A stretch of DNA of 56,544 bases. Origin: an uncultured archaeon (GTDB lineage: Archaea > Asgardarchaeota > Heimdallarchaeia > Heimdallarchaeales > Kariarchaeaceae). A program made the position numbers and the translations under genes. Below the pieces are notes generated by a model. The model saw only the letters and a list, made by a program, of their open reading frames with translations. It did no database searches and was not told where the DNA came from. How positions within the stretch are numbered: the first letter of the stretch is position 1; each line of letters starts with the position of its first letter. The stretch is taken from assembly GCA_964645535.1 (NCBI GenBank), contig CAZYCQ010000004.1, positions 30,874-87,417 of the forward strand, given 5' to 3'. This document shows, piece after piece, positions 1 through 56,544 of this stretch.

Positions 1-88
1 TGATGTTCCACAAATACAAGAATCTCAGACAGCTGATGTTCCACAAATACAAGAATCTCAGACAGCTGATGTTCCACAAATACAAGAA
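1..88 (+). repeat. 33-bp coding tandem repeat (about 2.7 copies visible, truncated by the window edge), encoding DVPQIQESQTA
   Basis: tgatgttccacaaatacaagaatctcagacagc is repeated exactly at 1-33 and 34-66, with a partial third copy at 67-88. The unit length is a multiple of 3 and it is in frame with the GTPase ORF. Confidence 0.95.
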
Positions 89-733
89 GTTCAGAATACA
101 CCACAGACCAATGCCCCTGATGTTTTGAAGGCATTGGATCAAATTAAAACACAGCCCAAGACCAAAAAAACTTCTGAAATCACGAATATCCAAATAGTTC
201 TACTGGGGGAAAGTGGTGTCGGGCGATCCTCATTACGGAGAGCCTTCCTTGGAAAACATTTCATTCCTGAGCATCTTAGCACAGTTGGTGCAGCCATGGA
301 TGACAGAATTGTCAATATCGATGGTCGCCACTATAAAATAACATTGGTTGATCTTGGAGGACAGGATTTCTATGCTCCAATTCGCGCAAATTTCTATCGA
401 AAGGCAAAAGGTGCTCTGCTTGTTTTCGATCTTACAAGAAAAGAGACTTTTGTGAAATTGGACTCGTGGTTGAGGGAATTCTTCAGGCATACACAACGTG
501 GTCTCCCATTTCTACTGGTAGGAAACAAAGCAGATCTCAAAAGAAAAGTTCCTTATGAAGAAGGACAGTTGTTGGCAGAAAACCTTTCCAAACAGACCGC
601 ACACGTAGGTTTTGAAGTGAAGTATTTTGAAACCTCCGCAAAGGATAACTATAATGTAGATTTGGTCTTTGAAGAGCTAATTAAACAAATAGTAAATTTC
701 GAAGGGTTATCCGTCAGTAAAATGCGAAATTAA
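2..733 (+). CDS. Rab-like small GTPase with a repetitive N-terminal extension (5'-truncated by the window)
   Basis: The frame is open from position 2 through the TTG at 125. G1 GESGVGRSS, G2 STVG, G3 DLGGQ, G4 NKAD, G5 ETSAK. Confidence 0.9.
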   Translation, partial: DVPQIQESQTADVPQIQESQTADVPQIQEVQNTPQTNAPDVLKALDQIKTQPKTKKTSEITNIQIVLLGESGVGRSSLRRAFLGKHFIPEHLSTVGAAMDDRIVNIDGRHYKITLVDLGGQDFYAPIRANFYRKAKGALLVFDLTRKETFVKLDSWLREFFRHTQRGLPFLLVGNKADLKRKVPYEEGQLLAENLSKQTAHVGFEVKYFETSAKDNYNVDLVFEELIKQIVNFEGLSVSKMRN

Positions 734-797
734 TTGGAAAATTGATTTGATTTGGATTTTTTCTGTGGAGAAGAAATAAATTGCCTTCCTCCAAAGA

Positions 798-1898
798 GTG
801 ATTATGGCTGAAACCTTTGACCTCATGGATGCAGTAGAAATTAGTTGGCGGCTATTTTTGTTCCTTACTCTTGGTTATATATTGCTCAGATATGTTTTTC
901 CTAGGATAAAACCTCTCCAGAAAATCCCCTTACTTAGATACCTTATTCTTCCTTCGAACCTATCAAAAAGGATTTTCTTTGTTTTTTCCTATTCTGGAGC
1001 TCTTCTCCTTTTTATCATTATCTTGGTCATCTTTCCTTCACTTAATCACTTGAATTCTACAGCATTGGCTTTCCAAATTACCTTGATATTCTTTTTCTCA
1101 AGCTTACTGATGTCTTGGGGGTTTGAACGTGATGTCGCACGACCGCTTCAATCAGTTGCTCGACAATCTGCACAATTTGCAGACAAGAACTTGGCAGCAC
1201 AGGTTAAACTATCGGAAACAGGTACTGGTGAAGCAAGAAAACTAGTCAACGCAAACCGTCAATTGGCCAATGTTTTCAGGACTCTCATTTCAAACATGAA
1301 AGAAACAACGAATCGACTTTCCGAAGCTGCTGAAGAACTTGCGGCCGGTTCCGAAGAAGTTTCCGCAACAACAGAGGAGGTAACTGCCACTATTCAAAAT
1401 ATCGCAGACGGTGCAGCTGAGCAGGTCAGACAGATTCAAGAAATTTCGAGAATCATTAAGGAAATCGATGAATTGATTGATACTTCGATTACTCAAATTG
1501 CTGAAACCTCAAGTATCACAAAGGATATTGCAGAACAAACCAACTTGATATCTTTGAATGCAGCCATTGAAGCTGCAAGGGCAGGCGCCAGCGGTCAAGG
1601 GTTTGGTGTAGTCGCAGATCAGGTAAGGAAGCTTTCCGTTGAATCCAAGAACGCCGCGGCTGAAATCGAATCAACGATCTTACAAATTGGTGAAAATATC
1701 AAATCTGCAGTTAAACGAATTGATGATGCAGTTAACACGATCTATGGTGTTGCAGAAAACACCGCAGCATCTTCAGAAGAGGCATCCGCTGCAGCTGAAG
1801 AACAATCTGCATCCCTCCAGGAAATTACGGAACATGCCCAAGAGTTATCTGAACTTGCAGACAAATCAAGAGCTATTATTGAAGAATGGCGAACCTGA
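798..1898 (+). CDS. Methyl-accepting chemotaxis-like protein (TM helices, HAMP, MCP signalling domain)
   Basis: Hairpin tip [35 protein letters not shown], methylation-type SEE..A..EE motifs and N-terminal hydrophobic helices. Confidence 0.92.
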
Positions 1899-1965
1899 AA
1901 GATTCGATCAAATACACCTTATGGAACTGGAAACTTTTTTTAGATGAATACCCATGTCACCCTGT

Positions 1966-3228
1966 ATGTCTGAACAAATTACAAAAATCAGAGCGAGAGA
2001 AGTGTTGGATTCCAGAGGAAATCCCACCGTCGAATGTGAAATTTTCACCCAAACATATCGATCCAGATTTATTGTTCCTTCCGGTGCTTCAACCGGACAA
2101 TATGAAGCTGTGGAATTGAGAGACAACGATCCGAACCGTTTCCATGGGAAAGGTGTTCTCAAGGCTGTGTCAAATGTCAACGATACCATTGCTCCGAAGC
2201 TAATCGGAATGGATCCTACAGACCAAAAAACCATAGACAGTATCATGCTCGATTTAGATGGCACCCCAAACAAAAGCAATCTTGGTGCAAATGCAATTCT
2301 TAGTGTTTCGGGTGCAGCTGCAAGATTGGGCGCAAAAGTTACAGGCAAACACCTCTTTGAGTATCTGGGAAATTCAAAGCGGCTTCCAACACCATTGCTG
2401 AATGTAATCAATGGAGGAAAACATGCCGGTGGAAATCTAGCCATCCAAGAATTCATGATAGTACCCAAAGGCTTTGATACTTTCTCTGAAGGATTGAGAG
2501 CTTCATCAGAGGTCTACCATTCACTGAAAAAGTATCTCAAAGAAAAATATGGAAGCAGTTCAATCAATGTTGGAGATGAGGGTGGCTTTGCTCCTCAATT
2601 GGACTATGCAAAAGATGCTCTTGCCGCCTTGTCAATGGCCATAAACAATGCAGGCTATGAAGTCGGAGAGCATTTCTTCTTTGCCATTGATGCAGCAGCC
2701 TCGGAATTTCTTCATGATGGAAAATATCGAATTGATGGAATGGAACTTACGGCAGATGAACTTCTCAATTATTATCTTTCTCTCATAGATGAGTACCCTG
2801 CTTTGATTTCCTTGGAGGATCCATTTGATGAGAATGACTTTGAATCCTTTGCAAAGCTTGTGAAAAAAATCGGAAAGGAAAAGGCAATTGTAGGGGATGA
2901 TCTCACTGTTACAAACGTTGAACGTATCAATACTGCCATACAACATCAAGCAATGAATTATCTCCTTCTCAAAATCAACCAAATCGGAACCCTCACCGAA
3001 GCACGAAATGCATTTGATCTAACAAAATCGCAAAATTGGGGTGTTGTTGTCTCTCACAGATCCGGAGAAACAGAGGATGCTTTCATTGCTGATTTGGCAG
3101 TGGGATGGGGAGCAGAAAGAATTAAGACTGGTGCTCCTGCAAGGTCTGAAAGAGTCGCAAAATACAATCAGTTATTGAGAATTGAACATCTATTGGGTGA
3201 AGAAGCAAAATATTACAAAGGAATGTAG
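1966..3228 (+). CDS. eno: Enolase (start may be 1954 or 1966)
   Basis: AREVLDSRGNPTVE, VPSGASTG, NVINGGKHAG, GDEGGFAP, LLKINQIGTLTE, SHRSGETED, IKTGAPARSER. Confidence 0.99.
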   Translation: MSEQITKIRAREVLDSRGNPTVECEIFTQTYRSRFIVPSGASTGQYEAVELRDNDPNRFHGKGVLKAVSNVNDTIAPKLIGMDPTDQKTIDSIMLDLDGTPNKSNLGANAILSVSGAAARLGAKVTGKHLFEYLGNSKRLPTPLLNVINGGKHAGGNLAIQEFMIVPKGFDTFSEGLRASSEVYHSLKKYLKEKYGSSSINVGDEGGFAPQLDYAKDALAALSMAINNAGYEVGEHFFFAIDAAASEFLHDGKYRIDGMELTADELLNYYLSLIDEYPALISLEDPFDENDFESFAKLVKKIGKEKAIVGDDLTVTNVERINTAIQHQAMNYLLLKINQIGTLTEARNAFDLTKSQNWGVVVSHRSGETEDAFIADLAVGWGAERIKTGAPARSERVAKYNQLLRIEHLLGEEAKYYKGM

Positions 3229-3306
3229 CACTTTTCAATTATCGATTGTTCAACTTCCCAATTTAAATAGCAAGAATTTGAAAGGCAATCAACTGAGTGA
3301 ATCGGA

Positions 3307-4731
3307 ATGTCTCACTTCATACATAATGGCAAAAGGATCGTTATCATTGATGATTCACTCTATCAAAGGGAAATCCTGTTTAAACAACTTACTGAAGATG
3401 GTTATGACATTGTCGGACTGGCCGAAAATGCAAAAGACGGTTTCCGTGTAGTTGCAACCGAACGACCAGATTTGGTAATTGTTGATTTGTCCTTGCCTGA
3501 TCTTCCTGCTGAAGAAGTCATTAGAGGGATTAAATCCATAAACCAAAAAATATTCACCGTGATTTCAGCACCTCTCGGATACGAGGAAGATGTCAATTTC
3601 TTGATGCGCCTTGGATGTGATGAATTTCTTCCCAAACCCATTGAAACCTCCCATCTTGAATATATTCTTAACAAATTCGAGGTTTTGAATTTCCCGAAAG
3701 TCGAAAATCGAACCATCGGCATCAATTTCCTTCATCAAACCTTTTACAATCAAATGATTCAATATGCAAGTGATGACATAAAAAAAATCATCAGCAAAAC
3801 CATCGTTCAACACAGCAGAACTTTGGCTAGAAAATACCCTGAACGTTTCTTTTTTGATGCCAGGCGAAATTATCTCCATGTTATTCTCCCACATAAACAA
3901 GGTGATGGTTCCAAAAAATTTGAAAAAGTGATCGTTCGACAATTGGAAAACCTTCTCACTCGTATCCTCAACAGTTTGGAGAAGAAAATCCCAATTGAAA
4001 TGCTTCTCTCTCTACTTCATGAAAGTTTTCTTTCTTATGCATCACTTGTCAAACCAGTTGCTGATTACTATGATTACGATTTTCCAGATTGGAAATCGTT
4101 CAAGTTTGAGGTTACTCAACCCGACTATCTGTCAAGACAAAAGACCAAAATTGAATACATCTCAAACTCGGAATTCAATTGGCCAGAAATCCCTCAATTT
4201 GCAGAAATCCAAAGGATCAATGCCTATCGGGTTGATGAAAAGGGAGATTTCCCTCAAAGAACATTGAAAGAGACTGCTCACAATATCCATATAGTGCTCT
4301 CAGTATTCGATGAAATTTATGGTCCAAAAGTTGGTATCACTAGACCACCCAACGTTGAAGACCGGCTTAATCCCATCCTCCGGATAATTCCCAGTTTGAT
4401 GGATAGACAAGGATTGAAGGAAATGGATCCCTTTCTTTACAGTGAAACAGATTTTGGCTGCCTGAACCTAGTCTTTTCCGTGAAAAAAGAAGGTCTGAGA
4501 GGAAGCCGCGTCGAAATGATGATTTCAATCTTGATCACTCCCATTACCACAGAAATTCTTCTCAAACTAAGCCAAATGAAAGGAATTCTAAGGGCAATTG
4601 CCGCTCAAATCCGATTCCATGTTGAGGAATCTGAATATTCCAATCCTGAAGAAATACTGACTTTTCAATCGGAAATTTCTGACCTTCTATCGGTTTTCCA
4701 CCATGAAGTAAGAAGTTTTATGGAATATTGA
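3307..4731 (+). CDS. Response regulator: CheY-like receiver, helical middle domain and C-terminal longin/uDENN-like domain
   Basis: The receiver is clear (IIDDS, VIVDLSLP, VISA, LPKP). The C-terminal IVLSVFDEIYGPKV...GLRGSRVEMMISILI resembles uDENN motifs; the output-domain call is inference. Confidence 0.8.
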   Translation: MSHFIHNGKRIVIIDDSLYQREILFKQLTEDGYDIVGLAENAKDGFRVVATERPDLVIVDLSLPDLPAEEVIRGIKSINQKIFTVISAPLGYEEDVNFLMRLGCDEFLPKPIETSHLEYILNKFEVLNFPKVENRTIGINFLHQTFYNQMIQYASDDIKKIISKTIVQHSRTLARKYPERFFFDARRNYLHVILPHKQGDGSKKFEKVIVRQLENLLTRILNSLEKKIPIEMLLSLLHESFLSYASLVKPVADYYDYDFPDWKSFKFEVTQPDYLSRQKTKIEYISNSEFNWPEIPQFAEIQRINAYRVDEKGDFPQRTLKETAHNIHIVLSVFDEIYGPKVGITRPPNVEDRLNPILRIIPSLMDRQGLKEMDPFLYSETDFGCLNLVFSVKKEGLRGSRVEMMISILITPITTEILLKLSQMKGILRAIAAQIRFHVEESEYSNPEEILTFQSEISDLLSVFHHEVRSFMEY

Positions 4732-4785
4732 CCAATCCCATGAGAACAATTTTTTATTCTGAAAATATACCTACGTATTACTAAG

Positions 4786-4974
4786 GTGGTTATGTTGGCT
4801 TCGGAAAAACTTTCCCCATTGACATTCAGAATTACTCCGGAAATGGAAAAACGTATTAACCAGCTCGTTGAAAAGAAATATTTCAAAAACAAGGCTGAAT
4901 TGATCAGAGAAGCAGTTGAAAATTTCCTCCTTAACGAAAAACTGGTGTCTGAAAACTTTAATTCGCAGAATTGA
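4786..4974 (+). CDS. Ribbon-helix-helix (CopG/Arc/MetJ) DNA-binding protein
   Basis: LTFRITPEMEKRINQLVEKKYFKNKAELIREAV fits the RHH beta-alpha-alpha pattern. Confidence 0.85.
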   Translation: MVMLASEKLSPLTFRITPEMEKRINQLVEKKYFKNKAELIREAVENFLLNEKLVSENFNSQN

Positions 4975-5215
4975 AATCCCTGTTTTCCGATTGTTCTGAA
5001 AAATTGCTTTGATGACCCAAAATTGTCACTATTGCATCATACTGTTTCTTGGAAAGCTGAAGCTCATGTTTAATGTGCTTGTTCATCAGGTCTGCCGCAA
5101 TCATTTTGATCCGAGGAAGATCTGTCAAAAAAATGTTTTCTTTTCTTTTGAGACTTCGAGCCACCAGCTGTAGGGCATCAAGGATCCGAACCTTTGGAGT
5201 CAAATCATCATCCAT
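4958..5215 (-). CDS. Hypothetical protein (85 aa)
   Basis: ATG-started ORF filling otherwise empty space, with a short convergent overlap with the RHH gene. Confidence 0.55.
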   Translation of the reverse strand: MDDDLTPKVRILDALQLVARSLKRKENIFLTDLPRIKMIAADLMNKHIKHELQLSKKQYDAIVTILGHQSNFSEQSENRDFNSAN

Positions 5216-5361
5216 TCTAACATAACCACCGAAGAGAAATTAATCAAATCGCTTTGTTAAATCTTTCTTAGGCTTCGTGAATCTCCTAAATTCTTAAACA
5301 TCCTTCAATGGTGCAAGGAATGAATATTCGTGCCTTATTTTTCTTTACCTGCTTAGATCGA

Positions 5362-5952
5362 TCAAGTTCGATCATGATAGTAATCAAAGAATATTTCAAT
5401 TTCTCCAGGATGAATCCCTAGTTTTTTCAGTTTTTGCAGTATCTCCCTTTCCCCAACCCCCTTTTTTTCCATTAGATTTTTGAACTGAGAAATGAATTCA
5501 AACCGTTCCCAACCAAAAACAACCCATTTCTCTGTTTCGACAAGGTAATAGTCTGGTTTTATGATGGAATGTGGTTTGTAATAGATTGTGAGGGTACGAT
5601 ATTCACAATCCTTCATGCTTTCTAACTGTTCAACTACTTTTTGGAGGCTTTTTCCCGTATCTGCAACATCATCCACGATTAAAACCTTTTTTCCTGACAG
5701 ATCTGGGGCAGCTTGGGTAATCCGGGGTTCTTCATCCCTTGTATTGATGTCATTATAGAAATCAATTTTGATGTTTGCAGTCTCCTTGATCCTGAAAAAA
5801 TCTGCCAAGAGTCTTGCAGGCACCCAACCTCCTCGGGCTACACCCAAAATAACATCTGGAATGAAACCAGATTCCTTGACCATTTGAAACATTGCCAAGG
5901 CTGAACTATAGCTTTCCTCCCATGTTTGAACTAGGAAATCCTCTTCTTTCAC
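5362..5952 (-). CDS. Purine phosphoribosyltransferase (type I PRTase, archaeal Gpt/Hpt-like)
   Basis: VARGGWVPARLLAD, PRPP loop VLIVDDVADTGKSL, KPDYY...WVVFGWE. Confidence 0.92.
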   Translation of the reverse strand: MKEEDFLVQTWEESYSSALAMFQMVKESGFIPDVILGVARGGWVPARLLADFFRIKETANIKIDFYNDINTRDEEPRITQAAPDLSGKKVLIVDDVADTGKSLQKVVEQLESMKDCEYRTLTIYYKPHSIIKPDYYLVETEKWVVFGWERFEFISQFKNLMEKKGVGEREILQKLKKLGIHPGEIEIFFDYYHDRT

Positions 5953-6134
5953 AGAACCATTCGGATTTTTCTATTAATTAATTTAGGGATGCAGACAATG
6001 AAATCGGTTGATGGATTGTCGCTTTGTTTTCAGAGAAAATCCATTGTTTCTGACGAAATTGCATTAATTTTCCCGTATAAAATTCCGTAATTTTACTATT
6101 ATTTTTTATATAGGCTTAGCATAAACGGAATTAG

Positions 6135-7526
<1,392 letters not shown>

Positions 7527-7528
7527 TA

Positions 7529-8350
7529 TCAAGTTTCTTTAAGGAAATTTTGTATCTCCGTTAGTTTTTCTATATAATTACTTGTTGAATCTCCTTGATA
7601 TAACGATTTCAGTTTTTCTAATTGATTCAAATCTTTGGATGCCAGTATTTCTCTTTCCAACTTCATGATTCCTTCCTTTAATTCCCGATAATTTTCCGCA
7701 TGGACTGTCAATCCCAACAAAGAAATCCAGTCTTCATTTAATCTGAAGTTTGGATCAATGCTCATAAACTGCCTGAAACTATGTGATGCCAGATCCTCAT
7801 AACCCAACTCGTAATAACAACGAAATAGGAAATACCAATATTCTTGCTTTTGTTCGATCTTCAGCAATTTCTCAAATATTTCTGAGGCTCTTGCGAAGTT
7901 TTGGATATTGAATTGGAATTCTGCATAGGTCAACAGGAGCAACGGCTTTTGTGGAAATCGTTCCAGACCTTTTTCCAGGACTTTTATTGCTTCGGGTAAT
8001 CCCCTTGTTTTCTCAATGACAAGACTAAGAAAATAAAAAACCGTCCAATCTATTTCCAAAGGCATCGCGACATCAAGATATTTATTGAACCAAATTTCTG
8101 CATTTTCCCATTCGTTTAACTTGAAAAAAACCATCCCAAGTCTGAAAATGACTGTTGCATCTGAAGGGTCAAGATTATGCGCCACGAGAAAACAATCCAA
8201 AGAACTTTCAAAATCATTTTTAAGAAAATAAAGCATGCCGCAGGTCACCCAAACCCGTTCATCCTTTGGGTTTTCGTTCAATTCATCGATCAAACCATCA
8301 ATAAGATCTGACAATTGATTTTTATCAGAACGATGGTTTGTTTCTTCCAT
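7529..8350 (-). CDS. TPR-repeat protein
   Basis: Repeated W..LG..YF...D/EW..A...F.....DP helical pairs. Confidence 0.85.
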   Translation of the reverse strand: MEETNHRSDKNQLSDLIDGLIDELNENPKDERVWVTCGMLYFLKNDFESSLDCFLVAHNLDPSDATVIFRLGMVFFKLNEWENAEIWFNKYLDVAMPLEIDWTVFYFLSLVIEKTRGLPEAIKVLEKGLERFPQKPLLLLTYAEFQFNIQNFARASEIFEKLLKIEQKQEYWYFLFRCYYELGYEDLASHSFRQFMSIDPNFRLNEDWISLLGLTVHAENYRELKEGIMKLEREILASKDLNQLEKLKSLYQGDSTSNYIEKLTEIQNFLKET

Positions 8351-8485
8351 TATTCATATTGGGTTGAATCCAATATAAGCAAATTTCCCTAATAGACCAC
8401 AATTCTGCTATTAAATTTTGAAAATCAATTTGAAATTGCAGGGAGGAACCGTTATATTGTTAAAAAAAGAATAATACATTCACTC

Positions 8486-9493
8486 ATGGCCGATTTATCT
8501 GAGGAAATACGGATGAGGGCATCCAAGGCATTGCAATTCCTCTTTGAAATGTCTGAAAAATACATTAAACCTGAAAATCCATTGAGAAAGGCCGCTCTCC
8601 ACTATCCAAAAGGGGGCGGGAAAGGATTCCGACCAGCTATGCTCATGCTTACCTGTGGCGCCGTTGGAGGAAACGAAGATGAGGCAATTCCTGCCGCTGC
8701 TGCAATTGAGGCGCTTCATGTTTCTAGTCTCATTCATGATGACTTTATGGACAATGATGAAACCAGAAGAGGAATCACCTCAGTTTGGAAACAATGGAAC
8801 CCAACAATTGCAATTCTTGCAGGAGATGTGCTTGTGGGTCTTGCATTTAGATTGGTGTCCAAACTGAAAGGATTGGATGATCATATCGTCCGCGAAATTT
8901 TGTCAGGATTAGCATTGAAATATACCGAACTTTGTCATGGCCAGATGTTGGACATAGGATTTACAGAACGCCCAATTGAAACAATTACTGTTGAGGATGT
9001 CCAAGAAATGCAATACCTGAAAACTGGCGTCCTTTTTGAATTCTGCTGTGTATCTGGTGCTCAAATCGGTATGAGAAAATTGGAACACCCTTGGATTGAT
9101 GCCATCCGTAACTTTGCAAAGAAAGCTGGAACTGCATTTCAGATTCAAGATGATATTTTAGGTATCGTTGAAGACTCATCCAAGACAGGAAAACCACAGT
9201 TTTCAGATTTAAGAGAAGGTAAAAGGACAATCATTGCCGTCCATGCCTTCAATAACGCTTCAGAGGAACAAAAGGCCACGTTAAGAAAATACTTTGGGAA
9301 TCATTCTGCAACACAAGATGAACTGACAAAAATTTTCGAGGTCTTCAAGGAAGTCGGTTCCATCGATTATGCAAAAAGTCTAGCTCTAGATCTTGCAAAA
9401 TCTGCATTGAATGACCTCAACGAACTTCCTGACTCGGAAAATAAAAAAATCTTGGAAGAATTCGCTTTACTTATGATTTCCCGTGAATTTTAA
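8486..9493 (+). CDS. trans-Polyprenyl diphosphate synthase (IdsA/GGPPS family)
   Basis: GGKGFRP, FARM LIHDDFMD..ETRRG, GQMLD, LKTG, SARM FQIQDDILG, DLREGKRT. Confidence 0.95.
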   Translation: MADLSEEIRMRASKALQFLFEMSEKYIKPENPLRKAALHYPKGGGKGFRPAMLMLTCGAVGGNEDEAIPAAAAIEALHVSSLIHDDFMDNDETRRGITSVWKQWNPTIAILAGDVLVGLAFRLVSKLKGLDDHIVREILSGLALKYTELCHGQMLDIGFTERPIETITVEDVQEMQYLKTGVLFEFCCVSGAQIGMRKLEHPWIDAIRNFAKKAGTAFQIQDDILGIVEDSSKTGKPQFSDLREGKRTIIAVHAFNNASEEQKATLRKYFGNHSATQDELTKIFEVFKEVGSIDYAKSLALDLAKSALNDLNELPDSENKKILEEFALLMISREF

Positions 9494-9561
9494 GTCATTT
9501 GCTTTATCTGAATAAATGTCATTATAAATAGATATTTAACTAAGCAAATCTCTCTTCCTCT

Positions 9562-10839
9562 ATGGCTGTTCCTACAGTAACAAATCTATTGTTTACCCAT
9601 CCACTGCTTATATTCGGTTTCTTTCTCAGTTCCGCATATATTCTAGCTCTCTTTCTTGAGAAATTCAACTTGCCACATATCCTGTCATACCTTTTCATTG
9701 GGTTTTTCTATTCCAACTTCTTTTTTCAGGATATTTTCAACGATCCGGCTTATTCTTCTGAAATCAAATTGCTTTTCCACACAGTTGAGATTTTTGCTCT
9801 TGGACTGATAGGTTTCCAAATCGGAACCGAATTAGATCTTAAACAACTTATGCAGGAGCCGCGAAAATTGGCTATTTTAGTGGCAGGAAATATGATTGGC
9901 ACTTTCGTTATTGTGGCAGTCGTTATGGCCTTTTTTTCATTTGATTTCATAACTGTCTTAATTCTTGCAGCATTAGCCACTTCCACAGCACCAGCTGCAA
10001 CTGTCGGCGTCATAAAGAAATTGAAGGCAAAAGGTGAAGTCACTCAAAAAGTTCAATGGGTCCTTGCATTTGATGACGTTGCCTCTGTAATGCTAGTTGA
10101 GGCAATTCTCATTTTTGCCCTTATTTCATTTGGAGGTGCTGCAACTTTCGCAGAATTTACTTTCTCGTTAGGCAAGGAAATCGGTCTTGCAATCGTCTTA
10201 GGATTTGTCGGCGGTTTCATTCTCAACAAATTGGTCGAAAAAATGGAAGACCCTGTTACGAAAATGGAAATTTCTCTTGGAATCACCATTTTGGTCATCG
10301 GAATTTCGGAATTCGTCGAAACTTCAGCTATTACAGCAACTATGATGTTGGGGGCAACAGTAATCAACTTAGGGAAGAACGACTTCATTGATGTTCAACA
10401 CATTATTGATATAATTATGAGTCCAGTCATTGCAATATTTTTCATTCTGATAGGAATCAAAATGGAATTGTCTGTTTTCAGTCCATTCCCATTTGTTGCC
10501 CTATTCTACTTTACTGCCCGTATCATTGGAAAATTTGTCGGCGCCTATTTCCCTGCTCGCCAAATTGGAATTGCTGAACCAAAAAGAACCGGTTTTTCAG
10601 TCAGTCTCTTTGCCCAAGGGGGCGTTGTTTTGGGTTTGGCTTCCATTGTCGCAGAAAAATTGGAAAGCATTGGAAAAACAGAACTTGGCACTTATATTCT
10701 TGGATTGGTATTGATTTCGACTATCCTGTCTGAATTGGTTGGAGTCATTGCAGCTGATTGGGGAATCAAGAGATCTGGAGAAGCAGAAAAGATAATTGAA
10801 AAAGATTCGTTACCTACTGCGGCAATCCATCACCAATAA
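9562..10839 (+). CDS. Cation:proton antiporter (CPA2/KefB-like)
   Basis: About 12 hydrophobic helices; ALGLIGFQIGTEL, TSTAPAAT, LAFDD, FFILIG, ARIIGKFVG, AQGGV. Confidence 0.9.
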   Translation: MAVPTVTNLLFTHPLLIFGFFLSSAYILALFLEKFNLPHILSYLFIGFFYSNFFFQDIFNDPAYSSEIKLLFHTVEIFALGLIGFQIGTELDLKQLMQEPRKLAILVAGNMIGTFVIVAVVMAFFSFDFITVLILAALATSTAPAATVGVIKKLKAKGEVTQKVQWVLAFDDVASVMLVEAILIFALISFGGAATFAEFTFSLGKEIGLAIVLGFVGGFILNKLVEKMEDPVTKMEISLGITILVIGISEFVETSAITATMMLGATVINLGKNDFIDVQHIIDIIMSPVIAIFFILIGIKMELSVFSPFPFVALFYFTARIIGKFVGAYFPARQIGIAEPKRTGFSVSLFAQGGVVLGLASIVAEKLESIGKTELGTYILGLVLISTILSELVGVIAADWGIKRSGEAEKIIEKDSLPTAAIHHQ

Positions 10840-10906
10840 AAACTTATAAACTTTGCTGGTTTTATGATGAAAAATTTATTAAGTAGCAAATTACCCGATC
10901 ACTTGC

Positions 10907-11911
10907 ATGCAGAATATCAATGCAACCAAAAAAATCAAAAAAGAGGAAATCATTTATGGGGAGATCCCTGAACGTGTCCTCTGGTTTTATAGAAGAGGAT
11001 ACCTTAACTCTTCCCAATCCGCTCGGCTTGTTATTGCAAACGTTTGGTTATTTGCTTCAGTTGCATTGATCCTTGGGATTTTTCAGCCCGCTTCATCATT
11101 CAATTATGCAAAACCTCTGGTTTATATTGGAGCTATTGCAGTAACCCCGATCGCAATGAAGCTGTTTCGTACAGAATTTTATAGAATTTATCCTTTGATA
11201 GTTTTCGGGTTACTTTATGATATCATCTCCATACTTCAATTTTATCTGAACATAACTCCCAATCTTTCCATTCTCTACAAATTTGACTTGATTTTGTTTG
11301 GATGGTTGTTTGGAGGAGAACCTCCTTCATTCTTTTTTTATGAAAACCACCAACCTTTGTTGGATATCTTGTTTGCTTTAATTTACTTTTCTCAAGCATT
11401 TGTTCCCTTCATTTTCTTCTTCTACTATCGAATGTCCAATTGTGAAGATATCCCAATTTTGCTTTGGGCTGTCGCTTTTATCGGTGGTGCCGCAGCTTTC
11501 TTCTTCATTTTCTTTCCAACAGCCGCACCTTGGTACGTCTACAATTTTGGTTTGGATCCTTCAAAAGTTCATGCATTAAAACCAGAAATTGCAACTGCGG
11601 GACTTTGGTATGCTGATCAGGCATTGGGAACCGATTTCTTTGTCTCGTTTTTCTGGACCAACACACAAGCTAAATTTGCTGCCTTTCCTAGCCTTCATGT
11701 TGGAACCATTGCCTTACTTTACTTCTTCGCCAAAGAAAAAAACCTGACCTTTCAGACTACATTACGAATATACTTGCTCTCCATGATTGTTGCTGTGGTC
11801 TATCTAAACCATCATTGGGTAGCTGATACCCTTATGGGACTGCTTCTTGCATTTCTCTCAATAAAACTTAGTGGTATACTCTATTCAAAAAATATAGATG
11901 AAACACTATAA
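10907..11911 (+). CDS. PAP2-superfamily lipid phosphotransferase, AUR1/IPT1 (inositol phosphorylceramide synthase)-like
   Basis: Multi-TM; PTAAPWY, FAAFPSLHVG, YLNHHWVAD catalytic motifs. Confidence 0.85.
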   Translation: MQNINATKKIKKEEIIYGEIPERVLWFYRRGYLNSSQSARLVIANVWLFASVALILGIFQPASSFNYAKPLVYIGAIAVTPIAMKLFRTEFYRIYPLIVFGLLYDIISILQFYLNITPNLSILYKFDLILFGWLFGGEPPSFFFYENHQPLLDILFALIYFSQAFVPFIFFFYYRMSNCEDIPILLWAVAFIGGAAAFFFIFFPTAAPWYVYNFGLDPSKVHALKPEIATAGLWYADQALGTDFFVSFFWTNTQAKFAAFPSLHVGTIALLYFFAKEKNLTFQTTLRIYLLSMIVAVVYLNHHWVADTLMGLLLAFLSIKLSGILYSKNIDETL

Positions 11912-12027
11912 TCTCTGTCCAAAAAAAAGCAATACAAAATAGCAAAATACTCCGAACACACCAAATATCTTTAAAATTCGGAAAGGTTTTCAAACATGGA
12001 ATTTTTCTGGTTCCGAAAGGTGATTTC

Positions 12028-13827
12028 ATGACTGAGGTTAAAAATGAAATTAGTTTTAGAATAAGTGGACAAAATGGAGATGGTATTTTCTCCTCTGGAG
12101 AAGTCTTCTCCAAAATATGTAGCAGGTCTGGTCTCCATGTCCATGGATACCGTTCCTACCAATCAGTCATACGGGGAGGACATGTAAATTACAGCGTTCG
12201 AGCTGCTAATTGGGATGTTTCAGCTCCGGCAGATTATATCGACGTTTTGATTGCATTACGTCCGGACAGTTTTGTCGTTGATGCACCGATGATGTCAAAG
12301 ACAGGTATCATACTGTATGACTCTAAAGGATTTCGAATAAAGCCGGATCAAGTCAAAGCACCGGAAGGTGTGAAGATTGTTGATATGCCCGCTGTCGAAT
12401 TGGCTTCGAAATTCTCAAAACTCAAAATTGTTGCAAATACTGTATTTATGGGTGCAGTTGTCGCTCTTTTTGACTTGGAAATGGCCATATTTGAAAAAAT
12501 GCTCGCAGATAATTTCGCCTCCAAAGGTCAAGAAGTCATTGACATGAATGTTGAATCTGCAAGGGCAGGCTACAATTGGGCCAAAGAGAATTTAGAACCA
12601 ATTAAGCACAATGTGAAAATTGATCCAAATGCAAAACCCAAAATGTTCATTGGAGGAAATGAAGCACTAGCTTTTGGAATGCTTATCGGTGGATTACAAT
12701 TCTATGCTTGGTATCCAATGACTCCCGCAAGTCCAATAGGACACTTCCTCGCAAAATATGGTGAGACAAGTGGTGTCGTGGTCAAGCAGATGGAAGATGA
12801 AATCAATGTTTCAAATTCAGTCGTAGGTGCGGCGGTTACTGGTGCAAGATCAGCTTGTGCTACGTCTGGAGGGGGATTTTCCCTAATGACTGAGGCAGTT
12901 GGGTATGCATCAATGGTGGAAGCCCCGGTTGTTTACATTGAAGTGGCTCGTGGTGGACCATCAACTGGTCTCCCAACCAAACAAGAACAAGGCGATCTCA
13001 GACAGTTGATCGGGGCATCTCAAGGTGATTTCCCAAGAGCCATCATTGCCCAGACAAGTGTGGAAGATGGAATCAAACTTGGTCAAGAGGCTTTGAATAT
13101 TGCAGAAAAATATCAAATGCCTGTCATCATTGCATCAGATCTGTACATGGGTGAACATTTCGAAACCATTCCTGAACCTGAGCTTGATGCCATCCCAATT
13201 GATCGAGGTAAATTGATTCTTGGAGAAGTGCCGGAAGACCAAAGACCATACAAACGGTATTTGGTTACCGAAGACGGTATTTCCCCCAGAACCATCCCTG
13301 GCGTGAAATATGGACAATATGATGCAGGATCTGATGAACATGATGAATTCGGTAAACTTATCTCTGATGTGAGAGCTGGTTATCCCGATTCCATCAAGAT
13401 ACGAATCGATCAAATGAACAAACGAATGAGAAAAATGGAAACCCTCCTGAAGGAATTGCCGCCTCCTGAAGTGGAAGGTTATAAGCCCGGTGAAGCAGAT
13501 GTCCTCTTGGTCACTTGGGGAAGCTTGCTTGATATCGTAAGAGAGTCAAGAAAACAGCTTGAAGAAAGATATGGCAAGAAAACAGCTCATTTGAATATCA
13601 AATACATTCTTCCCTTCCACTCAAAGGAAGTGAAGGAAATCCTAGAATCCTACCAAAATTCTGGTGCCCGTATTATTCTGGTTGAAAACAACTATACTGG
13701 TCAGATGGGTCAACACATTCGGGCAGAAACCGGATTCGAAATCAAGGACAAATATCTCAGGTATGATGGAGAAACCATCCTGCCAAGAGAAGTCACTGAT
13801 GCGGTAATGGAAATATTGGATAGGTGA
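12028..13827 (+). CDS. korA: 2-oxoacid:ferredoxin oxidoreductase, alpha subunit (gamma-alpha fusion)
   Basis: YQSVIRGGH, GNEALA, YPMTPAS, QMEDEI, ATSGGGFSLM, RGGPSTGLPT. An AGGTGA SD precedes the ATG. Confidence 0.95.
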   Translation: MTEVKNEISFRISGQNGDGIFSSGEVFSKICSRSGLHVHGYRSYQSVIRGGHVNYSVRAANWDVSAPADYIDVLIALRPDSFVVDAPMMSKTGIILYDSKGFRIKPDQVKAPEGVKIVDMPAVELASKFSKLKIVANTVFMGAVVALFDLEMAIFEKMLADNFASKGQEVIDMNVESARAGYNWAKENLEPIKHNVKIDPNAKPKMFIGGNEALAFGMLIGGLQFYAWYPMTPASPIGHFLAKYGETSGVVVKQMEDEINVSNSVVGAAVTGARSACATSGGGFSLMTEAVGYASMVEAPVVYIEVARGGPSTGLPTKQEQGDLRQLIGASQGDFPRAIIAQTSVEDGIKLGQEALNIAEKYQMPVIIASDLYMGEHFETIPEPELDAIPIDRGKLILGEVPEDQRPYKRYLVTEDGISPRTIPGVKYGQYDAGSDEHDEFGKLISDVRAGYPDSIKIRIDQMNKRMRKMETLLKELPPPEVEGYKPGEADVLLVTWGSLLDIVRESRKQLEERYGKKTAHLNIKYILPFHSKEVKEILESYQNSGARIILVENNYTGQMGQHIRAETGFEIKDKYLRYDGETILPREVTDAVMEILDR

Positions 13828-13832
13828 GAATT

Positions 13833-14732
13833 ATGGCAGTAACACAAGAAAAAGTACAACTATTTACCCAAAACGATTGGAAAGAAAATGTCTCCAAGCC
13901 TACATGGTGTCCTGGCTGTGGAGATTATGGAGTCCTCTCCGCAACACGAAAAGCTCTGGTTGAATTGCAGATCGATCCAACTGATACATTGGTCATTTCA
14001 GGTATCGGTTGTTCCTCCAACTTCCCTCACTTCATTGGAGGTTATGGTATCCATTCCCTTCATGGAAGAGCCGCTGCAAATGCGGTTGGTGCCAAGCTTT
14101 CCAACCCTGATCTTACGGTCATTATTGCCGGTGGTGATGGAGATGGACTAGGTATTGGTTTGGGAGGTCTTGTCCATGCAGCAAGAAGAAACTTGGATGT
14201 AACCTATGTCATCATGGATAACCAAATCTACGGTCTGACAACCGGGCAGACCTCTCCTACTTCCCTACTTGGTGCAAAAACCAAGAGTACACCTTATGGA
14301 AACATCGAAAGGCCACTGAACCCGATAGCGATAGCATTGGCTGCTGAGGCAACCTTTGTTGCAAGAACCTTTTCGGGAGATGGAAAACATTTCGCTGAAA
14401 TCATGAAAAGAGCTATTCAACATAAAGGATTCGCAATTGTAGATGCATTAAGTCCATGTGTGACTTTCAATAAGTTCAATACCTATGATTACTTCAGGGA
14501 AAGGGTGTACAAGCTAGAAGATACAGATCATGATCCAAGCGACCAAATGGCCGCCTACAAGAAAGCCTACGAATGGGAAGTCGAAGACAAGGTTCCAATA
14601 GGCGTATTCTATGAAGTACAAAGACCAACCTACGAAGATCAGGAACTAGCTTACAAACAGTTTGGCAATCCTGTCAAGCGGGGTCCCCGAAGACCTGCCA
14701 ATTTCAAACAAATTATTCAAGACCATTACTGA
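13833..14732 (+). CDS. korB: 2-oxoacid:ferredoxin oxidoreductase, beta subunit
   Basis: WCPGCGDY, SGIGCSS, HGRA, TPP motif GDGD...DNQIYGLTTGQTSPT, SPCVTFN. The GTG at 13824 is part of the AGGTGA SD. Confidence 0.95.
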   Translation: MAVTQEKVQLFTQNDWKENVSKPTWCPGCGDYGVLSATRKALVELQIDPTDTLVISGIGCSSNFPHFIGGYGIHSLHGRAAANAVGAKLSNPDLTVIIAGGDGDGLGIGLGGLVHAARRNLDVTYVIMDNQIYGLTTGQTSPTSLLGAKTKSTPYGNIERPLNPIAIALAAEATFVARTFSGDGKHFAEIMKRAIQHKGFAIVDALSPCVTFNKFNTYDYFRERVYKLEDTDHDPSDQMAAYKKAYEWEVEDKVPIGVFYEVQRPTYEDQELAYKQFGNPVKRGPRRPANFKQIIQDHY

Positions 14733-15543
14733 GACTTAATTCCTCAAACATTTGATGCAGAAATTTCAAACCTTTCACAGTTCTTGTACCATACCAACTC
14801 AGTAAACTCCCGTCAATGATTTCAATTCTTGCTGTTTCAAGATTTGGATTAATTTCCCTTAATAGATCTATGTCTGAATGAGTAAATCGATATGGTTCAT
14901 CTGGTAGCAAAACAACATCTGGATGGATCGATTCCAGTTCATGACCTGAGATTGTTGGATATCTTTTTCCTTTGTTCCCAAAAATGTTCACAAAACCACA
15001 TTTCTGAAGGATATCATGAATGTAGGTATCCACATTGATGGTCATCCAAGGATCTTTCCAAATCGGGCAAAAAACCTTAAATTTTGAATTCCTTTTCTTC
15101 TTGAGCAAAATATCCGCCTCTTCGTGAATTTGCCTGACCAAATCAGGGATTTCACCTAACAATAATATAGAAAGATCTCCAATCATTTTCAAACTGTCTT
15201 CGACTGATATTGGAAAGGTCACGAAAACCTTTGAAAATTCCATAATTTGTTCAATCCTGTCCTTCGGATTTTCCTCCTTGTTTGCTATGACAATGCTTGG
15301 TTTCAATTTTCGAATCTTTTCCACGTTGGGAGATTTGGTTCCACCTACATTTTGCTTGGTCTTTGCTTCTTCAGGATAAATGCAATAACGAGTGACTCCG
15401 ACAATCCGGTCCCCCAGACCCAAATCAAATAATGTCTCAGTTACAGAAGGCACTAAGGAAACTATGGATCCATCCTTGATTGGTGCGAATCTTTTTCCCA
15501 AAACATCAATTACCGTTTTCATCTCAATCCAACCACTTTTCAA
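14713..15543 (-). CDS. Helical-backbone metal receptor (BtuF/cobalamin-binding-like)
   Basis: IVSLVPSVTETLFDLG, VGVTRYC.YP, VGGTKSP, NKEEN, IWKDPWM, LPDEPYRF, DGSLLSWYG. Confidence 0.9.
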   Translation of the reverse strand: MKSGWIEMKTVIDVLGKRFAPIKDGSIVSLVPSVTETLFDLGLGDRIVGVTRYCIYPEEAKTKQNVGGTKSPNVEKIRKLKPSIVIANKEENPKDRIEQIMEFSKVFVTFPISVEDSLKMIGDLSILLLGEIPDLVRQIHEEADILLKKKRNSKFKVFCPIWKDPWMTINVDTYIHDILQKCGFVNIFGNKGKRYPTISGHELESIHPDVVLLPDEPYRFTHSDIDLLREINPNLETARIEIIDGSLLSWYGTRTVKGLKFLHQMFEELSLSNGLE

Positions 15544-15886
15544 ACAAATCGAATGGAATTTCCTCTTTCAATAACTCTTCTATCTTTTCCTTGTAAATCA
15601 TCCGGTAATCTTCTAATTCCTCTTCAGGGATCTCTTCAGGTTTCATTTCCATGAGGTCAACTATTTGCGAACCTGAGATGTGAAAAACTGGATCGAACAC
15701 TCTGTTTGGAACCAGTTTCCTATCATAGATGTCAACAAAGGTTGTCCCTTCAAGTTCAAACCAAAATTCCCCTGAATCGACATAGATATTGAAATATTTC
15801 CCCCGCCCTTTTGCCCTGTTTTTATAAATGAAATTGGTAGCTTCCATAATGAACCGTTGATATTTCTTTTTTACCTCTTTTTCCAT
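15524..15886 (-). CDS. Hypothetical protein (120 aa, acidic C-terminus)
   Basis: ATG ORF overlapping and co-oriented with the BtuF-like gene; natural amino-acid composition. Confidence 0.7.
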   Translation of the reverse strand: MEKEVKKKYQRFIMEATNFIYKNRAKGRGKYFNIYVDSGEFWFELEGTTFVDIYDRKLVPNRVFDPVFHISGSQIVDLMEMKPEEIPEEELEDYRMIYKEKIEELLKEEIPFDLFEKWLD

Positions 15887-16039
15887 TCAACATCAACAAA
15901 GCTCTCCAGTTAAAATCTTTTTCAATTTAGTCTAGAACAATCTTAAACAAAAAATTGCGAATCATTCCTGCTACAGTGGTAATTTATTTCGACGAAAAAA
16001 AACTTTTATTTCGATGATTTTCATGCATAATGAAAAACA

Positions 16040-17137
16040 ATGGATGACCGCTTCAGAACCTATTTTAACAAGCTTAACAACAAGGAACCCGTTAATTACC
16101 TGAAAAGCCTTAGAATTGGTCTCGACACGGAAAAAAATGTCAAAAAGGAGAATCTACTAGATTCCTTCCGAAAACATATAAGACAGTTCCAGGAAACAAA
16201 ATTGCAGTCAGAACCAAATTATGGCAAACAGAAAACCAACTTAATTGATTTGGGTTTATCCATTCTTTCAAGTTATAGCGGGAAATGTGGCATTTGCTTA
16301 ACTGACTGCGAGAATGAAAACCATGACCGATTTTTCAATATCTCCTCTACTCCTACCATCCACTATTATTCCCATTCCTATGATGATGAAATGATCGCGG
16401 AAAATAAGGAAGGGACTGGATCTATTGTTTTTGATGATCCAATTGAATCCGAATCATCTCCAATTTATTTACCCAAACAGCGCATTTCACATAAGGATCT
16501 GGTCAGTATCGTCTCTTTATTGGCAAGGGAAGGTGTCTCGCATATTTCTTTCAAGGGAGTAGTTCCCGAACGCTTTAGCATTCCAATTCTTGAAATGGTC
16601 AAGAAATTATCGGAAAATAAGGGATTAGACTTGAATGAAAAACTGATTTCTCTCAAAGGCGACTTAGTTGTGAATTTTCAAAAAGAGGAATTGCCAAAAT
16701 TTGAAAATTCCATTAACATCCCAATTTCTGTCCGAACAAGAGCCATTATATCCCCATTGGTTTGCGAGATTTTGGAAAGTGTTGTTGACCTGTGGGAAAT
16801 TGAGGTAGTTTATTTCGACAACAAATGTGCCAATCAGTATTGCCTTAGCAATCACTTTGAAGACCTCTTAATTAAAAACTTAAAAACAATCAATGATGGC
16901 CCTTCTGACCTTATTATCCATGTAATCCTAGAATCAGACCATTATGATTGTTGTACCAAGAAATTCCTTAAACGCCTGAAAAAAGAGGAGTTGAATCTAC
17001 CGATATTCTTCGACCTAAGAAATATCCCCAAGGATTCAAAACTGAGGAATGAAATAGCTGATCTGGTAATGTCTGAGGAAAACTATTCCTATTCAAAGTC
17101 TTTTGTCAATGAATGGATCTCTAAATATTATTGGTAA
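16040..17137 (+). CDS. Degenerate PflX-like radical SAM-fold protein lacking the canonical CxxxCxxC
   Basis: CGICLTDC, EGTGSIVF, NIPISV, LESVVDLW, DLIIHVILESDHYDCCTK follow the PflX family pattern in order. Confidence 0.65.
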   Translation: MDDRFRTYFNKLNNKEPVNYLKSLRIGLDTEKNVKKENLLDSFRKHIRQFQETKLQSEPNYGKQKTNLIDLGLSILSSYSGKCGICLTDCENENHDRFFNISSTPTIHYYSHSYDDEMIAENKEGTGSIVFDDPIESESSPIYLPKQRISHKDLVSIVSLLAREGVSHISFKGVVPERFSIPILEMVKKLSENKGLDLNEKLISLKGDLVVNFQKEELPKFENSINIPISVRTRAIISPLVCEILESVVDLWEIEVVYFDNKCANQYCLSNHFEDLLIKNLKTINDGPSDLIIHVILESDHYDCCTKKFLKRLKKEELNLPIFFDLRNIPKDSKLRNEIADLVMSEENYSYSKSFVNEWISKYYW

Positions 17138-17852
17138 GACTCAATTCTCTGTAATACTCTGCCCTTTCTCGGCGATCTTTGGCTTCCATTATTGCCCTTG
17201 ATACTGAAAATATGACCTTTTCCCCAAAAACTTCCTTCAAATTGTTTACCGATCCTCCTTGTTTTCCCAAACCCGGTGCCAAAACAAATGGATCTGGTGC
17301 AATATTTTTAATTGTTAGGAGGTGATTTTTTTGAATATGGCCGGTTGATCCAACAACCATTCCGCTGCAAAATTTTTGCGCTTCTTTGGCCCATTGCTCA
17401 AAAGGGGCAGGACTGCCTTGAACCATATAGAATGCTTCTGCATTGGACATCAATGTCAACAAAATGGTTTCCAATCCCATCGATTTCGCATAAGCTGATG
17501 TCACTTCTGTGTTGCCAGGAAATGGAGATATTGTTACCATGTCAAAATGTTCCTCAGAAATCCAATGGAGTGCCGCTTGATTACTGGAACCAATATCGCT
17601 GAGCTTGTGATCCATTATCGCTAAAGTTGGATGTCGATGAATTCTATCAGTAATCCGTCGCATTTCTTCAATGGAGGTTCCCAAAAAAAATTGACGATTC
17701 AATTTGAAAGCCACTGCAAGATCCCAAGTTTCATCAATTATTTCAAGTGCGAATTCCACTCTTTCTTCTATTGGAACGTTGGTTGGTGGGTCAATTCCAA
17801 TACAAAGTTGACTGTCCTTTGCTGAAACCAAGGAGGAAATAGTAGTTGTCAA
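17121..17852 (-). CDS. pyrF: Orotidine 5'-phosphate decarboxylase
   Basis: LCIGIDP, AFKLN, DHKLSDIGSSN (DxKxxDI), LAPGLGKQGG, SVSRAI. Confidence 0.93.
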   Translation of the reverse strand: MTTTISSLVSAKDSQLCIGIDPPTNVPIEERVEFALEIIDETWDLAVAFKLNRQFFLGTSIEEMRRITDRIHRHPTLAIMDHKLSDIGSSNQAALHWISEEHFDMVTISPFPGNTEVTSAYAKSMGLETILLTLMSNAEAFYMVQGSPAPFEQWAKEAQKFCSGMVVGSTGHIQKNHLLTIKNIAPDPFVLAPGLGKQGGSVNNLKEVFGEKVIFSVSRAIMEAKDRRERAEYYRELSLTNNI

Positions 17853-17891
17853 CAGATGGGGTTTGTTAGACGCATTAAAAAAGAATTCTTC

Positions 17892-18524
17892 CTAAACCCA
17901 ATCAGTAACTGCCGATTTGATCGAATTGAATTCTTCCTTGGATATCTGATTTGAATCTTTAAGAATTTCCACCATATCGGCAAGGTTCAGAACGGAATGA
18001 AGTTGCATCCCAGATTCTTCAACCACAAATTTTGTTGTTTCTGAAGTTCGATCAATTAAGACAAGTAGATGATTTACTTTGCCACCACCTTCCTCAATTG
18101 CTTGTTTTGGCTTGATCTTTGAAGCTCCTGTGGAAATCAAGTCATCGACCAATAGAACTTCGTCACCTTTAGTTAGTTCCTTCCCCTCAATCAGTTTTCC
18201 TGTACCATGCTTTTTCGGTTCGGACCTTATCTGAAGCAAAGGCAGTCCATACTTAAGACAAAGGGCTGTGGCAAACGGAATGCCGGCACTCATTATCCCA
18301 CCAATCAAAAGGTCTCGCTTTTTTCCGAAAATGTCTTCGAACTTCCTTGCATAGGCTTCATTCACCATGGCAAAAACTTTGGGATAGGAAGGAACCAATC
18401 TCAGATCTATATAAAACGGACTCATATCCCCGGACTTCAGTTTGAAACTTCCGATTTTTATGGCGCCGATACCGTATAATCCTTCTACAATTCTCTTCTT
18501 GAATAGTGGATCTATTTCCATCAA
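17892..18524 (-). CDS. pyrE: Orotate phosphoribosyltransferase
   Basis: FKLKSGDMSPFYIDLR, KKHGTGKLIEG, LLVDDLISTGAS. Confidence 0.96.
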   Translation of the reverse strand: MMEIDPLFKKRIVEGLYGIGAIKIGSFKLKSGDMSPFYIDLRLVPSYPKVFAMVNEAYARKFEDIFGKKRDLLIGGIMSAGIPFATALCLKYGLPLLQIRSEPKKHGTGKLIEGKELTKGDEVLLVDDLISTGASKIKPKQAIEEGGGKVNHLLVLIDRTSETTKFVVEESGMQLHSVLNLADMVEILKDSNQISKEEFNSIKSAVTDWV

Positions 18525-18536
18525 TTCATTTCAAAG

Positions 18537-18911
18537 TTACTCAATAAAAGAATGTTGTTTTTTCAAGCTTCTGAACAGATGTAAGATCGGCTGAATAGAC
18601 TTATTAGTCAGAATCCCCTCAACTCCACCGACAATCACGTTTTTTTCGTCAACAACCAATGTAGTTGGTACAAAATTGATTCCGGCTATATTGAAAATCT
18701 CCAAATCTCTCCCAATATCAAGTTCTACAAAATCTTCTTCTTCGTCGTTGGTCAAATGATTGAATATGATTTCTTTTGAAACAATGCATCTGGCACAAAA
18801 AGTGCTTCGAAAAAATATGATCCTTGGTCTTCTTGATTGAAGTGGCAAGGTCTTCCCTAATGCAAATCCCACAGAAGAAACATGGATTATGAACTTTAAG
18901 TAATTACCCAA
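18537..18911 (-). CDS. Thioredoxin-fold protein (start uncertain)
   Basis: IIFFRSTFCARC (CxxC) and INFVPTTLVVD (cis-Pro loop). Confidence 0.7.
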   Translation of the reverse strand: MGNYLKFIIHVSSVGFALGKTLPLQSRRPRIIFFRSTFCARCIVSKEIIFNHLTNDEEEDFVELDIGRDLEIFNIAGINFVPTTLVVDEKNVIVGGVEGILTNKSIQPILHLFRSLKKQHSFIE

Positions 18912-18918
18912 TGTTTCT

Positions 18919-18938
18919 GTTTCTCCTCAGGGAGAAAC
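18919..18938. promoter_or_regulatory. Perfect 8-bp inverted repeat (candidate operator)
   Basis: GTTTCTCC-tcag-GGAGAAAC lies in the divergent gap between the thioredoxin-like and Lrp-TRASH genes. Confidence 0.45.
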
Positions 18939-18969
18939 CTTTTGTGGATAAAGATCAATTTAATGCTGA

Positions 18970-19575
18970 ATGAACTTAGACCAATCCGATCTCCAAATTT
19001 TGTTTCTTCTGAAAAACAATTCCCGAATCTCACTGACAGATTTGGGAAAGCAAATTGGAATGACTCCAGCAGCAATTAATTACCGACTTCAGAAACTCAT
19101 AGAAAAGGGTATTATCAGATCATTTACCATTGACATCGATTATTCTAAATTAACCCCGAATTACCAAAGCTATCTGTTTCGTGCTAAAATACCAAAATGG
19201 TTGATCAATAAGGAGGGTATGAAACTCTTCATAAGGAAATTTTTCAATGAAGCTTTTCAGATTGCTGAAGGATATAATTTCCTGGGTGTGACATTCCCTC
19301 TTGATTCTGATCAGTTGCAAAAATTAATAGAATTTGTTGAGAGTCAAAAAATTTCTGAATTTATCATTACTCCCATCATTTCAAGAGAAGATCAGTTTGG
19401 AACACTTGAAATCCGTGCGGAAAATGTTCAACGTTTATATTGTCCCGAATGCCAAAAAGAAATGGAAGGAAAGGCCATTGTTGTTGAAGTGAATGAATCG
19501 AAACTAATGGGCTTTTGCTGTGAAGATTGCAGAAACAAATTTATTGAACGGTATGAAAAGATAGTGAAACGCTGA
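18970..19575 (+). CDS. Lrp/AsnC-type regulator with a C-terminal TRASH/YHS metal-binding domain (CopR-like)
   Basis: N-terminal LDQSDLQIL..LKNNSR...HTH...LIEKGIIRSFTI; C-terminal CPEC...FCCEDC. Confidence 0.88.
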   Translation: MNLDQSDLQILFLLKNNSRISLTDLGKQIGMTPAAINYRLQKLIEKGIIRSFTIDIDYSKLTPNYQSYLFRAKIPKWLINKEGMKLFIRKFFNEAFQIAEGYNFLGVTFPLDSDQLQKLIEFVESQKISEFIITPIISREDQFGTLEIRAENVQRLYCPECQKEMEGKAIVVEVNESKLMGFCCEDCRNKFIERYEKIVKR

Positions 19576-19638
19576 ATCTTGAAAATTTCCTTCAAAAAAT
19601 AAGGAATGATTTAAGAGAAAGGAACGGGGAATGAGAGT

Positions 19639-21093
19639 ATGGTTACCCTTTCAGGTGAGGAATCACAAGAGATTGCAAAATCTACGATCTCTAAAGAAAT
19701 TATTCTTCTGCTTATTTCGACATTGCTGCTCCGAATTGGATTCGGTGCAATTTTGATTCTCTTCGATTGGACACTCGTCTGGGGAATTGAACATACTCTG
19801 GGTGTGGAAGCTCATTCTAGTGTCGAATCAATTCTTCTGACATCTTTTGCTGCAATTACGTATCTCATTGCTGAAATATTGATGACTGGTTACTACGGTA
19901 ACAGATCTGACAAAGTAGGAGCAAAACCCGTGATTCTTTTCGCAACGATTGGCTCCTTCATTGTGATTCTTCTCTATATGCCCTCAACATTGATTTTTGA
20001 TGCCTTTTACCTTACCTCCCCCATAGTTGCTCTTCTTTTGCTGACTGGCTATCTTGCTTTAATCCATTTCATCCATGGGGTCTTTGCAGCTGCAAAAGTA
20101 GCTCCAACCCTTGGCTTCATAAATCATTATTCTGATGAGACGAACCGGACACTACATATGGCCTATTTTGACAACGCAATCCTGTATGGAAGAGCTTTGG
20201 GGATGATGAGTGGTGCTTTCACTTGGATATACTTCAAAGTTGATCATGCTCAGGATGTAATTGTGCAATCTCGGAGAATTTCACTTGCTTATGTCCCACT
20301 TTCTGTTTTGCTTCTTGTTGCAAGCCTGATAATCTATTTTGGATTAAACAATACCCCTACCATTGAAGAACCAAAACCATTTAACCTTAAGGAAGATGTA
20401 AAAATTGCATTTTCCGTCATGATGAAAGAAGAAAGGAGACCTTTGCTTCTTCCATGGCTTTCCATTGCAGCATTGATCGGATCCGCTTCAATTTGGGGCC
20501 CTTCCGTTGCATTTAGGATTGTAGGCGGAAAAGATGGACACAACAATGACCGTGGATTTGAAGCCATACTTCCAATAATGGTCATACTGTTTGCTTTAGC
20601 CCTACCTGCACCTTTTTGGGGGTGGTATGCTGACCGACACGGAAAGAAACGCACAATGACCATTGGGCTTTTCGGTATTCCAATTGCATTGGTATTGGGT
20701 TTGGCAATTGGCTTCCCATTTTATGGAGAGGCTTTGCTTTCCCAAGAAGCCTCGATCATCAGCAATATTCCGTTCCTCGCCTCCTTAGCTCCTGCTATTT
20801 TCTTTTTCTCGTCCTTTATTCCGGTGCTTATTGGATCCTTGGGTGAAACTGCCCATCGAGAAAAGAAGGAAGATGGACATGTCATGTCAGGGTACCACTT
20901 CGTGATCGCAATGGGTGAAATCATCGGAATCTTGGGTGGTGGATTGTTTATTGGTCTATTTGCCCTGTTCCATCAGATCAACTTGATTCCTGACGGAAAC
21001 CTTGCCCTCTTGGTCGGTTTTGTCTTATTCGAGTTGATATTGGTGGCGGGAATGACACTGGGTATTCTCAGACTTCCAGATAGATATCATTAA
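19639..21093 (+). CDS. MFS transporter
   Basis: About 12 TM helices; motif A occurs twice (GNRSDKVGAK, GWYADRHGKKR). Confidence 0.92.
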   Translation: MVTLSGEESQEIAKSTISKEIILLLISTLLLRIGFGAILILFDWTLVWGIEHTLGVEAHSSVESILLTSFAAITYLIAEILMTGYYGNRSDKVGAKPVILFATIGSFIVILLYMPSTLIFDAFYLTSPIVALLLLTGYLALIHFIHGVFAAAKVAPTLGFINHYSDETNRTLHMAYFDNAILYGRALGMMSGAFTWIYFKVDHAQDVIVQSRRISLAYVPLSVLLLVASLIIYFGLNNTPTIEEPKPFNLKEDVKIAFSVMMKEERRPLLLPWLSIAALIGSASIWGPSVAFRIVGGKDGHNNDRGFEAILPIMVILFALALPAPFWGWYADRHGKKRTMTIGLFGIPIALVLGLAIGFPFYGEALLSQEASIISNIPFLASLAPAIFFFSSFIPVLIGSLGETAHREKKEDGHVMSGYHFVIAMGEIIGILGGGLFIGLFALFHQINLIPDGNLALLVGFVLFELILVAGMTLGILRLPDRYH

Positions 21094-21170
21094 TTGGTTA
21101 CTTGCTAAGAAATTTTCAAGATTGCATTGATTAACTTAATAACTGAAGTAGAAAATTAGTAATTTGTAAA

Positions 21171-22451
21171 GTGACACCTGTCATCAATTGTGTTATTGTC
21201 GATGATTCCCTTTTCGTCAGGAAGACCTTGGAGTCCCTCATTAAAAGCTTAGGTCACAATGTCTTGGCTTCTTTCGACAATGCGAAAGACGCGATTGACA
21301 ATATTCTTGACCTTCCATATGACATTATTTTTCTTGACATCATTCTCCCTGATATTTCCGGTCTTGATGCATTGAGGAAAATCTTTAACCTTCAACCTGA
21401 TGCTAGGGTAATAATTCTGTCTGGCTTGGGAGATGAAGATGTCATCAATGCAGCTCTGCAACTTGGTGCAATTGATTACATCCAAAAGCCAATTGATGAA
21501 ATCCAGTTAAGAAAGGTAATCGAAACAGTCATTGAATCATATTATTCACTTGATGCAGTCACCCTTTCTAAAATTGAAGCTACTGCAAAATTAACCTCTC
21601 TTCTCTTCAATGAGATTCTAGCCATTAGCAATTCGCAAGTACGACGGGTCGTTAAAAGCCAGATTGAATCTATTCTATTGAATCCTCCCCCTGTGATCCC
21701 AAAAATGTTCAATATAGATGTGGAAAACCTTGTCCTGTCAGCAAAAGAGGAAATTTTTGGTGTTTATGAGGAAGATGAAGTCATTTATTCACTCAGAAGT
21801 TTGATTGATATTCTCAAAGACGAACTTACGTTTATTTATAGTGAAGATTACGTGGAAAAGCTATTTCAATCTGCCATGCTCGCTTTAGTTTCCAAACAGG
21901 CGACCGCTAAACTTGTTGCTCAAATTGATCCAAAGGAATTAGGTGTTTCACTTCCTGAGAAAATAGACTATGAAAAATTCAAAATCTATATGGAACAGGC
22001 ACAAGAGGAAATTGAGGACAATTTACTTCTTGCTACCGTTTTTTTCGGACAGATCGGACCCGAAATCAAAAATATGCTCGGGAATACCGAATTGGTTCCA
22101 GAAAATGTAATTGTCAAATCTTCAATTTTCTATTTAACCTTGGTAGGATTCGGAGAGGAGAAAAAAGGACTTTTTGGTCCTCTGCCTGCATCTGATCTCA
22201 ACGAAATCTCTGCCATTTTTTACTCTCTCTATCCTATGGAAAGCCCAGACAATCCATCCCCAATAAGCACAATTCTTGTTTTGTTCTATAGGTTTACCGC
22301 TGATCGGATTGTCGAAGATTTCAATCGTATTAATTTTATCTTTCGAACTCGACTGGCAAAAGTCCAGTACCTGTCCGATATTTCAAAGGTTCTTTTGAGA
22401 GGGATTATGGAAGATATCATTGAAAATTACAGGGATCTAGAGGATGTATAG
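21171..22451 (+). CDS. Response regulator: CheY-like receiver, helical middle domain and C-terminal longin/uDENN-like domain
   Basis: Receiver VIVDDS, IFLDIILPDISG, IILSG, IQKP. C-terminal LLLATVFFGQIGPEI...GLFGPLP. Same architecture as 3307-4731. Confidence 0.8.
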   Translation: MTPVINCVIVDDSLFVRKTLESLIKSLGHNVLASFDNAKDAIDNILDLPYDIIFLDIILPDISGLDALRKIFNLQPDARVIILSGLGDEDVINAALQLGAIDYIQKPIDEIQLRKVIETVIESYYSLDAVTLSKIEATAKLTSLLFNEILAISNSQVRRVVKSQIESILLNPPPVIPKMFNIDVENLVLSAKEEIFGVYEEDEVIYSLRSLIDILKDELTFIYSEDYVEKLFQSAMLALVSKQATAKLVAQIDPKELGVSLPEKIDYEKFKIYMEQAQEEIEDNLLLATVFFGQIGPEIKNMLGNTELVPENVIVKSSIFYLTLVGFGEEKKGLFGPLPASDLNEISAIFYSLYPMESPDNPSPISTILVLFYRFTADRIVEDFNRINFIFRTRLAKVQYLSDISKVLLRGIMEDIIENYRDLEDV

Positions 22452-22521
22452 CTCCATTTTCCTCCTTTTGATGAATATACCCTTATATATTAATCTGTTC
22501 CATATGCAATAGAAGGAAAAG

Positions 22522-23091
22522 ATGGCACAAACCAATCCTCTCCAAGATATGAAACAGTATAAAATCGTAATCGCAGGTGAAACTGGCGTCGGAAAGACAA
22601 CCCTCCGCTTGAGATACTTTGGGGGAAAATTCACAAAAAATTATATCCCCACTTTAGGTGTTGATTTTTCAGTGATGAGAAAAAAAGTTTCTGAAGGATC
22701 ATATGCAGAAATTCAAGTTTGGGATATGGCTGGACAGATGACCTTTCAATCTCTTCGAAAAAGATTCTTCCTTGGGGCATCATCGCTGTTCCTAGTTTAT
22801 GATATCACAAACCGTGAAACATTTGAAAAATTGTTTGAATGGTTTGATGATTTTTGGGTTTCATACAATAATAGACCTGATGTTCCCTTGGTACTGATTG
22901 GAAACAAAATCGATCTTGGAAATCCCCAAGTCTCTAAAGAGGAAATGGATGGCTTTTGGGAAGAAGTGCGCACTAACTACCCTGAATTTAAAGGAAAAAC
23001 AACCTCAATTTACACATCCGCTCTCAATGGCTATAATGTAAGAGAAGTCTTTGATTTGACAGTACAGGAAATATCTAAACTCTATAAATAG
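22522..23091 (+). CDS. Rab-like small GTPase
   Basis: GETGVGKTT, YIPTLGVDF, WDMAGQ, GNKID, TSAL. Confidence 0.95.
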   Translation: MAQTNPLQDMKQYKIVIAGETGVGKTTLRLRYFGGKFTKNYIPTLGVDFSVMRKKVSEGSYAEIQVWDMAGQMTFQSLRKRFFLGASSLFLVYDITNRETFEKLFEWFDDFWVSYNNRPDVPLVLIGNKIDLGNPQVSKEEMDGFWEEVRTNYPEFKGKTTSIYTSALNGYNVREVFDLTVQEISKLYK

Positions 23092-24204
23092 CTAAAAAAT
23101 AACATCCAATGATCTTCTTACATCCACTCCCATTGTGAATACAAACAGCAATGCACTGGCAAGGAACATGGTCAACGCTTGCCACCCTTTCAAATATTTC
23201 ATCAGAAATTTGTCTCTTCCTATACTCGGAAATATTTCAACTAAAACATACATTGCCAAAAAGTTACTGAATAACCGTAAGGCAACTTGAATCTCTGGAT
23301 TGAGGGATCCTGCCAAATAATTCATGATGAAGCCGATAATGAGTATCAAGACCAGGAAATCTCTCTTGACCTTTGGATATGCAATTCGGAAGTAATACTC
23401 GACTCTGCTTATCTGCTGGTTCTTGAATTTCCTTTGATCAAAATTTTGTACAAGGATCACATTTGATTCTTTCAGTGTTGAACGTTCCTTGTTTTCCTTA
23501 ATTGAAACACCGACATAAGAGACAAAAAAGGTAGACAGAACCAAGGATGCCAATAAATCAAACCGTGAATAATGAAAATCAACTGAAAAGCCATAATCTT
23601 TTAACCCATGTCTGAACCAAATTATATGAAACAACATAAAACTTGACATGAGAACAGTTCCTATTATCCACGTAAAAAGTGGTGGAAAAGCATCAAACAG
23701 GAGCATGAATTTGAAACCAAGAGATAAAACCAATACACTTGAAATAAAAATCATCACTTTCCGATCATATTTACCTATCCACTTATCCTCCGTTGGAATA
23801 ATCATATCTTCATAAATGGCTCCTTTGACCTCCTTTCTTATAACCGGAAACGACGGTGCTGGAGGAAATGTTGTCGGACTTCCTTGTTGATAGAATTGTT
23901 GTGATGGCTGATTGACATTTGGCACTGGTTGGAACTGAGTTGGAACAGAAGGTGTTTGAGAAGGTTGACCAGTAACATTCAATTGATTTCCACAATTTTG
24001 GCAGTATCGTGAATCTCTTGGATTGCTAGATCCACACTTTTCACATATCTGCCCCTTGTCATCAGGTTTCTCAGTCTTTTTGACCGGATGGCCGCAAATC
24101 CCGCAAAATTTTGCGTCTTTGGACAATGTGTTTCCGCAGGACTCACATACTGGTTGACTCACATGTGTGAAACTCTTCAAGGGCTTAAAACAAAATCGAT
24201 TCAA
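23092..24204 (-). CDS. Double zinc-ribbon membrane protein with a Q/P-rich linker and an M50-like TM domain (start probably the GTG at 24162)
   Basis: CESCG..FCGICG and CEKCG..YCQNCG, then a Pro/Gln linker and about 6 TM helices. Confidence 0.8.
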   Translation of the reverse strand: MNRFCFKPLKSFTHVSQPVCESCGNTLSKDAKFCGICGHPVKKTEKPDDKGQICEKCGSSNPRDSRYCQNCGNQLNVTGQPSQTPSVPTQFQPVPNVNQPSQQFYQQGSPTTFPPAPSFPVIRKEVKGAIYEDMIIPTEDKWIGKYDRKVMIFISSVLVLSLGFKFMLLFDAFPPLFTWIIGTVLMSSFMLFHIIWFRHGLKDYGFSVDFHYSRFDLLASLVLSTFFVSYVGVSIKENKERSTLKESNVILVQNFDQRKFKNQQISRVEYYFRIAYPKVKRDFLVLILIIGFIMNYLAGSLNPEIQVALRLFSNFLAMYVLVEIFPSIGRDKFLMKYLKGWQALTMFLASALLFVFTMGVDVRRSLDVIF

Positions 24205-24276
24205 GGTACCTCTTTTTTCTTAAGTGCCACAATCAAATGAAAACATAGAAATTGTCACTGTTTAACTTGAAATCAT

Positions 24277-25497
24277 ATGATAAGCAAAAAAACCATTGAA
24301 GATATTGACCTTAAAGGAAAACGGGTATTGGTGAGGGTTGATTTCAATGTCCCGATCCAAAACGGAATGGTGATGGATGATACCCGTATCAAAGGAGCCC
24401 TTCCCACAATTCGGTATTTGATGGAGAGAGACGCCAAAATCATTCTCATGTCACATTTGGGAAGACCAAAGCTTCCTGACAAAGAGAAACGATATACTCT
24501 TGAACCAGTTGCCCAACATCTTTCTCACCTTTTGAACAAAGAAGTTCAGTTTTCTCCAGAAATTGTCGGGTCTGAAGTTGAAAGAAAAGTGGAAAGTTTG
24601 AAAAGTGGTGACATTCTCCTCCTTGAAAATACTAGATACCATCCCGGTGAAAAAAAGAATGATCCAGAATTTGCGAAAGAGCTTTCTAAGTTAGGCGACG
24701 TGTTTGTGAATGATGCTTTTGGAACTCTACATCGAGCCCACGCTTCCACTGTAGGTATTACCCAATTTCTCCCTTCGGTTGCTGGATTACTGGTCAAGAA
24801 AGAACTTGAAGCTCTAGAAGGCGCCCTCAACAATCCGACAAAACCAGTAATCGCAATATTCGGAGGCGCTAAGGTCTCTGACAAAATAGAAGTGGTCGAA
24901 AGGTTTGTAGGCTTTGCAGACAAAATTCTAATTGGGGGAGGAATGGCCTTTACCTTCCTAAAATTAAAGGGTAAGGAGATTGGCAATTCCCTTTATGATA
25001 AATCAATGGAAGATCCTTCTAGAAGAATCTTGGAGTCTGCTGAACAAAAAGGAACGGAAATCATCCTACCAGTTGACTGTAAGGTTGCACTGTCTCTTGA
25101 AAAACCATTATTGGTTAAGGGAGAAGCAGAAACAAGAATGATTGATCAGATTGGAGAAAACGAAATGGGTCTTGACATTGGTCCTGAAACCTCAAAACTA
25201 TTTCGAGAAATAATCATGTCCGCAAATACAATTTTTTGGAACGGTCCCATGGGTGTCTTTGAAAATCCTCTCTATGAAAAGGGAACTATAGAAATAGCAA
25301 AAGCTATTTTCGAAAGGTCTGTTTCAACCATTGTTGGAGGAGGGGATAGTGTCTTTGCCTTAAACAAAGCTAGTGAGATCCTCAAGCAAGAAATTCCTCC
25401 ATCAATCCATGTCTCTACAGGTGGTGGAGCAACAATTGAATATCTTTCCGGAAAGGAACTTCCTGGGCTTGCTGCATTGGAAGATGCAGCTAGGTAA
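24277..25497 (+). CDS. pgk: Phosphoglycerate kinase
   Basis: RVDFNVP, SHLGRP, NDAFGTLHRAHAS, GGAKVSDKI, WNGPMGVFE, GGGDS, STGGGA. Confidence 0.99.
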   Translation: MISKKTIEDIDLKGKRVLVRVDFNVPIQNGMVMDDTRIKGALPTIRYLMERDAKIILMSHLGRPKLPDKEKRYTLEPVAQHLSHLLNKEVQFSPEIVGSEVERKVESLKSGDILLLENTRYHPGEKKNDPEFAKELSKLGDVFVNDAFGTLHRAHASTVGITQFLPSVAGLLVKKELEALEGALNNPTKPVIAIFGGAKVSDKIEVVERFVGFADKILIGGGMAFTFLKLKGKEIGNSLYDKSMEDPSRRILESAEQKGTEIILPVDCKVALSLEKPLLVKGEAETRMIDQIGENEMGLDIGPETSKLFREIIMSANTIFWNGPMGVFENPLYEKGTIEIAKAIFERSVSTIVGGGDSVFALNKASEILKQEIPPSIHVSTGGGATIEYLSGKELPGLAALEDAAR

Positions 25498-27043
25498 ATT
25501 TCTTGACCAATTTTGAAACCTTGCTTATGTATTCTTCCAAATTTGCCAGATAAAAATTCGAATGGTATTTGCTGAGGGTGGATATCTCCCTTTCCCTTTG
25601 TCTCAAGAAATCTTTATATCTAGTGACCTCTTCTTCAATCATGTTTTCCACCCGATAGGAATTGACTTCATTCCTTAGTTCTTCCATCTTTTGAACTACT
25701 GAATGTGCATTTTTGAAATCGTTACGTTCCAAGTAAAGATTTAGCAATAATGCTTCGCCTCGTAATTGAATTTCAATCAGATGGGATTGTTGAGCTTCAT
25801 TGATTAAATCCTTGACAAGTGAAATGAGTTCAATTATATCTTCTTCAGATGCTGTTATCCTGAATTCCATCAATTGTATGGTTATCAATGCGATTCTGGC
25901 TTCCAATCTATGGAGGATGTCTGTGAATTTTCCTTGAGCCAGCATATTAGATACTTCATCCTTGATTTCCAATATTTTTGCAAACCTATCAAAATAAAGT
26001 GACTGCCTGCACTTAATCAACAAATAAAGATAATCCAATTTGTTATGTTCCGGAAGACCAAAATAATAATTGGTTATTTCCTCAAAAATATGTTTTGCCT
26101 TCTCCAACATTCTTTGAGAGCAATAGAAACTGTGTATGTCATTGGCTCGTTCAAGCACATTTTTTGGACTCCCATACTCTTTGGCTTGATGATATGCCTT
26201 AATATAGAACTCTTCTGCCTGATCCATATTCCCCAATTCAAAATTTGCCTTTCCCAATTCTCTTAAAACAAAAGGAAGGTCTCCTTCATTCCCAAGAATA
26301 GTAATGGCTTCTGCTGCGTTTTCAAGATTCTTAATGGCTTTCCTATAATTTCCTGTAATCTGGTATGTATAAGCCAAGTTCATCCATGCAAAAAACTTGA
26401 TTTGGGAATAGTCAAATCCTTCCAACAATTCCAAAACTTCTTCAAGCTCCTCCTCCGCCCGCTCATATTTTCCAAGATAGATATTTGCCAAACCAGCATT
26501 GTTCTTTAAGTAAGCGAACCAGTAGTTTTCAAAATTTTCAGAAATCAAGACCGCGTCATCATGAATGTTTCCTAAATGGTTCATTGTTTTTTGAATTAAA
26601 TCCAATGCCTCTTCGACATGTCCTTCTTCGAGATTCAAAAAAGATCTAATGGTATATTGAATTATTGTCAATTTGGTTTGGGTCTTTGGAGGGCAGGTAT
26701 CCAGCAGTTTGTTTACATGTTCTAGTCTTGTCTTGGCATCATCATATCTCCCCATTCGGATAAGTCCGAAGATTTTGATCATTTCCACAAGATACAAATG
26801 AACATAATTCTCTTCCATTATCGGAAATGGCGGAACAAGATTCTCAAGTTCTTCATACTCTCCCTTTATCAAAAGATAAAAAGAACGTGAAAGAATATAT
26901 TCCCACAGATTTTCATCCCAAGGGCTTGTATCAGGAAACAAGGATCTCGGATCAGAACGGAAAAAACTATTCATCTCTGAAGTGAACCCATGAAGCAACA
27001 TTTCTGTGATAAGAGACCCATAATACATGTCCGCGTACTTCAT
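25490..27043 (-). CDS. TPR-repeat protein
   Basis: NNAGLANIYLGKYERAEEEL, NLAYTYQITGNYRKAIKNL, ELGKANFELGNMDQAEEFY. Confidence 0.85.
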   Translation of the reverse strand: MKYADMYYGSLITEMLLHGFTSEMNSFFRSDPRSLFPDTSPWDENLWEYILSRSFYLLIKGEYEELENLVPPFPIMEENYVHLYLVEMIKIFGLIRMGRYDDAKTRLEHVNKLLDTCPPKTQTKLTIIQYTIRSFLNLEEGHVEEALDLIQKTMNHLGNIHDDAVLISENFENYWFAYLKNNAGLANIYLGKYERAEEELEEVLELLEGFDYSQIKFFAWMNLAYTYQITGNYRKAIKNLENAAEAITILGNEGDLPFVLRELGKANFELGNMDQAEEFYIKAYHQAKEYGSPKNVLERANDIHSFYCSQRMLEKAKHIFEEITNYYFGLPEHNKLDYLYLLIKCRQSLYFDRFAKILEIKDEVSNMLAQGKFTDILHRLEARIALITIQLMEFRITASEEDIIELISLVKDLINEAQQSHLIEIQLRGEALLLNLYLERNDFKNAHSVVQKMEELRNEVNSYRVENMIEEEVTRYKDFLRQREREISTLSKYHSNFYLANLEEYISKVSKLVKKFT

Positions 27044-27269
27044 CCTTTGTCCTTCTTCAGATTTAATTCTTACTGAAATTCAAAAGATATTTTTGTTTTG
27101 GTTATACTGTTCCTTGTATTCATTAGTGGGACCTCCCTCTTTTTACATCGGACATTCGATACAATTATGTTAAATTTCAACGACCTTTACTTAACGTCTT
27201 TTCACCGAAAGGTTCTTCCATTCTGGAAAAGGATTATTAATGAAATTGACAATCAACGTATGAGATAGG

Positions 27270-29504
27270 ATGTCAGATGGAAAATTACATGTCGGTTATA
27301 CTGTTGAAGGAAACGAGAAGATTGAACTTCCAGTTAAAACCTTGAAACGTCATTTTGCAGCTCTTGGAGCTTCAGGATCTGGAAAAACTGTTTTTGTGAA
27401 GGCGGTAATGGAAGAATGCATAAGAGAGGGGATTCCCCTTCTGATTGTTGATATTCAAGGAGACCTAGCTAGTTTGGCACTGATGGGTGACAAGAAACTT
27501 ATGGAAAGCAAAGGTGTTCCTGGAAGTTATTGGGACGAAATAAAAGAGAAGGCACAAGTTGCCATTTTTACTCCTGCCAGCACAAAAGGAATTCCGATCT
27601 CCATGAATCCTCTGAAAGCCCCTCCTGAAGGAATGGATTATGAAGATTTCATACAGGCTGTCGATAGTGTTGCAGAAGCAGTTGCCAGCATAATAGGTTA
27701 TAATACTGAAAAAGGTAAAGGAAAAGATGTCCATTCCTACCTTTACCTTCTTCTTGAATCCCTCTGGGAGAATGGTGAGCAAATTGGATCTTTCGACCAC
27801 CTAGCCCAAGCAATTACTGAAGAAAAATATCTGTCAGATGCAGATAAGGAAATTCTCAAGGACAAGGATAAGGAAGAACTGATCAAGCAAGTCAAATCCC
27901 TTACAATAGGTGCAGATTCTCTTATTTTCAATCTGGGAATGGCATTGGATGTTGAAAAAATGATGAATTGGGCTGATAAAGGGAAGGTTCCCGTAAATGT
28001 TCTTTATCTGAACACAATCAGGGATGATGATACAAAGAAGGCATTCATCGCAGATATTGCAAACCAAACCTACAATTATATGCTCCGTAATCCTTCAGAA
28101 GATGTTCAATTGGTATTTCTTCTCGATGAATTGGCAGGTCTTGTTCCACCAATAGGAAATCCCCCTACCAAGAAAAGCATACAATTATTGCTGAAGCAGG
28201 CAAGAAAATATGGTGTTTCACTTCTTCTGGCTACACAAAACGTGTCGGATGTTGATTACAAATCATTGGGTCAAGTCGGAACTTGGGCTCTAGGTCGATT
28301 GATGGCAAAGCAGGATATCGAAAAAGTTAAGGCGATAATTGAAGCCATCAGTCCAAAAGAAGTGGATGAAATAACCACTAAGATCCGTAAGCTGAAAACC
28401 GGCCAATTCATGCTCCTTGCTCCCGATGTCTATGACAAAGTTCAATTCATGCAGGTAAGATGGCTGGCAACAAACCATACAACATTGGATGAAGAAAGAG
28501 TTAAGCGAGTAATGGATGAATCAGGATTAAGAGACAAATTCCCCAAAGGGAAACTTGGACGAAGAAGAGGAAAGAAGACTAAAGAAGAAGCAGAAACTAA
28601 GGATTCCGAGGAAATGAAGACTCTTGAGGAGGAATTGCGTGAACAGCAGGTTGAACAGGAAACTGATGATCTGGCTGGAATCCCCCAAGTCGAGAAAATC
28701 GATGACCTCCTATCCGAAATGGAAGAACAACCTTTGGCGCTAAGTATTGAAGATGTATCCGTCCAATTGAACATCCCTGAAAAAGAGGCAAAGAAAGAAC
28801 TTGATAAGTTGGCCAAATCAAAGAAATTGGTGGCTGAAGAAATTGATGGCGTGAAATATTATTGGTCGAAAAAACACGATATGGATCCTGCAAATAATAT
28901 AATCGGACCTCTGTTCCGTATCCATTTGGAAATTCCAAAAGGAAAGGCTCAAAAGATTGTTGAAAAAAACATCCCCAAGGATTTATGGAAAAAACGGGAA
29001 GAAATTATTGAAAACAGAACAGAACTATATTACGTCCCTCTTTGGAGGATTTCCGCACTTGAAAGAGAGATAATCAAGAAAGGCGGGCTCTTCAAGAAAA
29101 AGGAGGTGATTCAAAAAGATCGCAAGGTTTTCTATTACATCCATGCAATCAATGGCTCAATTGCCCATCTTGATCTTGAGGAAAAAGAACCCAAACTTTA
29201 TTTCAAATCATCTGGAATAGTGGACAAAAAGGATGTGAACACCCTTGATTCTCGTCCGATCTTTGACAAGGAAGTCCGATCGGGATTATCTGAAAAAGAT
29301 CTCCTCCCCAAACTCAGTCGAGAAAAAGCAACCCGTCAACTTGTCAAACTGATCAGCGCAAGAGTCGATCGTTCAGTTGTCCCTGCCTTGGTCTGGTTCC
29401 CCATCTGGTCTTTCGTGAAATGGGATGACGCAGAAGAAAAAGAAACCTTTGGATGGGTGGATGGAGTTTATGGAACATATTATGATCAAAATCCGTTAGA
29501 ATGA
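27270..29504 (+). CDS. HerA/FtsK-superfamily ATPase (DUF87/DUF853-like) with a winged helix and a C-terminal extension
   Basis: RHFAALGASGSGKT, IVDIQGD, Walker B FLLDE, Arg finger QARKYG, LATQN. Confidence 0.88.
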   Translation: MSDGKLHVGYTVEGNEKIELPVKTLKRHFAALGASGSGKTVFVKAVMEECIREGIPLLIVDIQGDLASLALMGDKKLMESKGVPGSYWDEIKEKAQVAIFTPASTKGIPISMNPLKAPPEGMDYEDFIQAVDSVAEAVASIIGYNTEKGKGKDVHSYLYLLLESLWENGEQIGSFDHLAQAITEEKYLSDADKEILKDKDKEELIKQVKSLTIGADSLIFNLGMALDVEKMMNWADKGKVPVNVLYLNTIRDDDTKKAFIADIANQTYNYMLRNPSEDVQLVFLLDELAGLVPPIGNPPTKKSIQLLLKQARKYGVSLLLATQNVSDVDYKSLGQVGTWALGRLMAKQDIEKVKAIIEAISPKEVDEITTKIRKLKTGQFMLLAPDVYDKVQFMQVRWLATNHTTLDEERVKRVMDESGLRDKFPKGKLGRRRGKKTKEEAETKDSEEMKTLEEELREQQVEQETDDLAGIPQVEKIDDLLSEMEEQPLALSIEDVSVQLNIPEKEAKKELDKLAKSKKLVAEEIDGVKYYWSKKHDMDPANNIIGPLFRIHLEIPKGKAQKIVEKNIPKDLWKKREEIIENRTELYYVPLWRISALEREIIKKGGLFKKKEVIQKDRKVFYYIHAINGSIAHLDLEEKEPKLYFKSSGIVDKKDVNTLDSRPIFDKEVRSGLSEKDLLPKLSREKATRQLVKLISARVDRSVVPALVWFPIWSFVKWDDAEEKETFGWVDGVYGTYYDQNPLE

Positions 29505-29583
29505 AATTGTTGAGAAAATTCTGTTATGTTAATTCCCTTTAGACGAAAAACCTTTTTCTATAAGATATTGCATTATCAAAAAG

Positions 29584-30624
29584 ATGACCTCTGAAAAAAG
29601 TTCCAAGACCAAAAAATCCTTTTTCAGAAGAAAAGAAAAGGATCCTGATCAGGAAAAACGAAAACTAGAGTGGGATCCATCAGATGGTCTCCAATGGCAA
29701 GATTTCGCAGGATTGATCATCGGAATTTTCCTCTTCTTCTGGAAACTTCTCAAACTTATCCTTAGCCCCTTCTTCTGGGCGATAGATGAAAACGTCAAGA
29801 TGTGGCGCTTTGCAAGGCAATCTGATACGGAAAGACCTATGAAAGAAGAAGAACGATTGTTTTTCGAATCTATCCCAATAATCTTCGTGATTACTGGACT
29901 TTCTGGAGGTGTCATGCTTGGGATTTTCGTTGCTTTCTCTTTGAGGGGAATATTGGAAGATTTTATCAATAATTTGAATCTAGAGGCATTTTTCGCTTCA
30001 ATCGTTACCGTCATCAAATTCTTCTATGAAGCTATTGTCTGGATAATTTCCGGTATCGGATCGATTTTTACATCCATCTTTAACTTTGTAGTATCCTTAT
30101 TCTCTCAAGATCCATTTGTTGCCTTTTCAGGTCTCCTAGGGATTACCATTCTCTTTGTACTGTTAGTGATCGTCCTCCGAGAAAAAGAAGTGTTTGCCCG
30201 TATACAGGCAATTTTTGTTAAGCTCTTTGAAACAATCATTGGCTCACCGGATCGATTTAGGCTCAAAATGAGCAATTTCTATAGACGAGCCAACCATGCG
30301 GTTACAGTATTTCTGATCGGTGCGGAACGTCTTGAAAAAAGGAAATTGCAGTATTTCAAGAATGTGGCGTTTTATACCCTGTTTACATCATTCTTGGCCT
30401 ATATTGAAGGAATAGTTGTGGCATTCAAATTTACTGATGGATTTGAGGATAGGGCTTTGATTATAGGATATTTTGCCTTTTTCCTTCTTCTTTCAGGCAT
30501 TGGCTCCGGTCTTTTTGTATTCTTCCTTGTTGCCCGGTTCATTGATGCCCTGTCACGGAAGAAATATATTGTTAAGGAAACTGAAACGGAAAAACCAAAT
30601 CCAGAAAAACCTGAATCTGAATAA
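29584..30624 (+). CDS. Multi-pass membrane protein, unknown function
   Basis: About 5-6 hydrophobic segments with charged termini; co-oriented downstream of the ATPase. Confidence 0.8.
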   Translation: MTSEKSSKTKKSFFRRKEKDPDQEKRKLEWDPSDGLQWQDFAGLIIGIFLFFWKLLKLILSPFFWAIDENVKMWRFARQSDTERPMKEEERLFFESIPIIFVITGLSGGVMLGIFVAFSLRGILEDFINNLNLEAFFASIVTVIKFFYEAIVWIISGIGSIFTSIFNFVVSLFSQDPFVAFSGLLGITILFVLLVIVLREKEVFARIQAIFVKLFETIIGSPDRFRLKMSNFYRRANHAVTVFLIGAERLEKRKLQYFKNVAFYTLFTSFLAYIEGIVVAFKFTDGFEDRALIIGYFAFFLLLSGIGSGLFVFFLVARFIDALSRKKYIVKETETEKPNPEKPESE

Positions 30625-30669
30625 TTCCTCTTCCAATTACCTTTAAAATAGGGAAACCGATCTTCTTTC

Positions 30670-31179
30670 GTGAAAACTTCCTATTTTGCGGGTGGATGTT
30701 ATTGGTGTCTTGAAGCTATATTCCGACGGGTTATTGGTGTCAATGAGGTAATATCAGGCATTGCATTGCCAGAACCTGAAAAAGGAAAGAAGGAACCAAG
30801 TGCGGAAGCAGTGAAAATTATCTATAATGACGAAATAGTAGATTTTGAAACACTGGTCTCAATCTTCTTTTCAGTGCATGATCCGACAACTCCAAACAGA
30901 CAAGGGAATGACAATGGCTCTGAATACAGATCTATAGTCTTCTATTCTGATGAAACAGAAAGGAAAGTAATTGAAAGGACTGTGGAGTATCTAATGGAAG
31001 AAAAAATTTTTGAGAAACCCATCGTGACTGAAATCAGAAAACTTCAAACCTTTTCAAAAGCGCCTGAACATCATCAAAGATATTATGAGAAAAATGCAAG
31101 TAACAGCTATTGTACCATGGTCATCTATCCGAAGATTGCCAAATTCAGAGAAAAGTTTGCCCATCTCTACTCAAAATGA
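30670..31179 (+). CDS. msrA: Peptide-methionine (S)-sulfoxide reductase
   Basis: FAGGCYWC, AEAVKI, HDPTTPNRQGND.GSEYRS, APEHHQRYY, YC. Confidence 0.96.
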   Translation: MKTSYFAGGCYWCLEAIFRRVIGVNEVISGIALPEPEKGKKEPSAEAVKIIYNDEIVDFETLVSIFFSVHDPTTPNRQGNDNGSEYRSIVFYSDETERKVIERTVEYLMEEKIFEKPIVTEIRKLQTFSKAPEHHQRYYEKNASNSYCTMVIYPKIAKFREKFAHLYSK

Positions 31180-32324
31180 TCTGTTTGCAGTTCCTCAGGG
31201 TAACTGTTCATGATTCTTCCTTTCAGGGTTTTTCCTTCCCACAAGGACCATCCACATTTTGATTTTACCCATTTCTTGTCCACCTTGGTATCCAGTTCAG
31301 TAGAAATGACTAACTCCCCTTCTGTTGGCTTTAATCCCACTTTTTCAAGCAGTTCTTTCGGCTTCCTATAGGACAGTTGTTCAACATATTTTTTGGAGAT
31401 CTCGTCAGAAAGCCATTTGTCAATCAGAAACATCATGGTTTCCTGTACCCCTGGAGCACCACTTATAGCCGCCTTCTTCTCATCCAATGTGTGCGGCGCA
31501 TGATCTGAAGAAATCGTATGGATCTTTTCGTCCATAAACAGATCATACAATTTCTTGCGATCCTGTTCCGGTCTCAATGGTGGATTCATAATGCCTAGAT
31601 TCCCAAACCTTTTCATATCGTCAAACGAAAATTCAAGGTGTTTTGGGAGCACATCCCATGTAACCTTAGTTTGGGATGAAAGAAGAGTTGCAGCTTCGAA
31701 AGTACTTACATGGGTGATATGCATCGGAAGATCAAATTCATTCTGCAAATCAAGAACTCTTTTCACTGCCTGAATTTCTGCTTCTTTTGGTCGATTCAAG
31801 TGATGCTTGATCCATGACTCTGTTTTTGATATCAGATCTGGTAATTCTGCATGGAAAATCAATAAAGGTCTTTCTGTCGTTTCATCACAAATAAAAGAAA
31901 GGCCTCTGACTAGATTGGCTTCTTCTATCCCCAAATTTCCTGTTGAATTGGCCATGAATACCTTTAATATTTTAGCAACAGAATTCAGTTGTTGCAATTC
32001 TTCAAGGTTCCCGCAATTATAGTCTGTCAATGCGGCTGCTTGAAAGAGTCGAAATTCAATTCCCAACCTTTCAAAAAAGGAGACTTCTTTCTTGATCAAA
32101 TTGTCCTTCACAATATAATGATCATATCTGTCCACCGCAGGAATGGTATTCGGCATTTCCAAGACCGTTCCAATTCCACCCAAATGGGCCGCAATCATCC
32201 CAGTTCTCAAGGTTTCTTTCTGAGTTAACCCCGGCTCCCGAAAATGTACATGGAGATCAATGCCCCTTTTGATGGTTTCCAGATCAATGTTGGAGGTGAA
32301 TTCCTCTTCTTTCACTGATATCAT
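31167..32324 (-). CDS. pyrC: Dihydroorotase
   Basis: IDLHVHFREPG, EMPNT.P, FHAE, HITHVST, MNPPLR, SDHAPH, SKCGWS. Confidence 0.9.
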   Translation of the reverse strand: MISVKEEEFTSNIDLETIKRGIDLHVHFREPGLTQKETLRTGMIAAHLGGIGTVLEMPNTIPAVDRYDHYIVKDNLIKKEVSFFERLGIEFRLFQAAALTDYNCGNLEELQQLNSVAKILKVFMANSTGNLGIEEANLVRGLSFICDETTERPLLIFHAELPDLISKTESWIKHHLNRPKEAEIQAVKRVLDLQNEFDLPMHITHVSTFEAATLLSSQTKVTWDVLPKHLEFSFDDMKRFGNLGIMNPPLRPEQDRKKLYDLFMDEKIHTISSDHAPHTLDEKKAAISGAPGVQETMMFLIDKWLSDEISKKYVEQLSYRKPKELLEKVGLKPTEGELVISTELDTKVDKKWVKSKCGWSLWEGKTLKGRIMNSYPEELQTDHFE

Positions 32325-32357
32325 GAAATCAATTGGAATATTTTAACCATCTTGTGC

Positions 32358-33101
32358 TCAATGTATTGTCTTATAGAAGAAAATCCTCAATAATGCCTCA
32401 TTCAAATCAGCATCTTTGGGGTCTCCTTCCCATTCGATTGCCTTGTCGATGCAGATGATACGTGTGGTATAGTCCCTTAAGAGCTGAAGATCATGGTGAA
32501 CCGCAACAATTGTTAAACCATAATTTCGGTTCAGTGATTTCAGAATCTCCATAAATTTAATTGTCATTCGTATATCCAATGCAGAAGTTGGTTCATCCAA
32601 TAGAATCAAAAGAGGGTCACGGGCAAGTGCTTGTGCCAACATTACTCGTTGCAGTTGACCTCCGCTTAGTTGCCCTATAGGACGGTCTGCCAAGTGCAAG
32701 AGATCAGTCTCTTTTAGGATTTCATTGACTCGATTGAGATCTTCTTTCCTAGGCCTCTTGAGCAAGCCAATCCTTCCATATCTTCCCATCATCACAACAT
32801 CTTTCACTCTTGCTGGAAATTCCGGTTTCAATTGTTGAAGTTGCGGCATATAACCGATTTTCAGTAAATTCTCCTTCATCAAGGGTTTTCCAAGAATACG
32901 CACGTTCCCTGCCTTTGGTTGAACTAATCCCAGAATTGATTTCAGCAAGGTGGTCTTTCCTGACCCGTTGGGACCACAGATACCTACCATTTCACCTCGG
33001 CTTATTTCCAGATTAATGTCACACAGAACATCTCTTCCGTTATATGAGACATATAGGTGTTCCAACTCCACTATGTGTTCACTGTTACCCATCACTTTCA
33101 C
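32358..33101 (-). CDS. Zn/Mn ABC transporter ATP-binding subunit (ZnuC-like)
   Basis: GPNGSGKTT, GYMPQ, LSGGQLQR, LLDEP, HHDL. Confidence 0.95.
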   Translation of the reverse strand: MKVMGNSEHIVELEHLYVSYNGRDVLCDINLEISRGEMVGICGPNGSGKTTLLKSILGLVQPKAGNVRILGKPLMKENLLKIGYMPQLQQLKPEFPARVKDVVMMGRYGRIGLLKRPRKEDLNRVNEILKETDLLHLADRPIGQLSGGQLQRVMLAQALARDPLLILLDEPTSALDIRMTIKFMEILKSLNRNYGLTIVAVHHDLQLLRDYTTRIICIDKAIEWEGDPKDADLNEALLRIFFYKTIH

Positions 33102-34060
33102 TTTTCCTCCGTTCCAGGATATATTGACTTCAAGTGTTCCGAAAATTTCGAAATGCCTTCCGTTTGTCCATGAAAATGTGGTAATGGTTCATGATCAAAA
33201 CCTATTGGTTCTTTTCTGCTCAACAATTTGATCAGGCCTGTTCTTTTGGGAGAAATAGAATAGACCAGAACAAAAACCATCGTGGAAAGAAGGACAATCG
33301 TGGCTCCAGATGGTAAATCATAGAGGAATGAAAGAACCAAGCCTCCCACTGATGAAAAAATTCCAAATCCAATGGACAAAAGTATCATCTTATCAAAATT
33401 GTAGGTCAATTGATAGGCAGTTGCAGCAGGTATGACCAACATGGCAAAAACTAGAATGGCTCCTATTGCGAAAATTGAGACATCTATTGCCATGGCGATT
33501 AACACCAAAAAAATGTAGTTCAAGAGAGTAATTGGTATCCCGGATATTCTTGCCAAATCCTTATCAAATGAAAGAAGGTAAAATTCCTTCTTGAAAAGCC
33601 AGATCACAGCAACAGTTATGATGGAGAAAAGAATCAGCAGATTTACGTTTCTTTGTGTTATCAAAAGTATTCTCCCAAAAAGAATGGCTTGCACATTTGA
33701 TGAAAATGATGGAAGAAGTCCAATGAAAAAAATCCCCAATCCCATAAATGAAGAGAAGAATATCGCAACAATGATTTCATCGTTTGTCTTTTCCAATTCG
33801 TTTGATTTACCGATGCCTAAGGCGGTTATGATCCCAAATGCAAGAACGACCAATAACGGATCGGAAAAACCCAAAAGAAGAGCTAAGGCTGCACCAGCAA
33901 ATGCAGAATGGGCAATTGCTTCCCCTATAAATACCATCCCTCTAAGAATAATGAACACTCCAATCAGAGAACAGATTAGCCCAATCAAGATTGCAGCAAG
34001 GACTGTTCTCTGCATCCAACCATATTGAAGAACATCAAAAAAATCATTGAGTGTAGCCAT
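33098..34060 (-). CDS. Zn/Mn ABC transporter permease (ZnuB-like)
   Basis: GEAIAHSAFAG, ILFG, SFD..LARISG, VIPAATA, DLPSGATI. Confidence 0.95.
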   Translation of the reverse strand: MATLNDFFDVLQYGWMQRTVLAAILIGLICSLIGVFIILRGMVFIGEAIAHSAFAGAALALLLGFSDPLLVVLAFGIITALGIGKSNELEKTNDEIIVAIFFSSFMGLGIFFIGLLPSFSSNVQAILFGRILLITQRNVNLLILFSIITVAVIWLFKKEFYLLSFDKDLARISGIPITLLNYIFLVLIAMAIDVSIFAIGAILVFAMLVIPAATAYQLTYNFDKMILLSIGFGIFSSVGGLVLSFLYDLPSGATIVLLSTMVFVLVYSISPKRTGLIKLLSRKEPIGFDHEPLPHFHGQTEGISKFSEHLKSIYPGTEEK

Positions 34061-34061
34061 T

Positions 34062-35021
34062 TCAAATCATTCTCCTTCTTTTTCTGACCCCAGAAAGAAA
34101 GACCATGGCAAAAACAAAAGAAACTGTCCAAATTGGTGTGTCCATTACCTTAGTGTTTGGATCTTCTGGATTGAGAATATGATCAAGGTTGGTTTCCATC
34201 ATTTTGAAATATCCTGTTCCATTGATCTCTGTCGGATTTACATTCAAATAACTAATTCTTGCTCCTGTCTTTGATGCTAGCTCTACAACATCACTTCCTG
34301 CCTGAACCTCACTTGCTATGATTTGGGTGATGTTTTCTGCCCTCATCAAATCGACAAGATCTTGGATATGGCTTGGACTTGGATCCACTCCTTCCTTCTC
34401 CTCTATTGCTCCAACCCGTTCAATTCCGAGTAAATCAAGCAAATAAAAGAACGCAGGATGATCGACCACTACTTTCATTCCCTGCAATGCTTTCTTTGTA
34501 CTATTGATCTTTTCCATCAATGAATCCAGTCTCGCTTGCACCTTTTCTAGCCCTTTTTCTGAAATTTGAAATAGATCCTGAAATTTCTCGAAAATAAGTG
34601 TCGCCACTTCTTTCATGACAAGGGGCGATAACCAATAATGTGGATTGAGTTCATCTACCAATGGATCATGCTTAAGAAATCTATCTGATTCAATTTGGAA
34701 AACCTTGGACGCAAATTCTGGATTGTCATCCAGAAAATCTTGAAACCATCCATCGAACTCTTCCTGACCTGTGGTAATGATTAAATCAGCCTCTGTTAAG
34801 GCCGTCAGATCCGATGGGGTAGGTTCATAATTATGAGGATCTACTGATCCTGAAATCAATGTTGTTACTTCAACATTGTCTTCTCCAATTCCTTTTGCCA
34901 TGTCTCCCAAAAAAGAAAGAGTTGTAACTACCTTGTGTTCTCCTTGGGTAGCTGATCCCCCAATTCCGGTCATTCCTCCTCCAATTAAAAGAAGTGAGAC
35001 AATGAATGTCCAAAATCGCAT
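34062..35021 (-). CDS. Zn/Mn ABC transporter substrate-binding protein (ZnuA/TroA-like) with a C-terminal membrane anchor
   Basis: Signal peptide, DPHNYEPTPSD, NPHYWLSP, HPAFFY; C-terminal hydrophobic stretch followed by RKRRR. Confidence 0.95.
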   Translation of the reverse strand: MRFWTFIVSLLLIGGGMTGIGGSATQGEHKVVTTLSFLGDMAKGIGEDNVEVTTLISGSVDPHNYEPTPSDLTALTEADLIITTGQEEFDGWFQDFLDDNPEFASKVFQIESDRFLKHDPLVDELNPHYWLSPLVMKEVATLIFEKFQDLFQISEKGLEKVQARLDSLMEKINSTKKALQGMKVVVDHPAFFYLLDLLGIERVGAIEEKEGVDPSPSHIQDLVDLMRAENITQIIASEVQAGSDVVELASKTGARISYLNVNPTEINGTGYFKMMETNLDHILNPEDPNTKVMDTPIWTVSFVFAMVFLSGVRKRRRMI

Positions 35022-35024
35022 AGG

Positions 35025-35092
35025 TTACGAATGATCGTAAATTATTTAACTATTTCGAAAAAATATACTTTAAGTTGTGAAAAATTACAACT
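35025..35092. promoter_or_regulatory. Divergent promoter region with two inverted repeats (candidate DtxR/MntR operators)
   Basis: TTACGA-atga-TCGTAA (35025-35040) and AGTTGT-N8-ACAACT (35073-35092), with a TATA-like TTTAAATA directly after. Confidence 0.5.
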
Positions 35093-35123
35093 CTTTAAAT
35101 ATATTTGGGGAGATATACAATTA

Positions 35124-35561
35124 ATGTTGTCTCTGGTTCAGGATAAGGAGGCAAAGGTTCTCATTTTCCTTCTTGAATGGGGTCGACCCGTCAGAGTGGG
35201 AGAAATGAAACGCTATCTTGAATTCCCTCATTCAACCCTTAACTCGATTGTCAAAAGACTTGAAGGCAAAGGGTATGTCGATTGGGAAGAGTATTCAAAT
35301 GTTTCTCTTACGGATTTGGGTGAAAAAACCGCCATCCACCTTCTGAAACATCATAATATCATGCATCATTATTTGGTGAATACATTAGGTATAAAAGATC
35401 AAATTGCTCATGAAGACAGTCTGAAAGTAGCAGGAATCATTTCATGTGAAGTAATTGAGGCAATGAAAAAATCGAATGAATCATGCGACTTGGATGTTTG
35501 CAAGGTGATCCTGAAGGATGCCGTACCTTTTGTCAACAAGGATGAGCTGGAAATTTGTTAA
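35124..35561 (+). CDS. DtxR/MntR-family metal-dependent regulator
   Basis: wHTH (STLNSIVKRLEGKGYV..EEY..VSLTDLG) and dimerisation domain KHH.IMHHYL..TLG...AHED; divergent from the ABC operon. Confidence 0.92.
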   Translation: MLSLVQDKEAKVLIFLLEWGRPVRVGEMKRYLEFPHSTLNSIVKRLEGKGYVDWEEYSNVSLTDLGEKTAIHLLKHHNIMHHYLVNTLGIKDQIAHEDSLKVAGIISCEVIEAMKKSNESCDLDVCKVILKDAVPFVNKDELEIC

Positions 35562-35606
35562 TTGAAGCATTTTAATAGGTTCAAACAAATAATCAATTGA
35601 AATTCA

Positions 35607-36020
35607 ATGGATCATTGTCCTGATTGTGGAAGATTGCTTCGAAACGCAGTTTGTTCCAATTGTTCACAGATTGTTCTATTCGAGAAGAAGCAAAATATGG
35701 CTTGTCGCAACTGTGGAAACAGAAAATTGATCCCGTTGTCCTCTACTCGATCAATCTGTGAATTCTGCCAATATCGCTATCTTTTCACAAAAAACATGAA
35801 AAGAATAAACATAGGGGAAATCTTGAGAAGCATTGAACTGATCTGCAATGACTGTGGATTTAAAGTCCATTATCAAGCACTTTCAGATGAATTTGTATGT
35901 TCAAACTGTGGTCTTGTTGCAGAGGACGTCATTGCAATTGAAGACGACAAAAAGGTCAGAACATTTCGCCCAACACTGAATTCACAACTTGACCGATATT
36001 TCCCACTTAATTCTGACTGA
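35607..36020 (+). CDS. Triple zinc-ribbon protein; the last ribbon is TFIIB-like
   Basis: Six CxxC motifs (CPDC, CSNC, CRNC, CEFC, CNDC, CSNC); EFVCSNCGLVAED. Confidence 0.75.
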   Translation: MDHCPDCGRLLRNAVCSNCSQIVLFEKKQNMACRNCGNRKLIPLSSTRSICEFCQYRYLFTKNMKRINIGEILRSIELICNDCGFKVHYQALSDEFVCSNCGLVAEDVIAIEDDKKVRTFRPTLNSQLDRYFPLNSD

Positions 36021-36408
36021 AACCATTCCTTATTTTTTCAGCAATTTCTGATAGCTCTTCAGTAGGCACTTGTTTTGCATTGGCTGGGTTCAACTGTCCG
36101 GCCTTATCGATGGGAATTAAATGGACATGGGCATGCGGCACTTCGAATCCTTCAACTGCTATCCCTATCCTTTTTGCTCCAACCGATTTTCGAAGTGGTT
36201 CGGAAACCTGTTTAACAATAGACATCAGTTCTTGGTAATCATTGGTCTCCATGTCGAAAAGATAATCGACATGAAATTTTGGAATGACTAAGGAATGGCC
36301 TCTGTTTATTGGCCGAATATCAAGAAACATCATGAAACGATCATTTTCCCAAACTTTGAATGAGGGTATGCTTCCGTCAACAATTTTACAGAATATACAG
36401 TCAGTCAT
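36007..36408 (-). CDS. HIT family hydrolase
   Basis: DCIFCKI, FLDIRP..GHSLVIPK.H, VPHAHVHLIP. Confidence 0.96.
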   Translation of the reverse strand: MTDCIFCKIVDGSIPSFKVWENDRFMMFLDIRPINRGHSLVIPKFHVDYLFDMETNDYQELMSIVKQVSEPLRKSVGAKRIGIAVEGFEVPHAHVHLIPIDKAGQLNPANAKQVPTEELSEIAEKIRNGFSQN

Positions 36409-36473
36409 AATCCCACATCCTTTGTATGCAATTTAAGGTTTAAATGAATCCCATGTACAAATCCCCAGCATTT

Positions 36474-36863
36474 CTAGTGAAAGAATCTTGATGAGCGTTT
36501 GTTGACTCCCAATATCCAAATTCGAAATATGACTGAAAAAAGAATCACAAGATTGCCCGGTGATAGTATTGACATGATGAAAAAATCAATCAGGGAGAAA
36601 ACAAGAAAAATCTGCCTGACTTTATCTTTGAAACTTGACAACCATGTAGTTAAGATCATGGTACCAAAGGAAAAAAGTAGAATGTAAACAGCGGGAAGAA
36701 ACAGTCCAGATGTAATTGCAACGACAATAAGGTAAAGATAGTAAAATACTATGAACAAATTGTAAAAAAAGAACAGTTTAATCCTGAAAAGCAAATCTGG
36801 TCTTGAGAAAAGGGAAATGGTCTGTTCAATATTTCCTTTCAAATGAAAGGGAGAGGTTTCCAT
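36474..36863 (-). CDS. Small membrane protein, unknown function
   Basis: 129 aa, about 4 hydrophobic helices, ATG start. Confidence 0.6.
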   Translation of the reverse strand: METSPFHLKGNIEQTISLFSRPDLLFRIKLFFFYNLFIVFYYLYLIVVAITSGLFLPAVYILLFSFGTMILTTWLSSFKDKVRQIFLVFSLIDFFIMSILSPGNLVILFSVIFRIWILGVNKRSSRFFH

Positions 36864-36985
36864 GATTAGTCTACTAAATAGTGCTTAAAACTTTGAAGAT
36901 AAGAGCTCAGAAGGAACCATGGGATTCCATTCACAATTTAAAGTAATGAAAAAAATTTAAATCCTCTGTGATTATTTATAATTAA

Positions 36986-37393
36986 ATGAAAATCAGAGAT
37001 TTACAAATTGACGATGAATATTTTACCGTCAATCACAATGAAACAGTTTTGGAACTTGCCAGAAAAATCACTGAAACTGGCATTCCCGATGCTGTTGTAT
37101 TGAAAGAGAACAAACCTGTGGGGGTTGTTGATGATTTTGATATTGTTTCAAAATGTGTTGCGGAAAATAAAGACCCCGCTAACACTTCTGTTGAGGAAAT
37201 TATGCATGCCCCACCTTTTGTTACCCCAGACCATGATCTAAAAAGATTGGAACAAATTTTTGAAGAAATGGATCCTTCAATAGTTCCTGTGGTAGACGAT
37301 CACCAAAACCTACTTGGTGTAGCGACATTATTTGATCTTCTTTCTGTACAACAACCCAAGAAAAAGAAACTTTTCAATTTTGGAGGGAAATGA
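36986..37393 (+). CDS. CBS-pair (Bateman) protein
   Basis: VVL...PVGVVDDFDI, VEEIM..PPFVTPD, VPVVDD...LLGVATLFDL. Confidence 0.92.
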   Translation: MKIRDLQIDDEYFTVNHNETVLELARKITETGIPDAVVLKENKPVGVVDDFDIVSKCVAENKDPANTSVEEIMHAPPFVTPDHDLKRLEQIFEEMDPSIVPVVDDHQNLLGVATLFDLLSVQQPKKKKLFNFGGK

Positions 37394-38563
37394 ATGAGAG
37401 GAGGTCGAGGATCTAGAGGTGGTTCACGAGGCGGAGGGCGGAGTAGATCATACCGCTCTTCCAGTAGAAGATATTACCGAAATAGAAGACGATATGGCAA
37501 TACCTACATTTTTGGTGGGTATTATGGAGGAAGCCATTCAACCACAACCTTGGGTAGACGAGGGAGCCTGATCCTTCTCTTTGTGTTCCTAGGTATCATT
37601 TACCTTATCGGCTCTTTAATTGCCTATGGTGTCTTATCATCCCCTACAACAGATCGTGTTTTCCTGGAACCAGGAAGACAAAAGCTAGTGGAACTCCCCT
37701 CCAATTTGAAATCTGCCCATATTGTATTTCCCGGAGATATTTACATAATGGATACTGCTCCTACAACCTCTGGAACTTCAACCATTCCAAATAGACTTTC
37801 AGAAACAGTTCCTTCCGATTCCTATGTCTACTGGCAAATTTCCGTTTCAACGGGAACTGTTGTCGATGTCCTTTGGACTGCTTCGGGATCCCTTTCCGTT
37901 TACCTTTTGGAAGGTCTGTCAGAATTCAATCGTTGGGTTGATGGAGAGACTCCTGCGGGCTCATTTATTGATTCTGGATCTTCTGGAAGCTTTTCATATA
38001 CCGCATCACGCAATATCGATATTTATGTGGCTTTTGAAAATCCGGGTTTCGGAAACCCCACAATTCAATTGACCAGAACAATCACCATCAAAGAACCAAG
38101 ATATGATACCTCACAAGGTACACATTTCAAAGGTGAGGCAAATGTTGATTTGCAAAATACAAAGTTTGTGATTCTAGAAAATAATGAACAAACTGATTTG
38201 GAAGCAATTATTACAAAAGAGAAGGAATTTACTCCTCGCCAATTCCAAATCACATGGGGTATCCTTACTTTATCCCTGATTTTTCTGGCAATATTTGTCC
38301 TGATCAAATTTGGAGATGATAAACCAAGGGCTGTTGCCTCTCAGCCTATGACCCCTGTTCCGGCAAGTCCGTCCGTTCAGATTCAACAAACATCATGGGC
38401 TGCCTCTCCAACCCAAACGACTTCATGGGGGGCTCCACCCACCCAACCTAATTCATGGACTGCACCGATGGTAAGACCCGAACCAAAATACTGTCCCAGC
38501 TGTTTATCACCAATTCTTGCATCGGATAAATTTTGTGGATCATGTGGCGTGAATCTTAGTTAA
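37394..38563 (+). CDS. Two-TM membrane protein: RGG/RS-rich N-tail, beta-rich extracytoplasmic domain (APD1-4/GOLD-like), Pro-rich repeats and a C-terminal zinc ribbon
   Basis: MRGGRGSRGGSRGGGRSRS..., two TM helices, CPSC..FCGSCG. The start abuts the CBS stop (TGA-ATG). Confidence 0.8.
   Translation: MRGGRGSRGGSRGGGRSRSYRSSSRRYYRNRRRYGNTYIFGGYYGGSHSTTTLGRRGSLILLFVFLGIIYLIGSLIAYGVLSSPTTDRVFLEPGRQKLVELPSNLKSAHIVFPGDIYIMDTAPTTSGTSTIPNRLSETVPSDSYVYWQISVSTGTVVDVLWTASGSLSVYLLEGLSEFNRWVDGETPAGSFIDSGSSGSFSYTASRNIDIYVAFENPGFGNPTIQLTRTITIKEPRYDTSQGTHFKGEANVDLQNTKFVILENNEQTDLEAIITKEKEFTPRQFQITWGILTLSLIFLAIFVLIKFGDDKPRAVASQPMTPVPASPSVQIQQTSWAASPTQTTSWGAPPTQPNSWTAPMVRPEPKYCPSCLSPILASDKFCGSCGVNLS
38384..38467 (+). 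repeat. Degenerate 30-bp coding repeat, 3 copies (QQTSWAASPT / QTTSWGAPPT / QPNSWTAP)
   Basis: tcatgg recurs at 30-bp spacing. Confidence 0.8.
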
Positions 38564-38635
38564 AATTTCCTTCAACTGCATGCAAATATAAAAAAGTTAT
38601 AAACAATTAAACCAAATTTTGATTGGAGGATTGGA

Positions 38636-40906
38636 TTGTTTCTTAAATGCCCAATTGTACGGTATGTTTCTTATGTGCCCAAATCATTGAATTATCAATT
38701 TCCCACAGAAGGTGTCATTCATGTATCTGCTTTGGAAGAACTGATATCAACAATCGAAACCTCTTCGATTGATGATGTCAAGGACAAACTGAAAGTTCTC
38801 TTTGAAAACCACCGTTTGGGTCAAATCCTTCCTTATCTTGAAATAGACGAATTAGGTGATTATCTTCGTCATCTCGTCATATGCAATCATGATGCTCTTG
38901 ACTGGGCCTACATAGATTATTGCATTGCCGTTCTTGACAAAAAATTCCCGACAAGATGGAATATCCCCAAACTTGAACTTGATCAAGCATTCAGAAGCCT
39001 TTTTTCCTCATTTGTACTGTTACAACCAACTGAAACAGAGAGATTCCTTTTCCGAGATCTAATGAACATGATCTCCGAGACTGAAAAGTACCCAAGAGCC
39101 CTGTTAGCCAAGCTGGTAGATCCTGCCATAACAATAAAATACTTCTCATTTGCATCTTTGGTCTCTCTCTATCAAAGATTCATTAGAAAAATCTATATTG
39201 AGGAAAGGGAAAATTTCCATCTGCGTAGAAAATTCCATCTCCTTAACGAATTTTTTGAACTTCAATTCGAAAAGGTCTATCAAAAATTTGAAGAGCAGAA
39301 GATGATCTCTGCTGGGATCTCAATTATTCATTCATATATTCTTGTGGATTTAGGAGTTGAACCATTTGAGGCAGTAATCAATCGATTTGAAAAAAATCTT
39401 AAGTCAATGCTTTCCCTTCCCAAACATGAACAAGATCTCCTTGGTCTTCTCTTAGGGGCTTCATATGCCAAACTTTTGAATTTAAGGAACTTTCAGAACA
39501 TGCCTATGGAAGAATTCATGGCAATTCTTCTCAAAACCAAAAAACTGTTGGTACCAACCGAAAATGTATCTGGACTTGTGGATGTTTTCAAGGAAGCGAT
39601 ATTGACCTACCGAATACATCCAATGTTAATTTTTATTATCTCTGAAGGTCTATCCATGATCCTTTATCAACTTGCCCTCCTCAACAGAAAAGTGGACGAC
39701 CATCTTGAAGATTTGAGAACCCTATTCAAACAGGTTCTTGACTTCAGAAATGAAGTTGCAACCATTGTTGAACAAGCCTTGGAGGAAAGAGAATGGATGA
39801 AAGCATCCTATTCCTTTGACTTCAATCAATTTAAAGAGCTCAAAACATGGGACACGCTATATTATCTTATGTATTGGCCAGCCGATGAAAAAACACAACA
39901 AAAATTTGATGAGCTTGTGCATTACCTTGAACAAAGCAATCCGAAGTTCATCAAGTATATTAATATCTACAGGATGGTATTCAACGGACACTACAAGACC
40001 AATATTATTGAAAGACTGGCTGAAAAACAAAAACATGAACATGAAGGCTTGTTTTATGAGGAAACTGAAGAAGGATTACTTAAGGTTCTCACCTACTTGA
40101 TTCATCTCAAACTCCCTGATATTCCTCCATTGAAGATTTTGGACAAAAACGAATTAATGGTCATGGTAATCCGTGATTGGCTATGTGCCTTTGAAGAGCT
40201 TAAACTTGGATATCATGACCTCTTTGAACTTCTCTCTCCAATTCTCCTCGAGATTCAAGCCCAACGAATTGAATATGAATACCTTGAAGGTAGACCAACG
40301 TTGGCTCTAATTCACTCCATAAATTTCTTTCTCTTCGATCTATGGAAGAAAAAAACCCAGATTTCAAATTTGAGCTTTATGTCAAATGGTAGAGATGGTG
40401 ACCAAGACAAAACTTACCTTGAAATGTTTTCTAAAGTCCTTTCCACTTTTCAAACCCGAGAAAACACAAAATCCATTGTGCAGAGACTTACCAATGATTT
40501 GATCAATATTATCCGCTCGACACTTTTTGATAAGGCAAACAATGTCCAGTCTTTTCGAAGTTTGATTGAACTTGAAAACAACCTTCTGTCTCAATCATCG
40601 AAATCTGGTGATGAAAATGAGATTAACCTCACAAAGGTCAACTACCTTTTGGGAAATCTCGTTATAAATTTAGGGAATTTCTTCTCCAAATTGGAAAAGA
40701 ACCTCGAAGGTTCCACAAATTGGGATAACCTGGTCAAGGATCTTCTTACAATTCGAGAACTGTTTGAACCTCTAAATGCAGATGATTGTGAAATTTGCCA
40801 ATTCGATCTCTTCATTTTCCCCTTAAAACATGAATTTGCATTGGCCGAAGCCCTCCATATCTTTCCAATGATTGTTGAGGTTCCACAAATATTCATTGCT
40901 GACTAA
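38636..40906 (+). CDS. Large hypothetical alpha-helical protein (start uncertain)
   Basis: 756-codon ORF rich in L/E/F/K with no recognisable motif. Confidence 0.8.
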   Translation: MFLKCPIVRYVSYVPKSLNYQFPTEGVIHVSALEELISTIETSSIDDVKDKLKVLFENHRLGQILPYLEIDELGDYLRHLVICNHDALDWAYIDYCIAVLDKKFPTRWNIPKLELDQAFRSLFSSFVLLQPTETERFLFRDLMNMISETEKYPRALLAKLVDPAITIKYFSFASLVSLYQRFIRKIYIEERENFHLRRKFHLLNEFFELQFEKVYQKFEEQKMISAGISIIHSYILVDLGVEPFEAVINRFEKNLKSMLSLPKHEQDLLGLLLGASYAKLLNLRNFQNMPMEEFMAILLKTKKLLVPTENVSGLVDVFKEAILTYRIHPMLIFIISEGLSMILYQLALLNRKVDDHLEDLRTLFKQVLDFRNEVATIVEQALEEREWMKASYSFDFNQFKELKTWDTLYYLMYWPADEKTQQKFDELVHYLEQSNPKFIKYINIYRMVFNGHYKTNIIERLAEKQKHEHEGLFYEETEEGLLKVLTYLIHLKLPDIPPLKILDKNELMVMVIRDWLCAFEELKLGYHDLFELLSPILLEIQAQRIEYEYLEGRPTLALIHSINFFLFDLWKKKTQISNLSFMSNGRDGDQDKTYLEMFSKVLSTFQTRENTKSIVQRLTNDLINIIRSTLFDKANNVQSFRSLIELENNLLSQSSKSGDENEINLTKVNYLLGNLVINLGNFFSKLEKNLEGSTNWDNLVKDLLTIRELFEPLNADDCEICQFDLFIFPLKHEFALAEALHIFPMIVEVPQIFIAD

Positions 40907-41367
40907 AATTGAGACATGATGTTTTCTTCTAGCATGACTCTATCACAATAATAACATCTCACCAACAAAGGGTTCACCTGTATAACCCTGAATTTCGTTA
41001 TGACTGGTTCTCTATAGTTTGTGGCACACGTCGGATTATTGCACTTTAACACTTCCTCTATTATTTCTGGAACTTTTGGTTCTATTTTTGTTCGGACATC
41101 ATAATTTTCGATGGTTGAAATTGTCACTCCTGGTGCAAACAACCCCAATGCATCAATTTCCGTTTTTGTCAAGGTTCTGTCATGAACCTTCACAATATCT
41201 TTTAGCTTCATCTTGGTAGAGGACATGAACATCCCAATTGTCAAGGTATGACCTTCTTTGTCCAAGCCAAGTAAATCCACTACTTTCAATGCCTTTCCCG
41301 GGGGAATCCTATCAATCACTGTTCCATTTTTGATCTTTGAAACTGCCATCGCATCCTTCTTACTCAT
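40903..41367 (-). CDS. pyrI: Aspartate carbamoyltransferase regulatory subunit
   Basis: VSKIKNGTVIDRI, KDIVKV, CNNPTCAT, RCYYCD. The ATG at 41367 follows AGGTGA. Confidence 0.96.
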   Translation of the reverse strand: MSKKDAMAVSKIKNGTVIDRIPPGKALKVVDLLGLDKEGHTLTIGMFMSSTKMKLKDIVKVHDRTLTKTEIDALGLFAPGVTISTIENYDVRTKIEPKVPEIIEEVLKCNNPTCATNYREPVITKFRVIQVNPLLVRCYYCDRVMLEENIMSQF

Positions 41368-42274
41368 GATTCTCACCTATCAATTTCAACAAAATTGCCA
41401 TTCGCATCCAGACGCCGTTTCTCGCTTGTTCAAAATATTTTGCCTGCGGAAGATGGTCAACTTCATATGATATTTCATTCACTCTTGGCAATGGATGCAT
41501 GATGATGCTTTTTTGGTTCATCATTCTTGCTAAATCCTCAGTCAGGATATAGAAATCCTTTACACGTTCATAACTTGCTTCATCCGGAAACCTCTCTTTC
41601 TGAACACGTGTCATATAGAGAACATCAACCTCATCAATGTAGGATCTAAGATCCTGGCGAATGATTGCTTCCAGCTTTCCCTTCACGTCATTGAGGACAC
41701 TCATCCGTGGTCTTAACTCGGGAGGGGAAAGGAGGAAAACCTTGTTGTTGTCAAATTTCGATAGGGCGTACAATAATGAGGGAATGGTTCTTCCATATCT
41801 TAGGTCTCCAACCAGACCCAAAGTAAGATCTTCAAGACTTCCAAAATGCTTGTAAATTGTATACACGTCCAACAGTGCCTGAGTTGGATGTTCTTGGATT
41901 CCTGTACCTCCACTTATTACTGGCACATCACTGAATTCAACCGCCACTCTTCCACTGCCTTCAAGAAAGTGCCTCAACACAATGACGTCCGCATATGATG
42001 CTGCCATTCGAATAGTGTCTGCAATGGATTCTCCCTTTTTCGCACTGCTTACCTTGGCATCAGAGAACCCTATGACTTTTCCGCCAAGCCGTAGCATTGC
42101 ACTCTCAAATGACAACCGAGTTCGTGTACTCGGTTCATAAAAGAGTGTAGCCATGATTTTCCCTTTCAACCGATCTGCATATGTTGAGGGAGAAGCCTCG
42201 ATCTGTGCTGCAAGATCAATCAACTCAAGGATGTCTTCCTTGGAAATGTCTCTTATGGAAACCAAATGTTTCAT
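41360..42274 (-). CDS. pyrB: Aspartate carbamoyltransferase catalytic subunit
   Basis: FYEPSTRTRLSF, HPTQALLD, GDLRYGRT, RVQKER, HPLPR. Confidence 0.98.
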   Translation of the reverse strand: MKHLVSIRDISKEDILELIDLAAQIEASPSTYADRLKGKIMATLFYEPSTRTRLSFESAMLRLGGKVIGFSDAKVSSAKKGESIADTIRMAASYADVIVLRHFLEGSGRVAVEFSDVPVISGGTGIQEHPTQALLDVYTIYKHFGSLEDLTLGLVGDLRYGRTIPSLLYALSKFDNNKVFLLSPPELRPRMSVLNDVKGKLEAIIRQDLRSYIDEVDVLYMTRVQKERFPDEASYERVKDFYILTEDLARMMNQKSIIMHPLPRVNEISYEVDHLPQAKYFEQARNGVWMRMAILLKLIGENHE

Positions 42275-42345
42275 CTGGATGCCTCAACCCCTAGGAAAAT
42301 TTACTCGATTTAAACCAATCTAATCTTTCAAAAGCTAGCTTCTCT

Positions 42346-43119
42346 TCAGATCCTGAGCATTCTTGGATTGCGGTACAGCGCCATTTCATTTGAATCAACT
42401 TTTAGTGGCATTTCCTCCTTCTTGAGCTGATCAAGCTTTTCTTCAATTCTTTTTTCAATATCCTCTAAAAATCGATTTGCCCCTGCAAACGCAATAAGAC
42501 AATTTTCCAGTTCATCAGGAAGGTCATGCTGTTCCTTGTCCAATCTTATTGTATATTTCCCTCCAATGTTGAACTTTGATCCATCTATTTCACCAATCTT
42601 GTTCTCAGATTGGTTATAGATTGCCCAATCCTTACCTAAGGTTAGGCGATCCTCTTCAATTCGGAAGATGTGAATCTCATCCTTCTCATCATCTACCACA
42701 AAGAGGCTGTAGACATCCTTGCCAAGAGACGCATGTCTGATAACCTTCTCAAAACTAAACAATACCTTCGAGTTTGATGAATTCATAATGAAAAATGGCA
42801 TGGGTTTGTTTGCTGCCAATGAATTGGCAAGTTCTTTTGCAATCAGCTCTTCGAATGAAGCCTTCCATCGAATGCTTTCTGAAAAAAGCTTGATTATTAA
42901 TCCACCCTTTGTACTATCATCCTTCCACTTTTCTTCACGATATGTCAAATAGGCTACTGTCTTTCCGTCTTTTTTGGCTTCTCCAAAGAATTCAGTGTCC
43001 TTAGTGAACTGTCGTGATTTTGACATATGCTCTTCCTGTTTCTTCAAACCAATATTGACTGAATGGGTGCTAGTTCTCCACAGGTCTACTTCAATTTCTT
43101 CTGACCAACCCATACGCAT
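42346..43119 (-). CDS. Hypothetical beta-rich protein, possibly tubby/LURP-one/scramblase fold
   Basis: C-terminal WAIYNQSENKIGEIDGSKFNIGGKYTIRL followed by the hydrophobic helix LENCLIAFAG. Confidence 0.55.
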   Translation of the reverse strand: MRMGWSEEIEVDLWRTSTHSVNIGLKKQEEHMSKSRQFTKDTEFFGEAKKDGKTVAYLTYREEKWKDDSTKGGLIIKLFSESIRWKASFEELIAKELANSLAANKPMPFFIMNSSNSKVLFSFEKVIRHASLGKDVYSLFVVDDEKDEIHIFRIEEDRLTLGKDWAIYNQSENKIGEIDGSKFNIGGKYTIRLDKEQHDLPDELENCLIAFAGANRFLEDIEKRIEEKLDQLKKEEMPLKVDSNEMALYRNPRMLRI

Positions 43120-43180
43120 ATTAAAAAAATGGTATCTAAAAATTCGTAGGATAAATGATCGTACAAATCTCCTTTTTTAC

Positions 43181-43744
43181 CTAAGACCTTTGCTCATTCG
43201 CCTTCAAATCTTCAATCATCTTGTCAAGAAGAAGTTCAAAAGCCTTTTCGATATTGTACCCTGTAAGGGCTGAAGTTTCAATGAAGAAGACTGAATTGTT
43301 GAACTTATTTGCCAATTCAATTGCTTTTTCTTTTCCCTCTTGAACCGTGATATACTCATCTGTACTGTCTCTGAGATCCACTTTGTTTCCCGCGAGAATT
43401 ATGGGTACATTCCCCTCTGAATGGTTCTTCATTTCTTCAATCCATCGTGCAAGATTATCAAAGGATTCTCTCATGGTGATGTCATATACCAAAACAGCCC
43501 CTTTGGCACCCTTGTAATAGTTGGAACGAATCTGGTCAAATCCTTTCTGACCTGCTAAATCCCAGATCAATAGCGAATGACCCTTCATCTCCTTTAGAGA
43601 GAAATCAACGCCGACCGTCATGAAATACTTTTGATTGTAGCCTTTTCCCATAACCCTGTTCTTGATGGATGTCTTCCCCACCCTCGCATCTCCTAACAAT
43701 ACAACTTTGAACCTAAAACTTTCTCCCGTATCCGAGGAAGACAT
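43181..43744 (-). CDS. Rab-like small GTPase
   Basis: FKVVLLGDARVGKTS, TVGVDF, IWDLAGQ, YYKGAKGAVLVYDIT, GNKVDL, ETSAL. Confidence 0.96.
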   Translation of the reverse strand: MSSSDTGESFRFKVVLLGDARVGKTSIKNRVMGKGYNQKYFMTVGVDFSLKEMKGHSLLIWDLAGQKGFDQIRSNYYKGAKGAVLVYDITMRESFDNLARWIEEMKNHSEGNVPIILAGNKVDLRDSTDEYITVQEGKEKAIELANKFNNSVFFIETSALTGYNIEKAFELLLDKMIEDLKANEQRS

Positions 43745-43913
43745 ATGCCAATTAACTATTCTAATTTAATAAATCCACCTATGCGACGGTGAAAAATTCG
43801 ATTTCATTCGTTCCAAAAATATTAGTTTTTGTCAGATGAAGAGTCAACAAAATTTTTCTTTTAAATATTAACTGATTCGATAGCATTAATAATCCATATC
43901 CTTCACTCCGTTC

Positions 43914-45905
43914 ATGGATAAAGCCATTCAAGAGCAAATCGATCAGGTTTTATCAAAACTTGATTGGTCATTGACCCCTGAACAAATCGACAGGCGGACA
44001 AAAGACATCATTAATTCTACCCTGAAAGCAATTGAAAACGTAGAGAGCATTGCCCCTGAAAATCGTACATTTCAGAATACAATGGAAGAACTCGAAAGAA
44101 TTGTCGCTGAAGCAGGCGATCGATTTGCATCGGTCTACTTCCCATCATATGTTTCAACCGATCCGGAAATCAGAAAAGCCAGCAGCAATGCCGTGAAAGA
44201 ATATCGAAAATTCATGATTGAACTATCTATGCGCAAATCACTTTATGAAGCAGTCAAACCCCTTGAAGCACAAAAAGATAAATTCAATCCTGTTGAGAGA
44301 CGCCTGCTGGAACGATACCTCCGTGACTTCAGAAGAATGGGTCTTGATCTTCCTGAAAAAGAACAAAATGAACTGAAGTCTTTACTGCAAAGAATGTCCC
44401 AGTTGTCAGTCGAATTCCAACAGACTTTGAACGAAATCACCGATACAGTGGTCTTTTCTCCTGAAGAAATGGATGGAATCCCTCCAAACACACTTGAAAG
44501 CTATAGGAAAGATGAAAATGGAAATTACATTGTTGGAATGTCCTATCCAGAAGTCTTCCCAGTTATGGAATATGCAAAAAATCCAGAAACACGCAGAAAG
44601 CTTATGCTAGTCTATGGAAATAGAGGTGTGGCACAGGGGAACGTGGAACGGCTGGAAGAAATGATTCAACTAAGAGCAAAAGCCGCCAAAATCAGAGGAT
44701 ATGCAAATCACGCAGAATATGTTTTGGAAGAACGGATGGCAAAACATCCAGACAATGTCTTTGATTTTCTCAATGATTTGGAAAACAAATTGAAGCCATT
44801 TGGCCACAAAGATCTTGATACCCTCCAAAAACTTAAGGCAAAAGACCAACCTGAAGACCAGCAGATAAAGGAATATGATTTTCAATACTATATCCGGAAA
44901 CATCTTGAAGAGGAATACAGGATTGACAAGGAAGAAATTAAGCAATATTTCCCGATGGAGCATACAGTCAACGAAATGCTAAATTTCTATCAATATATTT
45001 TCGGATTTACTTTTACTGAACTTCAGGATGCCAACAAGTGGCATGAGGATGTAAAGGTATATGCAGTTCAGGATACCGAAACCAAGGAATTCAGAGGAAT
45101 TTTCTTCTTGGATCTATTCCCCAGAGATGGAAAATATAACCATGCTGCTGCCTTTACGCTGATCAAAGGTCGGATGGAAAATGGAGCTCATGTCCCCACA
45201 GCATCTGCAATGGTTACAAACTTTAACAAACCAACTGAAAATAAACCTTCTTTGCTGACCCATGCCCAAGTCAATACTCTTTTCCATGAATTTGGTCATA
45301 TCATCCACCAAGTGACAACTAGATCCAGATTTTATACATTCTCCGGATCTTCCGTCTCAAGGGATTTTGTTGAAGCGCCCTCTCAGATGCTTGAAAATTG
45401 GGTATGGGAACCTGTAGTTCTGAATCGTATCTCCAAGCACTTCGAAACAGGTCAACCCCTTCCGGAATCCCTTCTCAACAAGATGCTTCGAGCAAAAAAT
45501 GCTATGGCTTCCCTGAAGTACTTGAGACAAATCTTTTTTGGAAAATTCGACATGACTGCACACACGCAAGACAAAATAGATTCCGCTTCTCTCTGGCATA
45601 AATTGCGAAAGGAAATCACCCTCATTCCATCCACAGAAGGAACCAATCCTGCCGCAAGCTTTGGTCATATCATGGGAGGTTATGACGCAGGTTACTATGG
45701 TTACCTCTGGAGTGAGGTTTTTGCTCAGGACATGTACTCACGGTTCGAAAAAGAGGGACCAACCTCCCGTCAGGTAGGAATGGAATATCGAAGATTTATT
45801 CTTGAACCCGGAAATGACATTGAGGAAGAGGAACTCTTGCGGAGATATCTCGGAAGAGAACCAAACAATGAAGCTTTCCTTAAATCCTTGGGTCTCAAAC
45901 CATGA
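43914..45905 (+). CDS. M3A oligopeptidase (thimet oligopeptidase/neurolysin-like)
   Basis: LDLFPRDGKYNHAA, FHEFGH, RDFVEAPSQMLENW, SFGHIMGGYDAGYYGYLWSEV. Confidence 0.95.
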   Translation: MDKAIQEQIDQVLSKLDWSLTPEQIDRRTKDIINSTLKAIENVESIAPENRTFQNTMEELERIVAEAGDRFASVYFPSYVSTDPEIRKASSNAVKEYRKFMIELSMRKSLYEAVKPLEAQKDKFNPVERRLLERYLRDFRRMGLDLPEKEQNELKSLLQRMSQLSVEFQQTLNEITDTVVFSPEEMDGIPPNTLESYRKDENGNYIVGMSYPEVFPVMEYAKNPETRRKLMLVYGNRGVAQGNVERLEEMIQLRAKAAKIRGYANHAEYVLEERMAKHPDNVFDFLNDLENKLKPFGHKDLDTLQKLKAKDQPEDQQIKEYDFQYYIRKHLEEEYRIDKEEIKQYFPMEHTVNEMLNFYQYIFGFTFTELQDANKWHEDVKVYAVQDTETKEFRGIFFLDLFPRDGKYNHAAAFTLIKGRMENGAHVPTASAMVTNFNKPTENKPSLLTHAQVNTLFHEFGHIIHQVTTRSRFYTFSGSSVSRDFVEAPSQMLENWVWEPVVLNRISKHFETGQPLPESLLNKMLRAKNAMASLKYLRQIFFGKFDMTAHTQDKIDSASLWHKLRKEITLIPSTEGTNPAASFGHIMGGYDAGYYGYLWSEVFAQDMYSRFEKEGPTSRQVGMEYRRFILEPGNDIEEEELLRRYLGREPNNEAFLKSLGLKP

Positions 45906-47187
45906 GATTGGAAAGTTGTAATGCATTGAACAATGTCTCTATTGTATTCTGTATCTCATCAATCTGACCTTTGAAATTTTGAATCAAGTCTCCACATTCA
46001 TCAATTATGCGTTCCGAAAAAACAAATAGCTTTTGCTTGACATGATGTGTCGGAAACCTTACCATGGCAATCACAGAAACGTCCTTGACCTTTTCAACCA
46101 AAATTGTTCCTTCCACATTCTGTATTTGCTTGATGTCTTGATGAGACAGCTCATGAATCACAGTTTGGACTCCTGCCAATGCCGGTGCAAATAGGGATCT
46201 TGGAGAATTCGGATTGAATGTCTTGGAAAATCTTGAGAAGAATTCTGTTCCATCATCACGAACTACCATAATCCATTGTATCAACCCTTCATGCACTATT
46301 TCCTCAATCAAGGAAAATGCACTTTGCAACCTCCTCTGAACCCTATCAAAATTTTTTATGCCCTTTCCTTTTCGTAATACAAGTTCTCCTAATTTTCCCA
46401 TTTCGTAGAATGGTTTGTAATCGAATTCATTGTCCTGTTGGATTGATAGTCTTGCAATAAGCTTTTCGAGCTGTGCCACTGTGGATTTGACGCGGGTGGT
46501 GGGAAGAAAATTGTGGGAGAGCAAGAGAATTCTTGCGGCATGGATGACAAAAGTGGAGATTAACTCCAATTGCTCCTCAAAGGATAGATTGGAACCATGT
46601 CGGGTCAGATGTTCAAAAGACGCAACTACATCGCCGTAATCATTTTTATATCTATTTTCTGCCCAAGGATTGACTCCCACGATCTTTTTTAGTGTGACCA
46701 TGAAAAGATTGTCCAAAGTCTCTAATTTTATCTCTTCAGTTTCCAATGAACGTATTATTCTATGGAGATCATCCACTATGGCTTTGAATGTACTGTTTGT
46801 ATACTCCAATCCTCTAAGCTTGCTCATAACATAGGCTTTAAGCCTTCTGAAATTGATAGTCTCTCTCTTTCCATTGGGCAAGACCAATCTTGTGAAATCT
46901 ATCAAACCTGCGGAAATCAAGGAAAACCTGTCATATCCCTTTTCTCTTAGGGCTTGATTGATCAGTCGGGCAACCTGCCTTGCAGAGATTCCTTTGCAAA
47001 GCGCCGGTCTTATTCTATATAATATCTCAATTGCCTCAAAGAATTCAACTCCAGAACGGATCATGTCTTCAAGAATTTTCCCGCTTGAAAATGGTTCCTT
47101 TCGTGGAGGTTCACCTAATGTAATTTCCTCAAAAACGCGGTCGAATTCTGCTTCTAGAATATCCCTGATCCTATTCTGGGAGACCAT
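45895..47187 (-). CDS. Tandem ATP-cone-like domains, a helical region and a C-terminal longin-like domain
   Basis: RKEPFSSGKILEDM...ISARQVARLINQAL and PNGKRETINFRRL; C-terminal IQWIMVVRDDG..FFS...LFAPALAGVQTVIHEL...IKQI. Confidence 0.65.
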   Translation of the reverse strand: MVSQNRIRDILEAEFDRVFEEITLGEPPRKEPFSSGKILEDMIRSGVEFFEAIEILYRIRPALCKGISARQVARLINQALREKGYDRFSLISAGLIDFTRLVLPNGKRETINFRRLKAYVMSKLRGLEYTNSTFKAIVDDLHRIIRSLETEEIKLETLDNLFMVTLKKIVGVNPWAENRYKNDYGDVVASFEHLTRHGSNLSFEEQLELISTFVIHAARILLLSHNFLPTTRVKSTVAQLEKLIARLSIQQDNEFDYKPFYEMGKLGELVLRKGKGIKNFDRVQRRLQSAFSLIEEIVHEGLIQWIMVVRDDGTEFFSRFSKTFNPNSPRSLFAPALAGVQTVIHELSHQDIKQIQNVEGTILVEKVKDVSVIAMVRFPTHHVKQKLFVFSERIIDECGDLIQNFKGQIDEIQNTIETLFNALQLSNLMV

Positions 47188-47335
47188 GATACTCCCTCCA
47201 ATTTGTTTTTTAAAAACTTACACTACGTTTTTGATTGAAAAATACAAAAACATCCCTCAATCTTCTTGAATTTTTCTTTCAAAACCTTCTTCCCATTGTA
47301 TAAGTTTTATTACTACCTAACCGTAGGTTCGGATT

Positions 47336-48301
47336 GTGAGCTCAGACATTAACAAGATCTCTTCACGACTGAAAGAGATAAAAGATTCAGTTGGTCAGGT
47401 GATTGTCGGTCAGGAAGAAGTTGTAGAGGCGGTTTTACTTAGTATCATCAGTGATGGTCACGTTCTGCTTGAAGGTGCACCCGGATTGGCAAAAACCCTC
47501 CTTGTCCGTGCTTTCGCCAAAGCAACAAGCTGTGATTTCAAAAGGATACAGTTTACCCCTGATCTGATGCCAACAGACATCACGGGGGTCAACATCTATA
47601 AACCAAATGATGGTTCCTTTGAATTCCAGAAAGGACCGGTTTTCACAAACCTTTTGCTGGCTGATGAAATTAACCGGGCTCCACCGAAAACACAGGCTGC
47701 CATGCTAGAAGCAATGCAGGAACGTCAGGTGTCTGCTGAAAACCAGATTTACGAACTTCCAAAACCTTTCATTGTTCTGGCAACACAAAACCCTATTGAA
47801 CAGGAAGGAACCTATCCTCTTCCTGAAGCACAAGTCGATCGGTTCATGTTCAAAGTAATTGTCAATTATCCCTCCGAAAATGAGGAGTTTGAAATCATCA
47901 AAAGATATACCGCAGGGCATGATGCATATGACGAACTCGAGAACATCAAACCTGTTGTCACTCCTGACGAGATCAATGAATTCCAAAAGTTTGTGAGAGA
48001 AAAAATCCGAATTTCTGATGACGTGATGAAGTACATTGTCAGGATAATCAAGCTTACAAGGGAAAGTGAAGAGGTTCAAATTGGTGCCTCACCGCGTGCA
48101 TCACTTTGGCTGGCAATCGCTGGGAAGGCTCATGCATTGTTTGAAGGAAGGGATTATGTTAACCCTGGAGATATTCAAAGAATTGCCAAAGGTATTCTTC
48201 GACATAGAGTGATTATCTCTCCGGAATGGGAATTCGAAGGAATTACCTCCGAAACCATTATCGATAGAATCCTCAGAAACGTTGAGATTCCAAGCGTTTG
48301 A
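47336..48301 (+). CDS. moxR: MoxR-family AAA+ ATPase
   Basis: GHVLLEGAPGLAKT, RIQFTPDLMPTDITG, LADEINRAPPKTQAAMLEAMQE, ATQNPIEQEGTYPLPEAQVDRF, GASPRA. Confidence 0.97.
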   Translation: MSSDINKISSRLKEIKDSVGQVIVGQEEVVEAVLLSIISDGHVLLEGAPGLAKTLLVRAFAKATSCDFKRIQFTPDLMPTDITGVNIYKPNDGSFEFQKGPVFTNLLLADEINRAPPKTQAAMLEAMQERQVSAENQIYELPKPFIVLATQNPIEQEGTYPLPEAQVDRFMFKVIVNYPSENEEFEIIKRYTAGHDAYDELENIKPVVTPDEINEFQKFVREKIRISDDVMKYIVRIIKLTRESEEVQIGASPRASLWLAIAGKAHALFEGRDYVNPGDIQRIAKGILRHRVIISPEWEFEGITSETIIDRILRNVEIPSV

Positions 48302-48311
48302 GGTGATTGTC

Positions 48312-50438
48312 ATGAAGAAGATGGCTTTCTTGTTGATCTTTGCTCTGCTCATTCTCAATGAAGTACCCCTTACAAAAGAAAAGGAAAACAATGCAGTAGC
48401 TCAGATCCAACCCGGTGTTCAGGATTTCTGCCTCAATATTTCTGATCCTTCAAATGTTTGTATCGTTGAAGGAGTTCAATATGAGGCTCCCGTTGGTAAT
48501 GATAGACCCATTGCCAAGTATTGGGGTTACCTGTTCTGGGAATTTATTAGTGGAAATTCACTCCAGTTCTTCCTGAATACCTCCAATCTGATCAAGGAGC
48601 CAAAAATCTATGACCCCGATTTCCCGAATGACAAGTCCCGTGTTGATTGGGAGATTTCCGATCGAGGTGATTACATTTCCATTACTCCATCAGGAAAGCA
48701 TTTCGCGTATGTTATTGAAGCATATTATGACCCTGACGTAGTTGGAGACACTGGTTTTATAGTGGTTTTCCAATCGCAGGTGGTCAACTTTCCGCTTCCT
48801 CGATCTAATGGTGAAGATGCCTTCTACAAAGTTGACTATTCAAATACCATTATTCTTCCTGAAGGGGCAGGAATAATCAGTTTCGCACCAACTGAGGATT
48901 CTCGTGGACCAATCAATTTTGAAAAAATATCTAGCAACAGGTATGGAATCCATTGGGAATACCGAAATAGAGCACTGGATTCAAAACATGATCCACTAAT
49001 AACTGAAGTTACTTACAGCTATGATAGAATCTATCTTCAGTTCACGGAATTGGTTTATAAAAACCAAATAGAACAACAGCAACTTCAAGATGAACAACAG
49101 AACCTGGAATTTTTAAGAAATGCTTTCAGAATAATCTCCACTTTAGCGATTGTTGCTTCCATCATCTCAGTGATTGTTGCTTACCTTCTTGTCAAAAAAC
49201 GCTTTGACCCATTAAAACAGAAAGCAAGGGAATTACCAAGAAGACAGGCTTTAGATGTGGAAAAGGAACAAAAAATGAAGATTGAAGTTAGACGGATGTT
49301 GCTAGGGGGATTCATTCTCTTTCTCATTGTAGCTCCCAATATGATGAGTTCCACCTATGCGCAACCCAGCATTCAAGAAAACATCAAATGGTATGGTCAG
49401 TATGAGATATTCAAGGACAATACCATTCGAGAGACAGTCAAACTGGATCTTCCGATCCCACAAAATACCCTGAAAATTTGGGTGAATACATCCTCAGTTT
49501 GGGACGTTTCCATCACGGATGAAAATGGAGTGCCCATTACCAATGTCAAAAAACTCGATGATAGATTTGAAATCGAAAATCCTCCCTTAATTATTCAATA
49601 TTCATTTACCTATAACTTCGTTCCCTACGACAATGCAGGAATGCTGGTGTACATCGATAGGTTTTGGCTCGAATATTTCAATCCCAATGCAGAATCCGGT
49701 GACAGTGCTTTCTTACGAGCCGATATCGATTATAATGTGGTTCTCCCTTCTGATGCAATAATCTATAGTGCCTCTCCTTCAGATTTGGTGACACTTTCAA
49801 TTGATCCCGACGGTCGCAAAAGGGTGAGGTTCATAGACACAAATAGGGAAATTGATGCCTTTCATGATGCATGGGAAACCCAAGTTTCCTATTCCTTTGT
49901 GAATGTGATTGATGCCATTGAGAATTTGGATGTTCAGTTCATGAACCGCAGAGTCCAAAACAGAAACATCAATGATCTGATTAAGCAGAACCAAAATCAA
50001 GTCCTGTTCTTTGCCATTCTTGGCATTATTGCTCCCCTGATTTCTTTTCTGATCGCCTATTGGACCTTCAGAAGGAGAGCACTCAAGGAAATCGAACGAC
50101 TGCAGCAACAACAAGAAGAACAGATTTTCGTGGAAACAGACCAGATCAATGCATTCATGCAAGTCAATAAAATCGATCCAGATGAACAAGCCCGAGATGC
50201 ATTTCTTGGATACTATTGGGAATTACTGTTCAAACTCAAGAAAAGGCTCAAAAAAGATCCATTGAAGGTACCCTATTCGGTAATCGAGAAGGAACTGCAC
50301 AAGCTTGAGGTCGATGTGGCCGAAGTTCTTAATCTGATCGAAGAAGGAAGAATGGTTGAATTGAATGATGATCCGATCTTTTTTGACCAATTCCAAGATT
50401 ATGCCCAAAGAGTCTTGGAAATACTAAAACAACTGTAG
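48312..50438 (+). CDS. Membrane protein built from two tandem [signal/TM - extracellular beta domain - coiled coil - TM] units
   Basis: The ATG at 48312 follows GAGGTGA. Internal repeat IILPEGAGIISFAP / VVLPSDAIIYSASP. Confidence 0.85.
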   Translation: MKKMAFLLIFALLILNEVPLTKEKENNAVAQIQPGVQDFCLNISDPSNVCIVEGVQYEAPVGNDRPIAKYWGYLFWEFISGNSLQFFLNTSNLIKEPKIYDPDFPNDKSRVDWEISDRGDYISITPSGKHFAYVIEAYYDPDVVGDTGFIVVFQSQVVNFPLPRSNGEDAFYKVDYSNTIILPEGAGIISFAPTEDSRGPINFEKISSNRYGIHWEYRNRALDSKHDPLITEVTYSYDRIYLQFTELVYKNQIEQQQLQDEQQNLEFLRNAFRIISTLAIVASIISVIVAYLLVKKRFDPLKQKARELPRRQALDVEKEQKMKIEVRRMLLGGFILFLIVAPNMMSSTYAQPSIQENIKWYGQYEIFKDNTIRETVKLDLPIPQNTLKIWVNTSSVWDVSITDENGVPITNVKKLDDRFEIENPPLIIQYSFTYNFVPYDNAGMLVYIDRFWLEYFNPNAESGDSAFLRADIDYNVVLPSDAIIYSASPSDLVTLSIDPDGRKRVRFIDTNREIDAFHDAWETQVSYSFVNVIDAIENLDVQFMNRRVQNRNINDLIKQNQNQVLFFAILGIIAPLISFLIAYWTFRRRALKEIERLQQQQEEQIFVETDQINAFMQVNKIDPDEQARDAFLGYYWELLFKLKKRLKKDPLKVPYSVIEKELHKLEVDVAEVLNLIEEGRMVELNDDPIFFDQFQDYAQRVLEILKQL

Positions 50439-50449
50439 GAGTTACTACC

Positions 50450-51187
50450 ATGAAATTTAGACACCATTTGTTCATTCCCATAATTATCACAGCTCTATTG
50501 GTTAATCCACAACCTTCCTCTGCAGCTGTAGGTGCCAAATACCAATTTGAACTTGATCCTCAAGGCTTTTACCAAATGAGTGCTCAAGCATCTGCACCTC
50601 TTGTCTGGCCTGAAGATGGATTAAACGAAGTAAATCTTACAATAACTATTGAAAATCTCCCAAATGACAATATTTCAGGTATTACAATATTCGCCGTCAA
50701 TTTCATTCTTCAATTTGACAGGAAAAATGAATCCCAAGTCTTGCCAGAGAGTGACAATGTCATCATCAATCAGAATTACAAGAATGTATCCGATCAAATT
50801 ACAATTTCAAGGACTTTCGATTCTCCAAAACTTACCGACCAGTTTGTCATTAAAATTGAAATTTTGGCGATTACGACTGGAAACTTGACACAGGACATAA
50901 ATAACCCCCCTGCGTATTCATTTTTCTTTCCGGAGGAACCTGCTTCAATATTTGTCGAAAGAAGCCAAGCAAGGGCACTGATCAACCTCTATGGATTCCC
51001 TCCAACATCATTTATGCTGAATTTCGGCTTTCTTTTGTTCGGAATGGCCACACCTATGCTTATTCCACTACTGGTCACGTTGGGATATTTCGTGAAGGAC
51101 AAAAAGGATGAACGGAATAAAAAACAAGGGAATGAACAACCCGAGGTTTTGAGCTCTGACACTCAGGACACAGTGGAGGTGAACTGA
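50450..51187 (+). CDS. Secreted, C-terminally anchored protein (MoxR operon)
   Basis: Signal peptide ending SSAA, several NxS/T sequons, and a C-terminal TM with a charged tail. Confidence 0.85.
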   Translation: MKFRHHLFIPIIITALLVNPQPSSAAVGAKYQFELDPQGFYQMSAQASAPLVWPEDGLNEVNLTITIENLPNDNISGITIFAVNFILQFDRKNESQVLPESDNVIINQNYKNVSDQITISRTFDSPKLTDQFVIKIEILAITTGNLTQDINNPPAYSFFFPEEPASIFVERSQARALINLYGFPPTSFMLNFGFLLFGMATPMLIPLLVTLGYFVKDKKDERNKKQGNEQPEVLSSDTQDTVEVN

Positions 51188-52780
51188 ATGGTCCAGACAT
51201 CTATCCAGATCCGGAGAATTACCGACAAAGTTGGCAGATATTTCCAGAGATTCGGATTTAGAACTTACTCCCGAATTCTGGAAAGAGGATCCGTGATCTC
51301 TGCCAACAAAACCCTCGGTCCAGATCGGTTTCAATGCAGGGTGGCCGAAACAAGTCGAGGCACAGCGGTAAGCTTTTACTCAATAAACACTTGGACAAAC
51401 TTTCTTCCTTTCCTTCCATTTCTGTTATTTGGATTGCTCATTGCTCTTAATGAAGTAGGAGGACTCTCTCAATTCATTTCGGGTGAAAACGCCCTTTTTG
51501 GTGTTAACTGGATACGCCTTATTGGTGGATCATTTGAGATCAATGTGCTAAGTGTAGGGATCTTAATCCTGATCCCCTCAATTTTCTCTTTCACACTTTA
51601 TTCGATGCAAACGATACGTCTTGCCAACCTGAAAAACAGATTTTCTTTCTTCACCAAAGATGCCATTTGGGAACCGAGAGATGTTTCGAGCTCGATTCTT
51701 AGCCTGCGTGGCGCTCAAACGGGTTTTACTCATGGATGGTTCCTTGCCATCATGTTCTTCTCGCTTTTTGCAATGCCTCAAGCCATAATTGATGATGTGA
51801 AGGTCATCTACAATGTGGATGAAGAACAACTTCAGAAAAGTATGGAATTTGGCTTTTCAATCATTTCAGGATTGCTGATTGGATTGGTTTCCGGCATCAA
51901 AAGTCTCATTCTGCGAAAAGAGCAAAGTCGATTTGATGCTCGTCTTAAACTGACTGGAACATACTATGAAAGAAGAATCGAACCAATGCTCTTTGGAGCC
52001 CAAACTGCACTGGTTGCAGGTGCTCTCTTTATTCCGTTCCAAGCCATAACCTTTTCTCAAACAGGTGCCTTTGCAAATGCTGCATTCACTGTAACCGCTC
52101 TTGCGATTGGTGGCATCGTTGCAGGTTCAATCTATGAGGAAGGTCCTGTTTGGTTGGCTGGTTCATATATTGCCCTCCTTTTCTTCACCTCAATCGCACT
52201 GGTATTTAGAACAGGCCAAGAACCTGCACTTGCCTTTGTGGTCATCCTTATACTTTTCTTCTCATTGGTTCCATTCTTCCTCCTGTCCTCGGTTGTTTTT
52301 GATACGGTTCTACGACGGTATCGAATTAATACTGTTGATTTCCATTATGATTATTTCCCCTTCAATCCCATCTGGTCAATTATCCAAACACAACGAAGGA
52401 TCCAACGAACGATACAGGCCTATGAGGAATCCTTGGCAGAAGAACATATCATTGCAGAATCAGGTGTTCTTTTAATCGATAAGGCTCTTCTTCACAAAAA
52501 AGGTGGTGAGCTTGCTGAAAGGATAGCAAAGCACTATTTCCAACTCTTGACTGTCTATAATTCTATGTTTGATGAAGAAGAGGCTGTCTTAGTGCCTACC
52601 AATGGTCAGTTGATCGAATGGTGGGCTGGAAAAGTGGGTAAACGGGATCTCAAGAATCAAGTGGCTTTCCTGAACTTTACTGACAGATTGCTTTGGGATC
52701 CTGAATTTTTCCCTGAACAGAATGACCTGAAGAAATTCGACAACATCGGTTTCAACATGGTCATTGATTTGGAGAGATAA
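51188..52780 (+). CDS. Polytopic membrane protein (MoxR operon)
   Basis: About 8 hydrophobic helices; GGAGGTGA SD and a start abutting the upstream stop. Confidence 0.85.
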   Translation: MVQTSIQIRRITDKVGRYFQRFGFRTYSRILERGSVISANKTLGPDRFQCRVAETSRGTAVSFYSINTWTNFLPFLPFLLFGLLIALNEVGGLSQFISGENALFGVNWIRLIGGSFEINVLSVGILILIPSIFSFTLYSMQTIRLANLKNRFSFFTKDAIWEPRDVSSSILSLRGAQTGFTHGWFLAIMFFSLFAMPQAIIDDVKVIYNVDEEQLQKSMEFGFSIISGLLIGLVSGIKSLILRKEQSRFDARLKLTGTYYERRIEPMLFGAQTALVAGALFIPFQAITFSQTGAFANAAFTVTALAIGGIVAGSIYEEGPVWLAGSYIALLFFTSIALVFRTGQEPALAFVVILILFFSLVPFFLLSSVVFDTVLRRYRINTVDFHYDYFPFNPIWSIIQTQRRIQRTIQAYEESLAEEHIIAESGVLLIDKALLHKKGGELAERIAKHYFQLLTVYNSMFDEEEAVLVPTNGQLIEWWAGKVGKRDLKNQVAFLNFTDRLLWDPEFFPEQNDLKKFDNIGFNMVIDLER

Positions 52781-52782
52781 TC

Positions 52783-53721
52783 ATGTCCGAGGAAAGCTTG
52801 ACTGAAAGTCAAATGGATGCAATTCGCGAGGCAGAAAAGGTTCTCCTTGCCAAACAACTCAAGAATCTCTCTATCCTTGCACAACAGAAGGTGGCAACTT
52901 TCCTCGCGGGAACAAGGAAATCGAAGTTCCGTGGAGATGGAACTGACTTTGCAGATCTTAGGGACTATGTTCCTGGCGATGACCTCCGAAAGGTCGATTG
53001 GAAAGCCACTGCTCGATATAAAAATCGCTTGATCGTAAAGGAATTTGAACAAGAAAGGAATGCAAATGTCGTGATACTTTTGGATGCTTCGGCTTCCATG
53101 CTTATCGGAAAAAGGGAACCCCGGATTAAAGCAGCAGTGGAAGCCATTGCCAGCTTAACATATGCTACAATCATGAACAAGGATTTTATCGGATTTGCCG
53201 CGTATTCCTCTGAACTGTCCCAATTCATTCCCCCAAAAGGAGGAAAAACACATGAGTTCTTTATCTATCATAAATTACTTACATTGACCCCCATTGGCGA
53301 AACAAATCTAGGAGAGGCTTTGAAAGAAGTCTCCACCCTTCTAAAGAGACAATCCCTCATTTTGGTCATTTCTGACCTGCATGATAAACTCGATGAAACC
53401 TTTAGAGGATTCAGAATCGCCAAAGCCCTGAAACATGAAGTTCAGCTTCTCCAAATTACAGATTACGGAGAATTCATCCTACCTGACAATATGGGGAAAG
53501 TCAAATTTACTGATCCCACAACCAAACAACCTGTCACCATTGACTTATCGGATCCACTTTCACGTGGTCTTTATGACTATGTGATTTTCCAGAAGGTGAA
53601 GGAAATCGAGGATTTCAAAAGAAAACTGAGAGGTTTGAAGATTCGCGTGGTTGAAAGCCATACTGAAGATATCACTCAACAGGTTCTTCTCGCCTATTAC
53701 TCTGCTAAAGGTCGGGCTTGA
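52783..53721 (+). CDS. DUF58 family VWA protein
   Basis: GDGTDFADLRDYVPGDDLRKVDWKATAR, VKEFEQER, MIDAS DASASM, TNL, VISDL. Confidence 0.95.
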   Translation: MSEESLTESQMDAIREAEKVLLAKQLKNLSILAQQKVATFLAGTRKSKFRGDGTDFADLRDYVPGDDLRKVDWKATARYKNRLIVKEFEQERNANVVILLDASASMLIGKREPRIKAAVEAIASLTYATIMNKDFIGFAAYSSELSQFIPPKGGKTHEFFIYHKLLTLTPIGETNLGEALKEVSTLLKRQSLILVISDLHDKLDETFRGFRIAKALKHEVQLLQITDYGEFILPDNMGKVKFTDPTTKQPVTIDLSDPLSRGLYDYVIFQKVKEIEDFKRKLRGLKIRVVESHTEDITQQVLLAYYSAKGRA

Positions 53722-53972
53722 CTCGTAAAACCATCAATCAGTTGCTGTTTCTTGAATTTCGAAAAAGATTTTATTTCCCGTTCCCTTTTCATTGCCATTG
53801 ATCGGTTTGCATGTGTCTCATAATACACCAATCTGAATGGTCGCCTTCCTTTGACATATTTGCTTCCTCTTCCAGAAGCATGCTGTTTCATCCGTTGCTG
53901 AAGATTCTTGGTTATCCCAGTATATATGGTTCCGTCTGAACATTCCAGCAAATAGACAAAAACTGGTTCCAC
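53697..53972 (-). CDS. Stand-alone GIY-YIG nuclease (UPF0213/YazA-like)
   Basis: FVYLLECSDGTIYTGIT, R..QH..G.GSKY, RPF.LVY.E, AMKRE..IK. Confidence 0.93.
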   Translation of the reverse strand: MEPVFVYLLECSDGTIYTGITKNLQQRMKQHASGRGSKYVKGRRPFRLVYYETHANRSMAMKREREIKSFSKFKKQQLIDGFTSQARPLAE

Positions 53973-54013
53973 AAATCAACCTGTGATTCCTCTCCCTCAA
54001 AAAGGTTAGGCTC

Positions 54014-55030
54014 TCATTTAAGAATTTTGAAGATTGAAATTGGTGTGGCAAATTCTACCTTCCTAGCTCCAGCTTCATATGCATATTCCTTGAACTGTTC
54101 CTTGGTGACAAATCCACCTGCTCCTTCAACCACAAAAAACAGAACCTCTCCATACGGATTGGCGTTGGGATAAAAGTTCTGTGTTCCAAATACCATCCCT
54201 CCGGATTTGGTCACTCGCAACATTTCTTCTATTGCTTTCCTTGTGTCTGTCCAATGAAGAACCTGTGATGCGTACACCATGTCAAAAGTCGCATCCTCAA
54301 ATGGAATATGCAATGCAGAGCCTTCTATGAATTCCGGAAGTTCCATCGTTTGGATCTTCCCATCAATTAAGGGATTATGCTTTCGCACAAAATCCCAAAA
54401 TTCCTCTTTGGCAATCTCAAGTAGCGTTTCACTTGGATCAATGCCAACAAGTTTCATCCCTTCAATGGATCCTTTCCCATAATAATAATTCCAGATTGCA
54501 GCAGTTCCGTAACCGTTTCCACAGCCTACATCCAGAAAGTTCCCCTGTTTCCGCAATGCACCGGAAAATGCGAATGCACTCCTCCTGATCTGTTCATACA
54601 TCTTCGTTGCTAAAGCATCATCCCAATTGAACAGATTGATCCCAGAAGTAAATTCCATATATTTTCCTTTAAGCCTCTCCGGAAGGAAATTTGCATGCTC
54701 TTTCCATATATCGGTCAATGAATCCGAAAAAATGGATGGAGAAATAACCTCATAATGAATGTTCTTGGGATAAATCATCTCCTCTTGTCTGACTAGAACA
54801 TTATCCTTTATCAGCAAATCCAGCAGATGGGAAAGGAAATCGATATCAGTATATCCGTAATTGTCAATCAATTGCTCCTCTGTTTTTCCCTCCCTGAAAA
54901 AATCAAACCATCCTTCTTTGTCCAATGCTTGGAGCACTATCCCGAAAAAGAAGGAATCTATCTCTTTCCGAAGATAGCTGACATTGCCAAGCTTCAATAA
55001 TTCTTTCCATGCCAGTAATTTCCTGATCAA
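54014..55030 (-). CDS. Class I SAM-dependent methyltransferase with an N-terminal helical/wHTH extension
   Basis: FLDVGCGNG, GIDPS, IPFEDATFDMV, VLHW, LRVTKSGG. The TTG start follows AGGTGA. Confidence 0.9.
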   Translation of the reverse strand: MIRKLLAWKELLKLGNVSYLRKEIDSFFFGIVLQALDKEGWFDFFREGKTEEQLIDNYGYTDIDFLSHLLDLLIKDNVLVRQEEMIYPKNIHYEVISPSIFSDSLTDIWKEHANFLPERLKGKYMEFTSGINLFNWDDALATKMYEQIRRSAFAFSGALRKQGNFLDVGCGNGYGTAAIWNYYYGKGSIEGMKLVGIDPSETLLEIAKEEFWDFVRKHNPLIDGKIQTMELPEFIEGSALHIPFEDATFDMVYASQVLHWTDTRKAIEEMLRVTKSGGMVFGTQNFYPNANPYGEVLFFVVEGAGGFVTKEQFKEYAYEAGARKVEFATPISIFKILK

Positions 55031-55038
55031 TCTATCAC

Positions 55039-55926
55039 CTACCCTAATAGTTTGCGACGATTTGTAAATTCAACCATTTTTCCAAGTTCGATGTACTTCT
55101 GCGGCTCCCTTAATATCAAATCATATACTGTTTCCTCACCCATGAGAATCGATTTCACATTCGCCCCATCCAAATCAAACTCCCTTGTGATTTTTTCTGT
55201 AATCTTGGGGATATAATTCGTCAATTCCGTTTTGACCTTGACACGTATAAGATCTGTTCTCAAGAGTTTTTCCAAAGCACTGAAGTCCACCGTCTCATTT
55301 CTGGTGACAATGTGTAGCAGAAGGATCAGTGAAGATAGTTGTATGAACCCTTCTGAGGAATATTTTGCCAACACATTCTCCAATGACTGTTGCAATCTAT
55401 CATTTGGTTCATCCACTGCAAAAATCAACGCATATTGGTTGTCCAAGATGACCTGAATCTTCAAATCCGCAAAATCCACCGCAAAGGAATTTTTTGATTC
55501 ATAAAGCTGTTGAACCTCATGGATTTTCTTCAGCACATGTTCCAATAGGACATTCAGATTCATGCCTTCCGCTGCTATAAATTGCAAAACCATCCGGGAT
55601 GTGATGTCATAAAGATAAAAGAACAAAAATGGGTGTCTCTGAAGGTCACTTGTTTCCTCCACAGGTTCCAAATAAAAACCTGAAACATCCTCCAAAACCA
55701 ATCGTTCAGCATAGGCGTCTAGATGACCTCGATAGAGGCCTTTTGCATCAACAATGATTGAATTGACATGTCGCTCTTCATCAATTGTGTGCTCTACTCT
55801 GAACGATTGCAAAGACATTCCAAAAAAGGAATCATGGTCTTTCTTGGATATGTAAGTAGAAGGGTCTTGTATTGAAAATGAAACCTCCATCCCACATATT
55901 TTACAGGTGAATGAGGTCTGAACCAT
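55039..55926 (-). CDS. Hypothetical protein with an N-terminal CxxC...H..H putative Zn domain, coupled to the GTPase gene
   Basis: The ATG at 55926 lies just after the GTPase stop; FTCKICG...VEH...RHVNSIIVDAKG.YRG. Confidence 0.75.
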   Translation of the reverse strand: MVQTSFTCKICGMEVSFSIQDPSTYISKKDHDSFFGMSLQSFRVEHTIDEERHVNSIIVDAKGLYRGHLDAYAERLVLEDVSGFYLEPVEETSDLQRHPFLFFYLYDITSRMVLQFIAAEGMNLNVLLEHVLKKIHEVQQLYESKNSFAVDFADLKIQVILDNQYALIFAVDEPNDRLQQSLENVLAKYSSEGFIQLSSLILLLHIVTRNETVDFSALEKLLRTDLIRVKVKTELTNYIPKITEKITREFDLDGANVKSILMGEETVYDLILREPQKYIELGKMVEFTNRRKLLG

Positions 55927-55933
55927 ATTCAGG

Positions 55934-56491
55934 TTAATCACCACCAAAAGATCCAAGGTAATCAAATATTTCCTTTAGCCCCAACCCCGTTTTAAGACTG
56001 AGATCAAACCATCTGCTGATTTTGGGAACTGCAAGCTTGACTGAATCAATCATTTCCTCTGTGACATTCCGCTCTAAATCTAACTTGTTCTGGATAACAA
56101 TGAAAGTGGGCGGCTGCTCCCTTTGGTTTTCAAAATATTTGTTCACAAGAGAAAACCACACTTCTAAATCAAGAAAGGACTGCATCGAATTCGCGGCAAA
56201 CATCATGATGACGAGATCTGTACGACCAAGAGCTAGGCGTTCAAAGTCTTTGAGTGCGTGAATCGGAAGATCGATTTGACCTGCAACATCCATCATCAGA
56301 AATGAATTGTCATCAATTTTCAGTGCTTCAAATTCCATGAAAAGGGTGCGATGAAAATCAAGTTCCAATTCATCCAGCAATTTCCCGCTTTTGAGTACCT
56401 TCAGAAAACTGGTCTTCCCAACCGCCCCTGATCCAACAACAACGACTTTCGACAGTTTTTTCTTCTTCTTGACCGAAGCGAGGAAGTCCAT
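55934..56491 (-). CDS. Divergent Ras-superfamily small GTPase
   Basis: GSGAVGKTS, HRT, DVAGQ, NKLD, DLSLK; polybasic N-terminus KKKKK. Confidence 0.9.
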   Translation of the reverse strand: MDFLASVKKKKKLSKVVVVGSGAVGKTSFLKVLKSGKLLDELELDFHRTLFMEFEALKIDDNSFLMMDVAGQIDLPIHALKDFERLALGRTDLVIMMFAANSMQSFLDLEVWFSLVNKYFENQREQPPTFIVIQNKLDLERNVTEEMIDSVKLAVPKISRWFDLSLKTGLGLKEIFDYLGSFGGD

Positions 56492-56544
56492 GTTCTATCT
56501 CATTAATTTCTCTGATTAAAAATATTATGGAAAAAAAATTAATC

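Follow-up and report, generated by a model that had tools for sequence, protein, structure and literature searches.

In the window, which is the whole analysed stretch of 56,544 nucleotides, a gene for a protein with a receiver, a helical domain and a predicted longin domain (RR-A) is followed on the same strand by a gene for a Rab-like small GTPase. RR-A comprises the following features:

21171-22451, + strand: gene RR-A, receiver - helical domain - putative longin, 426 amino acids, GTG start (ORF translation)
21192-21521, + strand: receiver (REC), residues 8-117, with intact phospho-acceptor pocket (Pfam PF00072)
21561-21950, + strand: family-specific helical middle domain with a small beta-hairpin, approximately residues 131-260 (AlphaFold2)
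22002-22448, + strand: C-terminal domain, residues 278-426, predicted longin (AlphaFold2, Foldseek, VIA-align)
22056-22061, + strand: GP motif G296-P297 in the hairpin between strands 1 and 2 (family alignments)
22239-22259, + strand: short hairpin of strands 4 and 5, residues ~357-363, without D-x-R (alignment, hmmalign)

Residues 8-117 matched the Pfam family Response_reg (PF00072) with an E-value of 1.3e-24 and 87 bits, the curated cut-off of this family being 30.2 bits. The residues D11, D12, D56 (in FLDII), S84, Y103, K106 and P107 are present, and these key positions are conserved in 12-14 of 14 aligned family members. The intact CheY-like domain described in the original prediction was hence found, and judged by these residues it is a working response-regulator receiver. 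In a set of 1.8 billion proteins the RR-A family has just 13 representatives at the 50% identity level; orthologues with 82% and 67% identity are of equal length.

The middle domain was modelled alone with AlphaFold2 and reached a pLDDT of 89.6 and a pTM of 0.84. Since the top hit in a comparison to 48,161 PDB chains had a Z-score of just 5.8, which is no meaningful match, no recognised fold is assigned to it. The corresponding domain of RR-B, a second receiver protein encoded in the window, is a homologue (hhalign 94.8%, E 5.6e-8).

For the C-terminal domain a fold comparison by AlphaFold2 and Foldseek had been proposed, and this confirmed the expected longin fold. The model (pLDDT 84.7) shows the order strand-strand-helix-strand-strand-strand-helices according to DSSP, which fits the longin topology, and its top Foldseek match is the longin of a Lokiarchaeal Roadblock-Longin protein (8yqg). 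VIA-align yielded Z-scores of 12.5 for 8yqg (rmsd 3.2 A over 134 residues), 12.0 for Lst4, 11.3 for the FLCN-FNIP complex, 10.5 for C9orf72-SMCR8 and 9.5 for the NPRL chains of GATOR1. Altogether, at least 10 longin entries ranged from 12.5 to 9.0, in contrast to roadblock, LAMTOR and PAS-like chains, which reached about 6.5; the roadblock chains (LAMTOR, MP1/p14) lay at 6.3-6.8 and thus well under the longins. The Atlas neighbours of the domain are clusters of Promethearchaeota, and 19-23% of their members are tagged as Folliculin or NPR2 in Pfam; Asgard fusions of a GTPase with a longin also occur among them. At the sequence level, phmmer and profile searches with the C-terminal region gave zero PDB matches at E ≤ 10, and in Pfam the 26 aligned family members gave no match to Folliculin (PF11704), NPR2 (PF06218) or C9orf72-like (PF15019) at E ≤ 1. 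The modelled fold places the C-terminal domain among the longins of the FLCN/NPRL2/SMCR8/C9orf72 class.

The segment LLLATVFFGQIGPEI (residues 285-299, positions 22023-22067), with which the domain had been said to open, covers strand 1 and the GP hairpin of the AlphaFold2 model and runs into strand 2. Within the RR-A family G296 is invariant and P297 occurs in 13 of 14 members, and the motif is also conserved across a 26-sequence alignment of several longin architectures. Its use as a mark of the class agrees with the literature, in which a GP motif before strand 2 is a hallmark of GAP-type longins, specific to longins acting on GTPases and absent from the longins of adaptin, TRAPP and DENND proteins (PMC12290439). 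Of the combined longin/uDENN assignment only the longin part holds: as the longin ends at the C-terminus of the protein, at residue 426, no DENN module follows it in RR-A.

The loop between strands 4 and 5 of RR-A is short and contains neither Arg nor Lys, whereas the wider Asgard family has D-x-R at this place. According to hmmalign, D-x-R is present in 11 of the 13 longin paralogues of the genome and is absent in RR-A and one other; in the 26-sequence alignment the loop occurs in every other aligned architecture and is gone in the RR-A clade. Judged by the topology, D-x-R would match R78 of NPRL2 and thus the catalytic arginine finger that lies beside the GP motif in NPRL2, FLCN and SMCR8; it may serve as an arginine finger in the Asgard longins at large. 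As the RR-A clade is devoid of this loop, it is unlikely that RR-A functions as a stand-alone arginine-finger GAP. The predicted role as GTPase regulator is retained with regard to the longin class and weakened with regard to catalysis by RR-A alone. Because the GP motif is kept and the arginine-finger loop is lost, RR-A resembles C9orf72 and not SMCR8, FLCN or NPRL2.

A catalytic arginine could also be provided by another element, namely the conserved and clade-specific R394 in the helix after strand 5. Of 14 family members, 12 have R394 and 11 have R or K at position 392, which would speak for RR-A as a stand-alone GAP acting via R392/R394; both positions are not conserved across the wider longin family. 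Such a GAP has no known precedent, and we consider this explanation very improbable.

The second gene and the space in front of it are defined as follows:

22452-22521, + strand: 70-bp intergenic gap between RR-A and the GTPase gene; T-rich run at 22455-22469, TATA-like box at 22483-22493
22522-23091, + strand: Rab-like small GTPase, 189 amino acids, a candidate client (Pfam Ras)

As anticipated, this ORF encodes a canonical GTPase, assigned to the Pfam Ras family with an E-value of 8.7e-37 and possessing the motifs GETGVGKT (G1), WDMAGQ (G3, with Gln), NKID and SAL. Among named proteins it is closest to Asgard proteins annotated as 'Rab family GTPase' and to eukaryotic Rab-2A, at about 37% identity. 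The protein ends with SKLYK, and a C-terminal cysteine prenylation motif is absent.

It was originally assumed that both genes form a dedicated two-gene module, in which the phosphorylated receiver switches a longin with GEF or GAP function for just this GTPase. The distance of 70 bp on the same strand is in line with this, all the more as the chance that any one gene borders on a Ras-family gene on one particular side is only about 1% (~30 Ras-family genes in the 3.6 Mb genome), and longins typically serve as platforms for GTPases, to which they are even fused in Asgard archaea. The pair is also retained in the relatives with 82% and 67% identity. However, the entire neighbourhood is syntenic in these close relatives, and the adjacency is therefore not independent evidence. 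In seven genomes (G045, G046, G047, G049, G050, G051 and G055) no GTPase gene lies beside the reciprocal-best-hit orthologues of RR-A. A genome of another genus (G052) has a GTPase gene (47% identity) abutting the orthologue, but tail to tail; the genes converge, and thus do not form one operon there. In family f4 a GTPase gene lies 2 kb downstream, but this gene is orthologous to another paralogue (C3:25700). Of the 13 longin paralogues of the genome, one alone has a GTPase gene beside it, compared to 0.2 expected by chance. The gap itself also argues against a common unit. Besides a T-run it contains a TATA-like box, a putative promoter element, about 30 bp ahead of the ATG of the GTPase gene, and in the orthologues with 82% and 67% identity it is this block that is conserved within the gap. 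Furthermore, RR-A does not possess the arginine-finger loop. The complex prediction of the longin domain with the GTPase gave a score of 0.06 in comparison to a mark of 0.32, which carries no weight for or against binding. The proposed wiring to the adjoining gene was weakened by the synteny analysis, as the adjacency is found in close relatives and is absent in most other genera. The link of RR-A to this GTPase is weak, and a dedicated module is unlikely.

On the RR-A contigs of five genomes no strong Gtr1/RagA match, which would indicate a Rag-like partner, was detected near the gene. Other candidates for longins in the window were dismissed: in hhalign the longin profile resembled neither the ORFs 42346-43119 and 55039-65, which lie beside GTPase genes, nor the ATP-cone protein (45895-47187).

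A paralogue of RR-A is encoded 17 kb away in the source genome, and in most genomes the two genes are located on separate contigs:

3307-4731, + strand: RR-B, receiver, homologous middle domain and putative longin of the NPRL2/SMCR8 type (Pfam, alignment, Atlas model)

The receiver of RR-B was detected by Pfam with an E-value of 1.3e-14. In the family alignment G339-P340 and R398 are invariant. The assignment of its C-terminal domain as a longin rests on the structure match in the Atlas, where the model of residues 327-474 resembles clusters of NPRL2, SMCR8 and Npr2p with TM-scores of 0.64-0.73; the comparison of the longin profile to the RR-B family by hhalign was not significant (E 0.17). 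Among the Atlas neighbours the fold of both longins is fused to GTPase domains within the phylum.

RR-B adjoins or is located near an MCP gene, and its distribution follows that of a stand-alone CheA-like Hpt-P2 protein. Both proteins were found in the identical 13 of the 47 genomes searched in the order: the source genome, 9 of the remaining 11 in family f1 and all three in family f4. The 32 genomes of families f2 and f3 yielded neither protein. Full-length matches to RR-A are likewise confined to f1 and f4. If f1 and f4 are sister groups, which is possible, the co-occurrence of RR-A, RR-B and Hpt-P2 could represent one single gain. In 6 of the 13 genomes the Hpt-P2 gene lies less than 4 kb from the RR-A orthologue; in genus g13 it immediately precedes the orthologue in the same orientation, and in g2 and g3 the distance is two genes. 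The source genome encodes a full CheA and only nine receivers, two of which (RR-A and RR-B) have putative longin outputs. In f1, including the source genome, the Hpt-like domain has an Asp at the position of the phospho-His, and Pfam detects P2 alone. For this reason, the stand-alone Hpt-P2 module of f1 may be an adaptor rather than a phosphodonor.

These gene links suggest chemosensory partners rather than GTPases, and could thus also be explained by a longin that merely mediates protein-protein contacts or dimerisation, as in SNARE longins or SRX. RR-A would then be a chemosensory or other adaptor, and the GTPase a chance neighbour. The loss of the catalytic arginine in RR-A, the lack of conserved GTPase synteny, the conserved link to the CheA-like Hpt-P2 gene and the position of RR-B by an MCP gene would all agree with this. 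Nevertheless, the invariant GP motif is specific to GTPase-acting longins (PMC12290439), the top structural matches are regulators of GTPases, and the same fold is joined to GTPase domains within the phylum, so that we regard an adaptor function of this kind as improbable, to the same degree as the dedicated module.

Our preferred reading is held tentatively, with somewhat less than an even chance of being correct. In it, results obtained by computation (which domains and motifs are present, the lost arginine loop, the phyletic co-occurrence and the linkage of the Hpt-P2 gene) are combined with heterodimerisation, GTPase binding, a direction of regulation and a phosphodonor of RR-A, all of which we infer. 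RR-A would be a non-catalytic longin subunit or platform for the regulation of small GTPases under the control of phosphorylation. Its partner would probably be the arginine-bearing and putatively catalytic RR-B, by analogy with the catalytic pockets that two longins build in the eukaryotic complexes. The input would come from a chemotaxis-type phosphorelay consisting of CheA and the stand-alone Hpt-P2 module, and phosphorylation of D56 would alter the pairing or the presentation of the longin. The adjoining Rab-like GTPase would be one candidate client. The loose linkage of RR-A and RR-B, a possible single gain in f1 and f4, the Asp in the Hpt-like domain of f1 and a possible catalytic role of R394 speak against this reading.

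A more specific version, which we consider quite doubtful and less probable than either the dedicated module or the adaptor, is that RR-A and RR-B constitute a prokaryotic phosphorylation-gated counterpart of the two-longin GAPs C9orf72-SMCR8, FLCN-FNIP and NPRL2-NPRL3, whose joint catalytic pocket is assembled or opened on a Rab- or Arf-like GTPase by the CheA/Hpt-P2 relay. If this were true, the pair would be a switch from chemosensory input to GTPases and possibly a forerunner of the nutrient-sensing longin GAP complexes.

Asgard proteins in which an NPRL2-like longin is fused to two-component domains were already presented by Liu et al. (bioRxiv 10.1101/2020.10.19.343400, Fig. 5c; Nature 2021). 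RR-A, with REC and a predicted longin in one protein, falls within their definition: as in these fusions, a receiver is joined to a longin of the NPRL2/FLCN type in an Asgard archaeon, and in both cases the function is predicted from the domains alone. The sentence and the figure devoted to the fusions there say nothing of the helical middle domain, of the arginine loop lost in the RR-A clade, of the arginine-bearing paralogue or of the link to Hpt-P2. The Arg-bearing paralogue RR-B, the co-occurrence with the stand-alone Hpt-P2 protein and the linkage of its gene are new beyond that work. The original prediction had described the architecture as one for which no characterised protein was known; this is correct for characterisation at the bench, of which the searchable literature contains no example for the receiver-longin class, but the class itself was already in print. 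As the fusion class is published, the value of the present finding lies in its testability more than in surprise.

The longin GAP complexes folliculin, GATOR1 and C9orf72-SMCR8 are central to eukaryotic nutrient signalling, and their Asgard origin is a proposal. The soluble and small receiver-longin pair would offer a tractable system for the question whether Asgard longins with a GP motif act on small GTPases, with a chemical switch (Asp phosphorylation, mimicked by BeF3-) and some 30 GTPases to choose from in a single genome. It could also date the split into catalytic and non-catalytic longins, possibly to before the eukaryotes, and bears on how a prokaryotic phosphorelay came to control a longin module.

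With C9orf72-SMCR8, FLCN-FNIP2 and NPRL2-NPRL3, RR-A has the predicted longin fold (Z 9.5-11.3) and the GP motif before strand 2 in common (PMC12290439). The paralogous pair with arginine in one member only is also comparable, RR-A corresponding to C9orf72 (GP, no Arg) and RR-B to SMCR8, FLCN or NPRL2 (GP and Arg). Unlike these complexes, RR-A has no DENN domain and none of the partners WDR41, DEPDC5 and Ragulator, its input is a phospho-receiver, and a sequence-level match in Pfam or PDB is lacking.

In Myxococcus, the receiver protein RomR acts with RomX on the Ras-like GTPase MglA downstream of the chemosensory Frz system. RomR has no longin and the GAP of this system, MglB, is a roadblock protein; the likeness to RR-A is thus an analogy and not a homology of output domains. 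A closer structural counterpart is 8yqg, despite 13% identity and a roadblock instead of a receiver and a helical domain as the N-terminal partner of its longin. It originates from the same phylum as RR-A and is dimeric.

The regulator gene RR-A and the neighbouring GTPase gene are encoded on the same strand and are separated by 70 bp:

21171-22451, + strand, RR-A, 426 amino acids
22522-23091, + strand, Ras-family GTPase, 189 amino acids, downstream of RR-A

Pfam analysis assigned residues 8-117 of RR-A to a response-regulator receiver (E 1.3e-24), whereas residues 125-426 matched none of its domains. All residues of the receiver pocket are present (D11, D12, D56, S84, Y103, K106, P107) and are conserved in 12–14 of 14 aligned family members, so that the intact CheY-like receiver of the original prediction was confirmed. 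The neighbour clusters belong to the Promethearchaeota, and the only data set found to contain this DNA is a hot-springs metagenome. The adjoining GTPase (Pfam Ras family, E 8.7e-37) is Rab-like as proposed; it possesses the usual G1-G5 motifs and the catalytic Gln, and lacks a prenylation cysteine. Beyond its orthologues, the nearest named relatives are Asgard proteins annotated as 'Rab family GTPase' and, among eukaryotic proteins, Rab-2A (~37% identity). Tail to tail with this gene, and ending one base past its stop codon, lies the gene of a double zinc-ribbon protein (23092-24204, − strand, 370 amino acids), whose hydrophobic C-terminal half is putatively membrane-spanning, as judged by eye. 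This arrangement is kept in close relatives.

When 1.8 billion representative proteins were searched exhaustively with phmmer, only 13 relatives of RR-A were recovered, nearly all of them receiver-fused and 411-433 amino acids long. With the alignment of these relatives, AlphaFold2 modelled residues 125-426 (pLDDT 84.7) as a helical domain that includes a small hairpin, followed by a C-terminal strand-strand-helix-strand-strand-strand-helices domain (residues ~278-426). The top Foldseek match in the PDB was 8yqg, the longin domain of a Lokiarchaeal Roadblock-Longin protein, followed by the longins of Npr2/3, Lst4, FLCN-FNIP2 and TRAPP. VIA-align gave the same picture (Z 12.5 for 8yqg, 12.0 for Lst4, 11.3 for the FLCN-FNIP complex, 10.5 for C9orf72-SMCR8, 9.5 for the GATOR1 NPRL chains and 9.1 for sedlin), with roadblock, LAMTOR and PAS-like chains below the longins (Z ~6.5). 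The ESM-Atlas neighbours are Asgard clusters, some bearing Folliculin tags (on 23% of their members) or NPR2 tags (19%), together with Asgard GTPase-longin fusions and eukaryotic SMCR8, DENND11 and Avl9. The longin fold that had been predicted therefore holds. There is no DENN module behind it, since the longin domain forms the C-terminus of RR-A. For the middle domain modelled by itself (pLDDT 89.6), the PDB contained no convincing match (best Z 5.8).

The GP motif, located in the loop preceding strand 2, is specific to the GAP-type longins FLCN, NPRL2, SMCR8 and C9orf72 and adjoins the arginine finger; one class of Asgard longins has both (PMC12290439). In RR-A, G296-P297 occupies the published position and is essentially invariant in the family alignments. 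The string picked out in the original prediction (window 22023-22067) corresponds exactly to residues 285-299 and includes this motif. The longin part is a widespread Asgard domain: of 400 genomes of the phylum covered by a profile search, 99 contain it, in several copies per genome and in proteins of about 175-300, 420-445 and 600-740 amino acids. Alignment of 26 such domains showed a conserved D-x-R in the hairpin between strands 4 and 5, which lies beside the GP hairpin in the longin sheet order. This hairpin would be equivalent to the place where R78 of NPRL2 is located. In the RR-A clade, comprising 11 of the 13 receiver-fused sequences, the loop is shorter and has no basic residue. The host genome contains 13 ORFs matching the longin profile, among them:

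C7:11437-12312, longin paralogue
C15:7452-8759, longin paralogue
C31:2469-3647, longin paralogue
C31:24234-25475, longin paralogue
C1:92345-93289, longin paralogue
C5:80579-81856, longin paralogue
C22:3992-5218, longin paralogue
C4:27690-28478, longin paralogue

D-x-R is kept in 11 of the 13, and RR-A is one of the two without it; therefore, a function of RR-A as a stand-alone arginine-finger GAP is unlikely. RR-A resembles C9orf72 (GP, no Arg) and not SMCR8, FLCN or NPRL2. Most of these 13 GP-motif paralogues comprise 260-436 amino acids, with N-terminal parts of unrecognised type; the protein encoded at C15:7452-8759 (436 amino acids, no Pfam match) also aligns with part of the RR-A middle domain. 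A longin-like C-terminus was also proposed for a 430-amino-acid protein with a weak ATP-cone match (45895-47187, − strand, E 1.2e-5), which showed no similarity to the longin profile (hhalign E 0.23).

A second receiver protein, RR-B, is encoded in the same window:

798-1898, MCP signalling-domain protein
1954-3228, enolase
3307-4731, + strand, RR-B, 474 amino acids, receiver, middle domain and NPRL2/SMCR8-like longin

Its receiver is intact in the family alignment, and RR-A and RR-B have homologous middle domains (hhalign 94.8%, E 5.6e-8). In the C-terminal region, the GP (G339-P340) is invariant, as is the Arg of a VRGG loop (R398), and the Atlas model of this region matched NPRL2, SMCR8-like and Npr2p clusters (TM 0.64-0.73). 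RR-A and RR-B account for two of only nine receivers in the host genome. The MCP gene upstream of RR-B abuts it in genome G052 (L068), which suggests a link to a chemoreceptor; in the host genus, enolase lies between them.

Clustering of neighbours at 22 loci around RR-A-type genes revealed a recurrent protein of ~240 amino acids, consisting of Hpt and the P2 response-regulator-binding domain (Pfam), i.e. the first two domains of CheA, as a stand-alone protein:

L063:6014-6775 (G000:C23:42558-43271, host genome), Hpt-P2
L049:4798-5514, Hpt-P2
L052:2470-3186, Hpt-P2
L053:4215-4931, Hpt-P2
L044:1400-2104, Hpt-P2
L045:9630-10337, Hpt-P2
L047:10303-11010, Hpt-P2

This gene is located directly upstream of the RR-A orthologue on the same strand in all three genomes of genus g13, and two genes away in g2 and g3; of the 13 genomes having it, six have it within 4 kb. 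Among the 47 genomes of the order, Hpt-P2 was found only in family f1, in the host and 9 of the other 11 genomes, and in all three genomes of f4; the 32 genomes of f2 and f3 yielded none. Full-length RR-A matches, too, come only from f1 and f4, and the genomes in which RR-B was found are precisely the 13 with Hpt-P2. Since f1 and f4 are perhaps sister families, this co-occurrence could be a single event. As a caveat to the Hpt-P2 link, the phospho-His position is Asp in f1, including the host, and His is kept in f4; a full CheA is encoded on contig 87 of the host genome.

As a tentative model, RR-A would be a phosphorylation-controlled, non-catalytic longin subunit, pairing with the arginine-bearing RR-B as C9orf72 does with SMCR8, FNIP with FLCN or NPRL3 with NPRL2, and a chemotaxis-type CheA/Hpt-P2 relay would feed or dock it. 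Computation provided the domain identities, the motifs, the linkage between genes and the phyletic patterns behind this model; the RR-A/RR-B pairing, the GTPase binding and the identity of the phosphodonor we infer. Fusions of NPRL2-like longins with two-component domains have already been reported (Liu et al., bioRxiv 10.1101/2020.10.19.343400), and RR-A belongs to this published class, whose function is predicted from its domains. Full-text literature searches found no bench characterisation of any receiver-longin protein; the original remark that no characterised protein of this kind was known stands in this sense, but the architecture as such is not new. Added here are further detail on the class and a testable RR-A/RR-B pairing hypothesis.

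Originally, RR-A was proposed as a candidate regulator of the adjoining GTPase; that the two form a dedicated pair appears improbable. The host genome (3.6 Mb) has ~30 Ras-family genes, and therefore one gene would have a Ras-family neighbour on a particular side with a probability of ~1%, which favours a dedicated pair, as does the retention of the pair in relatives whose proteins are 82% and 67% identical. However, these relatives are syntenic over the whole neighbourhood (MFS, RR-A gene, GTPase, zinc-ribbon membrane protein, PGK, TPR), and RR-A alone of the 13 host longin family members adjoins a GTPase, with ~0.2 expected by chance (next nearest distances 2.6 kb and 10 kb). The receiver-longin genes fetched from other genera all have RR-A as best match in the host genome, but no GTPase was found within 6 kb of the orthologues in G045, G046, G047, G049, G050 and G051. 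In G055, of the host's own genus, the Rab gene is missing beside the positional orthologue, which adjoins the MFS gene. G052 is the only other-genus case with an abutting GTPase (47% identity), and this gene converges with the regulator gene. In f4, arrays on one strand (L049:4798-9464 and L053:4215-8997) comprise Hpt-P2, receiver-longin, a small HTH protein, TruD and a Rab-like GTPase; the latter, 2 kb downstream of the RR-A orthologue, is not an orthologue of the window GTPase but of another paralogue (G000 C3:25700-26245). The 70-bp gap contains a T-run and, ~30 bp before the GTPase ATG, a TATA-like box; within the gap, it is this box that orthologues conserve, and therefore the GTPase may have its own putative promoter. 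Synteny weakly supports a dedicated pair, in close relatives but not in most other genera. In strain MK-D1, GTPase genes are generally not in shared operons with roadblock or longin genes (Tran et al.). No strong Rag-like genes were found near RR-A orthologues in five genomes. A role of RR-A without any GTPase is likewise considered doubtful, and the tentative pairing with RR-B is preferred.

Unrecognised ORFs beside two further GTPase genes of the window (42346-43119 and 55039-55965) showed no similarity to the longin profile. Altogether, the window contains four Ras-family GTPase genes (125-733, 22522-23091, 43181-43744 and 55934-56491) in 56.5 kb, compared to ~0.5 per window expected from ~30 in the 3.6-Mb genome.
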